From contig VXMQ01000109.1 in the NCBI GenBank assembly GCA_009841015.1, positions 1,767 to 65,766 on the forward strand: a stretch of 64,000 bases of DNA, in the 5' to 3' direction. Position numbers and translations under genes: made by a program. A model generated the notes under the pieces. That model saw only the letters and a program-made list of their open reading frames with translations, did not search any database and was not told where the DNA came from. This document shows positions 1 to 64,000 of this stretch, piece after piece (within the stretch, counting starts at the first letter, position 1; every line of letters begins with the position of its first letter). The stretch comes from Candidatus Palauibacter denitrificans. GTDB taxonomy: Bacteria; Gemmatimonadota; Gemmatimonadetes; Palauibacterales; Palauibacteraceae.

Positions 1-566
1 TCCCCGTGTCGCGCGGCGCGCAGCCTGACATCCCCCGCGGACGACCCGGCCGGGGCCTTCAGGGTCTGGTCGATCCACAGCCCCCCGTGTTGCACCGGCG
101 ACGCACCTCGCGCGGTGACGTGCAACGCACCGTGTCCCTCGATGTGCGCGACCCGCACGCCAGCGACATTGGATCTCGCGTCCATCCGGATCGTGATGCG
201 CCCATCGTCGCTGACGGCCACCCGCGGAGTCGGTTCGGCGACCAGCACGGCGGAGCCGCTGCGCCGGTTTCGACCGTGGGCGGCGTCGTGCCCGAGGCGG
301 TCCAGCCACGCCCCGATCGCGCGCTCGACGCCTCCGTTGATCCGCCCGGCCGTGTGTGCGGTCCGGCGCAACTGCTCGGCGGCCAACCGGGGCGTGCGGA
401 GCGAGCCCGGCGGATCCGCACGTTCGACGAGGTTCGCGATCCCCTCCAGAGTCGCCGTACTCGCCTTCGCCGGCCCGGGCACGCTCGTGAGGTGGGAAAG
501 GGCGGCCCAGACACAGATCGCGAGGGCCCAGAGGGTGAAGGCGGCGGCGACTCTTCGAATGAACAT
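1..566 (-). CDS. Partial hypothetical secreted protein. The 5' part is present; the gene runs off the window start.
   Basis: I translated this manually; it is not in the ORF track because no stop falls inside the window. The ATG at 566 gives MFIRRVAAAFTLWALAICVWAALSHLTSVPGPAKAST..., a signal-peptide-like N-terminus followed by non-repetitive, protein-like composition with no stops through to position 1. The overlapping listed ORFs (6..704 +, 59..514 -, 115..798 +) are Arg/Pro/Gly-rich and look like shadows. Confidence 0.4.
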   Translation of the reverse strand, partial: MFIRRVAAAFTLWALAICVWAALSHLTSVPGPAKASTATLEGIANLVERADPPGSLRTPRLAAEQLRRTAHTAGRINGGVERAIGAWLDRLGHDAAHGRNRRSGSAVLVAEPTPRVAVSDDGRITIRMDARSNVAGVRVAHIEGHGALHVTARGASPVQHGGLWIDQTLKAPAGSSAGDVRLRAARHG

Positions 567-676
567 CACGTCGGCTCCAGGGGGAAGGTCGAGTGTCCGC
601 GACCCTCTAACGTACGCTCAGGCGCGGGGTCAGGTTCCAACCCATACGACCGGGTGTCGATCCGAAAGGTTGTCCG

Positions 677-706
677 CAGCGGGGCTTTTGCCACGGACTG
701 CTAAGG
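677..706. repeat. Copy 1 of the conserved motif TTTTGCCACGGRCTGCTARGG abutting a minus-strand stop codon
   Basis: See copy 2. It lies immediately 3' of the DUF4153 gene stop (CTA at 701-703). Confidence 0.4.
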
Positions 707-2527
707 TGGGGAGTCCCCGGCGGGCGCGAGGAGCAGCGTGCCGGTCACGCGGGTCGGCCGCAGCCTCCCGTCGCTGTCGCGGAGCCGCAGCAGCGTGAGC
801 TGGATGCGAGCCGCCACGTCCGCCCCGGAGATGTCGAGCCGCAGGGAATCCGGCGGCAGCTGCACTCTCCCGGGCGCCGTCGTGGTCCCGGAGCGCCCGG
901 CGCGCGCGATGAGTTCGGCGAACGACACCGTGGCCAGTGCGTCGCCGCCGAGCCGGATCGTCGTTCCGAGGCTGTCCGCGGTGGCCTCGAAGGTGAGGGA
1001 GTCGCCCTCGAACGGGTAGCGCCCCCCGAGGAGGTTCCGCTCAAAGACGGCCCGCTCGAAGCCGGTCACGGCGATGGCGGCATTCCGTCCCCCCGGCGCC
1101 GAGATGTCGATGAATCCGAAGGGATCCGCGAGCAGTCCCTCGGAGGGCACGAGCCCGAAGTGGTCTGCGATGAGCGTCGCCCGCCGTCCGGCCTCCGCGA
1201 CCCTCAACGAGGCCGCCATGCCGTCTCCGATCGTATCCACCGTCGCCACGCCACCTTCGAACCACTCGTCGATGGCGGAGGTCCCGTGCCACGAAATCAG
1301 GTAGAGCAGGACGTCGTTGATCTGCTGCCAGTCCTCCGGTGGGATCTCGACGGCGGCCGGAGAGATGCGGCCATCCGCCAGAACTCCGTGCGTCGAAAGC
1401 AGATCCTCGAGCCGGCCCACCTGGCTCCGTTCGGCCACGGCGTAGGCGGACCAGGGGCCCACGAAGGTCACGGCGCCGATGACGGCCAGCGTCAGCGGAA
1501 TCCCCTTGATCTCGCGCGACCGCGTCACCGTGTAGAAGACGGCGGCGCCGGCAAGCCAGACTCCGAGGAGGAGCAGAAGATACCGGCGCTCGGTGATCCC
1601 GTACTGTTCGATACGCTGCCCGATGGCGAGCAGGAGCATCACGACGGACGGGATGATGAGAATCCAGAAGATGCGGGCGTACGTGTCGATCCACGCGTGG
1701 CCTTCCCGTCCGCGCCGGGGATGCACGAGGAGGAGCGACAGGATGCCGAAGGCGGCGAGGGCGGAAACGAGAAGGCCGATCCACCCGCTGGGCCACGTCG
1801 TCGTGATCACGACGCGCCCGAGGTAGGCGGTGAGGATGATCAGGTACACGGCGACGAGCGGGAGGAGCACGTACTGGGCGAAGACGCGCAGGCCCGCCGG
1901 ATAGTCGTCGCGGCGTTCCAGTTGCTCGAAATCGTCCGGCACGCCCGCGAGCACGAACCATGTCTGGAAGACGAAGCCGAGGAAGAAGAAGAGCCGGCCG
2001 TAGTTCTCATCGGCGATGTCGATGTTGAACAGGTTCTCGATGCCGAACATGGCGATGGAGAGTCCGCCGAAGAGGACGCCGGTGTAGATCGCCCCGAGGC
2101 CGAACCGGAAGAAGAGCGTGCGGTTGAAGTGCCAGAAGCCGTTCGGCTCGCGGACGCCGACGTAGGCGATGAAGGCGACGAGCAGATGCAGCGTCGCGGT
2201 CAGGTGAAAGTGGCGGAGGCCGGCGATGTTCTCGCCCCAGTTCGGCCACTGCCAGTAGTAGAGGGCAAGCACGGCCACGCCGAGTCCGCGCAGCGCCCAG
2301 TGTCGCGGCCATGGGAGCTTCCATCGCTCCGCCAGCAGGGTGAGCCCGGTGAGCAGCGGCAGGCCGAGGGCGGCCGTGGCGACGAGGCGAAGTTCGAGCG
2401 CAGTTTCCGCGTTGATCGCCCGCATCGCCGCAATGGCGGCGACGACGGCGCAGGTCAGGACGACGGGGAACCGCCGCGCCGTCACCCACGCCGCGGCGGC
2501 GAGCCGCTCGACCGAGGGGAGCTTCAC
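701..2527 (-). CDS. DUF4153-family polytopic membrane protein
   Basis: 608 aa with many hydrophobic helices (e.g. FHLTATLHLLVAFIAYVGV, LLPLVAVYLIILTAYLG) and a soluble C-terminal region. GTG start at 2527 overlaps the upstream aminotransferase stop by 4 nt (GTGA). Confidence 0.7.
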   Translation of the reverse strand: MKLPSVERLAAAAWVTARRFPVVLTCAVVAAIAAMRAINAETALELRLVATAALGLPLLTGLTLLAERWKLPWPRHWALRGLGVAVLALYYWQWPNWGENIAGLRHFHLTATLHLLVAFIAYVGVREPNGFWHFNRTLFFRFGLGAIYTGVLFGGLSIAMFGIENLFNIDIADENYGRLFFFLGFVFQTWFVLAGVPDDFEQLERRDDYPAGLRVFAQYVLLPLVAVYLIILTAYLGRVVITTTWPSGWIGLLVSALAAFGILSLLLVHPRRGREGHAWIDTYARIFWILIIPSVVMLLLAIGQRIEQYGITERRYLLLLLGVWLAGAAVFYTVTRSREIKGIPLTLAVIGAVTFVGPWSAYAVAERSQVGRLEDLLSTHGVLADGRISPAAVEIPPEDWQQINDVLLYLISWHGTSAIDEWFEGGVATVDTIGDGMAASLRVAEAGRRATLIADHFGLVPSEGLLADPFGFIDISAPGGRNAAIAVTGFERAVFERNLLGGRYPFEGDSLTFEATADSLGTTIRLGGDALATVSFAELIARAGRSGTTTAPGRVQLPPDSLRLDISGADVAARIQLTLLRLRDSDGRLRPTRVTGTLLLAPAGDSPP

Positions 2528-3690
2528 ACCCGGGCTCTCACCGTCACGAGCCGCTCGGCGGCCTGTTCGAGCAGGGACTCCGTCTTGCAGAACGCGAACC
2601 GCACGAGCCTGCGCCCATCCTCCGGCTTGTGGAAGAAGCTGGATCCGGGGACGGGAGCCACGCCGACCGTGCGCGTGAGCCAGAAGGCGAATTCGTCGTC
2701 AGGAAGATCGGAAAGGTCCGAGAAGTCCGCGAGGACGTAGTACGCGCCTTCCGGCTTGCGGCAGTGGAACCCGGCCTCGACGAGCGCGGGATAGAAGAGG
2801 TCCCGTTTCGCGCCGTACACGTCCGCGAGCCCCTCATAATAGGACGGGGGCAGCATCTCGAGGCCGGTGGCCACCCCTTCCTGGAGCGGCGCGGCGGCTC
2901 CCACGGTGAGGAAGTCGTGGACCTTGCGGATGGCGTCCGACAACTCCGGATGCGCCACAATCGTCCCCATCCGCCAGCCCGTGACCGCGAACGTCTTCGA
3001 GGCGGCGCTGATCGTGATCGTCCGATCCCGCATGCCGGGAAGCGTCGCCATCGGAATGTGCCGCGCCCCATCGTAGAGGATGTGCTCGTAGACCTCGTCG
3101 GTGATCGCGTAGGCGTCGAACTCCTGGCACAGGATCGCGATCTTCTCGAGTTCGTCGCGGGTGAACACGCGGCCCGTGGGGTTGTTCGGCGTGTTCACGA
3201 TGATCGCGCGCGTCCGGTGGCTGAACGCCGCCCGCAGGCGGTCGAAGTCGATGCGCCACTCCGCGGTCAGCGGCACGAAGACGGGCGTCGCGTCGCAGAG
3301 CGTGGTGTCCGGCCCGTAGTTCTCGTAGAAGGGCTCGAAGACGATGACCTCCTCGCCCGGGTCCACGACCGCCAGGAGCACCGCCATCATCGCCTCGGTC
3401 GCCCCGCATGTGATCGTGAGGTGCGCCTCCGGATCGACGTCGAGGTCGTACCAGTCGCGATAGCGCGCGGCGAGCGCGTCGCGGTACCGCTTCGCGCCCC
3501 AGGTGATCGCGTACTGGTTCACGTTGTCGTAGATCGCGCGCGCGGCGCCGATCTTCAACGTGTCGGGCGACTCGAAGTCGGGAAAACCCTGCGAGAGGTT
3601 GATGGCCCCGTGCTCGTTCGAGAGCCGGGTCATCATCCGGATCACGGATTCCGTGAAGCCGTGCGTACGGCGAGCGGTGTGGATTTTCAT
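2524..3690 (-). CDS. Pyridoxal-phosphate-dependent aminotransferase, class I/II (methionine/kynurenine aminotransferase-like)
   Basis: 388 aa. NLSQGFPDF near the N-terminus, NPTG motif (IIVNTPNNPTGRVF), and the PLP-lysine context SAASKTFAVTGWRMG. ATG at 3690 overlaps the upstream antiporter stop (ATGA). Confidence 0.85.
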   Translation of the reverse strand: MKIHTARRTHGFTESVIRMMTRLSNEHGAINLSQGFPDFESPDTLKIGAARAIYDNVNQYAITWGAKRYRDALAARYRDWYDLDVDPEAHLTITCGATEAMMAVLLAVVDPGEEVIVFEPFYENYGPDTTLCDATPVFVPLTAEWRIDFDRLRAAFSHRTRAIIVNTPNNPTGRVFTRDELEKIAILCQEFDAYAITDEVYEHILYDGARHIPMATLPGMRDRTITISAASKTFAVTGWRMGTIVAHPELSDAIRKVHDFLTVGAAAPLQEGVATGLEMLPPSYYEGLADVYGAKRDLFYPALVEAGFHCRKPEGAYYVLADFSDLSDLPDDEFAFWLTRTVGVAPVPGSSFFHKPEDGRRLVRFAFCKTESLLEQAAERLVTVRARV

Positions 3691-5642
3691 CGCTCCGAAT
3701 CTGGCCTTTCGCCCGGAAGCGTGCCACCGGTGTCGGAGGCGTCCCCTTCGGCCGTGTCCCCGCCGCCCTCCGCGCGCTCGACGTGCGGGCGGAGGAACCC
3801 GGCCCGGGCGAGCCGTGGCTCCACGAGTTCCGCCTGCTCGCGCAGCCAGCCAAACCAGACGATGTCACCGGGCCTCAGCGTCGTGCCGCTCGACACCGGT
3901 TGTTCCCGTCTGCCGCGGCGATGAACGAGGGCGAGGGTGGGGAACCGGCGGTCGGCCAGAGCCTCGATCTGGGAGATGCGCAGCCCCGCGAGGCCCTCGA
4001 AGGTGAGCGGTTCGATGTCCACGCGGTCTCGCCGGAACTCGTGCGCCCAGCGCTCGTGGTCGATCCCGAGCCCGAAGAGTACGGAGGCGCCGCTCTCGTC
4101 GACCTGCTCGGGTCCGACTCCGGGCGTAAGGGGATCGATGGCCACGAGGCGGTTCACGCCGGGGCAACTCTCTTCGACCCGTTTGGCGATGAGCAGGTTC
4201 ACGCCTTCGTTCGGCGTGAGGGCGACGAGGGCACGGCGCGATTCCACCCCCGCCTTCAGGAGCGCACGCGGCTCGTTGGCGTTTCCGAGCACGACGCGGA
4301 AGCCGTCGCTCTCCGCCGCCCCCGCCTCCGTCGGATTCGTGTCGATGAGAACGATGGGTGCGTCCGCGCCGCGGGCGGCGCGCAGGGTTCGGGCGAGGGC
4401 GCGTCCGATGGGATTCGCCCCGACGATGGCGAAGCCGTGGTTGGACAGTTTCCGCACCCCCAGCAGCCGCGCCACCAGCCCGCCCGTCCCGCCGAGGACG
4501 ACGACGGTGACGGCGATGACAAGGAAGACCATCGCTCGCAACTGATTGCCTTCCGCCTCCATCCCGCTGTGCGCGAGTTCCGCCGCGAACAGCGAGGAGA
4601 CGGCGAAGGCGACGATCCCGCGCGGAGCCAGCCAGGCCAGGAACGCCTGCTCGTTGCGGCTCAGGCCGGCGCCCCGGGTACAGAGGAGAACGCAGAGGGG
4701 GCGGACGACGGCGACGAGGACGATCACGGTCACGATCCCGCCCGCTCCCAGCGCCCGTACGTCGCCGAGATCCACCGCCGCCGACAGGAGGACGAAGAGG
4801 AGTCCGACGAGCAGAAACGTGAGCTGCTCCTTGAACTCGACGAGTTCGCGCGCATGCCGGGGTCCCATGTTGCCGACGACGAGGCCGGCGATGGCGACGG
4901 TCATGATCCCGCTCTCGGGCAGGATGGCGTGTGAACCCTGGTAGAGCGCGAGGACGCATGCGAGCGTGAAGATGTTCCTGAGATCCGAGGGGATCGCGCG
5001 CCGCATCCTCAGCAGTCCGCCGATGATGACCCCTCCCGCCACGCCGATGACGGAGCCGAGGCCCAGGCGCGTGACGAGGCCGAGGAAGCCAGCCCCCACG
5101 TCCCCGGCCGTTGACGCGAGCGCCAACTCGAACGCGACGACCGCGAGGATCGCGCCGACGGGATCGATGAGGACGCCTTCCGCCTCGAGGATCGTCCGCA
5201 GGTTGCTTCGCAGCCGGATCCGCCGCGTGAGCGGGTTGATCACCGTCGGACCCGTGACCGAGACGAGCGCCCCGAACAGCAGCGCAATGCGGAGGCTCCA
5301 GCCCAGCGCGAGCATCGCGGTGACGGCGGCCCCCGCGATGGTGACCAGCGCGCCGAGCGTGATCAGTCGGCGGATCGTCAGCGCCTCGCGGCGGAGACGG
5401 TCGAGGTTGAGTTGCAGCGCGCCCTCGAAGAGGATCACCGCGACCGCCAGCCCGACGATGGGATTGAGACCTTCGCCCAGCGTGTCGGGCCGCACGACGT
5501 TCGCGAACTCGGGCCCGAGGAGGATGCCGGTCGCGAGCAGGAAGAGGATGCCGGGTACGCGTGCATGTCGCGCCACCGACTGCGCAACGACGCCCGCGGT
5601 GATGGCGAGGGCGAAGGTGAGCGCCGGATCGTGGAGGTTCAC
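3687..5642 (-). CDS. Cation:proton antiporter (CPA family) with cytoplasmic RCK/TrkA-N and TrkA-C regulatory domains
   Basis: 651 aa. N-terminal Na+/H+ exchanger membrane domain (MNLHDPALTFALAITAGVVAQ..., about 12 TM helices) followed by a Rossmann-like TrkA-N segment (GFAIVGANPIGRALARTLRAARGADAPIVLIDTNP) and a TrkA-C-like C-terminus. GTG start overlaps the upstream gene stop (GTGA). Confidence 0.85.
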   Translation of the reverse strand: MNLHDPALTFALAITAGVVAQSVARHARVPGILFLLATGILLGPEFANVVRPDTLGEGLNPIVGLAVAVILFEGALQLNLDRLRREALTIRRLITLGALVTIAGAAVTAMLALGWSLRIALLFGALVSVTGPTVINPLTRRIRLRSNLRTILEAEGVLIDPVGAILAVVAFELALASTAGDVGAGFLGLVTRLGLGSVIGVAGGVIIGGLLRMRRAIPSDLRNIFTLACVLALYQGSHAILPESGIMTVAIAGLVVGNMGPRHARELVEFKEQLTFLLVGLLFVLLSAAVDLGDVRALGAGGIVTVIVLVAVVRPLCVLLCTRGAGLSRNEQAFLAWLAPRGIVAFAVSSLFAAELAHSGMEAEGNQLRAMVFLVIAVTVVVLGGTGGLVARLLGVRKLSNHGFAIVGANPIGRALARTLRAARGADAPIVLIDTNPTEAGAAESDGFRVVLGNANEPRALLKAGVESRRALVALTPNEGVNLLIAKRVEESCPGVNRLVAIDPLTPGVGPEQVDESGASVLFGLGIDHERWAHEFRRDRVDIEPLTFEGLAGLRISQIEALADRRFPTLALVHRRGRREQPVSSGTTLRPGDIVWFGWLREQAELVEPRLARAGFLRPHVERAEGGGDTAEGDASDTGGTLPGERPDSER

Positions 5643-6550
5643 GAGGCGGCGGCTCGCTCCATCGCGAGGAGGAAGTTCGTGAAGCCCTCGTCGTAGTCGG
5701 AGAGGCCGTTCTGCCCCGTGAGCTTCATGCGGGCGTTGTAGGCATTCTTCATCATCGGACCCACGACGCCGCTGACCGGACCCTCCGCGGGGTGGCGCAC
5801 GGCGAACGCGTCCTTCAACTCCTCCCGGAGTCCGAGTTCGGCGAGGAGGCCGTTGTATGCGGCGGCGTCCCGCTCCGCCAGCACCCAGAGGTGGCGGTCC
5901 AGGCGCTCGCTGTGTGCCGACTGCTCGAGCACGGACTCACCCGAACGCACCAGGGAGAGATAGCCGAGCACCTGCGCCTCGACTTCCTTGAGGTATCCCT
6001 TGCGGTGGCAGAATTCGTGCGCGATCACGTGCGGTTCGAAGATGCCCGTGCTCCGGAAGATCGCGACGTCTCCCGTCAGCGGGTCGGCCGCCCCGAGCGC
6101 GAAGGGGAAGACGATCTGCGCCAGCATGAACTCCCGGACCTGCGAACTCGTCTCCAGGCGCTGGCCGGTGAGTTCCGCCAGGTAATCGGTAAGGCACAGG
6201 TCGACCTGTTTCGCCAGTTCCTTCCGCGGCGTATCCATCGGCACGTAGCTTGCATTCAGCCGCTCCACGAGGTCCTCGACATCGCGTCGCCGCTCTTCCT
6301 CCGACGCCGGAGGTGGGGAGAGCGGGTCGAAACCGAACGCAGCCTCGAAGTCCACGCGGCGGGCGTCCGCCCGAACCGCCCAGTCGATGAGCGCGCTGCC
6401 CGCGTAGACGCCGAGTGCCGCGGCTTGCACCGCCCGGCCGGCCGGGCTCAGACCGAAGAGCACCCGGGCCGCGACGGGGGCGGCGAGCAGGAGATCGGAG
6501 GGCGCGACCGGGAGGTACGTCGCCAGGTTGGGGATGCGGAGTCTTTCCAT
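5639..6550 (-). CDS. Putative zinc-dependent hydrolase with HExxH motif (DUF3810-like)
   Basis: About 303 aa, starting from the internal ATG (MERLRIPNLATYLPV...). The motif VIAHEFCHRKGYLKEVEAQVLGY contains HExxH. The N-terminal 220 codons of the listed ORF 5639..7210 are low-complexity (PPPPPRQRSRSPP) and overlap the opposite-strand OMP gene, so I trimmed them. Confidence 0.55.
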   Translation of the reverse strand: MERLRIPNLATYLPVAPSDLLLAAPVAARVLFGLSPAGRAVQAAALGVYAGSALIDWAVRADARRVDFEAAFGFDPLSPPPASEEERRRDVEDLVERLNASYVPMDTPRKELAKQVDLCLTDYLAELTGQRLETSSQVREFMLAQIVFPFALGAADPLTGDVAIFRSTGIFEPHVIAHEFCHRKGYLKEVEAQVLGYLSLVRSGESVLEQSAHSERLDRHLWVLAERDAAAYNGLLAELGLREELKDAFAVRHPAEGPVSGVVGPMMKNAYNARMKLTGQNGLSDYDEGFTNFLLAMERAAAS

Positions 6551-6718
6551 GGGTCCTCGTACGCGGGTCGGTGGACGAAAGTTCGGGATCGACGGGCCGG
6601 GTGCAACCGTCCGGCCCTTCGCGGCGTCCCACTCCTGTCGAAGGCGGGGAGGAGACCGGGACCGCTGGCGGGGAGGAGGCGGAGGCCGATGGCGGGAACG
6701 AGAGACGGAGGGGGGTAC

Positions 6719-7243
6719 ATGCGTCGAAGCGGACCGGGATCGCTTGTCGTCCTGTGCGGAGGCGTCCTGTTGGGAGTCGTCCCGTGCGGGGCGCCGCTCG
6801 CCGCGCAGGAGGTCAAGGCCGGGGGTCAGGTCACCTTCGGCGACGACGCCGACTTCGGCATCGGCCCCCGCGTGCAGATGTCGCTCCCCTGGATCGCTCC
6901 CGGGATCCGGGTTGCCGGTTCCTTCGACTACTTCTTCCCCGACTCGGGTCTCGGCGACCCCGGCGGCGACTACGATTACCACGAACTCAACTTCAACGTC
7001 CTCGGGGATCTCTCGTTCCCCGACGTGACGAACCTCGTCCCCTATGTCGGCGGCGGGCTGAACGTGGTCTGGCAATCGGTCCCATCGGACGGGGCGGCGG
7101 ATCCTGACGAGCGGCTCTTCGGGATGAACCTCGTTGTGGGTTTCCGGTTTCCGATCGAGGGGTTCACGCCCTTCGTCGAGGCGAGGTACGAACTCGAGGG
7201 AGGACAGCAACTCCTCGTGGCCGGCGGCATTCTCCTACCCTAG
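6719..7243 (+). CDS. Small outer-membrane beta-barrel protein (OmpW/OmpA-TM-like)
   Basis: 174 aa. Signal peptide MRRSGPGSLVVLCGGVLLGVVPCGAPLAAQE, then alternating hydrophobic beta-strand patterns (RVAGSFDYFF, NLVVGFRFPIEGFTPFVEARYEL). It is the real C-terminal segment of the long shadow ORF 5792..7243. Confidence 0.5.
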   Translation: MRRSGPGSLVVLCGGVLLGVVPCGAPLAAQEVKAGGQVTFGDDADFGIGPRVQMSLPWIAPGIRVAGSFDYFFPDSGLGDPGGDYDYHELNFNVLGDLSFPDVTNLVPYVGGGLNVVWQSVPSDGAADPDERLFGMNLVVGFRFPIEGFTPFVEARYELEGGQQLLVAGGILLP

Positions 7244-7248
7244 CGGCG

Positions 7249-7267
7249 CCCTTCCACCCTGGAAGGG
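7249..7267. terminator. GC-rich hairpin between convergent genes (putative bidirectional intrinsic terminator; no U-tract)
   Basis: cccttcca-ccc-tggaaggg forms a perfect 8-bp inverted repeat. It lies between the stop of the 6719..7243 (+) gene and the stop of the 7271..8956 (-) gene. Confidence 0.3.
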
Positions 7268-7270
7268 CTG

Positions 7271-8956
7271 CTAGAATCGTAAGCCGCCACCGGCGCTGAA
7301 GGCCCACCTCGATCTTTCGCTGTCGTCGATCCCGCCGCCGAAGCGGTAACCGATATTGAGGTTCGTCACCTGCGCGAAGGAAGAGAGCGGGGACCCTCCG
7401 AACACGGTTATTCCGACGTTCCCGCCCAACCTCCGCTCCTGGTCCGGATACCAGGCGCCTCCATAGTCGACGAACGCGCCCACGCCGAGCCCGAACAGGT
7501 TGTAGAAGTTGTCCACCAGGTAGGAGCGATGTTCGAGCGTGGCCCGCATCGTGCGAGTCCCGACGAAGGCGTGCGGCCCCCAGAGTCGCGGCAATACCTG
7601 GAAGCCGATGTCGTGCTCGGAGCCGGGGCGGGGCCTTTCCTGAATCCCCGCGGACGCTTGCAGGAACGTCGTATTCCGCTCCGTCTCCCGAACCGCCGCC
7701 GTTCCCGTGCCGAAGACGTAGCCGGAGTCGAGGCCCGCCGAGTTGAAGAGACCCCCGCCGTCGAGTGCACCCTTGAGAATCGCCGGGCCCGCCCGCCTTC
7801 CGGACGACAGGAGGAGGCGCGTTCCGATGCCGGTCGACCTGTATCCAAGGCGTTCGTGCGCGAGCTTGACGGAGACCCACACACGGTCGCTGAGATCCTG
7901 GTCTTCCTCGGAGAATCCGTTGAAGCGCTCCACGCGCTCGAAGCGGGCGCGCCGCCACTCCGCATACACGCCGATGAGGCCGTACACCGAGTCCGGCACC
8001 GTGGCGTCGAGGCTGTCCACGTCAATGCCGGGATGTTCGATACGCAGGTGCTCTTCGTGCCGGATTTCGAGCGTCGCTCCGATGCGAAAGAACCCCTGTG
8101 GACTTGCGACCGGTGCCACCGCTCCGGTCAGGCGGTGGATCTGCGCTCGCCGCCGCCATTCGATCGTCTGGAGGTCGTCGGGGTTGTGCCGCACATACTG
8201 CGGGATCCGCCCACGGAAGTCCCGCCCCTCGTAGTAAAACGCCGAGCGGTCCGAAAGAGCGCGGAAAGGACTCGACAGGTACCACGCGATGACATCGCGG
8301 TCCGACAGGTTGAGCCACGTCGCGTTGGCCGCGAGCTGGGTGGAGGCCAGTCGATTCGACGTCAGCCGGAGGTCCATGCCGTCGCGGTCGGTTTCGCGGA
8401 CGTACCACACCCTCATGGCGTTTCCGCTGCCTGCAAGGTTGATCTCGGTGACCCCGAAGGTGCCGGTCAGCGTGCCGTCCGCTGCGAGCCGCCCCGTGAT
8501 GCGCGGCTGCAGACTCCACGCGTCGCGCGTTCTCACGCTCAGCGCGAGTTTCCCGTCGACGCGGGCGGTGTCCACGCGGACCCGGCGGAAGAGGCCGAGG
8601 CGGCGGAGGTTCCGTTCGCTCTCGGCGGCCAGGAGCGAGTCGTAGGGCGTCCCCGGCCCCAGGAGCAGTTCACGGCGGATGACCCAGGGCTGTGTCGTGC
8701 CGTGCAATCCGTTGCCGAGCCGGTAGATGATGTTTCCGGCGGCAGCCTCCTCCGGGAAGACGTCCTGCCGGCTGATGACGACGGTGTCGATGATCGCGGT
8801 CGCGCTGCTGCCCGTCCCCCCGGCGGGAGGGGATGCCTGCGCGTGCGCCGCGGGCGCGGCGACAAGGCCCAGAAGAAGCAGGGTGTGGGCGACGTTCTTG
8901 CCCCGGACCGGGGCGCGGCGGGTCCCCCGGAGCGGGGGCGCCGCGGACGGAATCAT
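7271..8956 (-). CDS. Omp85/BamA-family outer-membrane beta-barrel protein (surface antigen D15 / TamA-like)
   Basis: 562 aa from the internal ATG (MIPSAAPPLRGTRRAPVRGKNVAHTLLLLGLVAAPAAHAQA, a signal peptide). It has POTRA-like N-terminal segments, a long C-terminal beta-barrel rich in G/Y/F/N, and ends ...GGGLRF, the typical Omp85 C-terminal aromatic. The upstream 95 codons of ORF 7271..9241 are Ser/Pro/Arg-rich and overlap folK, so I trimmed them. Confidence 0.75.
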   Translation of the reverse strand: MIPSAAPPLRGTRRAPVRGKNVAHTLLLLGLVAAPAAHAQASPPAGGTGSSATAIIDTVVISRQDVFPEEAAAGNIIYRLGNGLHGTTQPWVIRRELLLGPGTPYDSLLAAESERNLRRLGLFRRVRVDTARVDGKLALSVRTRDAWSLQPRITGRLAADGTLTGTFGVTEINLAGSGNAMRVWYVRETDRDGMDLRLTSNRLASTQLAANATWLNLSDRDVIAWYLSSPFRALSDRSAFYYEGRDFRGRIPQYVRHNPDDLQTIEWRRRAQIHRLTGAVAPVASPQGFFRIGATLEIRHEEHLRIEHPGIDVDSLDATVPDSVYGLIGVYAEWRRARFERVERFNGFSEEDQDLSDRVWVSVKLAHERLGYRSTGIGTRLLLSSGRRAGPAILKGALDGGGLFNSAGLDSGYVFGTGTAAVRETERNTTFLQASAGIQERPRPGSEHDIGFQVLPRLWGPHAFVGTRTMRATLEHRSYLVDNFYNLFGLGVGAFVDYGGAWYPDQERRLGGNVGITVFGGSPLSSFAQVTNLNIGYRFGGGIDDSERSRWAFSAGGGLRF

Positions 8957-8984
8957 GGGGCGGGAAGGTACGGTTGCACCGCGT

Positions 8985-9491
8985 TCACGGCCACCGGACA
9001 TCGTCGCGTCTCGCGAGCCCGGGCTCGTCGCGGAAGCGGGCCGCGATTTCGCCCAGGGTGATTCCGAGGCCGGGATGCCGGAACTCAGGCGCCACATCCG
9101 CGAGGGGCACCGCCAGATGCGCCCTCGTCGGGATCTCCGGGTCGGGGAGTTGCAGCTCTTCCAGATCGACGACCAGACCCTGTACGGCCGCGATGTCGAT
9201 GTCGATCGTGCGGGGGGCGTTGGGGTCGGCGGTTCGGACACGTCCCAGGCGGCGCTCCAGCGGCCGGATGACCTCGAACTTCAGTTCTCCCGGGGAGAGG
9301 TCGGTCGTGATGCGCACGGCCGCGTTCAGGAAGCGGGGCATCCCGGGGTTCCCGACCGGGTCCGCTTCGTAGATGGGCGAGGCGCCCTCGATGCCCAGCA
9401 GTTCGTCGAGCGCCTCGAGCGCCGCGACGATGTTCCGCTCGGGATCGATGTTCGAGCCCAGCGTGAGGAGGATGGCCCGGGAGGCGTTCAC
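8985..9491 (-). CDS. folK: 2-amino-4-hydroxy-6-hydroxymethyldihydropteridine pyrophosphokinase (HPPK)
   Basis: 168 aa. N-terminal LTLGSNIDPE and RTIDIDIA motifs are characteristic of HPPK. The GTG start overlaps the folB stop (GTGA). Confidence 0.85.
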   Translation of the reverse strand: MNASRAILLTLGSNIDPERNIVAALEALDELLGIEGASPIYEADPVGNPGMPRFLNAAVRITTDLSPGELKFEVIRPLERRLGRVRTADPNAPRTIDIDIAAVQGLVVDLEELQLPDPEIPTRAHLAVPLADVAPEFRHPGLGITLGEIAARFRDEPGLARRDDVRWP

Positions 9492-9856
9492 GCGTAGTCC
9501 GCCGCCGTCCGTTCGACCTCGACCCCCACCGAGCGCGCGTAGCGCAGCGCGCCGGGCTTCTCCACGCGGACCCTGGCCCGCGCCGCGCCGAAATCGACGA
9601 TCGCGATCCGGGCGATCTGGTGCGCAAGTGCCTCCACGAGATACGGCTCGGCCGTTTCGACGTGCCCGATGATCCGCTTCGTCAGCGTCCGGTAGTTCAG
9701 CACATCCGCGACGTCGTCGGATTCGCCCGCGGCCCGGGCGTCCACCGAGAGGGACAGGTTGATCACGATGTCCTGCTTCTTCTCGCGTTCCCAGTCGTTG
9801 ACTCCGATGATCCCCCGGATGAGGAGGTCGCGGATGATGACCGTATCCGATGCCAT
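9488..9856 (-). CDS. folB: Dihydroneopterin aldolase
   Basis: 122 aa from the internal ATG (MASDTVIIRDLLIRGIIGVNDWEREKKQDIVINLSL...), matching the FolB fold and motifs. The N-terminal 230 codons of ORF 9488..10555 are Arg/Gly-rich shadow. The start overlaps the upstream SDR stop by 1 nt (TGATG). Confidence 0.85.
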   Translation of the reverse strand: MASDTVIIRDLLIRGIIGVNDWEREKKQDIVINLSLSVDARAAGESDDVADVLNYRTLTKRIIGHVETAEPYLVEALAHQIARIAIVDFGAARARVRVEKPGALRYARSVGVEVERTAADYA

Positions 9857-10641
9857 CAGCGCGCCCCTCCCGTCAGCAGGTGTTCGCCGCCATCCACGTG
9901 AATCGTCGCTCCCGTCACATAATCGTTCTCGGCCAGGAACCGCGCCGCGTGCGCCACGTACTCCGGATCGCCCGTCCGCCCGAGCGGGACCCTCCGCCCC
10001 TTCTCCCGCCAGGCCGCGCCCTCCGCCGTCTCGCCGGGAGGCGGAAGAATCGGGCCGGGCACGATCGCGTTCGCGCGCACCTCCGCGCCCAGTTCGCGGG
10101 CCGTCAGCGCCGTCAGGTGCAGGAGTCCGGCCTTGCTGACTCCGTGCGGCGCAAACCCCTTCCAGGCGGCGAGCGCCGACATGTCCGACATGTTGATTAT
10201 GACGCCGGGCGCCCGAGGTTCCCTCCGGCTTCCGCGCCGCTCGGGCACGGCGCGCATTCGGACGGCGGCCCGCTGCGTCATCAGGAAGGGAGCGCGCAGG
10301 TTGAGCGCCAGTGCGGCGTCCCACTCGGCGACCGTCGTTTCGGCGAACGGAGTACGGTCGAAGCTCGCGGCGGAGTTCACGAGGATGTCGAGGCGCCCGA
10401 ACGCCGCGTCGAACGCCTCGAACAGGTCGTCGATCTGTTCCGGGCGCGAGAGGTCCGCCGCGGCCGTCGCCGCGCGGCGCCCCAGGGCCCGCACCTCGCT
10501 GGCGGTGCGGTCGGCCGCCTCGGCCGAGCTCCGGTAGTGGATGAAGACATCGCACCCCGCCTCGGCCAGGCCCAGCGACAGCGCGCGGCCCAGCCGGCGC
10601 GCGCCCCCCGTCACGAGTGCGACGGCACCCTCGAGTTTCAC
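9856..10641 (-). CDS. Short-chain dehydrogenase/reductase (SDR); pteridine reductase/FolM-like by context
   Basis: 261 aa from an internal GTG (VKLEGAVALVTGGARRLGRALSL...) with GGAGAGG upstream. It has the TGGxxxxG NAD(P)-binding motif, NSAAS, and the catalytic Y/K region (HGVSKAGLLHLT). It sits directly upstream of folB-folK in the same operon. Confidence 0.8.
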   Translation of the reverse strand: MKLEGAVALVTGGARRLGRALSLGLAEAGCDVFIHYRSSAEAADRTASEVRALGRRAATAAADLSRPEQIDDLFEAFDAAFGRLDILVNSAASFDRTPFAETTVAEWDAALALNLRAPFLMTQRAAVRMRAVPERRGSRREPRAPGVIINMSDMSALAAWKGFAPHGVSKAGLLHLTALTARELGAEVRANAIVPGPILPPPGETAEGAAWREKGRRVPLGRTGDPEYVAHAARFLAENDYVTGATIHVDGGEHLLTGGAR

Positions 10642-10802
10642 GGCACCTCTCCGTTCACGAGCGTCTCCCCGGCAGCCCCACGCCGGCGGAGCCGGGAATG
10701 TACAAGGTTCGAGAACGGATGGGGCGTTGCACGCACGGACGCCGCGCGCCCCATTGCGGTACCACCCGCGTCGGGCGAGGGGATGCAACCCGGAGGAGAC
10801 GC

Positions 10803-11795
10803 GTGAAAGCGATCTGGTACGAGCGGACCGGCCCCGCGCCGGACGTGCTCCAATTCGGGCGGCGGGACGCGCCCGTGCCCGAAGCCGGAGAGGTCCGGGT
10901 GCGGCTGGCCGCCTCGGGAGTGAATCCATCGGACACCAAGCGGCGGGCCGGCTGGATCGGCCTGTCGATGCCTCACCCGCGCATCGTACCGCACTCCGAT
11001 GGGGCGGGGACGATCGATGCGGTGGGGGCAGGGGTGGACCGGGCCCGCGTCGGCGAGCGCGTCTGGCTGTGGAACGCCCAGGGCGGCGGCCGTCCGTTCG
11101 GCACTGCGGCGGAGTACACGGCGGTGCCGGCCGCGCAGGCCGTGCCGTTGCCGGACGGCGCATCCTTCGCGGACGGAGCGGGGCTCGGAGTGCCGGGCTG
11201 CACCGCGCACTACGCCGTGTACGGGGACGGGCCGGTGGGCGGCAAGCGGATCCTCGTGCAGGGCGGCGCCGGGGCCGTCGGCCACCTGGCGGTGCAGCTT
11301 GCCACGCTGGGAGGCGCCGACGTCATCGCCACGGTGAGCGGCGCCGCCAAGGCGGAGGTCGCGCGGGGCGGCGGCGTGCGGCACGCGATCGACTACCGGC
11401 GGGAGGACGTCGCCGGCCGGGTGCTCGACCTCACCGATGGGGAGGGCGTGGACCGCGTCGTCGAGGTGGACCTCGCCGCGAACCTCGAGACGGATGTCGC
11501 GGTCCTGCGGGAGAACGGGACGATCGCGTCGTACTCGTCAACCTCCGGCCCGGAACTGCCGCTCGCCTACTATCCGCTCGCCTTCAAGGACCTACGCATA
11601 CATTTTGTGCAGGGCTACCTGCTCCCGCCCGCCGCCCGCCGCGCTGCGGTCCGGGACCTCACCACCTGGCTCGCGGCCGGACAACTCGACGTGCGGATCG
11701 CCGCCACGTTCCCTCTCGCGGAGACGGCATCCGCCCACGAGGCCCTCGAGTCCGGCCGCGCGGACGGAAAGATCCTCGTCGAGATCCCGCTGTAG
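10803..11795 (+). CDS. NADPH:quinone oxidoreductase / zinc-binding alcohol dehydrogenase family (MDR) protein
   Basis: 330 aa from a GTG with GGAGGAG SD (VKAIWYERTGPAPDVLQFG...). Cofactor-binding GxGxxG (LVQGGAGAVGHLAVQLA). The upstream part of the listed ORF overlaps the SDR gene on the other strand. Confidence 0.8.
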   Translation: MKAIWYERTGPAPDVLQFGRRDAPVPEAGEVRVRLAASGVNPSDTKRRAGWIGLSMPHPRIVPHSDGAGTIDAVGAGVDRARVGERVWLWNAQGGGRPFGTAAEYTAVPAAQAVPLPDGASFADGAGLGVPGCTAHYAVYGDGPVGGKRILVQGGAGAVGHLAVQLATLGGADVIATVSGAAKAEVARGGGVRHAIDYRREDVAGRVLDLTDGEGVDRVVEVDLAANLETDVAVLRENGTIASYSSTSGPELPLAYYPLAFKDLRIHFVQGYLLPPAARRAAVRDLTTWLAAGQLDVRIAATFPLAETASAHEALESGRADGKILVEIPL

Positions 11796-11819
11796 TCGCC
11801 AGCCGACGAAGGGGTCGCG

Positions 11820-13493
11820 CTACTGCACCCGTTCGAAGCGCAGGTCCCAGACGCGTCCCTGACTCAGGCTCGCCTGCGTGACCCGGCCGGTCTCGTCGCG
11901 CCGGAAGATGAACGTGCTGCCTCCCTGCCTGAACGCATCGGGATAGACCGGCTCCAGCGACGGTCCGTCCCCGTACCGGTCCCTCAGCACGAGCCCGCCG
12001 TCTTCGACCTCGACCCAGTACGTCACTTCCGCCTCGTCGCTGTGGTAGGCGCCCACGTAGGCGGCCAGGTCCGACGCGGTGGGCTCGAATCCCTCCACCG
12101 GTTCGATCCTCACGTCGTCCGCTACCGGCGTGTCCATGGTGGCCCCCGGCCTCGCTCCGTCACCGGTCGCCGCGTCGAAGACGATGGACACGCCCGCCGG
12201 GGAGGCGAACTCGGTCTCGCTCAGGGCGGCGAGGGACATCCCGCCGGGCCCCGCTCCCATGCGCAGCGAGGCGCCGTCCGCCGTCAACTCCATGAACTGG
12301 CCCGTGCGGGTGTCGCGATATCCGCCCGCGAACGCGGCGACGCGGGCTGGATCGACGTCCGCCCCCGCCGGATCCTCCGACGCCTCCTCGTCGATGGCGT
12401 CGCCGAGGTAGAGTTCGGCCACCGCGCGGGCGAGCCCGCCGGGGTTGGCCTCGCCCACGTTACACATCACCGACACCGCGAGCCCGTGGTCGGGGAAGCG
12501 GGTGAGGAAGCCGCGGTACGCCGCGGTGCCTCCCGAATGCTGGACCTCGCGCACGCCCTTGTACTCGCCGACGAAGAGCCCGCCCGCGTAGCTGATCTGC
12601 CGCCCGGAGTCGAGCATCCCCTGCTCATGCATGAGCCGGATGAACTCGGGCCCGCCGACCTCGCCCGTGTCGAGGTTGCGCGTGAACCTGAGGAGGTCGC
12701 CGACGGTCGTGAGCAGGCCACCGTTCCCGTGCACGTTCTCGAACGGCATCAGCATGTGCCATTCGCCGTCGTCGCCGCGCCGGTATCCGATCGAGCGCTC
12801 CTCGACGATCTCGGTGAAATCGTCCCGCCACTGCGTCTTCGTCATGCCGAGGGGGCGGAAGATCCGCTCCTGCGAGAACTCGTCAAACGTCTGTCCGGTC
12901 ACCCGCTCCACGAGCATCGCTTGGAGGTTGTATCCCGTGTTCGTGTAGGAGTAATAGCGGCCCGGCTCGTAGTTGAGGGCGCGCTGGCGGCTCGCGATGT
13001 CGAGCGCGTGCTTGTGCGTGTGGATCCGGGTCGTCCGCGCCCAGCCGTGGATGCCGGCGACCGACCCCCAGTCGCGGAGCCCGCTCGTGTGATGGATGAG
13101 CATCCGCACCGTGATGGGCTCGCCGTAGTCGGGCATCTCCGGGAAGTACTCCCGGATGTCGTCGTCGAGGTCGATACTTCCGTCCAGCGCGAGCAGGATC
13201 GTGGCCGCCGCGGTGAACTGCTTCGAGACCGAGCCCGGCTCGAACACCGTCTCGGGCGTGTTCGGCAGGTCCCACTCGAGGTTCGCCATGCCGTAGGCGC
13301 GGGCCATGACCTGCTGCCCATCCCGCGAGACCGCGAAGGCGCACCCGGGGCCGTCCGAAGCGCTGTAGTCCGCGAATACGGCGTCGAGCGCCCCGAGTTC
13401 GACGGCCCCCGCGGACGAATCGTCGCCGCCTGTGTCCGCGCAGGCGATTCCCGCGGCGAGGGGAAGGATGATGGTCCAGAGTCGTGTCTTCAT
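11820..13493 (-). CDS. Serine hydrolase, beta-lactamase/transpeptidase fold (class-C beta-lactamase / esterase family), lipoprotein
   Basis: 557 aa. Lipobox LAAGIAC, the S-x-x-K active-site motif (GSVSKQFT), YxN-like YSYTNTGYN, and HSGG. It is a tandem paralog of 13662..15335. Confidence 0.85.
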   Translation of the reverse strand: MKTRLWTIILPLAAGIACADTGGDDSSAGAVELGALDAVFADYSASDGPGCAFAVSRDGQQVMARAYGMANLEWDLPNTPETVFEPGSVSKQFTAAATILLALDGSIDLDDDIREYFPEMPDYGEPITVRMLIHHTSGLRDWGSVAGIHGWARTTRIHTHKHALDIASRQRALNYEPGRYYSYTNTGYNLQAMLVERVTGQTFDEFSQERIFRPLGMTKTQWRDDFTEIVEERSIGYRRGDDGEWHMLMPFENVHGNGGLLTTVGDLLRFTRNLDTGEVGGPEFIRLMHEQGMLDSGRQISYAGGLFVGEYKGVREVQHSGGTAAYRGFLTRFPDHGLAVSVMCNVGEANPGGLARAVAELYLGDAIDEEASEDPAGADVDPARVAAFAGGYRDTRTGQFMELTADGASLRMGAGPGGMSLAALSETEFASPAGVSIVFDAATGDGARPGATMDTPVADDVRIEPVEGFEPTASDLAAYVGAYHSDEAEVTYWVEVEDGGLVLRDRYGDGPSLEPVYPDAFRQGGSTFIFRRDETGRVTQASLSQGRVWDLRFERVQ

Positions 13494-13661
13494 CGTCTTC
13501 CTCCTGACTGAATGGCGGCACGCACAGTTTCGTCGCCGGCCGCAGCCGTCCGCGCAGCCGGAAGTGCAATGTCGGCACCCGCACCCGCCCCGTCGAGATC
13601 CGGCGTCGAGCCGCGCCCGCGCACGAGGCGGGCGCCGCCGGCCGCGGCACCCCGTCCCGGT

Positions 13662-15335
13662 CTATTCCACTCGCTCGAAGCGGAGGTCCCAGACCCGTCC
13701 CTCGCTCAGACTTGCCTGCGAAACCCGGCCGGTCTCGTCGCGTCGGAAGATGAACGTGCGGGACTCCTGGCTGAACGCATCGGGATACAGCGGTTCAAGC
13801 GCGGCGCCGTCCCCGTACCGATCCCGAAACATGAGCCGCCCGTCCTCGACCTCGAACCAGTACGTCACTTCGGCTTCATCGCTGCGGTAGGCTCCCACGT
13901 ATGCGGCCAGGTCGGTCGCCGTCGGCTCAAACGGGCCGACGGGCTCGATCCGCACTCCGTCCGCGGCGGGCATGTCCATGACGCCGGGAGGACGTTCGCC
14001 CGCGCTCGCGGGACCCTCGAACGCGATGGATACGCCCGTGGCCGAGGCGAACCCGGTTTCGCTGGTGGCCGCGAGCGGCGGCCCGCCGGGTCCTCCGCCC
14101 ATGAGCAGAGATGAACCGTCCGCGGTCAGCTCCAGATACTGTCCCGTTCGCGTATCCCGATATCCGCCGGCGAAGGCGGCGACGTCCGCGGGATCGACAT
14201 CCACCCCTGTCGCATCGGCCCGAGGCTCCTCGGCCATCGCGTCCGCGAGGTAGAGTTCCGCCACCTGGCGGACGAGTCCGCGCGAGTCGGCTTCGGCCAC
14301 GTTGCACATCAGGGACACCGCCACACCGTGATCCGGATAGCGTGTGAGGAAAGCCCGGTACGCGGCCGTCGAACCGCCGTGCGAGACCTCGCGCACGCCC
14401 TTGTATTCTCCCACGCGCAGCCCGCCCGCATAGCCGGTCTTCCACCCCGAGTCGAGCGTGCCCTCCTCGTGCATGAGACGGACGAATTCCGGCCCGCCGA
14501 CCTCGCCCGTATCCAGATTATGTGTGAAGCGGAGGAGGTCCCCCACGGTCGTGAGCAGACCGCCGTTGCCGTGGACGTTCTCGAACGGCATCAGCATGTG
14601 CCATTCGCCGTCCTCGCCGCGCCGGTAACCGATGGAGCGCTCGTCCACGATCTCGGTGAAATCGTCCCGCGACTGCGTCTTCGTCATCCCGAGGGGGCGA
14701 AAGATCCGCTCCTGCGAGAACTCGTCGAAGGTCTGGCCCGTCACCCGCTCGATGAGCATCGCCTGGAGGTTGTATCCGGTATTCGTGTACGAGTAGTAGC
14801 GGCCCGGCTCGTAGTTCAGGGCGCGCTGGCGGCTCGCGATGTCGAGCGCGTGCTTGTGCGAGTGGACCCGGCTCCAGCGCGGCCAGCCCTGGATGGCGGC
14901 GACCGAACCCCAGTCGCGAAGCCCGCTCGTATGGTGGATCAGCATCCGCACGGTGACGGCTTCGCCGTAGTCGGGCATCTCGGGGAAGTACTCCCGGATG
15001 TCGTCGTCGAGATCGATCCGTCCATCCAGGGCGAGCAGAATCGTGGCCGCGGCGGTGAACTGCTTCGAGACGGAGCCCGGCTCGAACACGGTTTCCGGAG
15101 TGTTCGGGATGTGCCACTCCAGATCCGCCATGCCGTACGCGCGGGCCATGACCTGCTGCCCGTCCCGCGAGACGGCGAATGCGCACCCGGGGCCGTCCGA
15201 AGCGCTGTAATCCGCAAAGACCGCATCGAGCGCCGCCAGTTCGACGGCCCCCGGGGACGAATCGTCCCGACTCGCGTCCGCGCAGGCGAGGCCCGCGGCG
15301 AGGGGAAGGATGAGGGTCGCGAGCCGTGTCTTCAT
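13662..15335 (-). CDS. Serine hydrolase, beta-lactamase/transpeptidase fold; tandem paralog of 11820..13493
   Basis: MKTRLATLILPLAAGLACAD..., same GSVSKQFT motif, about 85% identical to the downstream copy. The ORF-track start at 15368 adds 11 codons; I prefer the ATG at 15335, by homology with its paralog. Confidence 0.85.
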   Translation of the reverse strand: MKTRLATLILPLAAGLACADASRDDSSPGAVELAALDAVFADYSASDGPGCAFAVSRDGQQVMARAYGMADLEWHIPNTPETVFEPGSVSKQFTAAATILLALDGRIDLDDDIREYFPEMPDYGEAVTVRMLIHHTSGLRDWGSVAAIQGWPRWSRVHSHKHALDIASRQRALNYEPGRYYSYTNTGYNLQAMLIERVTGQTFDEFSQERIFRPLGMTKTQSRDDFTEIVDERSIGYRRGEDGEWHMLMPFENVHGNGGLLTTVGDLLRFTHNLDTGEVGGPEFVRLMHEEGTLDSGWKTGYAGGLRVGEYKGVREVSHGGSTAAYRAFLTRYPDHGVAVSLMCNVAEADSRGLVRQVAELYLADAMAEEPRADATGVDVDPADVAAFAGGYRDTRTGQYLELTADGSSLLMGGGPGGPPLAATSETGFASATGVSIAFEGPASAGERPPGVMDMPAADGVRIEPVGPFEPTATDLAAYVGAYRSDEAEVTYWFEVEDGRLMFRDRYGDGAALEPLYPDAFSQESRTFIFRRDETGRVSQASLSEGRVWDLRFERVE

Positions 15336-15377
15336 CGTTTTTCTCCTGACGAGATTCCGAAACGCCATTTCATGTCG

Positions 15378-16799
15378 CTATGCCGTCGGTGCCGCGGCCA
15401 GAATGCGCGCCGGATCGAGGGCGCGTCCGGCGCGCACGACGGTCCGGATGCGTCTCGTGTTGCGGATGTCCTCGAGCGGGTCCGCTTCGAGGAGCACGAG
15501 ATCGGCCTCGAGCCCGGCCTCGACGGCGCCGCGGTTCTCCTCCTCGTTCAGGATCCGCGCGTTCTCGAGCGTGGCGGCGGACAGGACTTCCCGCGCCAGC
15601 ATGCCGGCTTCGACGAGAAACTCCATCTCGTGGTGCAGCGAGGCGCCCGGCGCGACCTGCGGTTCCGGGGCGTCGGTCCCGACGAGCAACTGCACGCCGG
15701 CTTCATGCAGCATGCTGGTGAGCCGCAGGTATTTCTCCCACGTCCCCTCGCGCACCGAGACAGGCGCCGCACCCCAGTCCAGGCTTCGGCGCTCCCGGTC
15801 CTTGTCCCAGAACGCCTTGAGCCGGGCCGGCATGGAGTCGTGGTCGGGGTGTCCGTAGACCTCGGGGAGGTCCATGAAGAGAAGCGTGCCCCAGAAGACC
15901 ATCAGCGTGGGGTCGACGCGCGCGCCGTGTTCGGCGATGACGTCGATAAGGCGGCGCGCCTCGTCCGAGTCGAGGTTGATCGAATGGCGGTCGTCGGGGT
16001 CGTCAAGGAGGAAGTTGGACACCGTGTAGATGTGCTCGACGCAGTCGAGCCCGTCGCGGACGGCGTCCGCCGTGTGATAGTCGAGGAGGTGTCCGCTCAC
16101 GACGAGACCGTGTTCGTGGCCGGCCTCGATCACGCGGCGCCCGACCTCGCGCCCGGTCCCGACATAGATCTTGAGCGTCTTCACGCCCCACGCCGCCATG
16201 TCCGCCACGAAGGGATCCACGTCGGCGGGAGTCGCCAGGTACCAGCCGACGTCGGGATGCCAGGGCGGGTTGCCGTCGATGAGGAAGCTGCAGCGGAAGA
16301 CGTTGGGAGAGATGTCCGGGTGGTCGTCGGCGTAGCGCTCGATTAGGCGCTGGGCCGGGACGTTGTCTCCCGTGCTCCGGATGGAGGTCACCCCGTGCCC
16401 GAGGTAGAAGGGCAGGACCTCGTCGCCGGTCATGTGCGACTGGTAGAGGATGTGGGTGACGTGAACGTGCGCGTCGATGAGTCCGGGGAGGACGAAGAGG
16501 CCGGTGCCGTCGATTCGCGCCGCGCCCGCGGCGGCGTCGGAGTCGGCGTTCAGTTCACCCGCGGGGGCGACAGCTTCGATACGGCCGGCCCGGACGAGGA
16601 TGCTCGTGTCTGGACGCATGGCGCCGGACCGGACATCGAAGACGCTGGCCCGGTCGATGAGCAGCGCGCGATCCGGCACCTCGTCGGCCGCGTCGCCGGT
16701 TGCCGACGCTCGGGTCGCCGGCCGGCCCTCCCCGCCGCAGCCGAAGGCGATCCCGGCGCCGGTCAGCGCGGCGCCCCGCACGAAGTCGCGGCGGTCCAT
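15378..16799 (-). CDS. Amidohydrolase-family metal-dependent hydrolase with Tat signal peptide
   Basis: Twin-arginine motif MDRRDFVRGAALTGAGIAFG. Metal-binding HxH (LIDAHVHVTH) and the later H/D residues of the amidohydrolase fold. An alternative start at 16847 would give 489 aa. Confidence 0.8.
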   Translation of the reverse strand: MDRRDFVRGAALTGAGIAFGCGGEGRPATRASATGDAADEVPDRALLIDRASVFDVRSGAMRPDTSILVRAGRIEAVAPAGELNADSDAAAGAARIDGTGLFVLPGLIDAHVHVTHILYQSHMTGDEVLPFYLGHGVTSIRSTGDNVPAQRLIERYADDHPDISPNVFRCSFLIDGNPPWHPDVGWYLATPADVDPFVADMAAWGVKTLKIYVGTGREVGRRVIEAGHEHGLVVSGHLLDYHTADAVRDGLDCVEHIYTVSNFLLDDPDDRHSINLDSDEARRLIDVIAEHGARVDPTLMVFWGTLLFMDLPEVYGHPDHDSMPARLKAFWDKDRERRSLDWGAAPVSVREGTWEKYLRLTSMLHEAGVQLLVGTDAPEPQVAPGASLHHEMEFLVEAGMLAREVLSAATLENARILNEEENRGAVEAGLEADLVLLEADPLEDIRNTRRIRTVVRAGRALDPARILAAAPTA

Positions 16800-16936
16800 G
16801 GCGGCCACGGGCGGCTGCGCGGGGGCGAGGCGGCGAGGGAGGGTCATTTCTGAGGATCGTCCGCGGCCCTCGGCGACGTCAAGCAGGGCACGGCCCGTGG
16901 GGCGTTGATAGCGCGTTGCGTTCGCGGCGATAGGTT

Positions 16937-19900
16937 GTGGTCATGTCCGCTCCTTCCGCCCGCTTCATCGTCTCTCCAACCGCTGCCGTGCGCGTCGGCG
17001 CCGCGCGGAAATGGCTCGAAGAACAACCCTCCGGGGCGGGCGTGACGGTCATCGGCGAGACGCTGTCCGGGCCTCACGAACTGCTCTTGCGCGGGGCCCG
17101 GACGGCCGGGTCCGCGATGGGCTGGCGACGCACCACGCTTCCCCTCCTGGCCCGCGACGTCGCGCTCTCGCGGCTCGCTGCCGACGGAAGGGCAATCGGG
17201 GATGCCGTGGCCCGCGACGCCGTCGTGGCGCGCGCGATGGCGGGACTCGATCCGCAAAAGCTCGGCCGGCTGGCGGCGGTGTCGGACACGCCCGGCTTCG
17301 TCCGCGCCGTGGGAGGCGCCGTGGACGCCCTGCGCATGGCGGGTGCCGCGCCGTCCGGGGTCGCTCCAGTCGATGCGGACCTTGCCGTCCTCTACGAAGC
17401 GGTCGCCACCGAATGGAGGGCGGCGGGGCTGGCGGATCGAGCCGGCGTGTTCAGGGCCGCGCGGTCGGCCCTTCGAGATCCGGACGCCCGGCAGGGCATC
17501 GTGGACGACCGGTTACTGATTCTGGACGCCCGGATCTGGACGGAACTGGAGGGACGGTTCGTCGCGGCCCTCATCGAGCGCGGTGGCGACCTGCTCGCGA
17601 CCGTGCCCGAGGGGGATGACCGCACGCTGCAGGCGCTCGAAGAAGCGGGAGCATGTCCCTGCGCGCCGCCGCGGACAGATGGGCCCCCCGTGGGGGCGAT
17701 CCGGTGCCTTCACGCGCACCTCTTCGGCGCGGCGCCGTCCGAATCCGCCGCGGACGATGCCGTGACCGTGTTCTCCGCTCCCGGAGAGGGCCGGGAGGCC
17801 GTGGAGATCGCGCGGCGGCTCACTTCCCTCGCCGATGCCGGAACGCCCTTCGACCGGTGCGCGATCCTCCTCCGGCAGCCCGAAGACTATCGGCCGTACG
17901 TGGAGGAAGCGCTCAATCGCGCGGGAATCCGCCCCTGGTTCGCGCGCGGTGTCCGGCGTCCGGATCCGGCAGGCCGGGCCTTTCTGGCCCTTCTGCGCTG
18001 CCGGGCCGAAGACTGCTCGGCGCTTCGCTTTTCGGAGTACGTCTCGATCGGCGAGGTGCCGGACGACCGGGAGGACCCGGAACGGGTGCCGCGACGCTGG
18101 GAGCGGCTGCTCGTCGACGCGGCCGTCGTCGGCGGTCTGGATCGCTGGGAGCGGCGGCTCGAAGGTCTTGCCGCGGAACTCGAGTTCAAGCGCGCCGCGC
18201 TTGAGGCGGAGGACACCGAACACCCGCGCCTCGCGTGGATCGACGGGATGCGCGCAAATCTCGCCTCCCTCCGGGAGTATGCGCTGCCGTTGCTGTCGGA
18301 GCTGTCCGAGCTGCCGGCGGAGGCCCGCTGGGAGAGATGGCTGGCCGCGCTGGTCCCACTCGCCACCCGCGCGCTTCGGCGGCCCGGGAACGTGCTCGCC
18401 GCACTGTCCGACCTCGCGCCGATGGGGCCTCTGGGCCCGGTCACGCTGGACGAGGTCCTGCGCGTTCTCACGCCCCGGCTGCTGGAGGTCTCCGAGCCTC
18501 CTCCCGGGAACCGCTACGGTTGCGTGTTCGTCGGGCCCATCGATGCGGCGCGGGGGCTCGCCTTCGATGTCGTGTTCGTCCCCGGCATGGCCGAGCGCGT
18601 GTTCCCTCCCAAGATCGGGGAAGACCCGATCCTGCTCGACGAGGTGCGCCAGCGGCTGGCGCCCGGCCGTCTCCCGACGAACGACGACCGTGTGCAGCGG
18701 GAGCGGCTCGCCTTCAGGCTCGCCGTCGGGGCGGCGCGGAAGCAGGTCATCCTCTCCTACCCGCGCATCGACGCCCTGAAGACCCGGCCCCGGGTGCCCT
18801 CCTTCTACGCGCTCGAGGCGATTCAGGCGGCGGAGGGCCGACTGCCCGGCTTCGAGGAACTTGCACAGCGGGCGGAGGAAGTCTCCGACGCGCGGATCGG
18901 GTGGCCGGCGCCGAAATCCCGCGCACAGGCGATCGACGAGGCCGAGTACGACCTCGCGGTGCTCGACGAACTCGACAGGCACGAACTCCGCGGAGAACTC
19001 GCGGTGAAGGCGGCGGGTCATCTCCTCCACTCGAACCCCCATCTGGCGCGTGCCCTTCGCTTCCGCGCCTACCGCTGGGAGGTGCCGCGCTGGACGTGGG
19101 CGGACGGACTCGTCCAGCTCTCCGCGCGGGCGGCGGGAGCGCTGGCCGAGCGGTCGCCCGACGGGCAGCCGTACTCGGCGACCGCGCTGCAGCACTTCGC
19201 GGCGTGTCCGTACCGCTTCTATCTCCACGCGATCCAGGGCCTGCGCCCGCGCGAGGCACCGGTGGGGATCGAGGCGCTCGACCCACTGCAGCGCGGTTCG
19301 CTCGTGCACCAGGTCCAGTTCGAGCTCCTGACCCGGCTCCAGGCCGAGAGCACCGAAGATCGGCCCCTCCTTCCGGTAGGACCGGAGAACGGCGCCCCTG
19401 TATCCGAACTCCTCGAGGAGGTGCTCGAGAAAGTGGCGGCGGACTTCCGCGACCGGCTCGTGCCGGCGATCGACCGGGTCTGGGACGACGGCATCGAAGC
19501 GATCCGGCAGGATCTGCGGGAGTGGCTGCAGCACGAGAGCGACAGCAGGTCGCCGTTCGAGCCGTGGCGCTTCGAGCTCTCCTTCGGGCTACCCCGCGAT
19601 CCCAACCGTGACGCGCACTCGGTGGGGGAGCCCGTCGACCTGTCCAACGGACTGAAGCTCCGCGGCGCCATCGACCTGATCGAGCGGACCCCGGCCGGCG
19701 TCCTTCGGGTCACGGACCACAAGACCGGCCGGTACCGGGCAAAGGCGGGAGCGACGATCCAGGGAGGCGAAATCCTGCAGCCGGTCCTCTACGCGCTCGC
19801 CGCGCAGAAGCTGTTCCCGGGACAGCGGGTGGAGTCGGGCCGGCTCTACTACTGCACGGCGGATGGCGAGTTCCGGGACCATGTCGTGCCGCTGGACGAC

Positions 19901-20095
19901 AGGGCGCTCGAAGCGGCGGGGGTCCTGAGCGAGATCGTGAGCGGGGCCTTCGAGGCCGGGAGTTTCCCGGCGCTTCCTCGGGAGGACGCCTGCCGCTGGT
20001 GCGACTACCGGCAGGTCTGCGGCCCCGACGAGGAACTCCGTACCCGGCGCAAGCCTCCGCCCGTCGATCTGCGGCGCCTGCGGGAGTACCCGTGA
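16937..20095 (+). CDS. addB: AddB-like double-strand-break repair protein (inactive-helicase N-terminus plus C-terminal PD-(D/E)XK nuclease with Fe-S cysteines)
   Basis: 1052 aa with no Walker A. The C-terminal nuclease region has LQHFAACPYRF ... RVTDHKTGRYR ... CRWCDYRQVC, the four-Cys Fe-S signature of AddB/RecB-type nuclease domains. Its stop overlaps the addA start. Confidence 0.8.
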   Translation: MVMSAPSARFIVSPTAAVRVGAARKWLEEQPSGAGVTVIGETLSGPHELLLRGARTAGSAMGWRRTTLPLLARDVALSRLAADGRAIGDAVARDAVVARAMAGLDPQKLGRLAAVSDTPGFVRAVGGAVDALRMAGAAPSGVAPVDADLAVLYEAVATEWRAAGLADRAGVFRAARSALRDPDARQGIVDDRLLILDARIWTELEGRFVAALIERGGDLLATVPEGDDRTLQALEEAGACPCAPPRTDGPPVGAIRCLHAHLFGAAPSESAADDAVTVFSAPGEGREAVEIARRLTSLADAGTPFDRCAILLRQPEDYRPYVEEALNRAGIRPWFARGVRRPDPAGRAFLALLRCRAEDCSALRFSEYVSIGEVPDDREDPERVPRRWERLLVDAAVVGGLDRWERRLEGLAAELEFKRAALEAEDTEHPRLAWIDGMRANLASLREYALPLLSELSELPAEARWERWLAALVPLATRALRRPGNVLAALSDLAPMGPLGPVTLDEVLRVLTPRLLEVSEPPPGNRYGCVFVGPIDAARGLAFDVVFVPGMAERVFPPKIGEDPILLDEVRQRLAPGRLPTNDDRVQRERLAFRLAVGAARKQVILSYPRIDALKTRPRVPSFYALEAIQAAEGRLPGFEELAQRAEEVSDARIGWPAPKSRAQAIDEAEYDLAVLDELDRHELRGELAVKAAGHLLHSNPHLARALRFRAYRWEVPRWTWADGLVQLSARAAGALAERSPDGQPYSATALQHFAACPYRFYLHAIQGLRPREAPVGIEALDPLQRGSLVHQVQFELLTRLQAESTEDRPLLPVGPENGAPVSELLEEVLEKVAADFRDRLVPAIDRVWDDGIEAIRQDLREWLQHESDSRSPFEPWRFELSFGLPRDPNRDAHSVGEPVDLSNGLKLRGAIDLIERTPAGVLRVTDHKTGRYRAKAGATIQGGEILQPVLYALAAQKLFPGQRVESGRLYYCTADGEFRDHVVPLDDRALEAAGVLSEIVSGAFEAGSFPALPREDACRWCDYRQVCGPDEELRTRRKPPPVDLRRLREYP

Positions 20096-23000
20096 CCCGC
20101 CCCGACGGACTCGCCGACCAGGCGGCCCGCGACGCGATCCGGAACGATCTCGACGACACGCTCTTCGTCGAGGCGGCGGCGGGGACCGGGAAGACGACGG
20201 CGCTCACGGGCCGGATCGTCGAGGTGCTGAGGCAAGGTCCGGACACGCTGGAGGACATTGTCGCCGTCACCTTCACCGAGAAGGCGGCCGGCGAAATGAA
20301 GCTCCGGCTGCGGGCGGCGATCGAGGCAGCCCGGCTGGATGAGGAGGACGAGGGAGCCCGCAGGCGCCTCGCGGGCGCGCTCGGCCACCTGGAACTCGCT
20401 CACATCGGCACGATCCACGGTTTCTGCGCCGACCTGCTGCGCGAGCGGCCGATCGAAGCCGGAGTCGATCCGGCGTTCCGGGTCGTTGCGGACGACGAAG
20501 CCGGCCGTCTCCTCGATGGCGCCTTCGAGGGCTGGTTCGAGGGCGCGCTGGCAGACCCCGGTCCCGGCGTGAGGAGGGCGTTGCGCCGCCACTATCCACG
20601 GAACTCGGGCGGTCCGCGCGCGGCCCTGCGGGCGGCGGTCGGCAGTCTCGTGGAGCAGCGCGACTTCGACGCGCCGTGGTCCAGCCCCGAGTGGGACCGA
20701 GAAGCCGAACTCGACCGCGCGTTCGATCTCCTGCGGGAACTCGCCGCCTTCGCCCCGCTGGCCTCCCGCCCGGACGACTTTCTCACGCAGAACCTGCGGC
20801 ACGTCGAACGCGGCGTGCGTGAGATCGAACGGCGGGAGAAGACGCGCGGACGCGACTACGACTATCTGGAAGCCTGGTTGCGGTCTTTCGTGCGCGCGCG
20901 CTGGCGCGGCTGGTTCTGGCGCGGGTTCCGCTCGCGGGATTTTGGCGCCGGCCTCGCGAAGGCGGATGTCGTCGCACGCCGCGACGAGGTCCGGGCGCAG
21001 GTCGAGGAGGTCCTGCAGACGGCCGACGCGGATCTGGCGGCCCATCTCCGGGACGAACTCTGGCCCGTGACGGAGCGGTACGAGAGGGCCAAGCGGCGCG
21101 ACGGCTGCCTCGACTTCGTGGACCTCCTGCTGCGGGCGCGGGATCTCCTGCGCGACGATGCGGAGATCCGGACGCACTACCGGCAACGCTTCACGCGATT
21201 CTTCGTCGACGAGTTCCAGGACACCGATCCGCTGCAGGTCGAGATCCTCCTCCTCCTGTGCGGCGAGGACCCCCGGGAGATGCGGCCGGAGCGCATCGTG
21301 CCCGCGAAGGGCAAGCTCTTCATCGTCGGCGATCCGAAGCAGTCGATCTATCGCTTCCGCCGGGCGGACGTGATGCTCTACGAGAGAACCAGGCGCCGCC
21401 TTGAGGCCGCGGACGCCCGGGTCCTGCACTTGTCCACGAGCTTCCGATCGCAGCCGCGCCTGCAGGCCGCGGTGAACGGGGCGTTCGCGACGCGCATGGA
21501 GGCGAACGAGGACGGGAGCCAGGCGGCGTATGTGCCGCTCTCGCCTTTCCGCGCGGACACGGGAGGCCAGCCGGCCCTCATCGCCCTGCCGGTCCCGGCA
21601 CCTTACGGACGCTTCGGCAAGGTCCGGGGAATCGACATCGAGGAGTCCCTCCCCGTCGCGGTGGGGGAGATGGTGCGCTGGCTGATCCGCGAGTCCGGTT
21701 GGGTCGTGACGGAACGGGAGAGTCCGGAGGATCCGGTTCCGGTCCAGGCCCGCCACATCTGCCTCCTTTTCCGTCGGTTCCAGAAGTGGGGAGAGGATGT
21801 GACGCGCCCCTACGTGCGTGCGCTCGAGGCCCGCGCCGTTCCGCATGTGCTGGTCGGAGGCCGCTCGTACCACGATCGCGAGGAGGTGCTTGCCGTCCGG
21901 AATGCGCTTACGGCCATCGAGTGGCCGGACGACCGGCTGGCGGTTTACGCCGCTCTCAGGGGTCCGCTCTTCTCGCTCGGCGATCGCGCGCTGTTCGAGT
22001 TCGGCGTGGACGTGGGTCCGCTGCATCCGCTCGCCGGATGGACCCCGGACGGCGGGAACGGCGGAAACGGCCAAGCGGAGGGCGGAGCGGCGCTGAAGTC
22101 CGAACTCCGGGACGTGGCGACGGTGCTCGGGCTCCTCGGCGACCTGCATCGGCATCGGAATCGGCGCCCGATCCCGGAGACGGTTCGGCGGCTGCTCTCG
22201 GCCGCCCGCGCCCACGCCGGCATCGCGATCTGGCCGACGGGCGAGCAGGCGCTGGCAAACGTCCTCCGGCTCGTCGACCGGGCGCGCGCGTTCGAGCGCC
22301 GCGGCAGCCCTTCCTTCCGGGCGTTTCTCGACCGCCTCGATGAGGAAGCCGAGCGCGGACAGTCCGAGGAGGCGCCGATCGTGGAGGAAGGGACCGAGGG
22401 CGTGCGGATGATGACCGTACACAAGGCCAAGGGTCTCGAGTTTCCGGTCGTCATCCTGGCGGACATGACGTGCCCCGCGGCCCACGACCCGCCGTCGCGC
22501 TACGTGGACCCGGCGCGGCGCCTCTGGGCCCAGCGCCTCTGCCGCGCGACCCCGCGCGACATCGTGGACAACGCCGAAGTTGAGCGGCGCCGGGAGATGG
22601 CCGAGGCGGACCGGCTCGCGTACGTGGCGGCCACGCGGGCGCGCGACCTGCTCGTCGTGCCGGCCCTTGGCGACGGTCGGGATGGCCGCGGGGGATTCTC
22701 CGGGGAAGACGGCGAATGGTGGCTCGAGTCACTGAATCCGGCGGTGTATCCGCCACGCGGCGCACGGCGCCGGCCGTCCTCCGCCGAGGGTCTGGGAGCC
22801 CCGGCTTTCCGCGATGAGTCCGTCCTCGATCGTCCAGATGGGAAGGGCGGTCAGCGCCCCACGCCTGGCGACTCGGTCGCGCCGGGGCTGCATACCGCCG
22901 AAGCGGGAACGGACGTTGTGTGGTGGGATCCCGCCGCGCTCGATCTCGACGCGGATCCGCGCGCGGGCGATCGCCAGCGCCGGTTGCTCGAGGTGGAGAG

Positions 23001-23730
23001 TGAGGAACAACCCACTCTGGATGTCGAGGCGGGGCGCGGCGCGCACCGGGAGTGGCAGGCGTCTCGCGCGGCGAGGTTGAAGGCCGGGGGACGCAGGACG
23101 ATGTCGGTCACGACGGCCGGGGCGGTCGCGCGCCGTGCCGCCGAGGCGATCGAGGCCGGCGACGCGCCCGGTTCCGACACCCGTGTCGCGTGGATCGACG
23201 TGCCACGGCCGGAAACTGACGGGCAGGATGGGGCGGGGCGTCCTGGCGGCGGGCGATTCGGGGATCTCCTCCACCGCATACTCGCCGCGGCTCCGCTTGA
23301 CGCGGATTCCGGCGAGGTCGAAGCGCTGGCCGACACGCTGGGTCGCACGCTGGGGAGTCCCGAAGCCGAAATTGTGGCGGCGTCGGCTCTCGCGGCGCGC
23401 GCGCTGGAACACGAAGTGCTCGATCGGGCGCGGGCCGCGCTCGCCTCCGGTCCCGGCGCGGTCCAGCGAGAGGTTCCGGTCTTTGACGTGGACGAGAACG
23501 CGGAGCCGGATCGGGATCGGGAGCGGGGCACGGCCATCGTGGAAGGGGTCGCGGATCTCGCCTTCCGCGAGGTCACCGGATCCGGCCCCCGGTGGACGGT
23601 CGTCGACTACAAGACGGACCGCCGCTCCGCCGCGTCGCGTACCGAATACGAGGCGCAGGTCGCCTGCTACGTCGAAGCCATCGAGCGGGCCACCGGAGAA
23701 CCGACCCAGGGGATCGTGCTGGCGCTCTAG
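20092..23730 (+). CDS. addA: AddA-like UvrD-family ATP-dependent helicase with C-terminal RecB-type nuclease
   Basis: The GTG at 20092 overlaps the addB stop (GTGA). Walker A AAAGTGKTTAL, UvrD motifs (VTFTEKAAGEMKLR, FVDEFQDTDPLQ, MMTVHKAKGLEFPVV), and the C-terminal PD-(D/E)XK motif RWTVVDYKTDRR. Confidence 0.85.
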   Translation: MTRPDGLADQAARDAIRNDLDDTLFVEAAAGTGKTTALTGRIVEVLRQGPDTLEDIVAVTFTEKAAGEMKLRLRAAIEAARLDEEDEGARRRLAGALGHLELAHIGTIHGFCADLLRERPIEAGVDPAFRVVADDEAGRLLDGAFEGWFEGALADPGPGVRRALRRHYPRNSGGPRAALRAAVGSLVEQRDFDAPWSSPEWDREAELDRAFDLLRELAAFAPLASRPDDFLTQNLRHVERGVREIERREKTRGRDYDYLEAWLRSFVRARWRGWFWRGFRSRDFGAGLAKADVVARRDEVRAQVEEVLQTADADLAAHLRDELWPVTERYERAKRRDGCLDFVDLLLRARDLLRDDAEIRTHYRQRFTRFFVDEFQDTDPLQVEILLLLCGEDPREMRPERIVPAKGKLFIVGDPKQSIYRFRRADVMLYERTRRRLEAADARVLHLSTSFRSQPRLQAAVNGAFATRMEANEDGSQAAYVPLSPFRADTGGQPALIALPVPAPYGRFGKVRGIDIEESLPVAVGEMVRWLIRESGWVVTERESPEDPVPVQARHICLLFRRFQKWGEDVTRPYVRALEARAVPHVLVGGRSYHDREEVLAVRNALTAIEWPDDRLAVYAALRGPLFSLGDRALFEFGVDVGPLHPLAGWTPDGGNGGNGQAEGGAALKSELRDVATVLGLLGDLHRHRNRRPIPETVRRLLSAARAHAGIAIWPTGEQALANVLRLVDRARAFERRGSPSFRAFLDRLDEEAERGQSEEAPIVEEGTEGVRMMTVHKAKGLEFPVVILADMTCPAAHDPPSRYVDPARRLWAQRLCRATPRDIVDNAEVERRREMAEADRLAYVAATRARDLLVVPALGDGRDGRGGFSGEDGEWWLESLNPAVYPPRGARRRPSSAEGLGAPAFRDESVLDRPDGKGGQRPTPGDSVAPGLHTAEAGTDVVWWDPAALDLDADPRAGDRQRRLLEVESEEQPTLDVEAGRGAHREWQASRAARLKAGGRRTMSVTTAGAVARRAAEAIEAGDAPGSDTRVAWIDVPRPETDGQDGAGRPGGGRFGDLLHRILAAAPLDADSGEVEALADTLGRTLGSPEAEIVAASALAARALEHEVLDRARAALASGPGAVQREVPVFDVDENAEPDRDRERGTAIVEGVADLAFREVTGSGPRWTVVDYKTDRRSAASRTEYEAQVACYVEAIERATGEPTQGIVLAL

Positions 23731-24311
23731 CCGTACTTCCGGCGGTGGAGTTCGGCCGCCCGTTCGGACCACTCCTCGAGCCGGATCCGCGCGCCGAGCC
23801 CCCTGCCGAGGGCCTCGAGGTCTTCGGAGGTCCACCGGGCCAGATCGAGGTACGTCCGGTAGCCCATTTCGTTCAGACGCGCCTCGAAGGTGGGGCCGAT
23901 CCCCTTGATGCGCGTCAGGTCGTCGCTCTCGCGCGCCGCCCTGGCGCCCACCCCTTCCGTGGCCAGGGGACGCGCATTGCGCCTGCGACCCGCCCGCGTC
24001 CGCGGGAGGCCGGCGCGACGAACCGGGGCCACCAGCCCACCCACCTCGGGGTCCAGCTTCGAGAGACGGGTGTAGAGGCTGTCCCGCTCGGCCTCGACCT
24101 TCCGTCGTGCCGCCTCGGACTCGAGCCGCGCCCGCTCCAGCACCCGCCGTGCGTCCTCTTCGATGGCGGACAGGCGGTTGTCGAATCGACGCTTGAGCGT
24201 CAGCTCCCTTCCGGAAATCTGGCGGCCTCGGATCCACCAGCCGACGACAAAACCTGCCAGGGCGGCCAGCATCAGCCCCAGAACGACGATCGGGGTCAGG
24301 ACATCCATCAT
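23727..24311 (-). CDS. Membrane-anchored protein with C-terminal helix-hairpin-helix-like domain (DUF4332-like)
   Basis: 194 aa. N-terminal TM helix (VLTPIVVLGLMLAALAGFVVGWW), a coiled-coil segment, and a C-terminal LTRIKGIGPTFEARLNEMGYRTYLDLARW HhH-like motif. It converges on addA with a CTAG stop overlap. Confidence 0.5.
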   Translation of the reverse strand: MMDVLTPIVVLGLMLAALAGFVVGWWIRGRQISGRELTLKRRFDNRLSAIEEDARRVLERARLESEAARRKVEAERDSLYTRLSKLDPEVGGLVAPVRRAGLPRTRAGRRRNARPLATEGVGARAARESDDLTRIKGIGPTFEARLNEMGYRTYLDLARWTSEDLEALGRGLGARIRLEEWSERAAELHRRKYG

Positions 24312-24490
24312 CTTCGATCGGACTCCAGGTTCCGGCGTGTTCCCGCCGCGAGGTGACGCGAGGGGGAATCCAATGTAGGGTGACGGAGGACACCGCCCAA
24401 CCCCGACACGACCGGAAGCGGGACCCGAAGCTGCCGGTCCGGAAGGAGCATCCGATCGAAGCCCCGCTGACAGAACGGTTCGACCGGATC

Positions 24491-25504
24491 ATGGCCTCCC
24501 GGGACATTCCCGCAGGTGCCGGATGCGTCCTCGGGTCGTCCCGCGAAGGGCGGCCGATCCGGGGCTACCGCTTCGGACGGGGGCCCGAGGCCGTGAGTCT
24601 GCTCGGCGGCTGCCACGCCGACGAACCGGTGGGTCCGCGCCTCCTGCGTCGGCTCGCCGGCTACCTGGCGGGACTCGACGCGGACGATCCGATGCTCACC
24701 CGCCATCAGTGGTGGATCATCCCGCACCTCAATCCGGACGGCGAGCGCCGCAACGCCCCGTGGCAGGATCCCGATACGGACGCGTACGATCTCGGGCGAT
24801 ATCTGGCGGGCAAGGTACGGGAGCTGCCCGGCGACGACATCGAATTCGGCTTTCCGCGCGACGACGCAGATCCCGGAGCGCGGCCGGAAAACCGCGCGGC
24901 CTACGATTGGTGGCGCACCTGCGATCGACCGTTCGCACTCCACGCCTCTCTGCACGGCATGGGGTTCGCTGCGGGTCCCTTCTTCCTCATCGATGGCACC
25001 TGGGAAACACGGTGCGAAGCCCTGAAGGCCTCCTGCCGTCACCGCGCACGGGGACTCGGTTACGTGCTACACGATGCGGAGCGTCACGGGGAGAAAGGCT
25101 TTTTCCGCTTCGAGCGGGGGTTCGCCTCGCGGCCCGACTCGAAACGCATGGCCGCGCACTTTGAAGCCCTGGGCGACTCCGTGACGGCGTCTCGCTTCCG
25201 GCCGAGTTCGATGGAAGCGGTGCGCGCCTTCGGCCACGACACGCTCACGCTCGTCTCGGAGATGCCGCTCTTCATCCTGCCTGGTGTGGGAGACAGGCCG
25301 GGCCCGCCGGATCCGGTCGCCGAACGCTGGAAGAGACGTCTCGACGGCTGGAGAAACGAGCTGTCTGCGGGGGCCGAGCCGGGCGCCACCTCCGCCGAAG
25401 CGACGAAAGAGGGGGTCGTCCCCATGCCGGTGCGCGATCAGATGATGCTGCAATGGACGTTCATCGCTGCGGGGTTGCGTCAAACGCGCGCTCCGGCGGC
25501 CTGA
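24491..25504 (+). CDS. Succinylglutamate desuccinylase/aspartoacylase (AstE/AspA) family zinc hydrolase
   Basis: GGCHADEPVG (the HxxE zinc motif of the AstE/AspA / M14-like fold) and WWIIPHLNPDG. The start is uncertain: the ATG at 24491 leaves a 180-nt divergent intergenic region, whereas the upstream in-frame ATG at 24353 would give 383 aa. Confidence 0.65.
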   Translation: MASRDIPAGAGCVLGSSREGRPIRGYRFGRGPEAVSLLGGCHADEPVGPRLLRRLAGYLAGLDADDPMLTRHQWWIIPHLNPDGERRNAPWQDPDTDAYDLGRYLAGKVRELPGDDIEFGFPRDDADPGARPENRAAYDWWRTCDRPFALHASLHGMGFAAGPFFLIDGTWETRCEALKASCRHRARGLGYVLHDAERHGEKGFFRFERGFASRPDSKRMAAHFEALGDSVTASRFRPSSMEAVRAFGHDTLTLVSEMPLFILPGVGDRPGPPDPVAERWKRRLDGWRNELSAGAEPGATSAEATKEGVVPMPVRDQMMLQWTFIAAGLRQTRAPAA

Positions 25505-25529
25505 CGCCACGGTCAGCCGCGCGTCCGGC

Positions 25530-27371
25530 TTGCCGGGGCCCCGGCCGACGGACAACGTAACCGGCGTGAACAGGCGATTCCTCCTCGCGATCCTCGCGGC
25601 GGCCGGCTGCAGCGATCTGGCATCGCAGCCCGAGCGCGTTCCGGGTGCGCTCGAGCTTCTCCCCGCCGACGCCAGTGTCCTCGAAGGCGAGGCCATCCGG
25701 TATCGGGTGCGGGTACTGGACGAGAGCGGTGCGGCCTTCGGCAGGATCCCGGCCTGGGCGCCTCCGCGCTGGTCCGCGGTCGATCCGTCCGTCGCCGCCG
25801 TCGCCGCGGACGGGGAGGTCATCGGCCTCGAGGGTGGCCGCGAGACGCGGGTGGTCGCGGAGGTGGCGAGCCTGCAGGCCGGAGCCCGGGTGAGGGTGAA
25901 CCCCACCAACGTGAAGATCGAAGCGTCCGCCGTGCATCTGACGCAGGCGGTCCAGACGCTGGGAGGGGATATCCCTCTCATCGCCGGTCGTCCCGCGCTC
26001 CTTCGCGTGTTCGTCACCGGAGACAGAACCAGCTTCTTCCGTCCGCGTCCGGAGGCGACATTCCATCGCGATGGCGTGCCGATCCACGCGATGCGCCTGG
26101 ACCCCGCCGCGGATCGGATTCCGCTGGCGGCCGAGGAAGGCAGGCTGGACCGATCGTTCAACGGAGTCGTCCCGGGCCGGATCCTCCAACCGGGCGTCGA
26201 ACTCGTGGTGGAACTGGATCCCGACGGCGTCGTGCCGGCGGATCCGGGAAGCGACCGGCGTGTGCCCGCCGAAGGACGCCTGAAACTGGATGTAACGACC
26301 GTTCCCCCCATGGGTCTGACGGTTGTGCCGGTGTTGCACTCCGCGGATACACGGGCGGCGTTGACCTGGGTCGAGGGGATGACGGCGACAGACACCAAGA
26401 TCGCGTTCGTGCGGTCGATACTCCCGATCGGCGAATTGGAACTGACGGTGCGCGAGCCGTATCGCACTACCGCCGACCTCACGACGGCGGAGGGCTGGCT
26501 GGCGCTCCTGCGCGAGATCAGCGTGCTCCGGCTCACGGAGCGGCGGCGAGACTACTACTACGCCGCTCTCGCGGCACCTCCCGACGCCCCCTTCAGGGGC
26601 TTGGGCTACATCGGAAGGCCGGTCGGCGTGGGAATACTCGATCTCGATACGTTCGCCCACGAACTGGGGCACAACATGGGGCTCCGACATGCGCCGTGCG
26701 GCACGGCCCTGAACCCCGATCCGGACTTCCCACACGAGGACGGCTCCATCGGCGTCTTCGGGTTCGAGACCCGGGCGGGGAACACGCGAATGGTCGATCC
26801 GGCCGAGTATCGGGACGTGATGACGTACTGCGACCCGAGTTGGATCAGCGACTATCACTTCGTCAAGGCCCTGGAGTTCCGGCGGAGCCGCGAATCGCTG
26901 ATCCTGCGGAACACCGCTCCCGAGCCGACGCTGCTCCTCTGGGGGAACGCCGGTGCCTCGGATCTTCTGCTGGAGCCCGCCTTCGTCATCGACGCGTCCC
27001 CGAAGCCGCCGACCGGGGAAGGTCCGTATCGCCTGGAAGGGTTCGACGCGGCGGGGCGGTCCCTGTTCTCCTTCTCCTTCACGCCGGACGAACTGGAACA
27101 CGGCGGTGGACAGTTCGTCTTCGCGATTCCCTGGGAGGGCCGCTGGGACGGTCCCGATGGACTGAGTCGAATCGAACTGTCCGGTCCGGGCGGTGCCGTT
27201 GCGATCGAGGGTTCCGGGGGGCGCGCGACGGCCCTGGTCCTGGACCCGGGCACGCGCCGGCTGCGGGGCATCCTGCGCAACGCGGGGAACGCGCCTCCGT
27301 GGACGGAGGGACTGGATCTTGTGGTCAGCGACGGAGTCCCGCGCGCGGGAATCTCCGGGCTGCGGCAGTGA
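25530..27371 (+). CDS. Lipoprotein with Ig-like (Big_2-type) domain and C-terminal metzincin zinc-metalloprotease domain
   Basis: 613 aa with lipobox LAAAGCS. DTFAHELGHNMGLRHAPCG is an HExxHxxGxxH metzincin signature, followed by a conserved MTYCDPSWISDYHF segment shared with 39454..42726. Confidence 0.8.
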   Translation: MPGPRPTDNVTGVNRRFLLAILAAAGCSDLASQPERVPGALELLPADASVLEGEAIRYRVRVLDESGAAFGRIPAWAPPRWSAVDPSVAAVAADGEVIGLEGGRETRVVAEVASLQAGARVRVNPTNVKIEASAVHLTQAVQTLGGDIPLIAGRPALLRVFVTGDRTSFFRPRPEATFHRDGVPIHAMRLDPAADRIPLAAEEGRLDRSFNGVVPGRILQPGVELVVELDPDGVVPADPGSDRRVPAEGRLKLDVTTVPPMGLTVVPVLHSADTRAALTWVEGMTATDTKIAFVRSILPIGELELTVREPYRTTADLTTAEGWLALLREISVLRLTERRRDYYYAALAAPPDAPFRGLGYIGRPVGVGILDLDTFAHELGHNMGLRHAPCGTALNPDPDFPHEDGSIGVFGFETRAGNTRMVDPAEYRDVMTYCDPSWISDYHFVKALEFRRSRESLILRNTAPEPTLLLWGNAGASDLLLEPAFVIDASPKPPTGEGPYRLEGFDAAGRSLFSFSFTPDELEHGGGQFVFAIPWEGRWDGPDGLSRIELSGPGGAVAIEGSGGRATALVLDPGTRRLRGILRNAGNAPPWTEGLDLVVSDGVPRAGISGLRQ

Positions 27372-27928
27372 ATGGCGCCCGGTTCCGCGCCGCCTTCGTC
27401 CCGGCGCTGATCATGGCCGCCGGCATGCCGATCGCCGGGCGCGCCGCCGCGCAGATGTCCGTCGACGTGCGGAGCGGTCTGACCGTGGGGAATCACACGG
27501 CCACCGCGGCGGGTCTTGAGTGGGCTCCCGCCCTCTCGTACGAAATCCGGATCGCGAGACGGCTGCACCCCCAGGTTGCCGTCGCCGCGGGGTATGTCCG
27601 GACTTCCTTCGGCTGCAGGGAGGGATTCTGCCGCGGGCGAGAGCCGACGGTCACCGGCAACCACGCTGTCCTCGGTGCGGAGCTTTCGCGAGGCTGGCTG
27701 TGGGGTCGGGTCGGCGTCCTTTACGGTACGATGCGCGTCGGCACGGAAGGGGAGACGCCGCGGGCGGGTCCCGGCGTGGAGGCCGGGGCGGGACTCCGCC
27801 TTCGCCTCGGCCGCCTGCACGTCGGGCCGGGCCTGTCGTGGCGGCGCATGTCCGCCGACACACCGTCGAGTTCGGACCATGCCGTAGCGCTCGGTTTCGA
27901 TCTGGGCGTCGCAGTCGAATTCGATTAG
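27368..27928 (+). CDS. Small outer-membrane beta-barrel protein
   Basis: 186 aa from a GTG overlapping the upstream stop (GTGA). Signal peptide-like N-terminus (VNGARFRAAFVPALIMAAGMPIAGRAAAQ). Amphipathic beta-strand periodicity (LSYEIRIARRL, VAVAAGYVRTSF, VALGFDLGVAVEFD). Confidence 0.5.
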   Translation: MNGARFRAAFVPALIMAAGMPIAGRAAAQMSVDVRSGLTVGNHTATAAGLEWAPALSYEIRIARRLHPQVAVAAGYVRTSFGCREGFCRGREPTVTGNHAVLGAELSRGWLWGRVGVLYGTMRVGTEGETPRAGPGVEAGAGLRLRLGRLHVGPGLSWRRMSADTPSSSDHAVALGFDLGVAVEFD

Positions 27929-27972
27929 TGTCGACACTGGCTTCGCCGACCCCACGGACCACGGAGGCTCGG

Positions 27973-29928
27973 ATGTGCCGCCCACACCGCCGGTCCTGCG
28001 CCCCGCGCCGCCGCTTCCCGGCAGCGGCGATCGTCTGCCTCCTGTTCCCGGTCGCGTGCGGGACGCCCGGAGATGCGGTCCCTGGCGGGGGCGCGGCGGC
28101 GGAACTCGACCTCACGCTCGACAACATCCACCGCAACAACGCCGGCGTGCGCGGCGCCTCGATTGCGCCAGACGGTCGTCACCTCGCGGTCTCCGGCTCG
28201 GGACCGGACGGTCCGGGACTATATGTCGCGGCTCGCGACGAGGGGGGCGGCTTCGGGACGCCGCGCTTCTGGCTTCGGGGCTCGAGCCCGGTCTGGGCGC
28301 CGGGCGGCGACCGGATCGCCTTTGCGACCGGTGGCCAGATCCACGTTGCGGACGTCGGCGATGTCGAGGCGCGTCCGCTGACGGACCGCATGGAGGGTGT
28401 CCGGGCGCCGGCCTTCTCCCCGGACGGGCGGACGATCGCATTCTACTCGACGGCGACCGGCCACCAGGACATCTGGCTCGTGCCGGCCGACGGCTCGACC
28501 CGGCCGCGCCAGTTGACCGATGCCGCGATGGCCGGCGACGATCCGCGCTTCGCGCCCGCCTGGCGACCGGATGGCCGCGAGATCCTCTACGTGTCGAACG
28601 CCTCCGACTACTGGCACGACGATCTCTGGCTCGTCGATGTCGAGACGGGAGACCGCCGGCAGCTCACGCGCACGCTGATGGCGATGTCCACCCCCGTGTG
28701 GTCGCCGGAGGGCGACCGGATCGCCGTGTTTGGCACGGCGAAGGATGAGTACTGGTACGAGGACCTCTCCTACATCTACGTGATCGAGGGCCTGGAGGCG
28801 GGCCCCGGGGTGTCGGAGCGCATCGTGGACATGCAGGTCTACGCGACCGACGCGGCGATGCGGCACGCCCCCTCCTGGTCGGTGGACGGCGCGTTCATCT
28901 ACTTCCCCTACCTCGAACGCGGCACGGTCAACGTGTGGGCCGTGCCGGCGGTCGGAGGCGTGGCCACGCGCATCACGCACATGGAGGGGACGATCTCCCG
29001 CGTGAGCCATGCACCGGATGCCGGGACCGTCGCCTTCGTCCGCTCGTCGCCGACGCGGGGAGGGGAAGCGTACGCCCTCGACCTCATCGGCGGCGCCCCG
29101 GAGCGCCTCACCTCGTTCTCGCCGTCCTGGAGGTCCGTCGCGGCGCCCCGGGAGATTGCCTTCCCGAGCTTCGATGGACTCCGGATCCAGGGCTTCCTCT
29201 ACGACCCGCCGCAACGGGCGGCGGGGGCCACCTGCCCGGCGCTCGTCCAGGTCCACGGCGGGGGGACGAACTCCTACCAGCGCGGCCTCAACCTCACCGA
29301 ACAGTACCTGGCCTCGAAGGGGTTTGTGATCCTCGCCATCAACTACCGCGGAGGCTCGGGTTTCGGCCGCGAATTCCAGGATCTCTCCGTCGAGGACTGG
29401 CTGTGGGACCAGGCGCTCGATGCCGGTGCGGCGGCCGATTTCCTGCGCACGCTTCCCTACGTGAACGGGAAGGTGGGGATCTACGGCGGCAGCTACGGCG
29501 GGAGCATGTCGCTGTCCGCGATCAGCCTGACCCCGGACAAGTTCGACGCGGCCGTTCCCATGCGCGGCGCCTACTCAAAGCTGAACACGCTCGAGTACAC
29601 GGACCGGCTGGGGAAGATCTTCTCGGTGACGGGACACGGCGGCACTCCCGAGGAGCGTCCGGACACCTACGCCAAGAGCAACGTCGTGTCGCGCATCGCC
29701 GATATCACGGCGCCCGTTCTCCTCATGCACGGAGAACTCGACCGTCGCGTGCCGATCCAGAACTTCGAGAACGCCGTGGCCGAATTCGAGCGGCTCGGCA
29801 AGAGCGTCGAGGTGAAGACGTACCCGGACGAAGCGCACGGTTTCCGGAACCCGGACAATCGCGTCGACACCTGGTCGCGTCTGGAGGAGTTCTTCACCCG
29901 GCACCTCGGCGGCTGCTCCACGGGCTGA
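27973..29928 (+). CDS. S9-family serine peptidase (prolyl oligopeptidase/acylaminoacyl-peptidase type) with N-terminal TolB-like beta-propeller; lipoprotein
   Basis: 651 aa from the internal ATG (MCRPHRRSCAPRRRFPAAAIVCLLFPVACG, a lipobox). Repeated SPDG propeller motifs. Catalytic triad context GGSYGGSM (Ser), HGELDRRVP (Asp), EAHGF (His). It is a paralog of 37357..39351. Confidence 0.85.
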   Translation: MCRPHRRSCAPRRRFPAAAIVCLLFPVACGTPGDAVPGGGAAAELDLTLDNIHRNNAGVRGASIAPDGRHLAVSGSGPDGPGLYVAARDEGGGFGTPRFWLRGSSPVWAPGGDRIAFATGGQIHVADVGDVEARPLTDRMEGVRAPAFSPDGRTIAFYSTATGHQDIWLVPADGSTRPRQLTDAAMAGDDPRFAPAWRPDGREILYVSNASDYWHDDLWLVDVETGDRRQLTRTLMAMSTPVWSPEGDRIAVFGTAKDEYWYEDLSYIYVIEGLEAGPGVSERIVDMQVYATDAAMRHAPSWSVDGAFIYFPYLERGTVNVWAVPAVGGVATRITHMEGTISRVSHAPDAGTVAFVRSSPTRGGEAYALDLIGGAPERLTSFSPSWRSVAAPREIAFPSFDGLRIQGFLYDPPQRAAGATCPALVQVHGGGTNSYQRGLNLTEQYLASKGFVILAINYRGGSGFGREFQDLSVEDWLWDQALDAGAAADFLRTLPYVNGKVGIYGGSYGGSMSLSAISLTPDKFDAAVPMRGAYSKLNTLEYTDRLGKIFSVTGHGGTPEERPDTYAKSNVVSRIADITAPVLLMHGELDRRVPIQNFENAVAEFERLGKSVEVKTYPDEAHGFRNPDNRVDTWSRLEEFFTRHLGGCSTG

Positions 29929-30019
29929 AGGCCGCCGGTCCGGAAACCTGCATCGCCGACCCCACGTAGGACGTTGCGGTGCGGGTGCTGTCCCGCCGGC
30001 CTGGAAGTCCGGACGACAT

Positions 30020-30241
30020 ATGGGGAGGAGTCAGGTGAAGAATCCGCTGACAGCCGCCGTGCTGAGCTTTCTCGTACCGGGCGTCGGCCAGTGGTACAAC
30101 GGCAAGTTCCTGCGCGGACTGTTCTGGCTGCTCGTGACCCCGGGCCTGTGGCTCGGAACCGGCGGCACGCTGGGCTGGATCTGTCACATCGTGTCGGCCG
30201 TCACCGCATACAGCTACGCAAACCGGCTGTACGTCCGCTGA
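30020..30241 (+). CDS. Small TM2-domain-like membrane protein
   Basis: 73 aa, two predicted TM helices, and the LSFLVPGVGQWYNGKFLRG motif resembling TM2/NINE-family small proteins. An alternative GTG start lies 15 nt downstream after GGAGGAG. Confidence 0.45.
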   Translation: MGRSQVKNPLTAAVLSFLVPGVGQWYNGKFLRGLFWLLVTPGLWLGTGGTLGWICHIVSAVTAYSYANRLYVR

Positions 30242-30245
30242 CGCG

Positions 30246-30275
30246 GAGTTTTGCCACGGGCTGCTAGGGCACGCG
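30246..30275. repeat. Copy 2 of a conserved roughly 20-nt motif TTTTGCCACGGRCTGCTARGG abutting a minus-strand stop codon
   Basis: ttttgccacgggctgctaggg here matches ttttgccacggactgctaagg at 681-701 with 2 mismatches. In both copies the final CTA is the stop codon of a minus-strand gene. Confidence 0.4.
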
Positions 30276-31973
30276 TTCGAAGCGGCCGTAGTAGTCCATC
30301 TCGACGCCCGTCACGCGCGCGGTGTCGTCCAGCAGGAACGAGACGCCGATCCGGACGTCGCCGAACCACATGTCGAAGCGGTCGACGTGCCAGTGCTCGA
30401 GCGGCATGCGCACCGGACGTTCCCGGCCGTCGAACTCGGCCACGAGCCGCAGTTCCCTCGCCGACTCGCCAGTTCCGTTCGCCGACCCGTTACCCGCCCC
30501 GTTGCGTTCGGCGCCTGCCGATGCGCTCGCGGCCGGCCGTTCGTGTACGCCGGGCGTCCCGTCCCACCGGCCCAGCCGGCCTTCGGCGGGCATGAGCGGC
30601 GGGATCGCTTCGTCCGTCAGGCGAATGCGCAGCTCACCGGCGTAGCCGTTGCGGTACGTCCCGGCGTAGGCCTCGAGCGGCACCGAGGGACCCTGGTCGA
30701 GCCGGGCCGCCTGCCGTGCCTCCTCCGCCTCGAAGGTCCGCCGGTTCCCCTCGGCGACGCTCCGCTCGAATTCCGCATGCCAGTCGCGGTTCCGCAGCTC
30801 CTCCGTGCCCACGAAACGCGCCATGGCCCACTGCGTGAGCACCCACGGCAGCTCGGAGTTCCGGTTCGTTGTCGCCCACACGCCGAAGCCCTGTTCGGGC
30901 GCCAGCGCGATCGAGCAGTTGAACCCCAGGGCGTTCCCCCCGTGCCCCACACCCGTGACGTCGCCGAACCTTCCCGTCGACCAGCCCATCGCGTACGCCC
31001 CCGGCCCCTCGAACGGCATCCAGCTGCTCGGGTTCCGTATGACGGTGTGCGGCGTGTGCATGAGTTCGACGGATGACCGGGAGAGCGGCGGGTTCGGGTG
31101 GGTGCCGACGTGGAACCGCATCCACTCGGTGATCTCGTCCGCCGACGTGATCACGCCGCCCGAGGGCACGGTGACGTCCTCCGCGTACTGCCACGGCACG
31201 GGCTCCAGCGGCATGCCCGTGGTCGCCGCGTTTCCGATGAACCGCCGCTCAATGATGGCGTGCGGCTCGGCGTGGTTCGGGCTCGCGTTTGCGGGCGCCA
31301 TGCGCGCGGTCGTCGTCGTCATCCCCAGCGGATTCCAGAGCTTCTCGCGCGCGTAGGAGTCCCAGTCCGTTCCCGAGACGGTTTCCACGAGGTGGCCCGT
31401 GAGAACGAACATGTCGTTCGTATACCCGTAGCGGTCGCGGAAAGCGTGGTCCGGATCGGTGTGGGGGAGCCGCATGAGATAGTCGCGCCGGTCCGTGACG
31501 AGCGGGCGCAGCGGCTGATTGCTCCCGGTTCCGACGCGGTGCGTCACGATGTCCCGCACGCGGATCTCGCGCGTCGTCCACGGGTCGTGGAGACGGAACC
31601 ACGGGATGTGGTCCGTGATGCGGTCGTCCCAGCGCAGTTTTCCTTCCTCGACCAGGGACGCGATCGTCGCCGCGCCGAACGCCTTCGAGCAGGAGCCGAT
31701 GCTGAACAGCGTCCCTCCGTCGACGGGCGTGTCCCGCCCCAGTTCGCGCACGCCGTAGCCGGTGGACAGGTAGCTCCGGCCTTCATGTACGATGGCGAGA
31801 CCCAGCCCCGGCACTTCCCAGCGGGCCATCGCATCCTCGACCCAGGCGTCGATCTCTTCGACCGTGGGGGGAGGCGGGGCGGGAGACTGCGCCTGCGCGG
31901 CTCGGGCCGCGAGCAGGAACGCTGCTCCGAGGAATACCGCGGCCGGAACGCCGCGGCGGTGCGGTGGCTGCAT
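30264..31973 (-). CDS. Serine hydrolase, beta-lactamase/transpeptidase fold (third family member in the window)
   Basis: Signal peptide MQPPHRRGVPAAVFLGAAFLLAARAAQAQ (ATG at 31973; the ORF-track start at 32000 adds 9 codons). S-x-x-K motif GSCSKAFGAAT, then YGYTND and HGGN. Confidence 0.8.
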   Translation of the reverse strand: MQPPHRRGVPAAVFLGAAFLLAARAAQAQSPAPPPPTVEEIDAWVEDAMARWEVPGLGLAIVHEGRSYLSTGYGVRELGRDTPVDGGTLFSIGSCSKAFGAATIASLVEEGKLRWDDRITDHIPWFRLHDPWTTREIRVRDIVTHRVGTGSNQPLRPLVTDRRDYLMRLPHTDPDHAFRDRYGYTNDMFVLTGHLVETVSGTDWDSYAREKLWNPLGMTTTTARMAPANASPNHAEPHAIIERRFIGNAATTGMPLEPVPWQYAEDVTVPSGGVITSADEITEWMRFHVGTHPNPPLSRSSVELMHTPHTVIRNPSSWMPFEGPGAYAMGWSTGRFGDVTGVGHGGNALGFNCSIALAPEQGFGVWATTNRNSELPWVLTQWAMARFVGTEELRNRDWHAEFERSVAEGNRRTFEAEEARQAARLDQGPSVPLEAYAGTYRNGYAGELRIRLTDEAIPPLMPAEGRLGRWDGTPGVHERPAASASAGAERNGAGNGSANGTGESARELRLVAEFDGRERPVRMPLEHWHVDRFDMWFGDVRIGVSFLLDDTARVTGVEMDYYGRFERVP

Positions 31974-32048
31974 GGAAAGACGGTTCCTCGATGTCATCAC
32001 GGCCTCCTGCTCAAGTCGCCGGATTGTTCGACCGGCGCTGTCCCAATA

Positions 32049-33671
32049 CTAGGGGAGTCCGAATACCCACAGGACTCCGCCCGCTGCGGTCACGATGCGC
32101 TGTTCGCCGTCCACCTCGAACGACATGGGGTTGGTGCGGACACCAGCGCCGGCCTGAAAGTCCCACAACGCCTCTCCTGTCTCCGCGTCGAGGGCGAAGA
32201 TGTTGCCTTCGTTGCTTCCGCCGAAGACGAGGCCACCCCGTGTGGCCATCACGCCGGCCCACGGAGGGGAGAGGAGCGGGAACTCCCACTGCAGTTCCCC
32301 CGTGAGCACGTCGAGCGCCTTGACGGCACCGCTCGCGTCGTCGCCGGACAGCGCCTGCTCGCCGCCGCCGAGAAACGGCTGGCCGGGCTCGTACTCGACG
32401 TCGGCCTTGTAGTAGACGGCACCCATGATCCGGGTCGCCTGGTAGAAGAGTCCGGTGTCGGGGCTGTACGAGGGGCTGAACCAGTTCGCCGCCCCCTGGA
32501 GGCTGGGCCAGACGAGGTTCCCCTCCTCCGTGGGTTCGGTGCCGGGAATCACGATCGGCCGGCCGTTCTCGTCGAGGCCCTCGGCCCACGTCTGCTTCGA
32601 GTACTCCACGCCGTGCAGGAACTCGCCGGTCTGGCGGTCGAGCACGTAGTAGAAGGCGTTCCGGTTCGCCGTCACGACCAGCTTGCGCGGTTCACCCTCC
32701 CATTCGGCGTCCACGAGCACCTGGATCTGATTCGCATCCCAGTCGTGCGTGTCGTGCGGCGTGTACTGGAAGTACCACTGCATCTCGCCCGTGTCGGGGT
32801 CGAGGGCGAGGATGGAGTTCGTGTACAGGTTGTCGCCGGGCCGCAGGTCCCCGTTCCAGTCGGGGGCCGGGTTCCCGGTGGGCCAGTAGAGGAGGTCCAG
32901 CTCCGGGTCGTACGAACCGGTGAGCCAGGTCGAGCCGCCGCCGTGCTCCCAGCTGTCGCCGCCCCACGTCTCGCTCCCCGGCTCGCCCGGCCGGGGGATG
33001 GTGAACGTGCGCCAGAGGAGATCGCCGGTCTCGGGGTCGTAGGCGTCGACAAAGCCGTTCGCGCCGGCCTCCGCGCCCGACACGCCGACGATGACCTTGC
33101 CGTCGAGCGCGAGCGGCGCCGTCGTGATCGAGAATCCGAGGAAGTTGTCCGCGACATCCATCTCCCAGCGGACGGCGCCGGACCGGGCGTCGAGCGCCAC
33201 GAGTCGGGCGTCGAGCGTGCCCACGAACACCGTCTCGTCGAGGATTGCGACGCCCCGGTTCACGCGCGGGAAGCCGATGTTCTTCGTCGAGGCGGGGACT
33301 TCCGCCGACCAGTGCCAGAGGCGGCGCCCGGTGCGTGCGTCGAGCGCGCTCACGTTGCTCGGCGGCTCCGTCACGTACATCACGCCGTCGACCACGACCG
33401 GCGTCGTCTCGATGAGCCCGCCGCTCATCTGGTAGGCCCAGATCACCTTGAGGTCCCCGACGTTGCCGCGGTGGATCCGGTCGAGCGCGGAGAAGCGGTG
33501 CGAAGCGTAGTTGCCCGAATACGTGAACCAGTTGTGCGGCTCGTCGTCCGCGTTCACGAGGCGCTCGAACGGCACCTGCACGCCCGCGCCCGCGAGGGGG
33601 GCGCCGCACAGGAGCGCCGCCGCCGCGAGCGCAGCCGCGACGGCCGAAGGAAGCCGTGGTGCAGGGTTCAT
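32049..33671 (-). CDS. PQQ-dependent dehydrogenase (methanol/ethanol quinoprotein family), secreted
   Basis: 540 aa from the internal ATG (MNPAPRLPSAVAAALAAAALLCGAPLAGAG). Eight-bladed propeller W-motifs (DARTGRRLW, DARSGAVRWE, DPETGDLLWR, DPDTGEMQWY, DVLTGELQWEF, DAETGEALWDF). The 264 upstream codons of ORF 32049..34463 are Arg/Gly shadow overlapping the cytochrome gene. Confidence 0.85.
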   Translation of the reverse strand: MNPAPRLPSAVAAALAAAALLCGAPLAGAGVQVPFERLVNADDEPHNWFTYSGNYASHRFSALDRIHRGNVGDLKVIWAYQMSGGLIETTPVVVDGVMYVTEPPSNVSALDARTGRRLWHWSAEVPASTKNIGFPRVNRGVAILDETVFVGTLDARLVALDARSGAVRWEMDVADNFLGFSITTAPLALDGKVIVGVSGAEAGANGFVDAYDPETGDLLWRTFTIPRPGEPGSETWGGDSWEHGGGSTWLTGSYDPELDLLYWPTGNPAPDWNGDLRPGDNLYTNSILALDPDTGEMQWYFQYTPHDTHDWDANQIQVLVDAEWEGEPRKLVVTANRNAFYYVLDRQTGEFLHGVEYSKQTWAEGLDENGRPIVIPGTEPTEEGNLVWPSLQGAANWFSPSYSPDTGLFYQATRIMGAVYYKADVEYEPGQPFLGGGEQALSGDDASGAVKALDVLTGELQWEFPLLSPPWAGVMATRGGLVFGGSNEGNIFALDAETGEALWDFQAGAGVRTNPMSFEVDGEQRIVTAAGGVLWVFGLP

Positions 33672-34486
33672 GATCCCGCTCCGAGGTCGACGAGGAAGGC
33701 GACGAGGTCGTCGATGTCCGCTTCCGTCATCCCTTCCACGGCGGGCATCAGGGAGTGATCGAACTGTTTCTCGAGTTCCACGAGATCTTCCTTGCGAAGC
33801 GAGACCGTACGGCCGGAGATCGACCGCAACTGGATCGTGAAGGCGTCCTCGTTCACGCGCATGCCCGTGATGACGCGGCCCTCGCGCGTGACCGCGCGGA
33901 TCGGCAGGTACCCTCTGAATCCCCGCAGCAGACCGCGCCGCGAGACGGGCAACTCCGAATCGGGCGTCCGCAGGGACGCGTAGAGGTAATCGACGCCGCG
34001 CCGAAGCCCGACACCCGTGAGTTCCGGGCCGATCCCCGTCCCGCGGCCCTCGACGACGTGGCAGGAGTAGCAGTCGCCGGCGGTGGCGAATACTTCCCCC
34101 CCGCGCGCGGCGTCGCCCGTGACCTCCACGACGGCGTCCCGGCCCAGCGTGCGGACGTAGGCCGCGATAAGGTCGACTTCCAGATCCGACACCAGGTTGG
34201 ATCTCGTCCCGGGCATGCCGGTACCGGGGATCCCGCGCCGGATCACACGGACGAGCGATTCGTGGTCCGGCGCGCGGGGCAGGGCGGGACGCGCCAGGCT
34301 CGGCCCTTCTCCTCCGTGGCCGAGCATGCCGTGGCACCGGCCGCAGTGGGCCTGGTAGAACATCGCGCCCCGCTGGAGACCGGCCTCCGTGACCTCGGTC
34401 TCGTCCTGGGCCGCGGCCTGGCCGACCGCCGCGAACACGCTCGCCGCGAGCGCGAGACCGCACAGACTCGGACGGGGCCGTCGCAT
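33668..34486 (-). CDS. Di-heme c-type cytochrome, secreted; likely electron acceptor of the adjacent PQQ dehydrogenase
   Basis: Signal peptide MRRPRPSLCGLALAASVFAAVGQAAAQ. Two CxxCH motifs (CGRCHG, CYSCHV). Its stop overlaps the dehydrogenase start (ATGA). Confidence 0.75.
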   Translation of the reverse strand: MRRPRPSLCGLALAASVFAAVGQAAAQDETEVTEAGLQRGAMFYQAHCGRCHGMLGHGGEGPSLARPALPRAPDHESLVRVIRRGIPGTGMPGTRSNLVSDLEVDLIAAYVRTLGRDAVVEVTGDAARGGEVFATAGDCYSCHVVEGRGTGIGPELTGVGLRRGVDYLYASLRTPDSELPVSRRGLLRGFRGYLPIRAVTREGRVITGMRVNEDAFTIQLRSISGRTVSLRKEDLVELEKQFDHSLMPAVEGMTEADIDDLVAFLVDLGAGS

Positions 34487-34548
34487 GATCCTCCTCCTCC
34501 GCGGGCGTCGTTTCACGCCACTAATCAACGTAGCCGCCCGGCGGGCCC

Positions 34549-36600
34549 TTACGGAACCAGCGCCTCCGGTTCCAGGACCCAACGCGTGAGCCATTCCACG
34601 TTTCTCGACATGAGATCTCGCTGGAGACGCGGAGACCTAACGCCGTGCGGTTGATCCGGATACAACACAAGGGTCGTCGGCGCTTTACCGATGGCGCGGA
34701 CGGCCTCGAAGAACTGGATGCTCTGTTCGGCCGGCACCCTCTCGTCTTTCTCTCCCACCTGGATGAGGAGCGGTGTCGTCACGTTTTCAACATGACGGTA
34801 GGCGGAGCGCTCCTCGTAGAGATCCCAGTCCTCCCACGGTTTCGGGCCCAGGTAGGTGTGGTAGAACTCCGGGATGTCCGTCTGGGAATACATGGAGATG
34901 AGGTCGTTCGCGCCGGCGCCCGCGCTCGCCGCCCTGAAGCGGTCGGTCTGCGTGATGCCCCAGTACGTGTGGTGCCCTCCGAAGCTCCATCCGCTCACGG
35001 CGAGCCGGTCGGGATCCGCGATCCCGCGCTCGACCATGGCGTCCACCCCGGAGTCGATGTCGACCCAGTCGCGGCCGGAGATGTCGCCGCGGTTGAGTCC
35101 CCGGAAGCGCTCGCCGTAGCCGCTCGAACCGCGGTAGTTCGGCTGCAGGACGGCGAACCCCATGCCCGCGTACACCTGCACCGGGTAGGCGCCGCGCGTC
35201 GCGTTGAAGCGGTCGGAGGAGATGCCGGCTGGCCCGCCGTGGATCACGAGGACCAGCGGGACGCGGTCCCCCTCCTCGTACCCGACGGGAAGAGTGAGCA
35301 CGCCTTCGATTTCCTCGCCGCCGGCGCGTGAAGGCCACGACTCGACCCGCTGTTCGCCGAGCGCGAGGTCCGCCGTCTGCGGGTTCAGATCGGTGAGGCG
35401 CTCGGGGCGGAAGGCATCCATCGGAGTGATGAAGAGGTCCGGAGGTATCATGCCGTCCTCGGCGGTGACCGCGAGGAAGCGCCCGTCCGCCGATGCGGAA
35501 GCGCCGGAGTAGTAGTGCCGGCCATCGGTCAGGTGGCTCGGCGGGCCAGCTGAGCCACCGTCGGCGAGCGGGATCCGGTACACGGTGGCTCCGGTGCGTT
35601 GGGCCGCCGAGACGATGAGCCGCGAGCCATCGAGGTGGACGAAGTTCGCGTTTGCGTCCAGACCGGCGGTGAGCGACACCGGCTCCAGCCCGGCGCCGTC
35701 CGGACCGAACGGCACCCGCCAGAGCTGTCGATTGAAGGTTCCGAGGAGCTGTCCCGTACCGGACACGACGAGGCCGACCTCGTCGTCCCACGCCACCGGA
35801 TTCTCCCCGCCCGCCATCGACGTCACGCTCCGGGCCTCGGCTTCCGCGCCCTCCTGTACGTACGTCGCGCCGTAGTAGGTCGTCCTCAGCACGGGCGACG
35901 ACCGCGCGCCGAACGCGAGCGCCCGGGAGTCGGGGGACCACACGAAAGACGTGACGTGGAGACCGTCCGGCGACCACCTCACGGCCTCGCCGGCGACGTC
36001 GTCCTCGAGTTCGGCGACGTGGAGGCGCGACCACTGGTCCGTATAGACCGAATCCCACACCATCGGGCGGCCGCGCACCTCCTCGAGTTCGCGGTCCGCC
36101 TCCGTCGCGGCCGGGCTCGCCACGAAACCGAGCCGCCGGCCATCGGGCGCGAAGCGGAAGCTCCCGACCGAGGTCTCGTGGGACGTCACCTGCCACGCCT
36201 CGCCGCCGTCAGGCCGGATGCCGTAGACCTGCCTCGACCCTTCCCGGTCCGAGGAGAAGGCGAGCCATTCCCCCGACGGGTGCCAGGCCGGCGCATCGTC
36301 GGAACCGGGACGGAACGTGAGCTGGCGGGCATTGCCGGGGCCTCCCGTCGCGGGGACGACCCACACGTCGGTTTCCTGGCGGTCCTCCTCCATGTCCCGT
36401 TCGGTAACGACGTAAGCCACCCACTGCCCGTCCGGACTCACGGAGATCTGCGAGAGGCTCCTGAGGGCAAGGACATCCTCGACCGTCATCGGCCGGCTCT
36501 CCTGGGCGTCCAGTCCGGTGGAGAGGGCGACGGAGAGGAGGACGGAGAGGACGGAACCCGCGGGGAGAACCCGGGAGTCGGGGAAGATCGCGGCACGCAT
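34549..36600 (-). CDS. S9-family serine peptidase (prolyl oligopeptidase family) with N-terminal beta-propeller, secreted
   Basis: MRAAIFPDSRVLPAGSVLSVLLSVALSTGLDAQ signal; an alternative ATG lies 27 nt upstream at 36627. GWSFGG (Ser nucleophile), EKDERVP (Asp), QPHGV (His). The 109-118 codons at the 5' end of the listed ORF are shadow. Confidence 0.85.
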   Translation of the reverse strand: MRAAIFPDSRVLPAGSVLSVLLSVALSTGLDAQESRPMTVEDVLALRSLSQISVSPDGQWVAYVVTERDMEEDRQETDVWVVPATGGPGNARQLTFRPGSDDAPAWHPSGEWLAFSSDREGSRQVYGIRPDGGEAWQVTSHETSVGSFRFAPDGRRLGFVASPAATEADRELEEVRGRPMVWDSVYTDQWSRLHVAELEDDVAGEAVRWSPDGLHVTSFVWSPDSRALAFGARSSPVLRTTYYGATYVQEGAEAEARSVTSMAGGENPVAWDDEVGLVVSGTGQLLGTFNRQLWRVPFGPDGAGLEPVSLTAGLDANANFVHLDGSRLIVSAAQRTGATVYRIPLADGGSAGPPSHLTDGRHYYSGASASADGRFLAVTAEDGMIPPDLFITPMDAFRPERLTDLNPQTADLALGEQRVESWPSRAGGEEIEGVLTLPVGYEEGDRVPLVLVIHGGPAGISSDRFNATRGAYPVQVYAGMGFAVLQPNYRGSSGYGERFRGLNRGDISGRDWVDIDSGVDAMVERGIADPDRLAVSGWSFGGHHTYWGITQTDRFRAASAGAGANDLISMYSQTDIPEFYHTYLGPKPWEDWDLYEERSAYRHVENVTTPLLIQVGEKDERVPAEQSIQFFEAVRAIGKAPTTLVLYPDQPHGVRSPRLQRDLMSRNVEWLTRWVLEPEALVP

Positions 36601-36629
36601 GGCACACCCCTGACGTTTGAGGAGCATCG

Positions 36630-45744: not shown

Positions 45745-47196
45745 TTAGAGCTTGATGTCGAGGCGCCTGGCCGCAGCCAGCGGCGGGGCCGCGAGGCCGC
45801 AGCCCACGTAGGCGGCGAGCGAAAGCGCCATCGCGGGGAACACCTCGTGCACGGCCTCGGAGAACGGGACCCAGCGCCAGCACAGCAGCACCGTGAAGCC
45901 GGTCAGGAGCGAAGCCACGGCTCCCGTCCCCGTACCTCGCCGCCAGAGCAGGCCGAGCACCACGGCCGGGAAGAAGCAGGCCGCGTAGAGCCCGCCCGAG
46001 AACGCTGTCAGCGTGACGATGCTCCCCGGCGGATTGAGCGCGAGCCAGGCCGTGATGATCGCGAACAGCGCGACCCAGAACCGCGTATGCGCCACCGCGC
46101 GCCCCTCATCCGCCCGCGGTCGGAAGAGCGAGATCACGTCCCGTTCCCAGGTCGACGCCATCACGAGCAGTACGCTGTCCAGCGACGACATCGCCGCCGC
46201 GAGCATGGCCACGAGGATGAACGCCGCCGGGAGCGCCGGCAGGATCCCCGCGTCGCCGAGCAGCGTCGGCACGACGAGGTCCGATTCCGCGAGCCCGCTG
46301 CCGATCACCGCGTGGGCATAGAGCCCGATCGGGAGCAGAAGCGTGTACACGCCGAGGAACGCGATCGTCGACACGACGAGCCCGCGGCGCACCGCCTGCG
46401 GATCGGCGAGCGCGTAGAAGCGCGAGAGCTGTCTCGGATCGACGATGAACTTGAGCGTCCCCGCCACGATGATCCCGATGAGTACGGGGAAGGGCATGGC
46501 CGCGTCCCAGCGGAAGAGGCCGGACGTATCCGGCGCCGCGCGGATCGCGTCGATGGCCCCAAGCCCTCCGGCGCTGTTCAGCGTCCCCCAGAAGAGGAGG
46601 ATGGCCGCGATGGACATCACGATCCCCTGAACCGCATCGGTCTTCACGACGGAGATGAACCCGCCCACCGCCGTGTAGAGGACGACGACGATGAACACGA
46701 ACCCGATCGCCCCTCTGTAGGGGATGTCGAGGAAGATCTCGAGCAGGTTCCCGATCCCCTTGAAGACGGCGATCATGTACAGGAAACTGGCAAAGATCAC
46801 GATGACCGCCGCCAGGACGCGCGCCGCCCGGCTCTCGAAGCGGAACCCCACGTAGTCGGCGAGCGTGACCGAGTCCACCGCCCCCGTAAAGGCGCGCAGC
46901 CGCGGCGCGACCCAGATCCAGGCCGAGAGCGAGAAGACGACGACGGCGGGCGCGAGCAGGAGCCACGGCGCCCCGTAGGTATAGGCCTGTCCGGAGAAAC
47001 CGACGAAGCTGTTCGTGCTCGAGTAGGTCGCGAAGAAGGAGAGGCCGAGTACGACCCCGCCCATCGACCGCCCTCCGACGTAGTAGTCCGCCCGTCCCTT
47101 CGTCCCCCGGCGGCCCTCGATCGCGTGACGCACGAGCAGGGCGCCGTACACGGCGAGGAGCGCCACCGCGATCCAGTGTGTCTGCAGCCAGGCCAT
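45745..47196 (-). CDS. Sodium:solute symporter (SSS family) transporter
   Basis: 483 aa from the internal ATG (MAWLQTHWIAVALLAVYGALLV...), about 13 TM helices, and the SSS-type GYYVGGRSMG motif near the N-terminus. Confidence 0.85.
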   Translation of the reverse strand: MAWLQTHWIAVALLAVYGALLVRHAIEGRRGTKGRADYYVGGRSMGGVVLGLSFFATYSSTNSFVGFSGQAYTYGAPWLLLAPAVVVFSLSAWIWVAPRLRAFTGAVDSVTLADYVGFRFESRAARVLAAVIVIFASFLYMIAVFKGIGNLLEIFLDIPYRGAIGFVFIVVVLYTAVGGFISVVKTDAVQGIVMSIAAILLFWGTLNSAGGLGAIDAIRAAPDTSGLFRWDAAMPFPVLIGIIVAGTLKFIVDPRQLSRFYALADPQAVRRGLVVSTIAFLGVYTLLLPIGLYAHAVIGSGLAESDLVVPTLLGDAGILPALPAAFILVAMLAAAMSSLDSVLLVMASTWERDVISLFRPRADEGRAVAHTRFWVALFAIITAWLALNPPGSIVTLTAFSGGLYAACFFPAVVLGLLWRRGTGTGAVASLLTGFTVLLCWRWVPFSEAVHEVFPAMALSLAAYVGCGLAAPPLAAARRLDIKL

Positions 47197-47421
47197 TCGC
47201 CTCTCGGGTCTCCAGTGCGGGGGGGTCCCGGGTCCAATCTCCGCAGTCGGCGGACCCGGTATCTGATCGGAGCCCGCCTCCTCAGACAAGCCCCGGGTCC
47301 GACCGCGCACCGCTCATTGCCCGGCCCATCTTCTCGTACAAGGTTGGATTTCAACGACCGGCAACGGTCGGTGACGCCGAGCGACACCAAGTCACGCTAC
47401 CGTCAGACGGAGGGCATCGAA

Positions 47422-48717
47422 GTGGCGCAGGCAACGAGTACCCCGAGTCCCGAAGTCCAGACCCGAAAGCAGCTTCCCGAGCGGGGAATCGAGTGGGAGA
47501 CGCTCAAGACCGAACTGCTCACCCGGAAGGCGATCGACTACGACTGGAAGAACGGGCGCGTTCCGTACCTCGTCTACTACGTCACCGAGGCGCTGAAGCA
47601 GGTGCAGGACGCGTCACACGCCATCTACTCGGTGGAGAACGCCCTTTCGGGGCAGGGTTCCTTCCCCAGCGTCGGAGCGATGGAGGAAGAGGTCATCCAG
47701 ATGGGCCTCGACCTCTTCAACGCGCCCGAGGGTGCCGCGGGCCAGTTCACGTCGGGCGGCACGGAGAGCATTTTCCAGGCCGTCAAGGTCGCCCGGGACA
47801 TGAAACGGGAGGCGCGTCCGGACCTGGGCCGGCTCAACATCGTCGCCGCCTACAGCCGTCACCCTTCGGTGGACAAGGCGGCCCAGATCCTCGACCTGGA
47901 CATGAAGTACGTGGATTGCCGGGCGGACTACCGAGCGGACGTGGACGCCATCCGCGAGGCCATCGATGACGCCTCCGTTTTCATCTACGCGGGCGCCCCC
48001 ACCATCTACTACGGACTCATCGACCCGATGCGGGAACTCGGTGAACTCGCCCTCGAGATGGGCGTCCGCCTGCACTCGGATGCCTGCTACGGCGGCTTTA
48101 TCTCGCCCTTTGCGCGGGAACTGGGCTACCCGGTCCCCGACTTCGACCTCTCCGTGCCGGGCGTGTCCAGCCTGTCTGCAGACCTTCACAAGTTCGGTTT
48201 TGCGCAGAAGAGCGCTTCGCTCGTCCTCTTCGCCGATGGCGACGACCTGCGGTACGCCCGGTACGTCATCCGAGACCTTGCCGGCGGTTCCTACGCCTCG
48301 GCCACGGCCCAGGGCTCGCGGCCCGGCGGCGCGGTGGCGTGTGCGTGGACGATGCTCCAGCACATCGGTCGGGAGGGATACCGCGAGATCGTGCGCGGCA
48401 TCATGGAGACGACCCGCGCGGCGATCGACGGCGTGAAGGCGATCGACGGCCTCTACGTGTTCGAGCCCGACGGGGACACGAACCTCTTCCGCTACGATGT
48501 AGAGCCCGGCGAACCGTTCAACATCTTCGCGGTCGCGAGGCTCATGAACGAGCGGGGCTGGATGATGGGACAGCACCGCAAGCCGCCCGCGATCCACCAG
48601 CCCATCACCTCCGTCCACACGCCCGTGCTGGGCGATTACCTCTCGGACCTTGAGGAGTGCGTCGCCGTGGCCCGGCGCGACCGCCTCCACGACCCCTTCC
48701 TCGACGGGACGTACTGA
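47422..48717 (+). CDS. PLP-dependent group-II decarboxylase/lyase, sphingosine-1-phosphate-lyase-like
   Basis: About 431 aa from a GTG with GGAGGG SD at 7-nt spacing. SLSADLHKFGFAQKSASLVLFAD closely resembles the S1P-lyase PLP-lysine motif (SADTHKYG...APKG.SVVL). The upstream 680 codons of ORF 45382..48717 are shadow. Confidence 0.8.
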   Translation: MAQATSTPSPEVQTRKQLPERGIEWETLKTELLTRKAIDYDWKNGRVPYLVYYVTEALKQVQDASHAIYSVENALSGQGSFPSVGAMEEEVIQMGLDLFNAPEGAAGQFTSGGTESIFQAVKVARDMKREARPDLGRLNIVAAYSRHPSVDKAAQILDLDMKYVDCRADYRADVDAIREAIDDASVFIYAGAPTIYYGLIDPMRELGELALEMGVRLHSDACYGGFISPFARELGYPVPDFDLSVPGVSSLSADLHKFGFAQKSASLVLFADGDDLRYARYVIRDLAGGSYASATAQGSRPGGAVACAWTMLQHIGREGYREIVRGIMETTRAAIDGVKAIDGLYVFEPDGDTNLFRYDVEPGEPFNIFAVARLMNERGWMMGQHRKPPAIHQPITSVHTPVLGDYLSDLEECVAVARRDRLHDPFLDGTY

Positions 48718-48767
48718 CGGCCCTCGAAGCCGGGTGTGCCACGGACCGCCAGACAGGGAGGTTCCCA

Positions 48768-49439
48768 ATGCCGGCCGGACTGTTATCGGCGCTGACCATC
48801 GCGCTCCTGACGCTGCTAGGATTGTGCGCCCGGTACTACGTCCATGGCGACTTCAACGCCATCCACGGTCTGTTCAGCCTGTTCTTCTCCACGAACCTCC
48901 TGATCTGCTACTGGGAGGCGTGTCTCTACCTGCGGCGGGACTACATCGAGACTCGCGCCGCGTACTGGCGCGAACGGCGGCGCGAGACCGGCCGCACGCC
49001 GGCCGTCGAGTTTCTTGCCACGCGGGTGCCGGTGAAGCGGATTCTGTCTCCGACCGTCTGGGCGGACGCCTGGGCTACCTACTCGATGGTGGATGAGTCG
49101 TATGCGGATCGTCGTACCTTCGGGTTCACCGCCGACGTCGCCAACGGATTCTTCACCCCGGTCCCGACGCTGATCCTGTATGGGGCCTTCACCGTCGGTT
49201 TCCCGCCGGCCGTCGTGGCCGGCATTCTCGCCGCCATGCTGTTCTGGCAGTGGGTCTACGTCTCGTCGCTCTACTGGGTCAGCTTCTTCGTTGCGGGGAG
49301 GCAGGCGCTCATCACGAAGCGCGAGTCCCTCGTCTACGTCGGCGCCCCGAACGCCTTCTGGGTACTGTGCCCGGCGTTCGGACTGTACGTCGCCGTCCGC
49401 CTGATCCTCGACGGCAACTACAGCGTGCTGGGATTCTGA
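48768..49439 (+). CDS. Hypothetical membrane protein (5-6 TM helices), downstream of the S1P-lyase-like gene
   Basis: 223 aa from the ATG with GGGAGG SD (MPAGLLSALTIALLTLLGLCARYY...). Hydrophobic throughout. No family recognised. Confidence 0.5.
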   Translation: MPAGLLSALTIALLTLLGLCARYYVHGDFNAIHGLFSLFFSTNLLICYWEACLYLRRDYIETRAAYWRERRRETGRTPAVEFLATRVPVKRILSPTVWADAWATYSMVDESYADRRTFGFTADVANGFFTPVPTLILYGAFTVGFPPAVVAGILAAMLFWQWVYVSSLYWVSFFVAGRQALITKRESLVYVGAPNAFWVLCPAFGLYVAVRLILDGNYSVLGF

Positions 49440-49442
49440 TCG

Positions 49443-50081
49443 ATGTTCCACGGGGCGAGGCACGGCTGGATCGAAGTCGTCGCCGGCGTGATGTTCAGCG
49501 GCAAGTCCGAGGAGCTGATCCGTCGCGTGCGGCGTGCCCTCATCGCCGGCCGGCGGGTGCAGCTCTTCAAGTCGCACCTCGACGACCGCTACGGAGGCCA
49601 ATTCCGGATCTCGTCCCATGACGGTCGGGAGATCGACGCCGAGCCCGTTTCCAATTCCGTTCAGGTCGCCGAGAAGGTCAGCCCGTCGACGCAGGTGGTC
49701 GCCATCGACGAGGCCCAGTTCCTGGACGATGGCATCTGCAAAGTCGCCGACGCGCTGGCGGATGCCGGGATGCGCGTCATCGTGGCCGGCACCGACATGG
49801 ACTTCCGCGGCGAGCCCTTCGGCCCCATGGGGCCGCTGCTGGCGCGCGCGGAGCGGATCGACAAGCTGCACGCGATCTGCGTCGTGTGCGGCGATCCGGC
49901 GACGAGGAACCAGCGCCTCATCGACGGCGCGCCGGCCCCCGCGGAGGGACCGACGATCCAGGTGGGCGGCGCCGAATCCTACGAGGCCCGCTGCCGTCAT
50001 TGCCACGAGGTGCCGAAGCGGGACCGGGCGCAACGGGAACTGCTGTTGAAGCGGGGGAAGGAGAAGTGGGAGGGAATCTAA
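49443..50081 (+). CDS. tdk: Thymidine kinase
   Basis: P-loop [20 protein letters not shown], and the C-terminal zinc-ribbon cysteines (CVVCG...CRHCH) typical of Tdk. Confidence 0.9.
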
Positions 50082-50122
50082 GTCGACGACGTTGTCTGGA
50101 CGTCCTGCAAAGGAAGGATCCG

Positions 50123-51970
50123 ATGGAACGCTTCCCGATCCGGATGATCGCGCTGTTTGCCATGTTGCTCCTCCTGCTGCCGCCGGAGGCCACGGCTCGG
50201 CAGGTGAACGTCGGTCTGCCCGCGGACCGGCTGGCGCACCGTCCGGCGGTGCCGGGCCCGAACGGGCTCGTGACGGCTGGCCATCCGCTGGCGTCCATGG
50301 CGGGTCTCCGCACGCTCATGGCCGGGGGCAACGCCGCCGACGCCGCCGTCGCGACCCTCGCCACGCTGAACGTCGTACGGCCGCAGATGTCCGGGATGGC
50401 GGGGAACGGGTTCGTCACCCTCTACGACCGCGTCTCCGACCGTGTGTACTCGCTCGGGGCCACAGGCGCCGCTCCGCTGGCCATCGATCCCACCAGCCGC
50501 ACGGCCGACGAGTTGAACAAGGGGATTCACGCGGGCGTCGTCCCCGGCCTGTTCGGGGGATGGATCGCCCTTCTGGACCGCTTCGGCACCATGAGCCTGG
50601 CGCAGGTGCTCGCCCCCGCCATCGACTACGCGGAGAACGGCCATCCGATCGAGGCGTCCGTGGTGGCGGCGATCGAATCCCACCGGGAGCTCTTCGAGAG
50701 CTTCCCATCCAGCCGGCGGATGTTCCTCCCTCGCGGCAGGGTGCCCGAGCCCGGGGAAACGTTCCGGATGCCCGACTTGGCGAACACGCTCCGCAGGGTG
50801 GTCGAGGCCGAGCAGGAGGCGCTGGCGGCCGGCGGGACGCGATCGGAGGCGCTCGGGGCCGCCTTCAACCGCTTCTACCGGGGCGACATCGCGGAGGAAA
50901 TGGCCCGCTTCTACCGGGAGCACGGCGGCGACTTCACCATGGAGGATTTCGCCCGCTACGAGCCCATCTGGGCGGAGCCGGTCCACACCACCTACCGGGG
51001 CTACGACGTGTACACCAGCCCGCCGACGTCGCGCGGAGGGCTGGAGGTCGCAATGCAGCTGAACCTCGTCGAGGGGTTCGACCTGGGGGCCCTCGGCGCG
51101 GGCAGCGCCGAGACGACCCACCTGCTGTCGGAGGCGATCAAGGTCGCGAAGGCCGATGTCTACGCCTACGCAGCCGATCCCGCCCTGGTCGACGTGCCCG
51201 TCGACGAATTGCTCTCGAAGGACTACGCGGCGGCCCGGCGGTCCCTCATCGACCCGTCCCGCGTGATGGCGTACCCGGGGTCCGGGAATCCCGTGCGCGT
51301 CGACGAAATTCAGGTGGGTGTGCCGGAGGCCTCACGACCGGGGCCCGCGCCGCTGCGCGGCCATCTTGCCGAGCGGTCATACGAAGGCAGCACGACCAGC
51401 TTTTCCATCGCCGACCGGTTCGGCAACGTCGTCGCCGCCACGCCCACCCACGGCGGGGCCTTCGGCACGGGGGTGGTGGTCGGCAACACCGGCCTCACCT
51501 TCAACAACGGATCACGCATCGGCTCGACGTCGCCGTACCCCGACCACGTGAACTACGTCCGGGGAGGGCAGATCCCGATCCTCAACAACTCTCCCATCAT
51601 CGTGCTCAGGGAAGGTCGGTTCCACGCGGCGCTGGGAACGCCGGGCGGCGAGACGATCGGCCAGACACAGTTCCAGGTGCTCGTGAACCTCCTCGACTTC
51701 GGGATGCCGGTCCAGAAGGCCATCGCGGCGCCCCGCTTCACCCTGAGCGGGGAGCCGAACTTCTACCGGCCCGGAGCCGAGATCCGTTTCCGCCTGGAGG
51801 ATCGCCTGCCCGACGATGTGGTCGGCACGCTGGAGGCGTTGGGATACACCGTGGAACTCGCCCCCGGTTATGCCTTCGGCAGCATCCAGGGCATCACCTA
51901 CGATGCCGCGACCGGCGCCCTCATGGCCGGCGCCGACCCGCGCCGCGTCGCCTACGCCGTCGGATGGTGA
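50123..51970 (+). CDS. ggt: Gamma-glutamyltransferase, secreted
   Basis: 615 aa from the ATG with AGGAAGG SD (MERFPIRMIALFAMLLLLLPPEATA signal). The autoprocessing/catalytic Thr context GSTTSFSIADRFGNVV and the GGxxI motif (LGTPGGETIGQT). Confidence 0.9.
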   Translation: MERFPIRMIALFAMLLLLLPPEATARQVNVGLPADRLAHRPAVPGPNGLVTAGHPLASMAGLRTLMAGGNAADAAVATLATLNVVRPQMSGMAGNGFVTLYDRVSDRVYSLGATGAAPLAIDPTSRTADELNKGIHAGVVPGLFGGWIALLDRFGTMSLAQVLAPAIDYAENGHPIEASVVAAIESHRELFESFPSSRRMFLPRGRVPEPGETFRMPDLANTLRRVVEAEQEALAAGGTRSEALGAAFNRFYRGDIAEEMARFYREHGGDFTMEDFARYEPIWAEPVHTTYRGYDVYTSPPTSRGGLEVAMQLNLVEGFDLGALGAGSAETTHLLSEAIKVAKADVYAYAADPALVDVPVDELLSKDYAAARRSLIDPSRVMAYPGSGNPVRVDEIQVGVPEASRPGPAPLRGHLAERSYEGSTTSFSIADRFGNVVAATPTHGGAFGTGVVVGNTGLTFNNGSRIGSTSPYPDHVNYVRGGQIPILNNSPIIVLREGRFHAALGTPGGETIGQTQFQVLVNLLDFGMPVQKAIAAPRFTLSGEPNFYRPGAEIRFRLEDRLPDDVVGTLEALGYTVELAPGYAFGSIQGITYDAATGALMAGADPRRVAYAVGW

Positions 51971-51986
51971 GGCCCGTCAACGCGAA

Positions 51987-53057
51987 TCAGGCAGCCTCGT
52001 CGTCTACAGTTGACAGTATTCTTCGCCAGTCGCCCGACAGGCGCGTCAGCTCGTTCGCTTGAACCCAGACCTGTCCTCCGGCTCGCTGAACCTGGCCATA
52101 GGCCCAGCGAGCGATCTGAAGCGTCGCCCGCCAGTTATGGAGAACCCGTCGCTCCTCGAAGCCGGCCTGCAGTTCGTCCCGGCAAACGCGGTTCCGTTCC
52201 GTCCAGCGTTCGAGGTGCTCTTCCGCCGCGAGGAGGTCCGACTTGCTCGAGTTACACCCCTGGTGGGCCAGTACGAAGTTGTGTCCCAGGTCGAGCGAGT
52301 ATCGTCGCCACGGGATGAAGTGGTCGACATCGCCACCGGACTTGATGTCGCTCTCGCAGTAGAAGCAGCGGCCCCGCTGCACCGCCCTGAGGAGGGGACG
52401 ATAGATGTCAAGCGCGGTGCGTTGGGAGCCGAAGAGGAACGACCGCAGGTCGACGACCTGGCCCAGACGCTGAGGGTTGAGCCGCTGGACGAAGTGCGAC
52501 CATGCTCCCTCGATCACGTCGGTAACCAGAGGATAGAACACCCGAAAGCAGTAGGCGACGCCGGATTGTAGCCGAACCGACCCGCCTCTATCGACGTTCT
52601 CGTACAGGAACTCGAGGCGTTCCGACCCGACCGTCTGCAACTTCCAGAGCGGCATCTTCCTTACCGTCTGCTCCACCCTGCGCCGGAGGTTGTCCCAATC
52701 CGGGCGGCTTCTCTCAAGCTCGACCAGGGAGCCCTGGTAGCGGTTGTGGTGCTCGGCCAACTCGCGGACAACCAGTGCCTGTCGGCCCGTGTTCTGGTGC
52801 AGGATCCCCGCGTTTTCGCCGGCGGGGTAGGGTATTGCCTGAGGCCAGTACAGCCGCACGAACTGTTCGGCAATTTCGGCGGTGGACAGTTCAAGTTCGT
52901 CCCCACTGTCGTCACCCTCGACGAGGCACAGGTCAGCGATGGCATGGAGCAGCGCGAACTTGTAACTGGACGTGAAGCTGCCCTCGTCGAGCAGGCGCTG
53001 GAGCGACCGGAGAAACTCGAGCTGCCCTTCGGCTGTCGGCGGCCGTGGCTCGTTCAT
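51987..53057 (-). CDS. HNH-nuclease domain protein with an uncharacterised roughly 250-aa N-terminal domain
   Basis: 356 aa from the internal ATG (MNEPRPPTAEGQLEFLRSLQ...). C-terminal His-Me finger: CFYCESDIKSGGDVDHFIPWRRYSLDLGHNFVLAHQGCNSSK (CxxC ... DH ... H ... N). The N-terminal domain (FTSSYKFALLHAIADL...) is not recognisable to me. The ATG overlaps the upstream gene stop (ATGA). This patch is visibly lower-GC than its flanks. Confidence 0.75.
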   Translation of the reverse strand: MNEPRPPTAEGQLEFLRSLQRLLDEGSFTSSYKFALLHAIADLCLVEGDDSGDELELSTAEIAEQFVRLYWPQAIPYPAGENAGILHQNTGRQALVVRELAEHHNRYQGSLVELERSRPDWDNLRRRVEQTVRKMPLWKLQTVGSERLEFLYENVDRGGSVRLQSGVAYCFRVFYPLVTDVIEGAWSHFVQRLNPQRLGQVVDLRSFLFGSQRTALDIYRPLLRAVQRGRCFYCESDIKSGGDVDHFIPWRRYSLDLGHNFVLAHQGCNSSKSDLLAAEEHLERWTERNRVCRDELQAGFEERRVLHNWRATLQIARWAYGQVQRAGGQVWVQANELTRLSGDWRRILSTVDDEAA

Positions 53058-54253
53058 GAGTCCCAGTACGCAGCGTGCTCGGGCAGGACCCAGCGAATCC
53101 CGCCTCTCGGGTCCGCCACATCTCCCTTGAAGCGGGGGATCACATGTATGTGCGCGTGCCCCACGGTCTGGCCGCCCGCCCGCCCCTCGTTGATCCCCAC
53201 GTTGAAGCCGTCGGGATTGAGTTCCGCTTGAAGCCTTGCCCTCACGCCGGAGACGAGGCTCCATATGTCCGCCTGGACCTCGTCATTTCGGGCGAAGAGG
53301 GTCTCCGTGTGCTCTCTGGGGACTACGAGCGTGTGGCCGCGGCTCACCGGATACCGGTCCTCGACCGCGAGAGCATGCCGCGACTCGGCAACCACGGATT
53401 CCCTGGGCACATCGCAGAAGGGGCAGTCGGCCTCTTGGACGGCGGCACCGCGCGAACTGGCGGTAGCCTCCCGGGTTTCTCGAGGCCACCAGATCATCCC
53501 TTCCATTAACTTCGTTTCATCTCGAGCTGCGGTCAGAGCGGAGATATCGTCCACATGGCGGCTCATGACCACGGCGGACACCGCTGCGTCGAAGGCGTCC
53601 TCGGACGACATGGCCTTGCACGCGAGTGAGCCCTCTATTTCTGGCAGTCCCTGATCCAGATACGCCTGCCGCGCATCGAAATCGGACTTGTTCACCGGGC
53701 CCGTGAGCAGTCGCGGGTAGATCTCGATCACCAGTGGCATCCGCACTTCATGAAACGGCCAGATCGAGAAGCCCGCCGCGCGGAGCGTTGGCAGGTGAGG
53801 CATTGCCCGGATCGAGCCGGTGCCCACCGCACCGCCGCCGCCGATCTGGAACACGCTCTTGGGATTCGAACCCGTCCTCCCGGACAAGTCGCGTTCGGTG
53901 CGCCGAAAATGGTGGCGCAGCTTCGGCTTCCCCTTTCCCGGTCTTCCCCAGAACGGGGGCGGGCAGCTGCTTAGCCATTCTTCTCCCTGGGTGGAGACGA
54001 CGTCCCAAAGTTCTTCTATCGATGTCGCGCCCAGGTGCTCGGCGAACCAGAGGGGGAAGGAGAACCCGAAATCCAGGCCAACCACCACATCGGAGTCCGC
54101 CGCCGCGTCGTCGATCAAGTGGCGGATCAATTCGCCGCGGTCGCGGCCGGACTCCAGGCGAGCCAGGCGCCCGTCCCGTACCTCGGCGAGCCAGATCTTC
54201 GACGACGCCCCCGATTTCGCGCCGGACCAATCGACGGCGATGGCGCGGGTCAT
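53054..54253 (-). CDS. Fusion protein: N-terminal RNase-H-fold (RuvC/YqgF/DUF429-like) domain plus C-terminal HIT (histidine triad) nucleotide hydrolase
   Basis: 399 aa. The N-terminus MTRAIAVDWSGAKSGASSKIWLAEV resembles the first beta-strand and catalytic Asp of RuvC/YqgF-like RNase-H-fold proteins. The C-terminus has the HIT signature GQTVGHAHIHVIPR (HxHxHxx). Its ATG overlaps the upstream gene stop (ATGA) and its stop overlaps the HNH gene start (ATGA). Confidence 0.75.
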   Translation of the reverse strand: MTRAIAVDWSGAKSGASSKIWLAEVRDGRLARLESGRDRGELIRHLIDDAAADSDVVVGLDFGFSFPLWFAEHLGATSIEELWDVVSTQGEEWLSSCPPPFWGRPGKGKPKLRHHFRRTERDLSGRTGSNPKSVFQIGGGGAVGTGSIRAMPHLPTLRAAGFSIWPFHEVRMPLVIEIYPRLLTGPVNKSDFDARQAYLDQGLPEIEGSLACKAMSSEDAFDAAVSAVVMSRHVDDISALTAARDETKLMEGMIWWPRETREATASSRGAAVQEADCPFCDVPRESVVAESRHALAVEDRYPVSRGHTLVVPREHTETLFARNDEVQADIWSLVSGVRARLQAELNPDGFNVGINEGRAGGQTVGHAHIHVIPRFKGDVADPRGGIRWVLPEHAAYWDS

Positions 54254-55092
54254 CGCCGTCCCGCGCCAGGAATGTGGGGGCCTCGGGCGTTCGGACGAGG
54301 TCCGGCGCGGAGGACGTTGACGGGGGCCAGGTCGGGGTGGCGGCAGGCGGCGAGGCGGAGGATGAAGGTGTCGACGAGGGCGTGCTGGCCGGACAGGCTC
54401 GCGTGGCTGACCATGTCGGTGAGGACCATCCAGGCGGAGAAGGGCGGGAAGCGGATCTCGCGCCAGGTCTCGTCCCGCTCCTGGAAGGCCGGCGTGTCCT
54501 TCATGTAGTTGTGGAAGCGCCGCATGAGACGGTCGTACGGACTGGAGTCGGCGAGCACCGCCTCACCCAGCCCCGCCTTCGCGATCCCCCGCAGCAGGCG
54601 TCCGCGGAGACGGTCCACGGGGCCCCGCGCGAGCGAGCCGCCGTCCGCCACACCCGCCTCCGTCCCGTAGAGGGCGAACACGTCGGGGAACGTCCCCTTC
54701 GTACACCACACGCGGTCCTCGTCCGGGTTCACGTTGACGAAGAAACGGAGGATCCGGTCGCCGTCGGTCGCCCCGTAGGCGCCGGCGTCGAAGTGGATGA
54801 GTTCGTTGCTCGCGTGCGCGGCGAGGCCGCGGCCCCGCTCCTGAATCGGGCGGAAGCTTGTCGTCCCCACCGTCCACCCCTCGGTGAGCGCGGGCAGGCA
54901 CTCCCGCAGGAAGGCGCGAACCCTGGCGCCGTGCGCAGTGAGGGTGTCGAGAACGGCATCCCGCAGCCCTCCCTGCGACGCGACGCCGCGAAGACGCCCG
55001 CTCTCGGGGTGGTAGCTGACGTTTTTCGCGCGCAACTGCCGCGGCAGTTGCGTCCGCAGCCGCTCGAGATCCGCGTGCGGCGGGAGCTCCAC
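54250..55092 (-). CDS. Hypothetical protein, possible Fe(II)/2-oxoglutarate-dioxygenase-like (Kdo-hydroxylase/DUF2257-like); first gene of the coupled triplet
   Basis: 280 aa from a GTG. A HxD...H arrangement (LIHFDAG ... VSHASLSGQH) is compatible with a 2OG-oxygenase facial triad. Composition is protein-like, unlike the overlapping 640-aa plus-strand shadow ORF. The assignment is weak. Confidence 0.45.
   Translation of the reverse strand: MELPPHADLERLRTQLPRQLRAKNVSYHPESGRLRGVASQGGLRDAVLDTLTAHGARVRAFLRECLPALTEGWTVGTTSFRPIQERGRGLAAHASNELIHFDAGAYGATDGDRILRFFVNVNPDEDRVWCTKGTFPDVFALYGTEAGVADGGSLARGPVDRLRGRLLRGIAKAGLGEAVLADSSPYDRLMRRFHNYMKDTPAFQERDETWREIRFPPFSAWMVLTDMVSHASLSGQHALVDTFILRLAACRHPDLAPVNVLRAGPRPNARGPHIPGAGRR

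Positions 55093-64000: not shown

Follow-up and report, generated by a model that had tools for sequence, protein, structure and literature searches.

Stand-alone fusions of a winged-helix domain or a sulfur-binding domain (SBD) to an HNH nuclease are modification-dependent restriction enzymes (PMC11037411, PMC6224610). [quoted passage not shown] A HIT protein, ThsC, accompanies the signalling system Thoeris II (PMC8565338). A Cas9-like HNH core is present in PtuB of Septu and retron I-A and in PDC-M01B. To our knowledge, no coupled HIT partner is known for the SBD-HNH enzymes, and none of the wH-HNH enzymes has been described with an enzymatic partner gene.

Here we describe a locus of Candidatus Palauibacter denitrificans in which a HIT gene overlaps the gene for an HNH protein with an N-terminal domain, termed X, and we report its architecture, the conservation of its catalytic residues, its gene coupling, its distribution and its genomic contexts. 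Read from these sequences, the pair is probably an undescribed restriction-type defence module.

Organization of the locus

The window, that is, the whole stretch of 64,000 nucleotides that was analysed, contains three minus-strand genes, g1 to g3 (Table 1). An earlier note on this DNA had described three such reading frames chained by two ATGA overlaps, and both genes and overlaps are confirmed at the positions given there; the third frame as listed spans 51987-53264, and the ATG at 53057 was taken as the start of g3. The architecture proposed in that note (an oxygenase-like protein, an RNase-H-fold-HIT fusion and X-HNH) holds in all its domain calls. The motifs MTRAIAVDWSGAKSG, GHAHIHVIPR, FTSSYKFALLHAIADL and CFYCES...DHFIPW...HN are all found at the locus. 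The surroundings are also as described: ggt and a gene for a RidA/L-PSP protein flank the locus, and a PIN plus Phd/YefM pair lies 2.9 kb off. GC content is lower across g2 and g3 within the window, and a promoter and terminator scan gave nothing informative. Since operon genes meet most often in a 4-nt ATGA overlap, such a junction is unremarkable on its own.

Table 1. Features of the locus, with positions counted from the first nucleotide of the window
Feature	Position	Strand	Remarks
g1, KdoO-family Fe(II)/2OG hydroxylase paralogue	54250..55092	(-)	280 aa, GTG start
g1/g2 stop/start overlap ATGA	54250..54253	(-)	reads 'cgATGAccc'
g2, RuvC-like nuclease domain + HIT hydrolase fusion	53054..54253	(-)	399 aa
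g2 aa 1-262, RuvC/RNase-H-fold domain	53468..54253	(-)	lineage-specific addition to HIT
g2 aa 285-376, HIT domain	53126..53401	(-)	
g2 His triad H366/H368/H370	53144-53158	(-)	
g2/g3 stop/start overlap ATGA	53054..53057	(-)	reads 'ctcATGAacg'
g3, X-HNH endonuclease	51987..53057	(-)	356 aa, invariant member of the module
g3 aa 1-220, X domain	52398..53057	(-)	helical, putative sensor/DNA-binding, without family model
g3 aa 231-274, HNH catalytic core	52236..52367	(-)	CxxC...DH...HN...H..CN

Conservation and distribution of the pair

What is the conserved unit at this locus? The comparison took in 82 related loci, which represent at least 10 phyla and belong to a larger family of which they are the nearest part; the core that they share is HIT followed by X-HNH. 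By tblastn count 66 of the 82 have HIT directly upstream of X-HNH and on its strand, the two genes usually overlapping by 4 nt or lying no more than about 27 nt apart; the co-occurrence that the earlier note had proposed for neighbourhood comparison is thus seen across phyla. All-against-all clustering of neighbouring reading frames revealed no third conserved gene across the 82 loci; the sole recurrent neighbour is a ScoMcrA-head+NOV_C gene at nine loci. The upstream position is otherwise taken by a small SAM methyltransferase (seven loci), a NADAR protein (two loci) or, once each, an MNT-like nucleotidyltransferase and a PAPS-reductase-like protein. The methyltransferases carry no DNA-methyltransferase Pfam signatures and by sequence look like small-molecule rather than DNA methyltransferases. 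On A. baumannii pPUMA0052_1 the methyltransferase is a 66-aa remnant beside an intact X-HNH, and several X-HNH loci have no recognisable partner; to judge from these loci, the partner is dispensable.

Could the upstream enzyme serve self-protection, in the manner of toxin-antitoxin or restriction-modification systems, by neutralizing a toxic X-HNH enzymatically or by marking self DNA? It is tightly coupled to the nuclease downstream, and the partner classes include NADAR, MNT-type nucleotidyltransferase and methyltransferase, the first two of which are antitoxins in DarTG and HEPN-MNT. We nevertheless regard self-protection as improbable, since X-HNH persists intact with a degraded partner or none, the methyltransferases lack the signatures of DNA-modifying enzymes, HIT is a hydrolase for which we know of no DNA-marking activity, and five unrelated chemistries are unlikely to neutralize one and the same nuclease.

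Relatives of X-HNH occur in at least 578 of 185,579 species genomes, in Gemmatimonadota, Planctomycetota, Verrucomicrobiota, Bacteroidota, Nitrospirota, Desulfobacterota, beta- and gammaproteobacteria, Bacillota, Lentisphaerota, Latescibacterota and Acidobacteriota, with cross-phylum identities of 45-69%. Thirty plasmid records carry X-HNH. Cultured strains of Aromatoleum, Polaromonas, Acinetobacter and Pseudoalteromonas have the pair on plasmids, and on plasmid 2 of Aromatoleum EbN1 it is flanked by IS elements. A phage origin is ruled out by a search of 50,697 phage records that returned no match and by a single match among 2.9 million viral contigs. Within the order, synteny with tdk (thymidine kinase) on the downstream side is common to loci L004, L006-L008 and L012, so that in this genome the pair is no recent island; taken with the housekeeping flanks, this makes a long-resident cellular function possible. 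Such a function might be DNA repair or end processing, with an aprataxin-like HIT acting on adenylated DNA ends together with HNH and RuvC-like nucleases and with vertical inheritance in this lineage, and the numerous Gemmatimonadota homologues (60-98% identity) would suit it. We think this quite unlikely in view of the patchy spread over many phyla at high identity, the plasmid-borne and IS-flanked copies, the decay of g2 at locus L009, and the copies that adjoin BREX, CRISPR and TIR genes.

Defence context and named systems

Compared without a background control, the neighbours of the pair in other genomes include BREX-1, type I-Fv CRISPR-Cas and an ABC-three-component system, which, with the plasmids and IS elements, bears out a defence-island and mobile context. 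At L076 a motif search located a genuine SBD-HNH nuclease 4.6 kb from the pair. As raw counts, the commonest Pfam family among the nearest-neighbour reading frames is HNH_2 (6), with TIR_2 and NOV_C at 3 each; Schlafen-AlbA_2, AAA_21 and ResIII also appear, and type-IV-like nuclease genes are found among the neighbours of X-HNH copies.

The pair corresponds to no named defence system in PADLOC, NCBIfam or Pfam, as the earlier note had supposed; PADLOC and NCBIfam give domain-level matches only (ThsC HIT, the PtuB/Cas9 HNH core and a weak match to the candidate PDC-S44), and the literature searched held no paper connecting HIT with this X-HNH family. Like ThsC (PADLOC PDLC00441), g2 would be a HIT-family accessory gene of a defence system, and its HIT domain matches the ThsC model at the general level of the HIT fold (E=3.6e-11). 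In contrast to Thoeris type II, however, the three genes include no match to ThsA (SIR2/Macro-SLOG) or ThsB (TIR), and the subfamily to which the HIT of g2 belongs carries a C-terminal DPRGG[IV]RWV tail peculiar to it. The best PADLOC matches for g3 are PtuB and PDC-M01B (1e-6 to 1e-5), with which it has the Cas9-like HNH core in common, but only about 60 HNH-core residues align and the X domain is absent from both families. Unlike Septu and retron I-A, X-HNH has no PtuA ATPase or reverse transcriptase partner, and no ATPase is conserved beside X-HNH among the 82 loci.

The X domain and its HNH nuclease

The 3260 homologues of g3 are mostly about 350 aa long, and its AF2 model has a pLDDT of 87. 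Checked domain by domain, the HNH call holds, as do the HIT and RNase-H-fold calls: the single-sequence match to Pfam HNH (PF01844) is below the cut-off (E=1.2e-3, score 19.4 against 21.4), the family profile matches Cas9 HNH at E=1e-4, and C231, C234, D245, H246, H259, N260, H265, C268 and N269 are invariant, which supplies in sequence a beta-beta-alpha-metal core with catalytic His, Asn/His and Zn-binding Cys pairs. The active sites of g2 and g3 appear to be intact. For X, a Pfam search finds no family, no characterised sensor domain resembles it significantly by sequence or by profile, and Foldseek against the PDB matched only the HNH part of g3. Its nearest structural neighbours are DNA-binding winged helices.

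How does X compare with the known readers? Like the SBD-HNH enzymes, g3 is a single effector polypeptide in the range of 300-350 aa that combines an N-terminal helical, winged-helix-like reader with a C-terminal HNH; a defence-island location is common to both, and a true SBD-HNH and ScoMcrA-head proteins are among the neighbours of the pair at some loci. The two differ in their HNH domains, Cas9-like (PF01844) in g3 and HNH_2 in theirs, and in the coupled HIT partner of X-HNH loci. In the precomputed Pfam column, which does show PF26340 for true SBD-HNH proteins, the family has no match among the 120 g3 homologues listed; the local Pfam copy misses PF26340 even on the true SBD-HNH of L076, and its negative for X is uninformative. 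When the X profile was compared by hhalign with an SBD profile built from 33 homologues and ScoMcrA, the probability was 2.9% (P=0.016), so that homology is undemonstrated; the sole segment, which is non-significant, pairs the X helix 'SYKFALL' with the SBD sulfur-contact helix 'HKPLLLL'. Taking H116, R117(K), Y164 and P165 of ScoMcrA as reference residues for the sulfur cavity, the invariant Y32, the near-invariant K33 and the invariant P136 (in 'MPLW') of X resemble SBD 'HRP...YPFW', but hhalign aligns the first motif only, non-significantly, and the putative cavity motifs are 103 residues apart in X against 48 in ScoMcrA. In an SBD-fold test of the X structure, Orc/Cdc6 winged helices scored as high or higher (6.4). 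With PF26340 membership lacking, no SBD at E<=10 when the X profile was run against PDB sequences and none among the Foldseek matches in the PDB, the reading of X as a sulfur-binding domain was not borne out. The 6mA-dependent enzymes resemble X-HNH in the logic of a winged-helix-type reader joined to HNH; theirs, however, are proteins of 224-283 aa in which the winged helix is compact, whereas X, a multi-helix domain of 220 aa, shows no detectable sequence relation to them.

X might alternatively sense a ligand, such as Ap4A/ApnN or an NMP conjugate, that rises in infection or stress and switches HNH on, with the partner, be it HIT, the methyltransferase or the NADAR protein, erasing that ligand and so holding the nuclease inactive, in a nucleotide-gated form of abortive infection. 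The alternative partners all use nucleotide-derived small molecules, the methyltransferases are apparently of the small-molecule type, X has many invariant aromatic, Gln and Asn residues, and a HIT protein accompanies a signalling system in Thoeris II too (PMC8565338). Yet the pair has no conserved neighbour that would make a signal, such as a cyclase, the closest structural neighbours of X bind DNA, and an eraser of an endogenous ligand predicts autoimmunity where the partner has decayed or is absent, precisely the loci at which X-HNH is intact. We therefore hold abortive infection of this kind to be unlikely.

The HIT partner and its RuvC-like extension

The HIT domain of g2 is well above the Pfam cut-off (E=1.5e-20), conserves H366, H368 and H370 within 'GHAHIHVIPR', and bears a family-specific tail, GDVxDPRGGIRWVxP, after the triad. 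Its sequence places it in the Fhit-like branch of the HIT superfamily as a putative nucleotide hydrolase. The fusion of an RNase-H fold to HIT is real in g2, but it is lineage-specific rather than a general property: the RuvC-like domain is present in 16 of the 82 loci, all of one clade (Longimicrobiales/Palauibacter), outside of which HIT stands alone, with a length of about 125-135 aa. The g2 N-domain has an RNase-H fold with conserved carboxylates; D8, E24, D61, D219 and D222 are invariant and, from their positions, may be catalytic. The predicted structure of this domain has only a moderate pLDDT (74.5). Unlike the RuvC, Cce1 and poxvirus Holliday-junction resolvases, this putative nuclease has no Pfam match and is fused to HIT.

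A model for the module

What might the pair do? We tentatively favour the reading that g2 and g3 are the local form of a mobile HIT and X-HNH module, in which X-HNH would be a DNA-reading effector and HIT its accessory. A Fhit-type HIT is translationally coupled to the endonuclease, and the pair is widespread and horizontally mobile. X, helical with a winged-helix-like core, would most likely recognise something about foreign DNA, for example a modification or the state of its backbone, and then direct the Cas9-type HNH domain to cut, as in type IV (modification-dependent) restriction. X-HNH would be a restriction-type nuclease, probably one that senses modifications, and its partner would process nucleotides. 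Since classical type IV enzymes work without a partner, the type IV model alone leaves the conservation of one at about 80% of loci unexplained. The upstream enzyme, HIT at these loci and a methyltransferase, NADAR, MNT-like or PAPS-reductase-like protein elsewhere, may be an accessory acting on a nucleotide-derived small molecule or adduct tied to cleavage; its task may be to remove modified nucleotides or adducts, or else to reset the nuclease, and it would not be an essential antidote. In Longimicrobiales/Palauibacter, HIT would have gained with the RuvC-like domain, its acidic residues intact, a second putative DNA-processing activity. The defence role, the feature recognised by X and the substrate of HIT are what we infer. 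At least 578 species in more than 10 phyla, and plasmids as well, carry the pair, yet it has no family model and no PADLOC or NCBIfam name. If it is a defence system, it offers a testable immune role for HIT enzymes, so far unexplained as ThsC in Thoeris II, and adds a 220-aa sensor domain to the modification-dependent nucleases, whose sensor domains are useful reagents for DNA-modification mapping. HIT, methyltransferase and NADAR proteins replace one another as partners, which amounts to an unusual natural experiment on the role of the partner.

A bolder proposal, which we rate as rather unlikely, is that X-HNH is gated by a nucleotide alarmone or a nucleotide-derived DNA mark, of which the swappable upstream enzymes would be the erasers or writers. 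In a possible sulfur-specific version, X would be a phosphorothioate reader that has diverged strongly, and HIT would desulfurate thiophosphate nucleotides freed by cleavage. Ozga and colleagues are said to have described H2S release by HINT1 in 2010. HINT1 acts on nucleoside 5'-thio- and selenophosphates (PMC8775712). Reading of an alarmone, a DNA mark or sulfur, if true, would be an unprecedented immune logic centred on a HIT enzyme.

The neighbouring hydroxylase

The earlier note had read the 2OG oxygenase, the RNaseH-HIT fusion and X-HNH as one cooperating system. With ATGA overlaps at both junctions the three genes are probably co-transcribed here, but the comparative locus data contradict a three-gene module, and we consider it very improbable: g1 adjoins the pair only in its two closest relatives, L003 and L004, and is missing from 80 of the 82 loci. 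Moreover, g1 is a clear member of the KdoO family (Pfam Kdo_hydroxy, E=1.4e-54), although at 121.8 bits against a cut-off of 300 it is outside the NCBIfam KdoO equivalog NF053719; Kdo_hydroxy comprises Fe(II)/2OG hydroxylases, and an HxD...H site in g1 is therefore expected. It is an unrelated LPS-type hydroxylase that abuts the pair, outside the conserved module, a bystander drawn into the unit by translational coupling alone, which is a lesson for scanning of this kind. The ATGA junction between g1 and g2 is confined to this genome and the near-identical L003, and in L004 g1 and the pair are about 440 bp apart.

The conserved unit is a two-gene pair

Three minus-strand genes stand in tandem in the window: a KdoO-like gene (g1), a fusion of a RuvC-like and a HIT domain (g2) and X-HNH (g3), in which an N-terminal 220-aa domain, X, precedes an HNH nuclease. 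The sequence-only earlier note described these genes accurately: ATGA is read at both junctions (g1/g2 and g2/g3), all the motifs it cited are found in the window, and Pfam, profile and structure-model evidence agree with its domain calls for each gene. Relatives of X-HNH, sought in one genome for each species, occur in at least 578 species genomes spanning more than 10 phyla. We compared 82 loci, namely the best 80 of these carriers plus two metagenome loci. They cover the family at its most similar end, and their ORFs were predicted mechanically in DNA of high GC content. In 66 of the 82, the gene immediately upstream of X-HNH, on its strand, encodes HIT, the junction being a 4-nt overlap or a gap that reaches about 27 nt at most. 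When all neighbour ORFs from these loci were clustered, no further conserved gene emerged.

The proposal that all three genes form one system did not survive this comparison. A KdoO-like gene adjoins the pair only in L003 and L004, the loci closest to the window, and in L004 some 440 bp lie between them. Given this pattern across the 82 loci, HIT and, downstream of it, X-HNH make up the conserved unit; g1 is only a bystander, and a three-gene system is very improbable. g1 belongs to the KdoO family of Fe(II)/2OG hydroxylases (Pfam Kdo_hydroxy, 1.4e-54); its score of 121.8 is far under the NCBI KdoO equivalog cut-off of 300 and we therefore regard it as a KdoO paralogue.

Coordinates of the genes and features discussed (L numbers denote loci carrying X-HNH relatives)
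Feature	Position	Strand	Details
g1	window 54250-55092	minus	280 aa; ORF listing
g2	window 53054-54253	minus	399 aa; ORF listing
g3	window 51987-53057	minus	356 aa; start taken as the ATG at 53057
Conserved HIT C-terminal tail	g2 aa 377-397, window 53063-53125		pLDDT 34-37 (low confidence) in model
PIN-domain toxin (PF01850) and Phd/YefM-type antitoxin (PF02604)	window 57948-58663	minus	4-nt overlap
Thymidine kinase (tdk)	window 49443-50081		a few kb downstream of the pair
ScoMcrA-head+NOV_C gene	L001:6460-7620		relatives in L024, L033, L041, L043, L046, L048, L050, L055
Genuine SBD-HNH phosphorothioate-type restriction enzyme	L076:406-1344	minus	ScoMcrA SBD E=3.7e-7
Broken g2 homologue	L009:4759-6004		truncated RuvC-like ORF and separate HIT ORF
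Methyltransferase and X-HNH, A. lwoffii (L089)	plasmid NZ_CP046295.1 89893-91532		FOB21_RS00445/RS00450
NADAR protein directly upstream of X-HNH	L024:2920-3501		Planctomycetota, E about 1e-54
NADAR protein directly upstream of X-HNH	L035:4017-4598		Planctomycetota, E about 1e-54

An undescribed domain fused to a Cas9-type HNH nuclease

The C-terminal part of g3, a protein with thousands of homologues, is a Cas9-type HNH domain whose catalytic and Zn-ligand residues are all invariant. X matches nothing in Pfam, even at E<=10. A search with X alone returned 1548 representative clusters, nearly all of about 350 aa, so that X is almost always fused to HNH. [quoted passage not shown] Homology to the SBD was nevertheless not demonstrated. 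Precomputed Pfam annotation shows PF26340 in none of the 120 X-HNH homologues listed. A separate, local Pfam copy seems not to call this family: it gave only HNH_2 for the genuine SBD-HNH of L076, whose homologues bear PF26340 and PF13391. An X profile found no SBD among PDB sequences, hhalign against a 34-sequence SBD profile aligned the first motif with a probability of 2.9%, and Foldseek against the PDB matched only HNH. The most fitting description of X is an undescribed helical domain whose core is winged-helix-like.

The enzymatic partner is variable

The C-terminal part of g2, which also has thousands of homologues, is a HIT domain (Pfam 1.5e-20) with the histidine triad H366/H368/H370 within 'GHAHIHVIPR'. 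The N-terminal 262 residues found no match in Pfam and fold as a RuvC-like RNase-H domain in an AF2 model of moderate confidence (pLDDT 74.5); D8, E24, D61, D219 and D222 are invariant. This fusion is a local elaboration: only 16 of the 82 loci, all within the clade around the window, have a RuvC-like domain alongside HIT, and elsewhere the HIT protein measures about 125-135 aa. L009 and L023 show a split or decayed RuvC-like domain; L009 is a close relative (Candidatus Azophilus) in which the fusion is decaying. A tail following the histidine triad, 'GDVxDPRGG[IV]RWVxPxxAxYW', is strongly conserved in g2 and all stand-alone HIT partners and could not be tied to any known HIT subfamily.

Where HIT is missing, other genes directly precede X-HNH. 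A small class-I SAM methyltransferase does so in L038, L045, L051 and L053 and on plasmids of Pseudoalteromonas (L085) and A. lwoffii; these enzymes are mutually homologous. Methyltransferase and X-HNH form a second conserved pairing. Elsewhere the place is taken by a NADAR protein, an HTH-MNT nucleotidyltransferase (L054) or a PAPS-reductase-like protein (L081), and some loci have no recognisable partner. Neighbour joining places the methyltransferase-linked proteins in two separate groups and the NADAR-linked ones in one, so the partner has been swapped several times.

Partner-independent survival and a possible mechanism

How might such a pair operate? Its reader and HNH architecture, its sporadic, mobile distribution and its genomic company point to a restriction-type defence nuclease. 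The pair EBN1_RS22230/RS22235 on plasmid 2 of Aromatoleum aromaticum EbN1, flanked by IS elements, and PNAP_RS23180/RS23175 on pPNAP03 of Polaromonas naphthalenivorans CJ2 are annotated as 'HIT family protein' and 'HNH endonuclease'. X-HNH adjoins BREX-1 in A. baumannii, an ABC-three-component system in Pseudoalteromonas and a type I-Fv CRISPR-Cas locus in A. lwoffii. In L076, a Gemmatimonadaceae MAG, the SBD-HNH lies 4.6 kb upstream of the pair. A ScoMcrA-head+NOV_C gene adjoins the pair in 9 loci, mostly divergently; its product of about 390 aa, in which NOV_C is restriction-endonuclease-like, could be either a third component that is optional or a type IV enzyme that travels along with the pair. 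Of 127 nearest-neighbour ORFs, the Pfam families seen most often were HNH_2 (6), Plug (TonB-receptor, 4), TIR_2 (3) and NOV_C (3), with Schlafen-AlbA_2, AAA_21 and ResIII also recurring; these counts lack a background control and give no more than an indication. No member of the family occurs in 50,697 phage records, and IMG/VR contains almost none. That the pair is instead a repair operon seems improbable.

X-HNH persists intact where its partner is decayed or missing, as in A. baumannii, where the methyltransferase has shrunk to a 66-aa remnant (L084:6793-6993). This makes it unlikely that X-HNH is a toxin acting constitutively or attacks unmodified self DNA as an R-M-type enzyme would, and a pairing of nuclease with antidote or R-M-like protector is doubtful. 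Such survival favours recognition of a non-self feature, upon which X-HNH would cleave in a type IV-like manner; PMC11037411 argues likewise for stand-alone wH fusions. Every partner enzyme works on small molecules derived from nucleotides, and the signatures in the methyltransferases are those of small-molecule, not DNA, methyltransferases, which argues for an accessory role: the partner might handle nucleotides or adducts tied to cleavage, or tune the nuclease. A ligand-gated abortive-infection nuclease, with HIT erasing the signal, is a less probable arrangement, if one to keep in mind. We read the pair as a reader-nuclease in which the putative reader is new and the presence of an enzymatic partner unexplained; it is undescribed in curated families, defence catalogues and the literature searched.

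The pair in its genomic setting

In the window the pair sits among housekeeping genes. As the earlier note reported, these include gamma-glutamyltranspeptidase (ggt) and an L-PSP/RidA protein, with a toxin-antitoxin pair nearby, here PIN and Phd/YefM genes 2.9 kb off; a PQQ dehydrogenase and tdk also flank the locus. Since several Longimicrobiales genomes (L004, L006, L007, L008 and L012) likewise have tdk within a few kb on the downstream side, the pair is an old resident here. GC content is 0.63-0.665 across g3/g2 (window 52000-54000) against 0.69-0.72 in the flanking genes, a dip compatible with a foreign origin, though within the order the position of the pair is now syntenic. An insertion of ggt between the pair and tdk is confined to the Palauibacter lineage. 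The PIN and Phd/YefM genes occupy the same place in L004 and are missing from L003, and hence represent a variable insertion.

Follow-up and report, generated by a model that had tools for sequence, protein, structure and literature searches.

HNH nucleases that couple a catalytic core to a separate N-terminal domain are known from the McrA-like and type II–IV HNH restriction endonucleases (COG1403; for example ScoMcrA and R.KpnI), which share a CxxC…DH…N…HxxCN core and have a patchy distribution on plasmids and in defence islands. HNH effectors also occur in defence systems, as PtuB in Septu and in retron I-A (TIGR02646), while in type II Thoeris a HIT hydrolase, ThsC, is an accessory gene of the defence operon (PMC8565338). 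Other HIT proteins, namely Fhit, bacterial Hit and the Ap4A phosphorylase Rv2613c, form a branch with the motif HxHxHxx, and DUF429 (PF04250) proteins such as M. smegmatis MSMEG_5849 combine an RNase H-like topology and conserved acidic residues with fusion to a nucleotide-metabolising domain (PMC3985635, PMC3153485, PMC4429107). MSMEG_5849 is an RNase HII–RelA/SpoT fusion whose DUF429 domain has RNase HII activity (PMC4429107). At the level of gene organization, restriction–modification (R-M) and toxin–antitoxin pairs are two-gene operons in which the protective or control gene comes first and a stop-start overlap is found, and they are precisely inserted between conserved genes, patchy among relatives and atypical in composition.

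The stretch analysed here, a 64,000-nucleotide window of Candidatus Palauibacter denitrificans, contains an inserted accessory cassette of ~2.29 kb (51984..54277) that resembles each of these systems in part. Its content is two ORFs and nothing more, a DUF429-like–HIT fusion gene followed by an HNH endonuclease gene, and we consider it reasonably probable, taking the evidence as a whole, that it is a compact element, acquired and exchanged among species, encoding a HIT-controlled HNH module of the conflict type. The HNH protein shares with the McrA-like enzymes both the core and the presence of a separate N-terminal domain, it is likewise patchily distributed, and some sources call its homologues 'McrA'; however, none of the known reader domains (SBD/ScoMcrA_N, SRA, PUA, DUF3427) matched its N-terminal domain by sequence or Foldseek, and the cassette family, unlike McrA-like enzymes, has an obligate partner encoded upstream, either HIT or a small-molecule methyltransferase. 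The best PADLOC matches of the HNH core were Septu PtuB and the retron I-A effector (E ~1e-6), and weak NCBIfam and PDB matches also fell on the core, the likeness spanning only ~50-60 of its residues; the HNH gene is flanked in the window by the HIT fusion and ggt, with neither a PtuA ATPase nor a reverse transcriptase as a neighbour, and the arrangement is thus not that of Septu. Similarity of the HIT domain to ThsC (E 3.6e-11 to 1e-13) suggests, by analogy, a nucleotide-signal-degrading role. In the cassette, unlike in type II Thoeris, HIT is paired with an HNH nuclease, and no ThsA (SIR2/SLOG) or ThsB (TIR) gene was found near the window cassette or in the occupied loci with examined called genes.

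The Fhit branch provided the best sequence and structure matches of the HIT domain, with the HxHxHxx motif lying within 'GQTVGHAHIHVIPR', but the cassette protein differs from this branch in being fused to a DUF429-like domain, in having a conserved C-terminal tail (DPRGGIRWVLP) and in being coupled to a nuclease. DUF429 is said by Majorek et al. to be 'unlikely to be mobile', whereas the DUF429-like branch of the cassette is clearly mobile, and its fusion partner is HIT instead of the RelA/SpoT or NUDIX domains of known DUF429 proteins. The cassette shares the organization of R-M and toxin–antitoxin pairs; unlike them, it has neither a DNA methyltransferase motif nor a proteic antitoxin fold, and its partner is an enzyme for small nucleotide-like substrates. 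In the window this partner is a HIT hydrolase, not the DNA methyltransferase that defines type II restriction–modification. PADLOC v2, run on both proteins, recognised generic HNH and HIT cores (HNH: PtuB, Cas9 and PDC-M01B; HIT: ThsC; DUF429-like: weakly, PDC-S44) and no system, and NCBIfam returned nothing above cutoff for the cassette proteins. A search of the literature on HIT/HNH, defence, operons and antitoxins found no description of the gene pair, so that a Fhit-like hydrolase and an HNH nuclease with an uncharacterised N-terminal domain, with thousands of homologues, constitute a conserved pair for which we found no account.

Cassette boundaries and the two encoded proteins

The limits of the cassette were set by blastn and junction alignment against the empty sites of L053 and L026 and the occupied site of L008, which placed its left edge 3 nt past the HNH stop codon and its right edge 24 nt ahead of the ATG that starts the HIT fusion. 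Beyond the left edge, the sequence GGCCCGTCAACGC (51971..51983) also occurs in the L053 empty allele and is what remains of the ggt/Kdo spacer as it was before the insertion. The HNH stop (51987-51989) lies 16 nt from the convergent ggt stop (51968-51970), as the preliminary description had it. That description had omitted a Kdo-hydroxylase-like gene (54250-55092) between the HIT gene and RidA, the 3' end of which has been remodelled (54250..54285, minus strand, from junction alignment with L053 and L008). Its ancestral stop now reads CGA (54283-54285), and the ORF runs 10 more codons into the cassette to a new TGA stop (54250-54252) that overlaps the HIT-fusion ATG (54251-54253). A second overlap, ATGA at 53054..53057 on the minus strand, joins the HIT-fusion stop to the HNH start, as expected for translational coupling, and overlap or adjacency at this junction recurs in homologues. 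At neither edge does the cassette have a recognisable promoter or terminator of its own; a single promoter-like match and two terminator-like ones lie inside HNH and are at chance level. In this genome the cassette, with stop-start overlaps at both gene junctions, is probably read from the upstream Kdo/RidA/PQQ transcript.

Hallmarks of a classical genomic island or integrative element (integrase or transposase, attachment site, direct repeats) were not found. The cassette contains no integrase, junction alignment revealed no target duplication, and there is no tRNA in 44-62 kb. Two imperfect inverted repeats on either side of the cassette, one of 28 nt (75%) and one of 20 nt (85%), were discarded as chance matches in 70%-GC DNA, since their left arms lie within the ggt coding sequence, which genomes with the empty site also have.

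The upstream gene (53054..54253, minus strand) encodes 399 aa and has >3,340 homologues, mostly of ~400 aa. Its residues 1-262 (53468..54253, minus strand) form a DUF429-like domain, for which AlphaFold predicts strands at 3-8, 21-26, 29-35 and 57-60, with a helix at 39-52 ahead of the last of them (pLDDT 84-95), and in which D8 (DWSG), D61 (GLDF), E177 and D222 are invariant; the model thus has an RNase H-like topology with conserved acidic residues. With a threshold as loose as E<=10, Pfam still gave no match for this domain or for two relatives, and PF04250 (DUF429) was matched, weakly, by only 5 of 50 family representatives (best E 7.9e-5), which indicates a sister or divergent branch of DUF429 and not a member as defined by the model. 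The domain has 1,144 cluster representatives, most of which are standalone proteins of ~260 aa, and is also fused to the nucleotide hydrolases HD_4, MazG, NUDIX and ADP-ribosylglycohydrolase. The HIT domain (residues 273-376; 53126..53437, minus strand) belongs to the HIT superfamily, scoring 74 bits against a cutoff of 21.5 (PF01230, E 1.5e-20) and carrying the histidine triad H-A-H-I-H (encoded at 53144-53158) within a conserved H366-A-H368-I-H370-V-I, of which H368 and H370 are invariant and H366 nearly so. Its matches in the PDB profile search were bacterial Hit proteins, the Ap4A phosphorylase Rv2613c and FHIT, and Foldseek gave the same.

The downstream gene (51987..53057, minus strand; 356 aa, >3,260 homologues) starts at 53057, and not at 53264 as the longest ORF had given, and its product (AlphaFold pLDDT 88.8) comprises an uncharacterised N-terminal domain of ~210 aa, the HNH core and a C-terminal helical/beta region. 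The protein itself scored below the Pfam cutoffs (19.4 bits vs 21.4 and 18.3 vs 22; PF01844/PF13395), and many close homologues carry precomputed annotations with these families. Cas9 HNH domains were the top matches in the PDB profile search (E 2e-4) and the sole ones with Foldseek. The catalytic and zinc-binding core (residues 231-272, CxxC ... DH ... HN ... HxxCN; 52242..52367, minus strand) contains C231, C234, D245, H246, H259, N260, C268 and N269, all invariant among homologues of 33-87% identity, and residues 243-272 are modelled as strand-strand-helix, so that the protein is by motif and fold an HNH endonuclease. Outside the core, no match was found in PDB by sequence or Foldseek. The N-terminal domain (residues 1-210; 52428..53057, minus strand) had no Pfam match at E<=10, and the 120 listed of its 876 matches were ~350-aa HNH proteins or shorter fragments, with no other architecture among them; seen in these only fused to HNH, it presumably serves in target or ligand recognition. 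Across cassette copies, dN/dS was 0.09-0.14 for HNH and 0.18-0.32 for the HIT fusion, and this overall range (0.09-0.32) implies functional genes under purifying selection.

Partner genes, genomic contexts and candidate functions

A metagenome scan yielded >540 relatives, and a HIT gene preceded the HNH homologue in 54 of the 65 informative loci, with a gap of -12 to +35 nt; the same immediate order was found in L002, L004, L005, L086, L089, L094 and L095. Most of the loci have HIT by itself, without DUF429, as the partner. In gammaproteobacteria, HIT is replaced by a class I SAM methyltransferase (196-198 aa; Methyltransf_25/23/11, TehB-like), which was seen on Acinetobacter and Pseudoalteromonas plasmids and on one IMG/VR contig. 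A reading of this alternative partner as a DNA methyltransferase was rejected, as neither (D/N/S)PP(Y/F/W) nor the C5 motifs PCQ/ENV occur in a 4-sequence alignment.

HNH family members of 53-79% identity occupy many unrelated sites. Homologues were found amid insertion sequences on a conjugative plasmid, and near CRISPR-Cas I-F, an ABC-three-component system, McrBC plus type I R-M, a Schlafen/AlbA_2 protein, and ScoMcrA_N/NOV_C plus a transposase; a PADLOC scan of 129 neighbouring ORFs, which is qualitative as it had no control set, added type II R-M genes, PDC-S36 and HEC-05. The Palauibacter cassettes lie among metabolic genes rather than in a defence island. The HNH family had no match in 50,697 phage genomes and only the one contig in IMG/VR.

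These partners and contexts are consistent with a module in which the HNH protein would be the effector that cuts nucleic acid, in anti-mobile-element defence or addiction, and the upstream HIT enzyme would control it chemically, breaking down or altering the nucleotide-like molecule, such as a dinucleoside polyphosphate, on which gating of the nuclease depends. The cassette is probably an uncharacterised defence-type module, although we infer its defence or conflict role, as well as which protein controls the other and what the ligand is. A more specific version is tentative and, in our judgement, unlikely: the HIT or methyltransferase gene and HNH would constitute an undescribed, widespread anti-phage or anti-plasmid system in which a family-specific N-terminal sensor, on binding a nucleotide alarmone such as a dinucleoside polyphosphate, activates HNH, the co-translated hydrolase or the methyltransferase sets the threshold through inactivation of the alarmone, and the optional DUF429-like domain provides a link to the DUF429–nucleotide hydrolase fusions. 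If the pair is a defence system, a nuclease controlled by a nucleotide hydrolase would join the known repertoire and the large DUF429-like family would gain a function.

The same gene order would also be expected if the HNH protein were constitutively dangerous and the upstream enzyme protected the cell by modifying self-DNA or by neutralising the nuclease directly, as in R-M-like addiction or toxin–immunity pairs. We judge this unlikely. The partner does come first, the nuclease second, with a stop-start overlap; some lineages use a methyltransferase; L007 retains an orphan partner gene beside a decayed nuclease; and the distribution is as patchy and mobile as that of R-M and toxin–antitoxin genes. 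However, the methyltransferase is of the small-molecule type, lacking a (D/N)PP(Y/F) or C5-cytosine motif, and HIT enzymes are not known to modify DNA. On the Marinomonas plasmid L090, moreover, an intact HNH gene adjoins a frameshifted methyltransferase partner, which suggests that the nuclease is not unconditionally toxic alone and weakens simple models of an antitoxin or immunity function.

Composition of the cassette and occupancy of its site

The preliminary description had pointed by eye to lowered GC over the HNH and HIT genes, and calculation agreed: GC was 0.644 (64.4%) at 51990-54250 compared to 0.693 (69.3%) for the whole window. Among equal-length windows (mean 0.693, sd 0.018) the patch lies at z ~ -2.7, with 0.7% as low, and the scan found one other equally GC-low stretch, 39951-42211. 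GC was 0.643 for the cassette (51984-54277) relative to 0.68-0.69 in its flanks, and the per-gene values were 0.633 with a GC3 of 0.787-0.789 for HNH and 0.651 with a GC3 of 0.785-0.787 for the HIT fusion, so that GC3 was ~0.79 in cassette genes vs 0.865 ± 0.043 in 30 background genes. With a CAI-like index trained on the window's own genes, the HIT fusion (0.580) and HNH (0.596) ranked second and third lowest of 32, the PIN toxin gene alone being lower. All three proposed measures (GC, GC3 and codon adaptation) were thus low; the low GC2 of HNH (0.43) is an amino-acid effect. The raw tetranucleotide frequency distance of the patch was also extreme (top 0.4% of windows), but its composition-normalised TETRA correlation was ordinary (0.53 vs a mean of 0.56) and indicated nothing foreign; the raw signal is therefore essentially base composition and codon choice, and we dropped the tetranucleotide comparison, which had been suggested as a further check, as evidence of foreign origin. 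Of the flanking genes said to be uniformly about 70% GC, ggt (GC 0.699, GC3 0.90) and PQQ-ADH (0.701, 0.91) are so, as opposed to RidA at 64.3%, which has low GC1 and GC2 and a normal GC3 of 0.88; the Kdo-hydroxylase-like gene is at 0.715 (GC3 0.89). RidA and an LRR gene are GC-poor core genes of the window.

Comparison of orthologous ggt/RidA neighbourhoods, also proposed earlier, revealed a clear presence/absence polymorphism among 13 Candidatus Palauibacter loci with shared TK-ggt / Kdo-RidA-PQQ synteny. The ggt/Kdo spacer is empty (~0-54 bp or abutting) in six of them (L010, L011, L024, L026, L027 and L053), holds a small unrelated ORF alone in two Palauibacter-type loci, and carries the cassette in four species (five loci), with a decayed copy in one more. 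One genome (L027/L004) has an empty ggt/Kdo site and the gene pair at another locus. Occupied and empty loci are interleaved on the flank tree, where occupied L002/L012 cluster with L006/L060, both without the cassette, and occupied L008 differs from empty L053 by 4.7% in flank proteins. Between the window and L008, cassette dS (0.27-0.32) is within the range of the flanks (0.15-0.39), indicating co-divergence, whereas between the window and L012/L002 the cassette (0.58-1.08) exceeds the flanks (0.24-0.46), with a mosaic identity profile, and the L012/L002 allele shows 2-4 times the divergence of its flanks. The ectopic L004 copy has a dS of 0.82-0.91. By the operational definition of absence in relatives, discordance and composition, the cassette is an acquired accessory element, and as a compositional anomaly it is a textbook case, a small accessory insertion in a marine genome of the symbiont type.

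The suggested horizontal acquisition is accordingly supported by the empty orthologous sites, the ectopic copy and the allelic discordance of L012/L002; as the normalised signature is not foreign and the L008 copy looks vertical, the case is built on comparative data and not on composition. It had been stated beforehand that the same genes, in synteny and of identical composition, in related genomes would speak against acquisition, and this holds in part, in that L008, L012 and L002 carry same-site cassettes of equally low GC (0.627-0.640). The matching divergence of cassette and flanks between the window and L008 implies that the cassette was acquired long ago on the scale of the genus, and not by this genome alone. 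Low GC has accompanied the cassette for a long time and does not point to a recent arrival, a deficit of 5 percentage points having survived a dS of ~0.3 of co-divergence, so that low GC is no clock for recent transfer; its persistence is probably explained by circulation of the cassette in an accessory gene pool that has a composition of its own. The cassette would have entered the short spacer in an ancestor of some members of the Candidatus Palauibacter lineage, and later loss, replacement and exchange among species would have followed, most likely by homologous recombination via the conserved flanks.

That the genes are instead ordinary and vertically inherited, with low GC due to amino-acid composition, low expression or weak GC-biased gene conversion, appears improbable to us. 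Such inheritance fits the equal dS of cassette and flanks between the window and L008, a GC of 0.63-0.64 in every lineage without amelioration, the ordinary normalised signature, the GC2 of HNH and the existence of core genes as GC-poor as RidA and LRR. It does not fit the six syntenic species with empty spacers and the sister taxa that differ in occupancy, the pair at another locus in one genome, the excess divergence of the L012/L002 allele, the depression of GC3 and codon adaptation beyond GC1/GC2, or the homologues on plasmids amid insertion sequences. The empty orthologous sites largely refute it as sole explanation, and the factors that it invokes likely contribute to the persistence of low GC.

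Patchy occupancy would also arise if the cassette were a dispensable repair or processing module, in which an aprataxin-like HIT enzyme clears 5'-adenylates, DUF429 cuts RNA:DNA hybrids and HNH nicks or resolves. DNA 5'-AMP hydrolases do belong to the HIT enzymes, and the window cassette is embedded in a metabolic operon. RNase HII activity in the DUF429 domain of MSMEG_5849 (PMC4429107) points the same way. We nevertheless hold such a module to be quite improbable, because the HIT domain is nearest to Fhit, bacterial Hit and Ap4A phosphorylase and not to aprataxin, the partner is mostly bare HIT or can be a small-molecule methyltransferase, and the links to plasmids, insertion sequences and defence islands suggest a different role. 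Homing, by which HNH would cut the empty ggt/Kdo spacer and repair would copy the cassette in, would explain the repeated use of one site and agrees with two divergent alleles in essentially the same spacer, a precise minimal insertion without integrase or repeats and the classic homing-endonuclease fold of HNH, but it is very improbable given relatives at many unrelated sites, the absence of the family from 50,697 phage genomes, an obligate enzymatic partner untypical of homing genes, and 90%-identical flanks through which recombination explains the re-use of the site without a targeting mechanism. For the acquired and exchanged conflict-type module that we favour, the locus offers a clean natural experiment in how a minimal two-gene element without mobility genes is gained, lost and replaced by another allele, as a single spacer occurs in five states among sister species: empty, with a small ORF, with the cassette, with both ORF and cassette, and with a decayed cassette.

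Composition and boundaries of the GC-poor patch

Two minus-strand genes occupy the space between the convergent ggt gene and a Kdo-hydroxylase-like (Kdo) gene: an HNH endonuclease gene (51987-53057, 356 aa) and a fusion gene (53054-54253, 399 aa) whose product joins a DUF429-like domain to a C-terminal HIT domain. A longer HNH reading frame extending to 53264 overlaps the upstream gene and does not mark the true start. A correction to the preliminary description is that RidA is separated from the HIT-fusion gene by the Kdo gene (54250-55092; Pfam PF11004, E 1e-54); the 16-nt gap to the ggt stop given in that description is correct. Its report of reduced GC over the two genes was likewise borne out, with a G+C content of 64.4% at 51990-54250 compared to 69.3% for the whole 64-kb window, a value that only 0.7% of same-length windows reached (mean 69.3%, sd 1.8 points). 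GC3 was 0.79 in both genes, against 0.88-0.91 in ggt, Kdo, RidA and PQQ-ADH and a background of 0.865 ± 0.043 (30 window genes), and a CAI-like index trained on the window ranked both genes low in codon adaptation (second and third from the bottom of 32 genes, a PIN toxin gene being the only one below them). The raw tetranucleotide distance of the patch fell in the top 0.4% of windows, whereas its composition-normalised TETRA correlation was unremarkable (0.53 vs a mean of 0.56), which indicates that the anomaly resides in base composition and codon choice and not in a foreign oligonucleotide "dialect". In all occupied Palauibacter loci the cassette had a GC content of 62.7-64.3% between flanks of 68-70%, whereas in low-GC hosts the homologous module was 3-6 points GC-richer than its surroundings; the cassette thus holds an intermediate composition of its own, and its GC deficit is no sign of recent arrival.

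The flanks had been described as uniformly about 70% GC, which fails for RidA (55231-55701, minus strand; 64.3% GC, GC1 0.64, GC2 0.41); its GC3 is nevertheless normal (0.88), a case in which GC by itself can mislead. The sole other equally GC-poor patch in the window (39951-42211, 64.1% GC) falls within a plus-strand gene (39454-42726) whose 1090-aa product combines LRR, Big_2 and M66-peptidase-like domains and is a repeat protein of the eukaryote-like kind that symbionts typically carry; since the GC3 of this gene is normal (0.84), the dip there is driven by amino-acid composition. The PIN-domain (VapC-like) toxin gene (57948-58367, minus strand), with a Phd/YefM-type antitoxin ORF upstream, had the lowest codon-adaptation score of the 32 genes (0.542), and was 79-86% identical in some syntenic relatives and not detected in others.

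Occupancy and divergence of the ggt/Kdo spacer

By exact and near-exact sequence matches, the window belongs to a metagenome-assembled genome of the Candidatus Palauibacter/Palauibacterales group, a marine and sponge-associated lineage of Gemmatimonadota (PMC10469786). One genome per species was scanned with the ggt protein, and each locus retrieved was searched for nine proteins of the window; 13 loci shared the TK-ggt / Kdo-RidA-PQQ gene order, with five states of the spacer that separates the ggt stop codon from that of Kdo. In six of the 13 (L010, L011, L024, L026, L027 and L053), there was no insert, the spacer measuring ~0-54 bp or the coding sequences abutting, so that some related ggt/RidA neighbourhoods do lack the cassette. 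Two loci (L006 and L060) carried only a small coiled-coil ORF (~110 aa) in a spacer of ~380 bp; the two-gene cassette stood alone in L008 (Ca. P. rhopaloidicola) and in the window with its match L001; L012 and L002, the latter with a partial copy L003, had the small ORF together with the cassette; and L007 retained an intact HIT-fusion gene beside an internally deleted HNH pseudogene (11852-12303; residues 1-48 plus fragments of 233-355). The small ORF (L006 ~11864-12190, L002 6367-6714, and in L060 and L012), which has a hydrophobic N-terminus and coiled-coil "REMGELRE" repeats and matched no Pfam family, was found with the cassette present or absent beside it. A ggt gene at 84-87% identity (10001-11845) was also found without the window's other neighbours in L009, L013-L023 and L025, a second group of metagenome-assembled genomes, labelled Longimicrobiales or "Gammaproteobacteria"; either the surroundings of ggt differ in that lineage, or some of these bins carry wrong labels.

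Comparison with the empty allele of L053 placed the insert at 51984-54277 (~2,294 bp), as homology stopped at 51983 and resumed at ~54278, with edges 3 nt past the HNH stop and 24 nt upstream of the HIT-fusion ATG. The L053 spacer is 17 nt long, 13 nt of which are kept in the window at 51971-51983. Kdo ends at its ancestral TGA stop in L053, but both the window and L008 have CGA instead, so the ORF there extends 10 codons into the cassette (54250-54285 in the window) and closes on a TGA overlapping the HIT-fusion ATG. The junction of the two cassette genes is built alike, with the stop codon of the HIT fusion overlapping the start codon of HNH. In the window, the cassette is probably read from the transcript of the Kdo/RidA/PQQ genes upstream of it. 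In L012, an insert of 2,320 bp begins directly past the ggt stop, ahead of the small ORF. A search at the cassette for target-site duplications, terminal repeats, tRNA, integrase, promoter and terminator found none of them.

On a neighbour-joining tree of concatenated flank proteins, the occupancy states were interleaved, the occupied L008 being sister to the empty L053 (4.7% distance) and the occupied L002 and L012 falling in a 3-4% clade with the cassette-free L006 and L060, which requires several gain, loss or replacement events. In L027/L004, apparently one genome, the ggt site was empty and the cassette lay elsewhere, adjoining an M14 peptidase gene and several toxin–antitoxin genes, and more distant homologues occupied unrelated sites. 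Between the window and L008, dS was 0.32 for HNH and 0.27 for the HIT fusion, within the range of the flanks (0.15-0.39), and nucleotide identity was uniform throughout the region; the two copies go back to a single insertion and co-diverged with the chromosome. Against L012/L002, flank dS was 0.24-0.46, compared to 0.58-0.62 for HNH and 1.04-1.08 for the HIT fusion, and identity was mosaic (~0.93 in ggt and Kdo, 0.85-0.91 in mid-HNH, 0.65-0.78 in the HIT fusion), which reveals a second, divergent allele in essentially the same spacer. This allele, comparably divergent to the ectopic L004 copy (dS 0.82-0.91), reflects either independent acquisition or allelic replacement by recombination. The dN/dS of both genes (0.09-0.32) indicates that their function has been maintained. 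The horizontal acquisition originally proposed is therefore supported by the empty and occupied orthologous spacers, with the correction that the event is old and the ggt/Kdo site is a recombination hotspot; the accessory cassette has very probably spread horizontally or by recombination. A GC-poor insert is in itself an ordinary phenomenon.

A conserved HIT–HNH gene pair

The HNH protein carries a core (CxxC…DH…HN…HxxCN) that was invariant across homologues, and its confident AlphaFold model (pLDDT 88.8) and sequence matched only HNH domains in the PDB, chiefly that of Cas9 (sequence and Foldseek searches). The first 210 residues make up a mostly helical domain for which Pfam, PDB-sequence and Foldseek searches gave no relative, and the 120 listed of its 876 homologues were all HNH proteins of ~350 aa or fragments shorter than that. 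The HIT domain of the partner is canonical (74 bits; triad H-A-H-I-H within GQTVGHAHIHVIPR) and closest to bacterial Hit proteins, the Ap4A phosphorylase Rv2613c and FHIT. The N-terminal 262 residues of the fusion show a strand-strand-strand-helix-strand order, with D8, D61, E177 and D222 invariant. An exhaustive search with 53468-54253 returned 1,144 cluster representatives of this DUF429-like domain, mostly standalone proteins of ~260 aa. The domain of the window protein scored below the Pfam DUF429 model (PF04250), which 5 of 50 sampled relatives matched weakly; DUF429 is classed as RNase H-like (PMC3985635), and the DUF429 domain of MSMEG_5849 has RNase HII activity (PMC4429107). The earlier label "RNaseH-fold" is thus reasonable on the fold and these weak matches, although the protein is not formally a DUF429 member. 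Elsewhere (P0263-P0411) the domain was fused to HD_4, HD, MazG, NUDIX, ADP-ribosylglycohydrolase, HEPN (HEPN_Swt1), AbiEii, RadC and methyltransferase domains, most of which act on nucleotides.

A partner gene lay immediately upstream, often with an overlapping junction, of every full-length HNH homologue examined except a 22%-identical Priestia plasmid protein. The partner was a HIT gene (106-133 aa) or a DUF429-like–HIT fusion in L002, L004, L005, L086 (Aromatoleum EbN1 conjugative plasmid, where the pair lies among IS21/IS1182/IS630 elements), L089 (Polaromonas plasmid), L094 and L095, and a frameshifted HIT gene in L096, whose HNH gene is also frameshifted. This place was taken by a class I SAM methyltransferase (196-198 aa) on plasmids of Acinetobacter and Pseudoalteromonas and on one IMG/VR contig, and a Marinomonas plasmid (L090) combined a frameshifted methyltransferase with an intact HNH gene. 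Upstream sequence of 330 nt or more was available for 65 metagenome loci, and in 54 of them HIT lay within -12 to +35 nt of the HNH start codon, three also including the DUF429-like domain. The family was absent from 50,697 phage genomes, PADLOC v2 and NCBIfam recognised generic cores only and no system, and no description of the HIT–HNH pair was found in the literature. The cargo is an apparently undescribed, widespread gene pair and a moderately interesting candidate defence system.

Candidate function of the pair

The evidence combined is best fitted by a conflict module with HNH as the putative effector, which its upstream partner would control enzymatically. The nuclease keeps its motifs and evolves under purifying selection, and its N-terminal domain is found in no other family. 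The partner is encoded upstream, its stop codon overlapping the start of the nuclease gene, and can be of two unrelated enzyme types, each of a kind that usually acts in small-molecule or nucleotide chemistry. Nucleotide hydrolases are also recurrent companions of the DUF429-like domain, and the genomic contexts are those of mobile elements or of defence. On this basis we give a defence or conflict function an even chance. The partner could plausibly remove a nucleotide-like activator, e.g., a dinucleoside polyphosphate, but this specific ligand-gating model is speculative and rather unlikely to be right as it stands. A role in repair or in homing is possible, although each is less consistent with the distribution of the pair. 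A restriction–modification-like or toxin–immunity module is weakened by the intact HNH gene beside a broken partner and by the lack of DNA-methyltransferase chemistry: the methyltransferase found as partner belongs with the small-molecule enzymes (Methyltransf_25/23/11, TehB-like) and has no DNA amino- or C5-methyltransferase motifs, its likeness to mad2 of the MADS system being confined to the SAM-binding fold.

The neighbours of homologues included type I-F CRISPR-Cas, an ABC-three-component system, McrBC with type I restriction–modification, a Septu-like AAA+HNH pair, a Schlafen/AlbA_2 protein, ScoMcrA_N/NOV_C, transposases and TnpB, and 129 neighbouring ORFs, surveyed qualitatively with no control set, contained type II restriction–modification genes and the PADLOC candidates PDC-S36 and HEC-05. 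Two metagenome exceptions (L118 127-957 and L128 716-2056) had, instead of HIT, a directly upstream ORF assigned as NOV_C/DUF3883-like by reading translated ORFs, which could represent either a third type of partner or no more than a neighbour within a defence island. A divergent neighbour in L094 (5311-6456) is a ScoMcrA_N+NOV_C protein by Pfam annotation.
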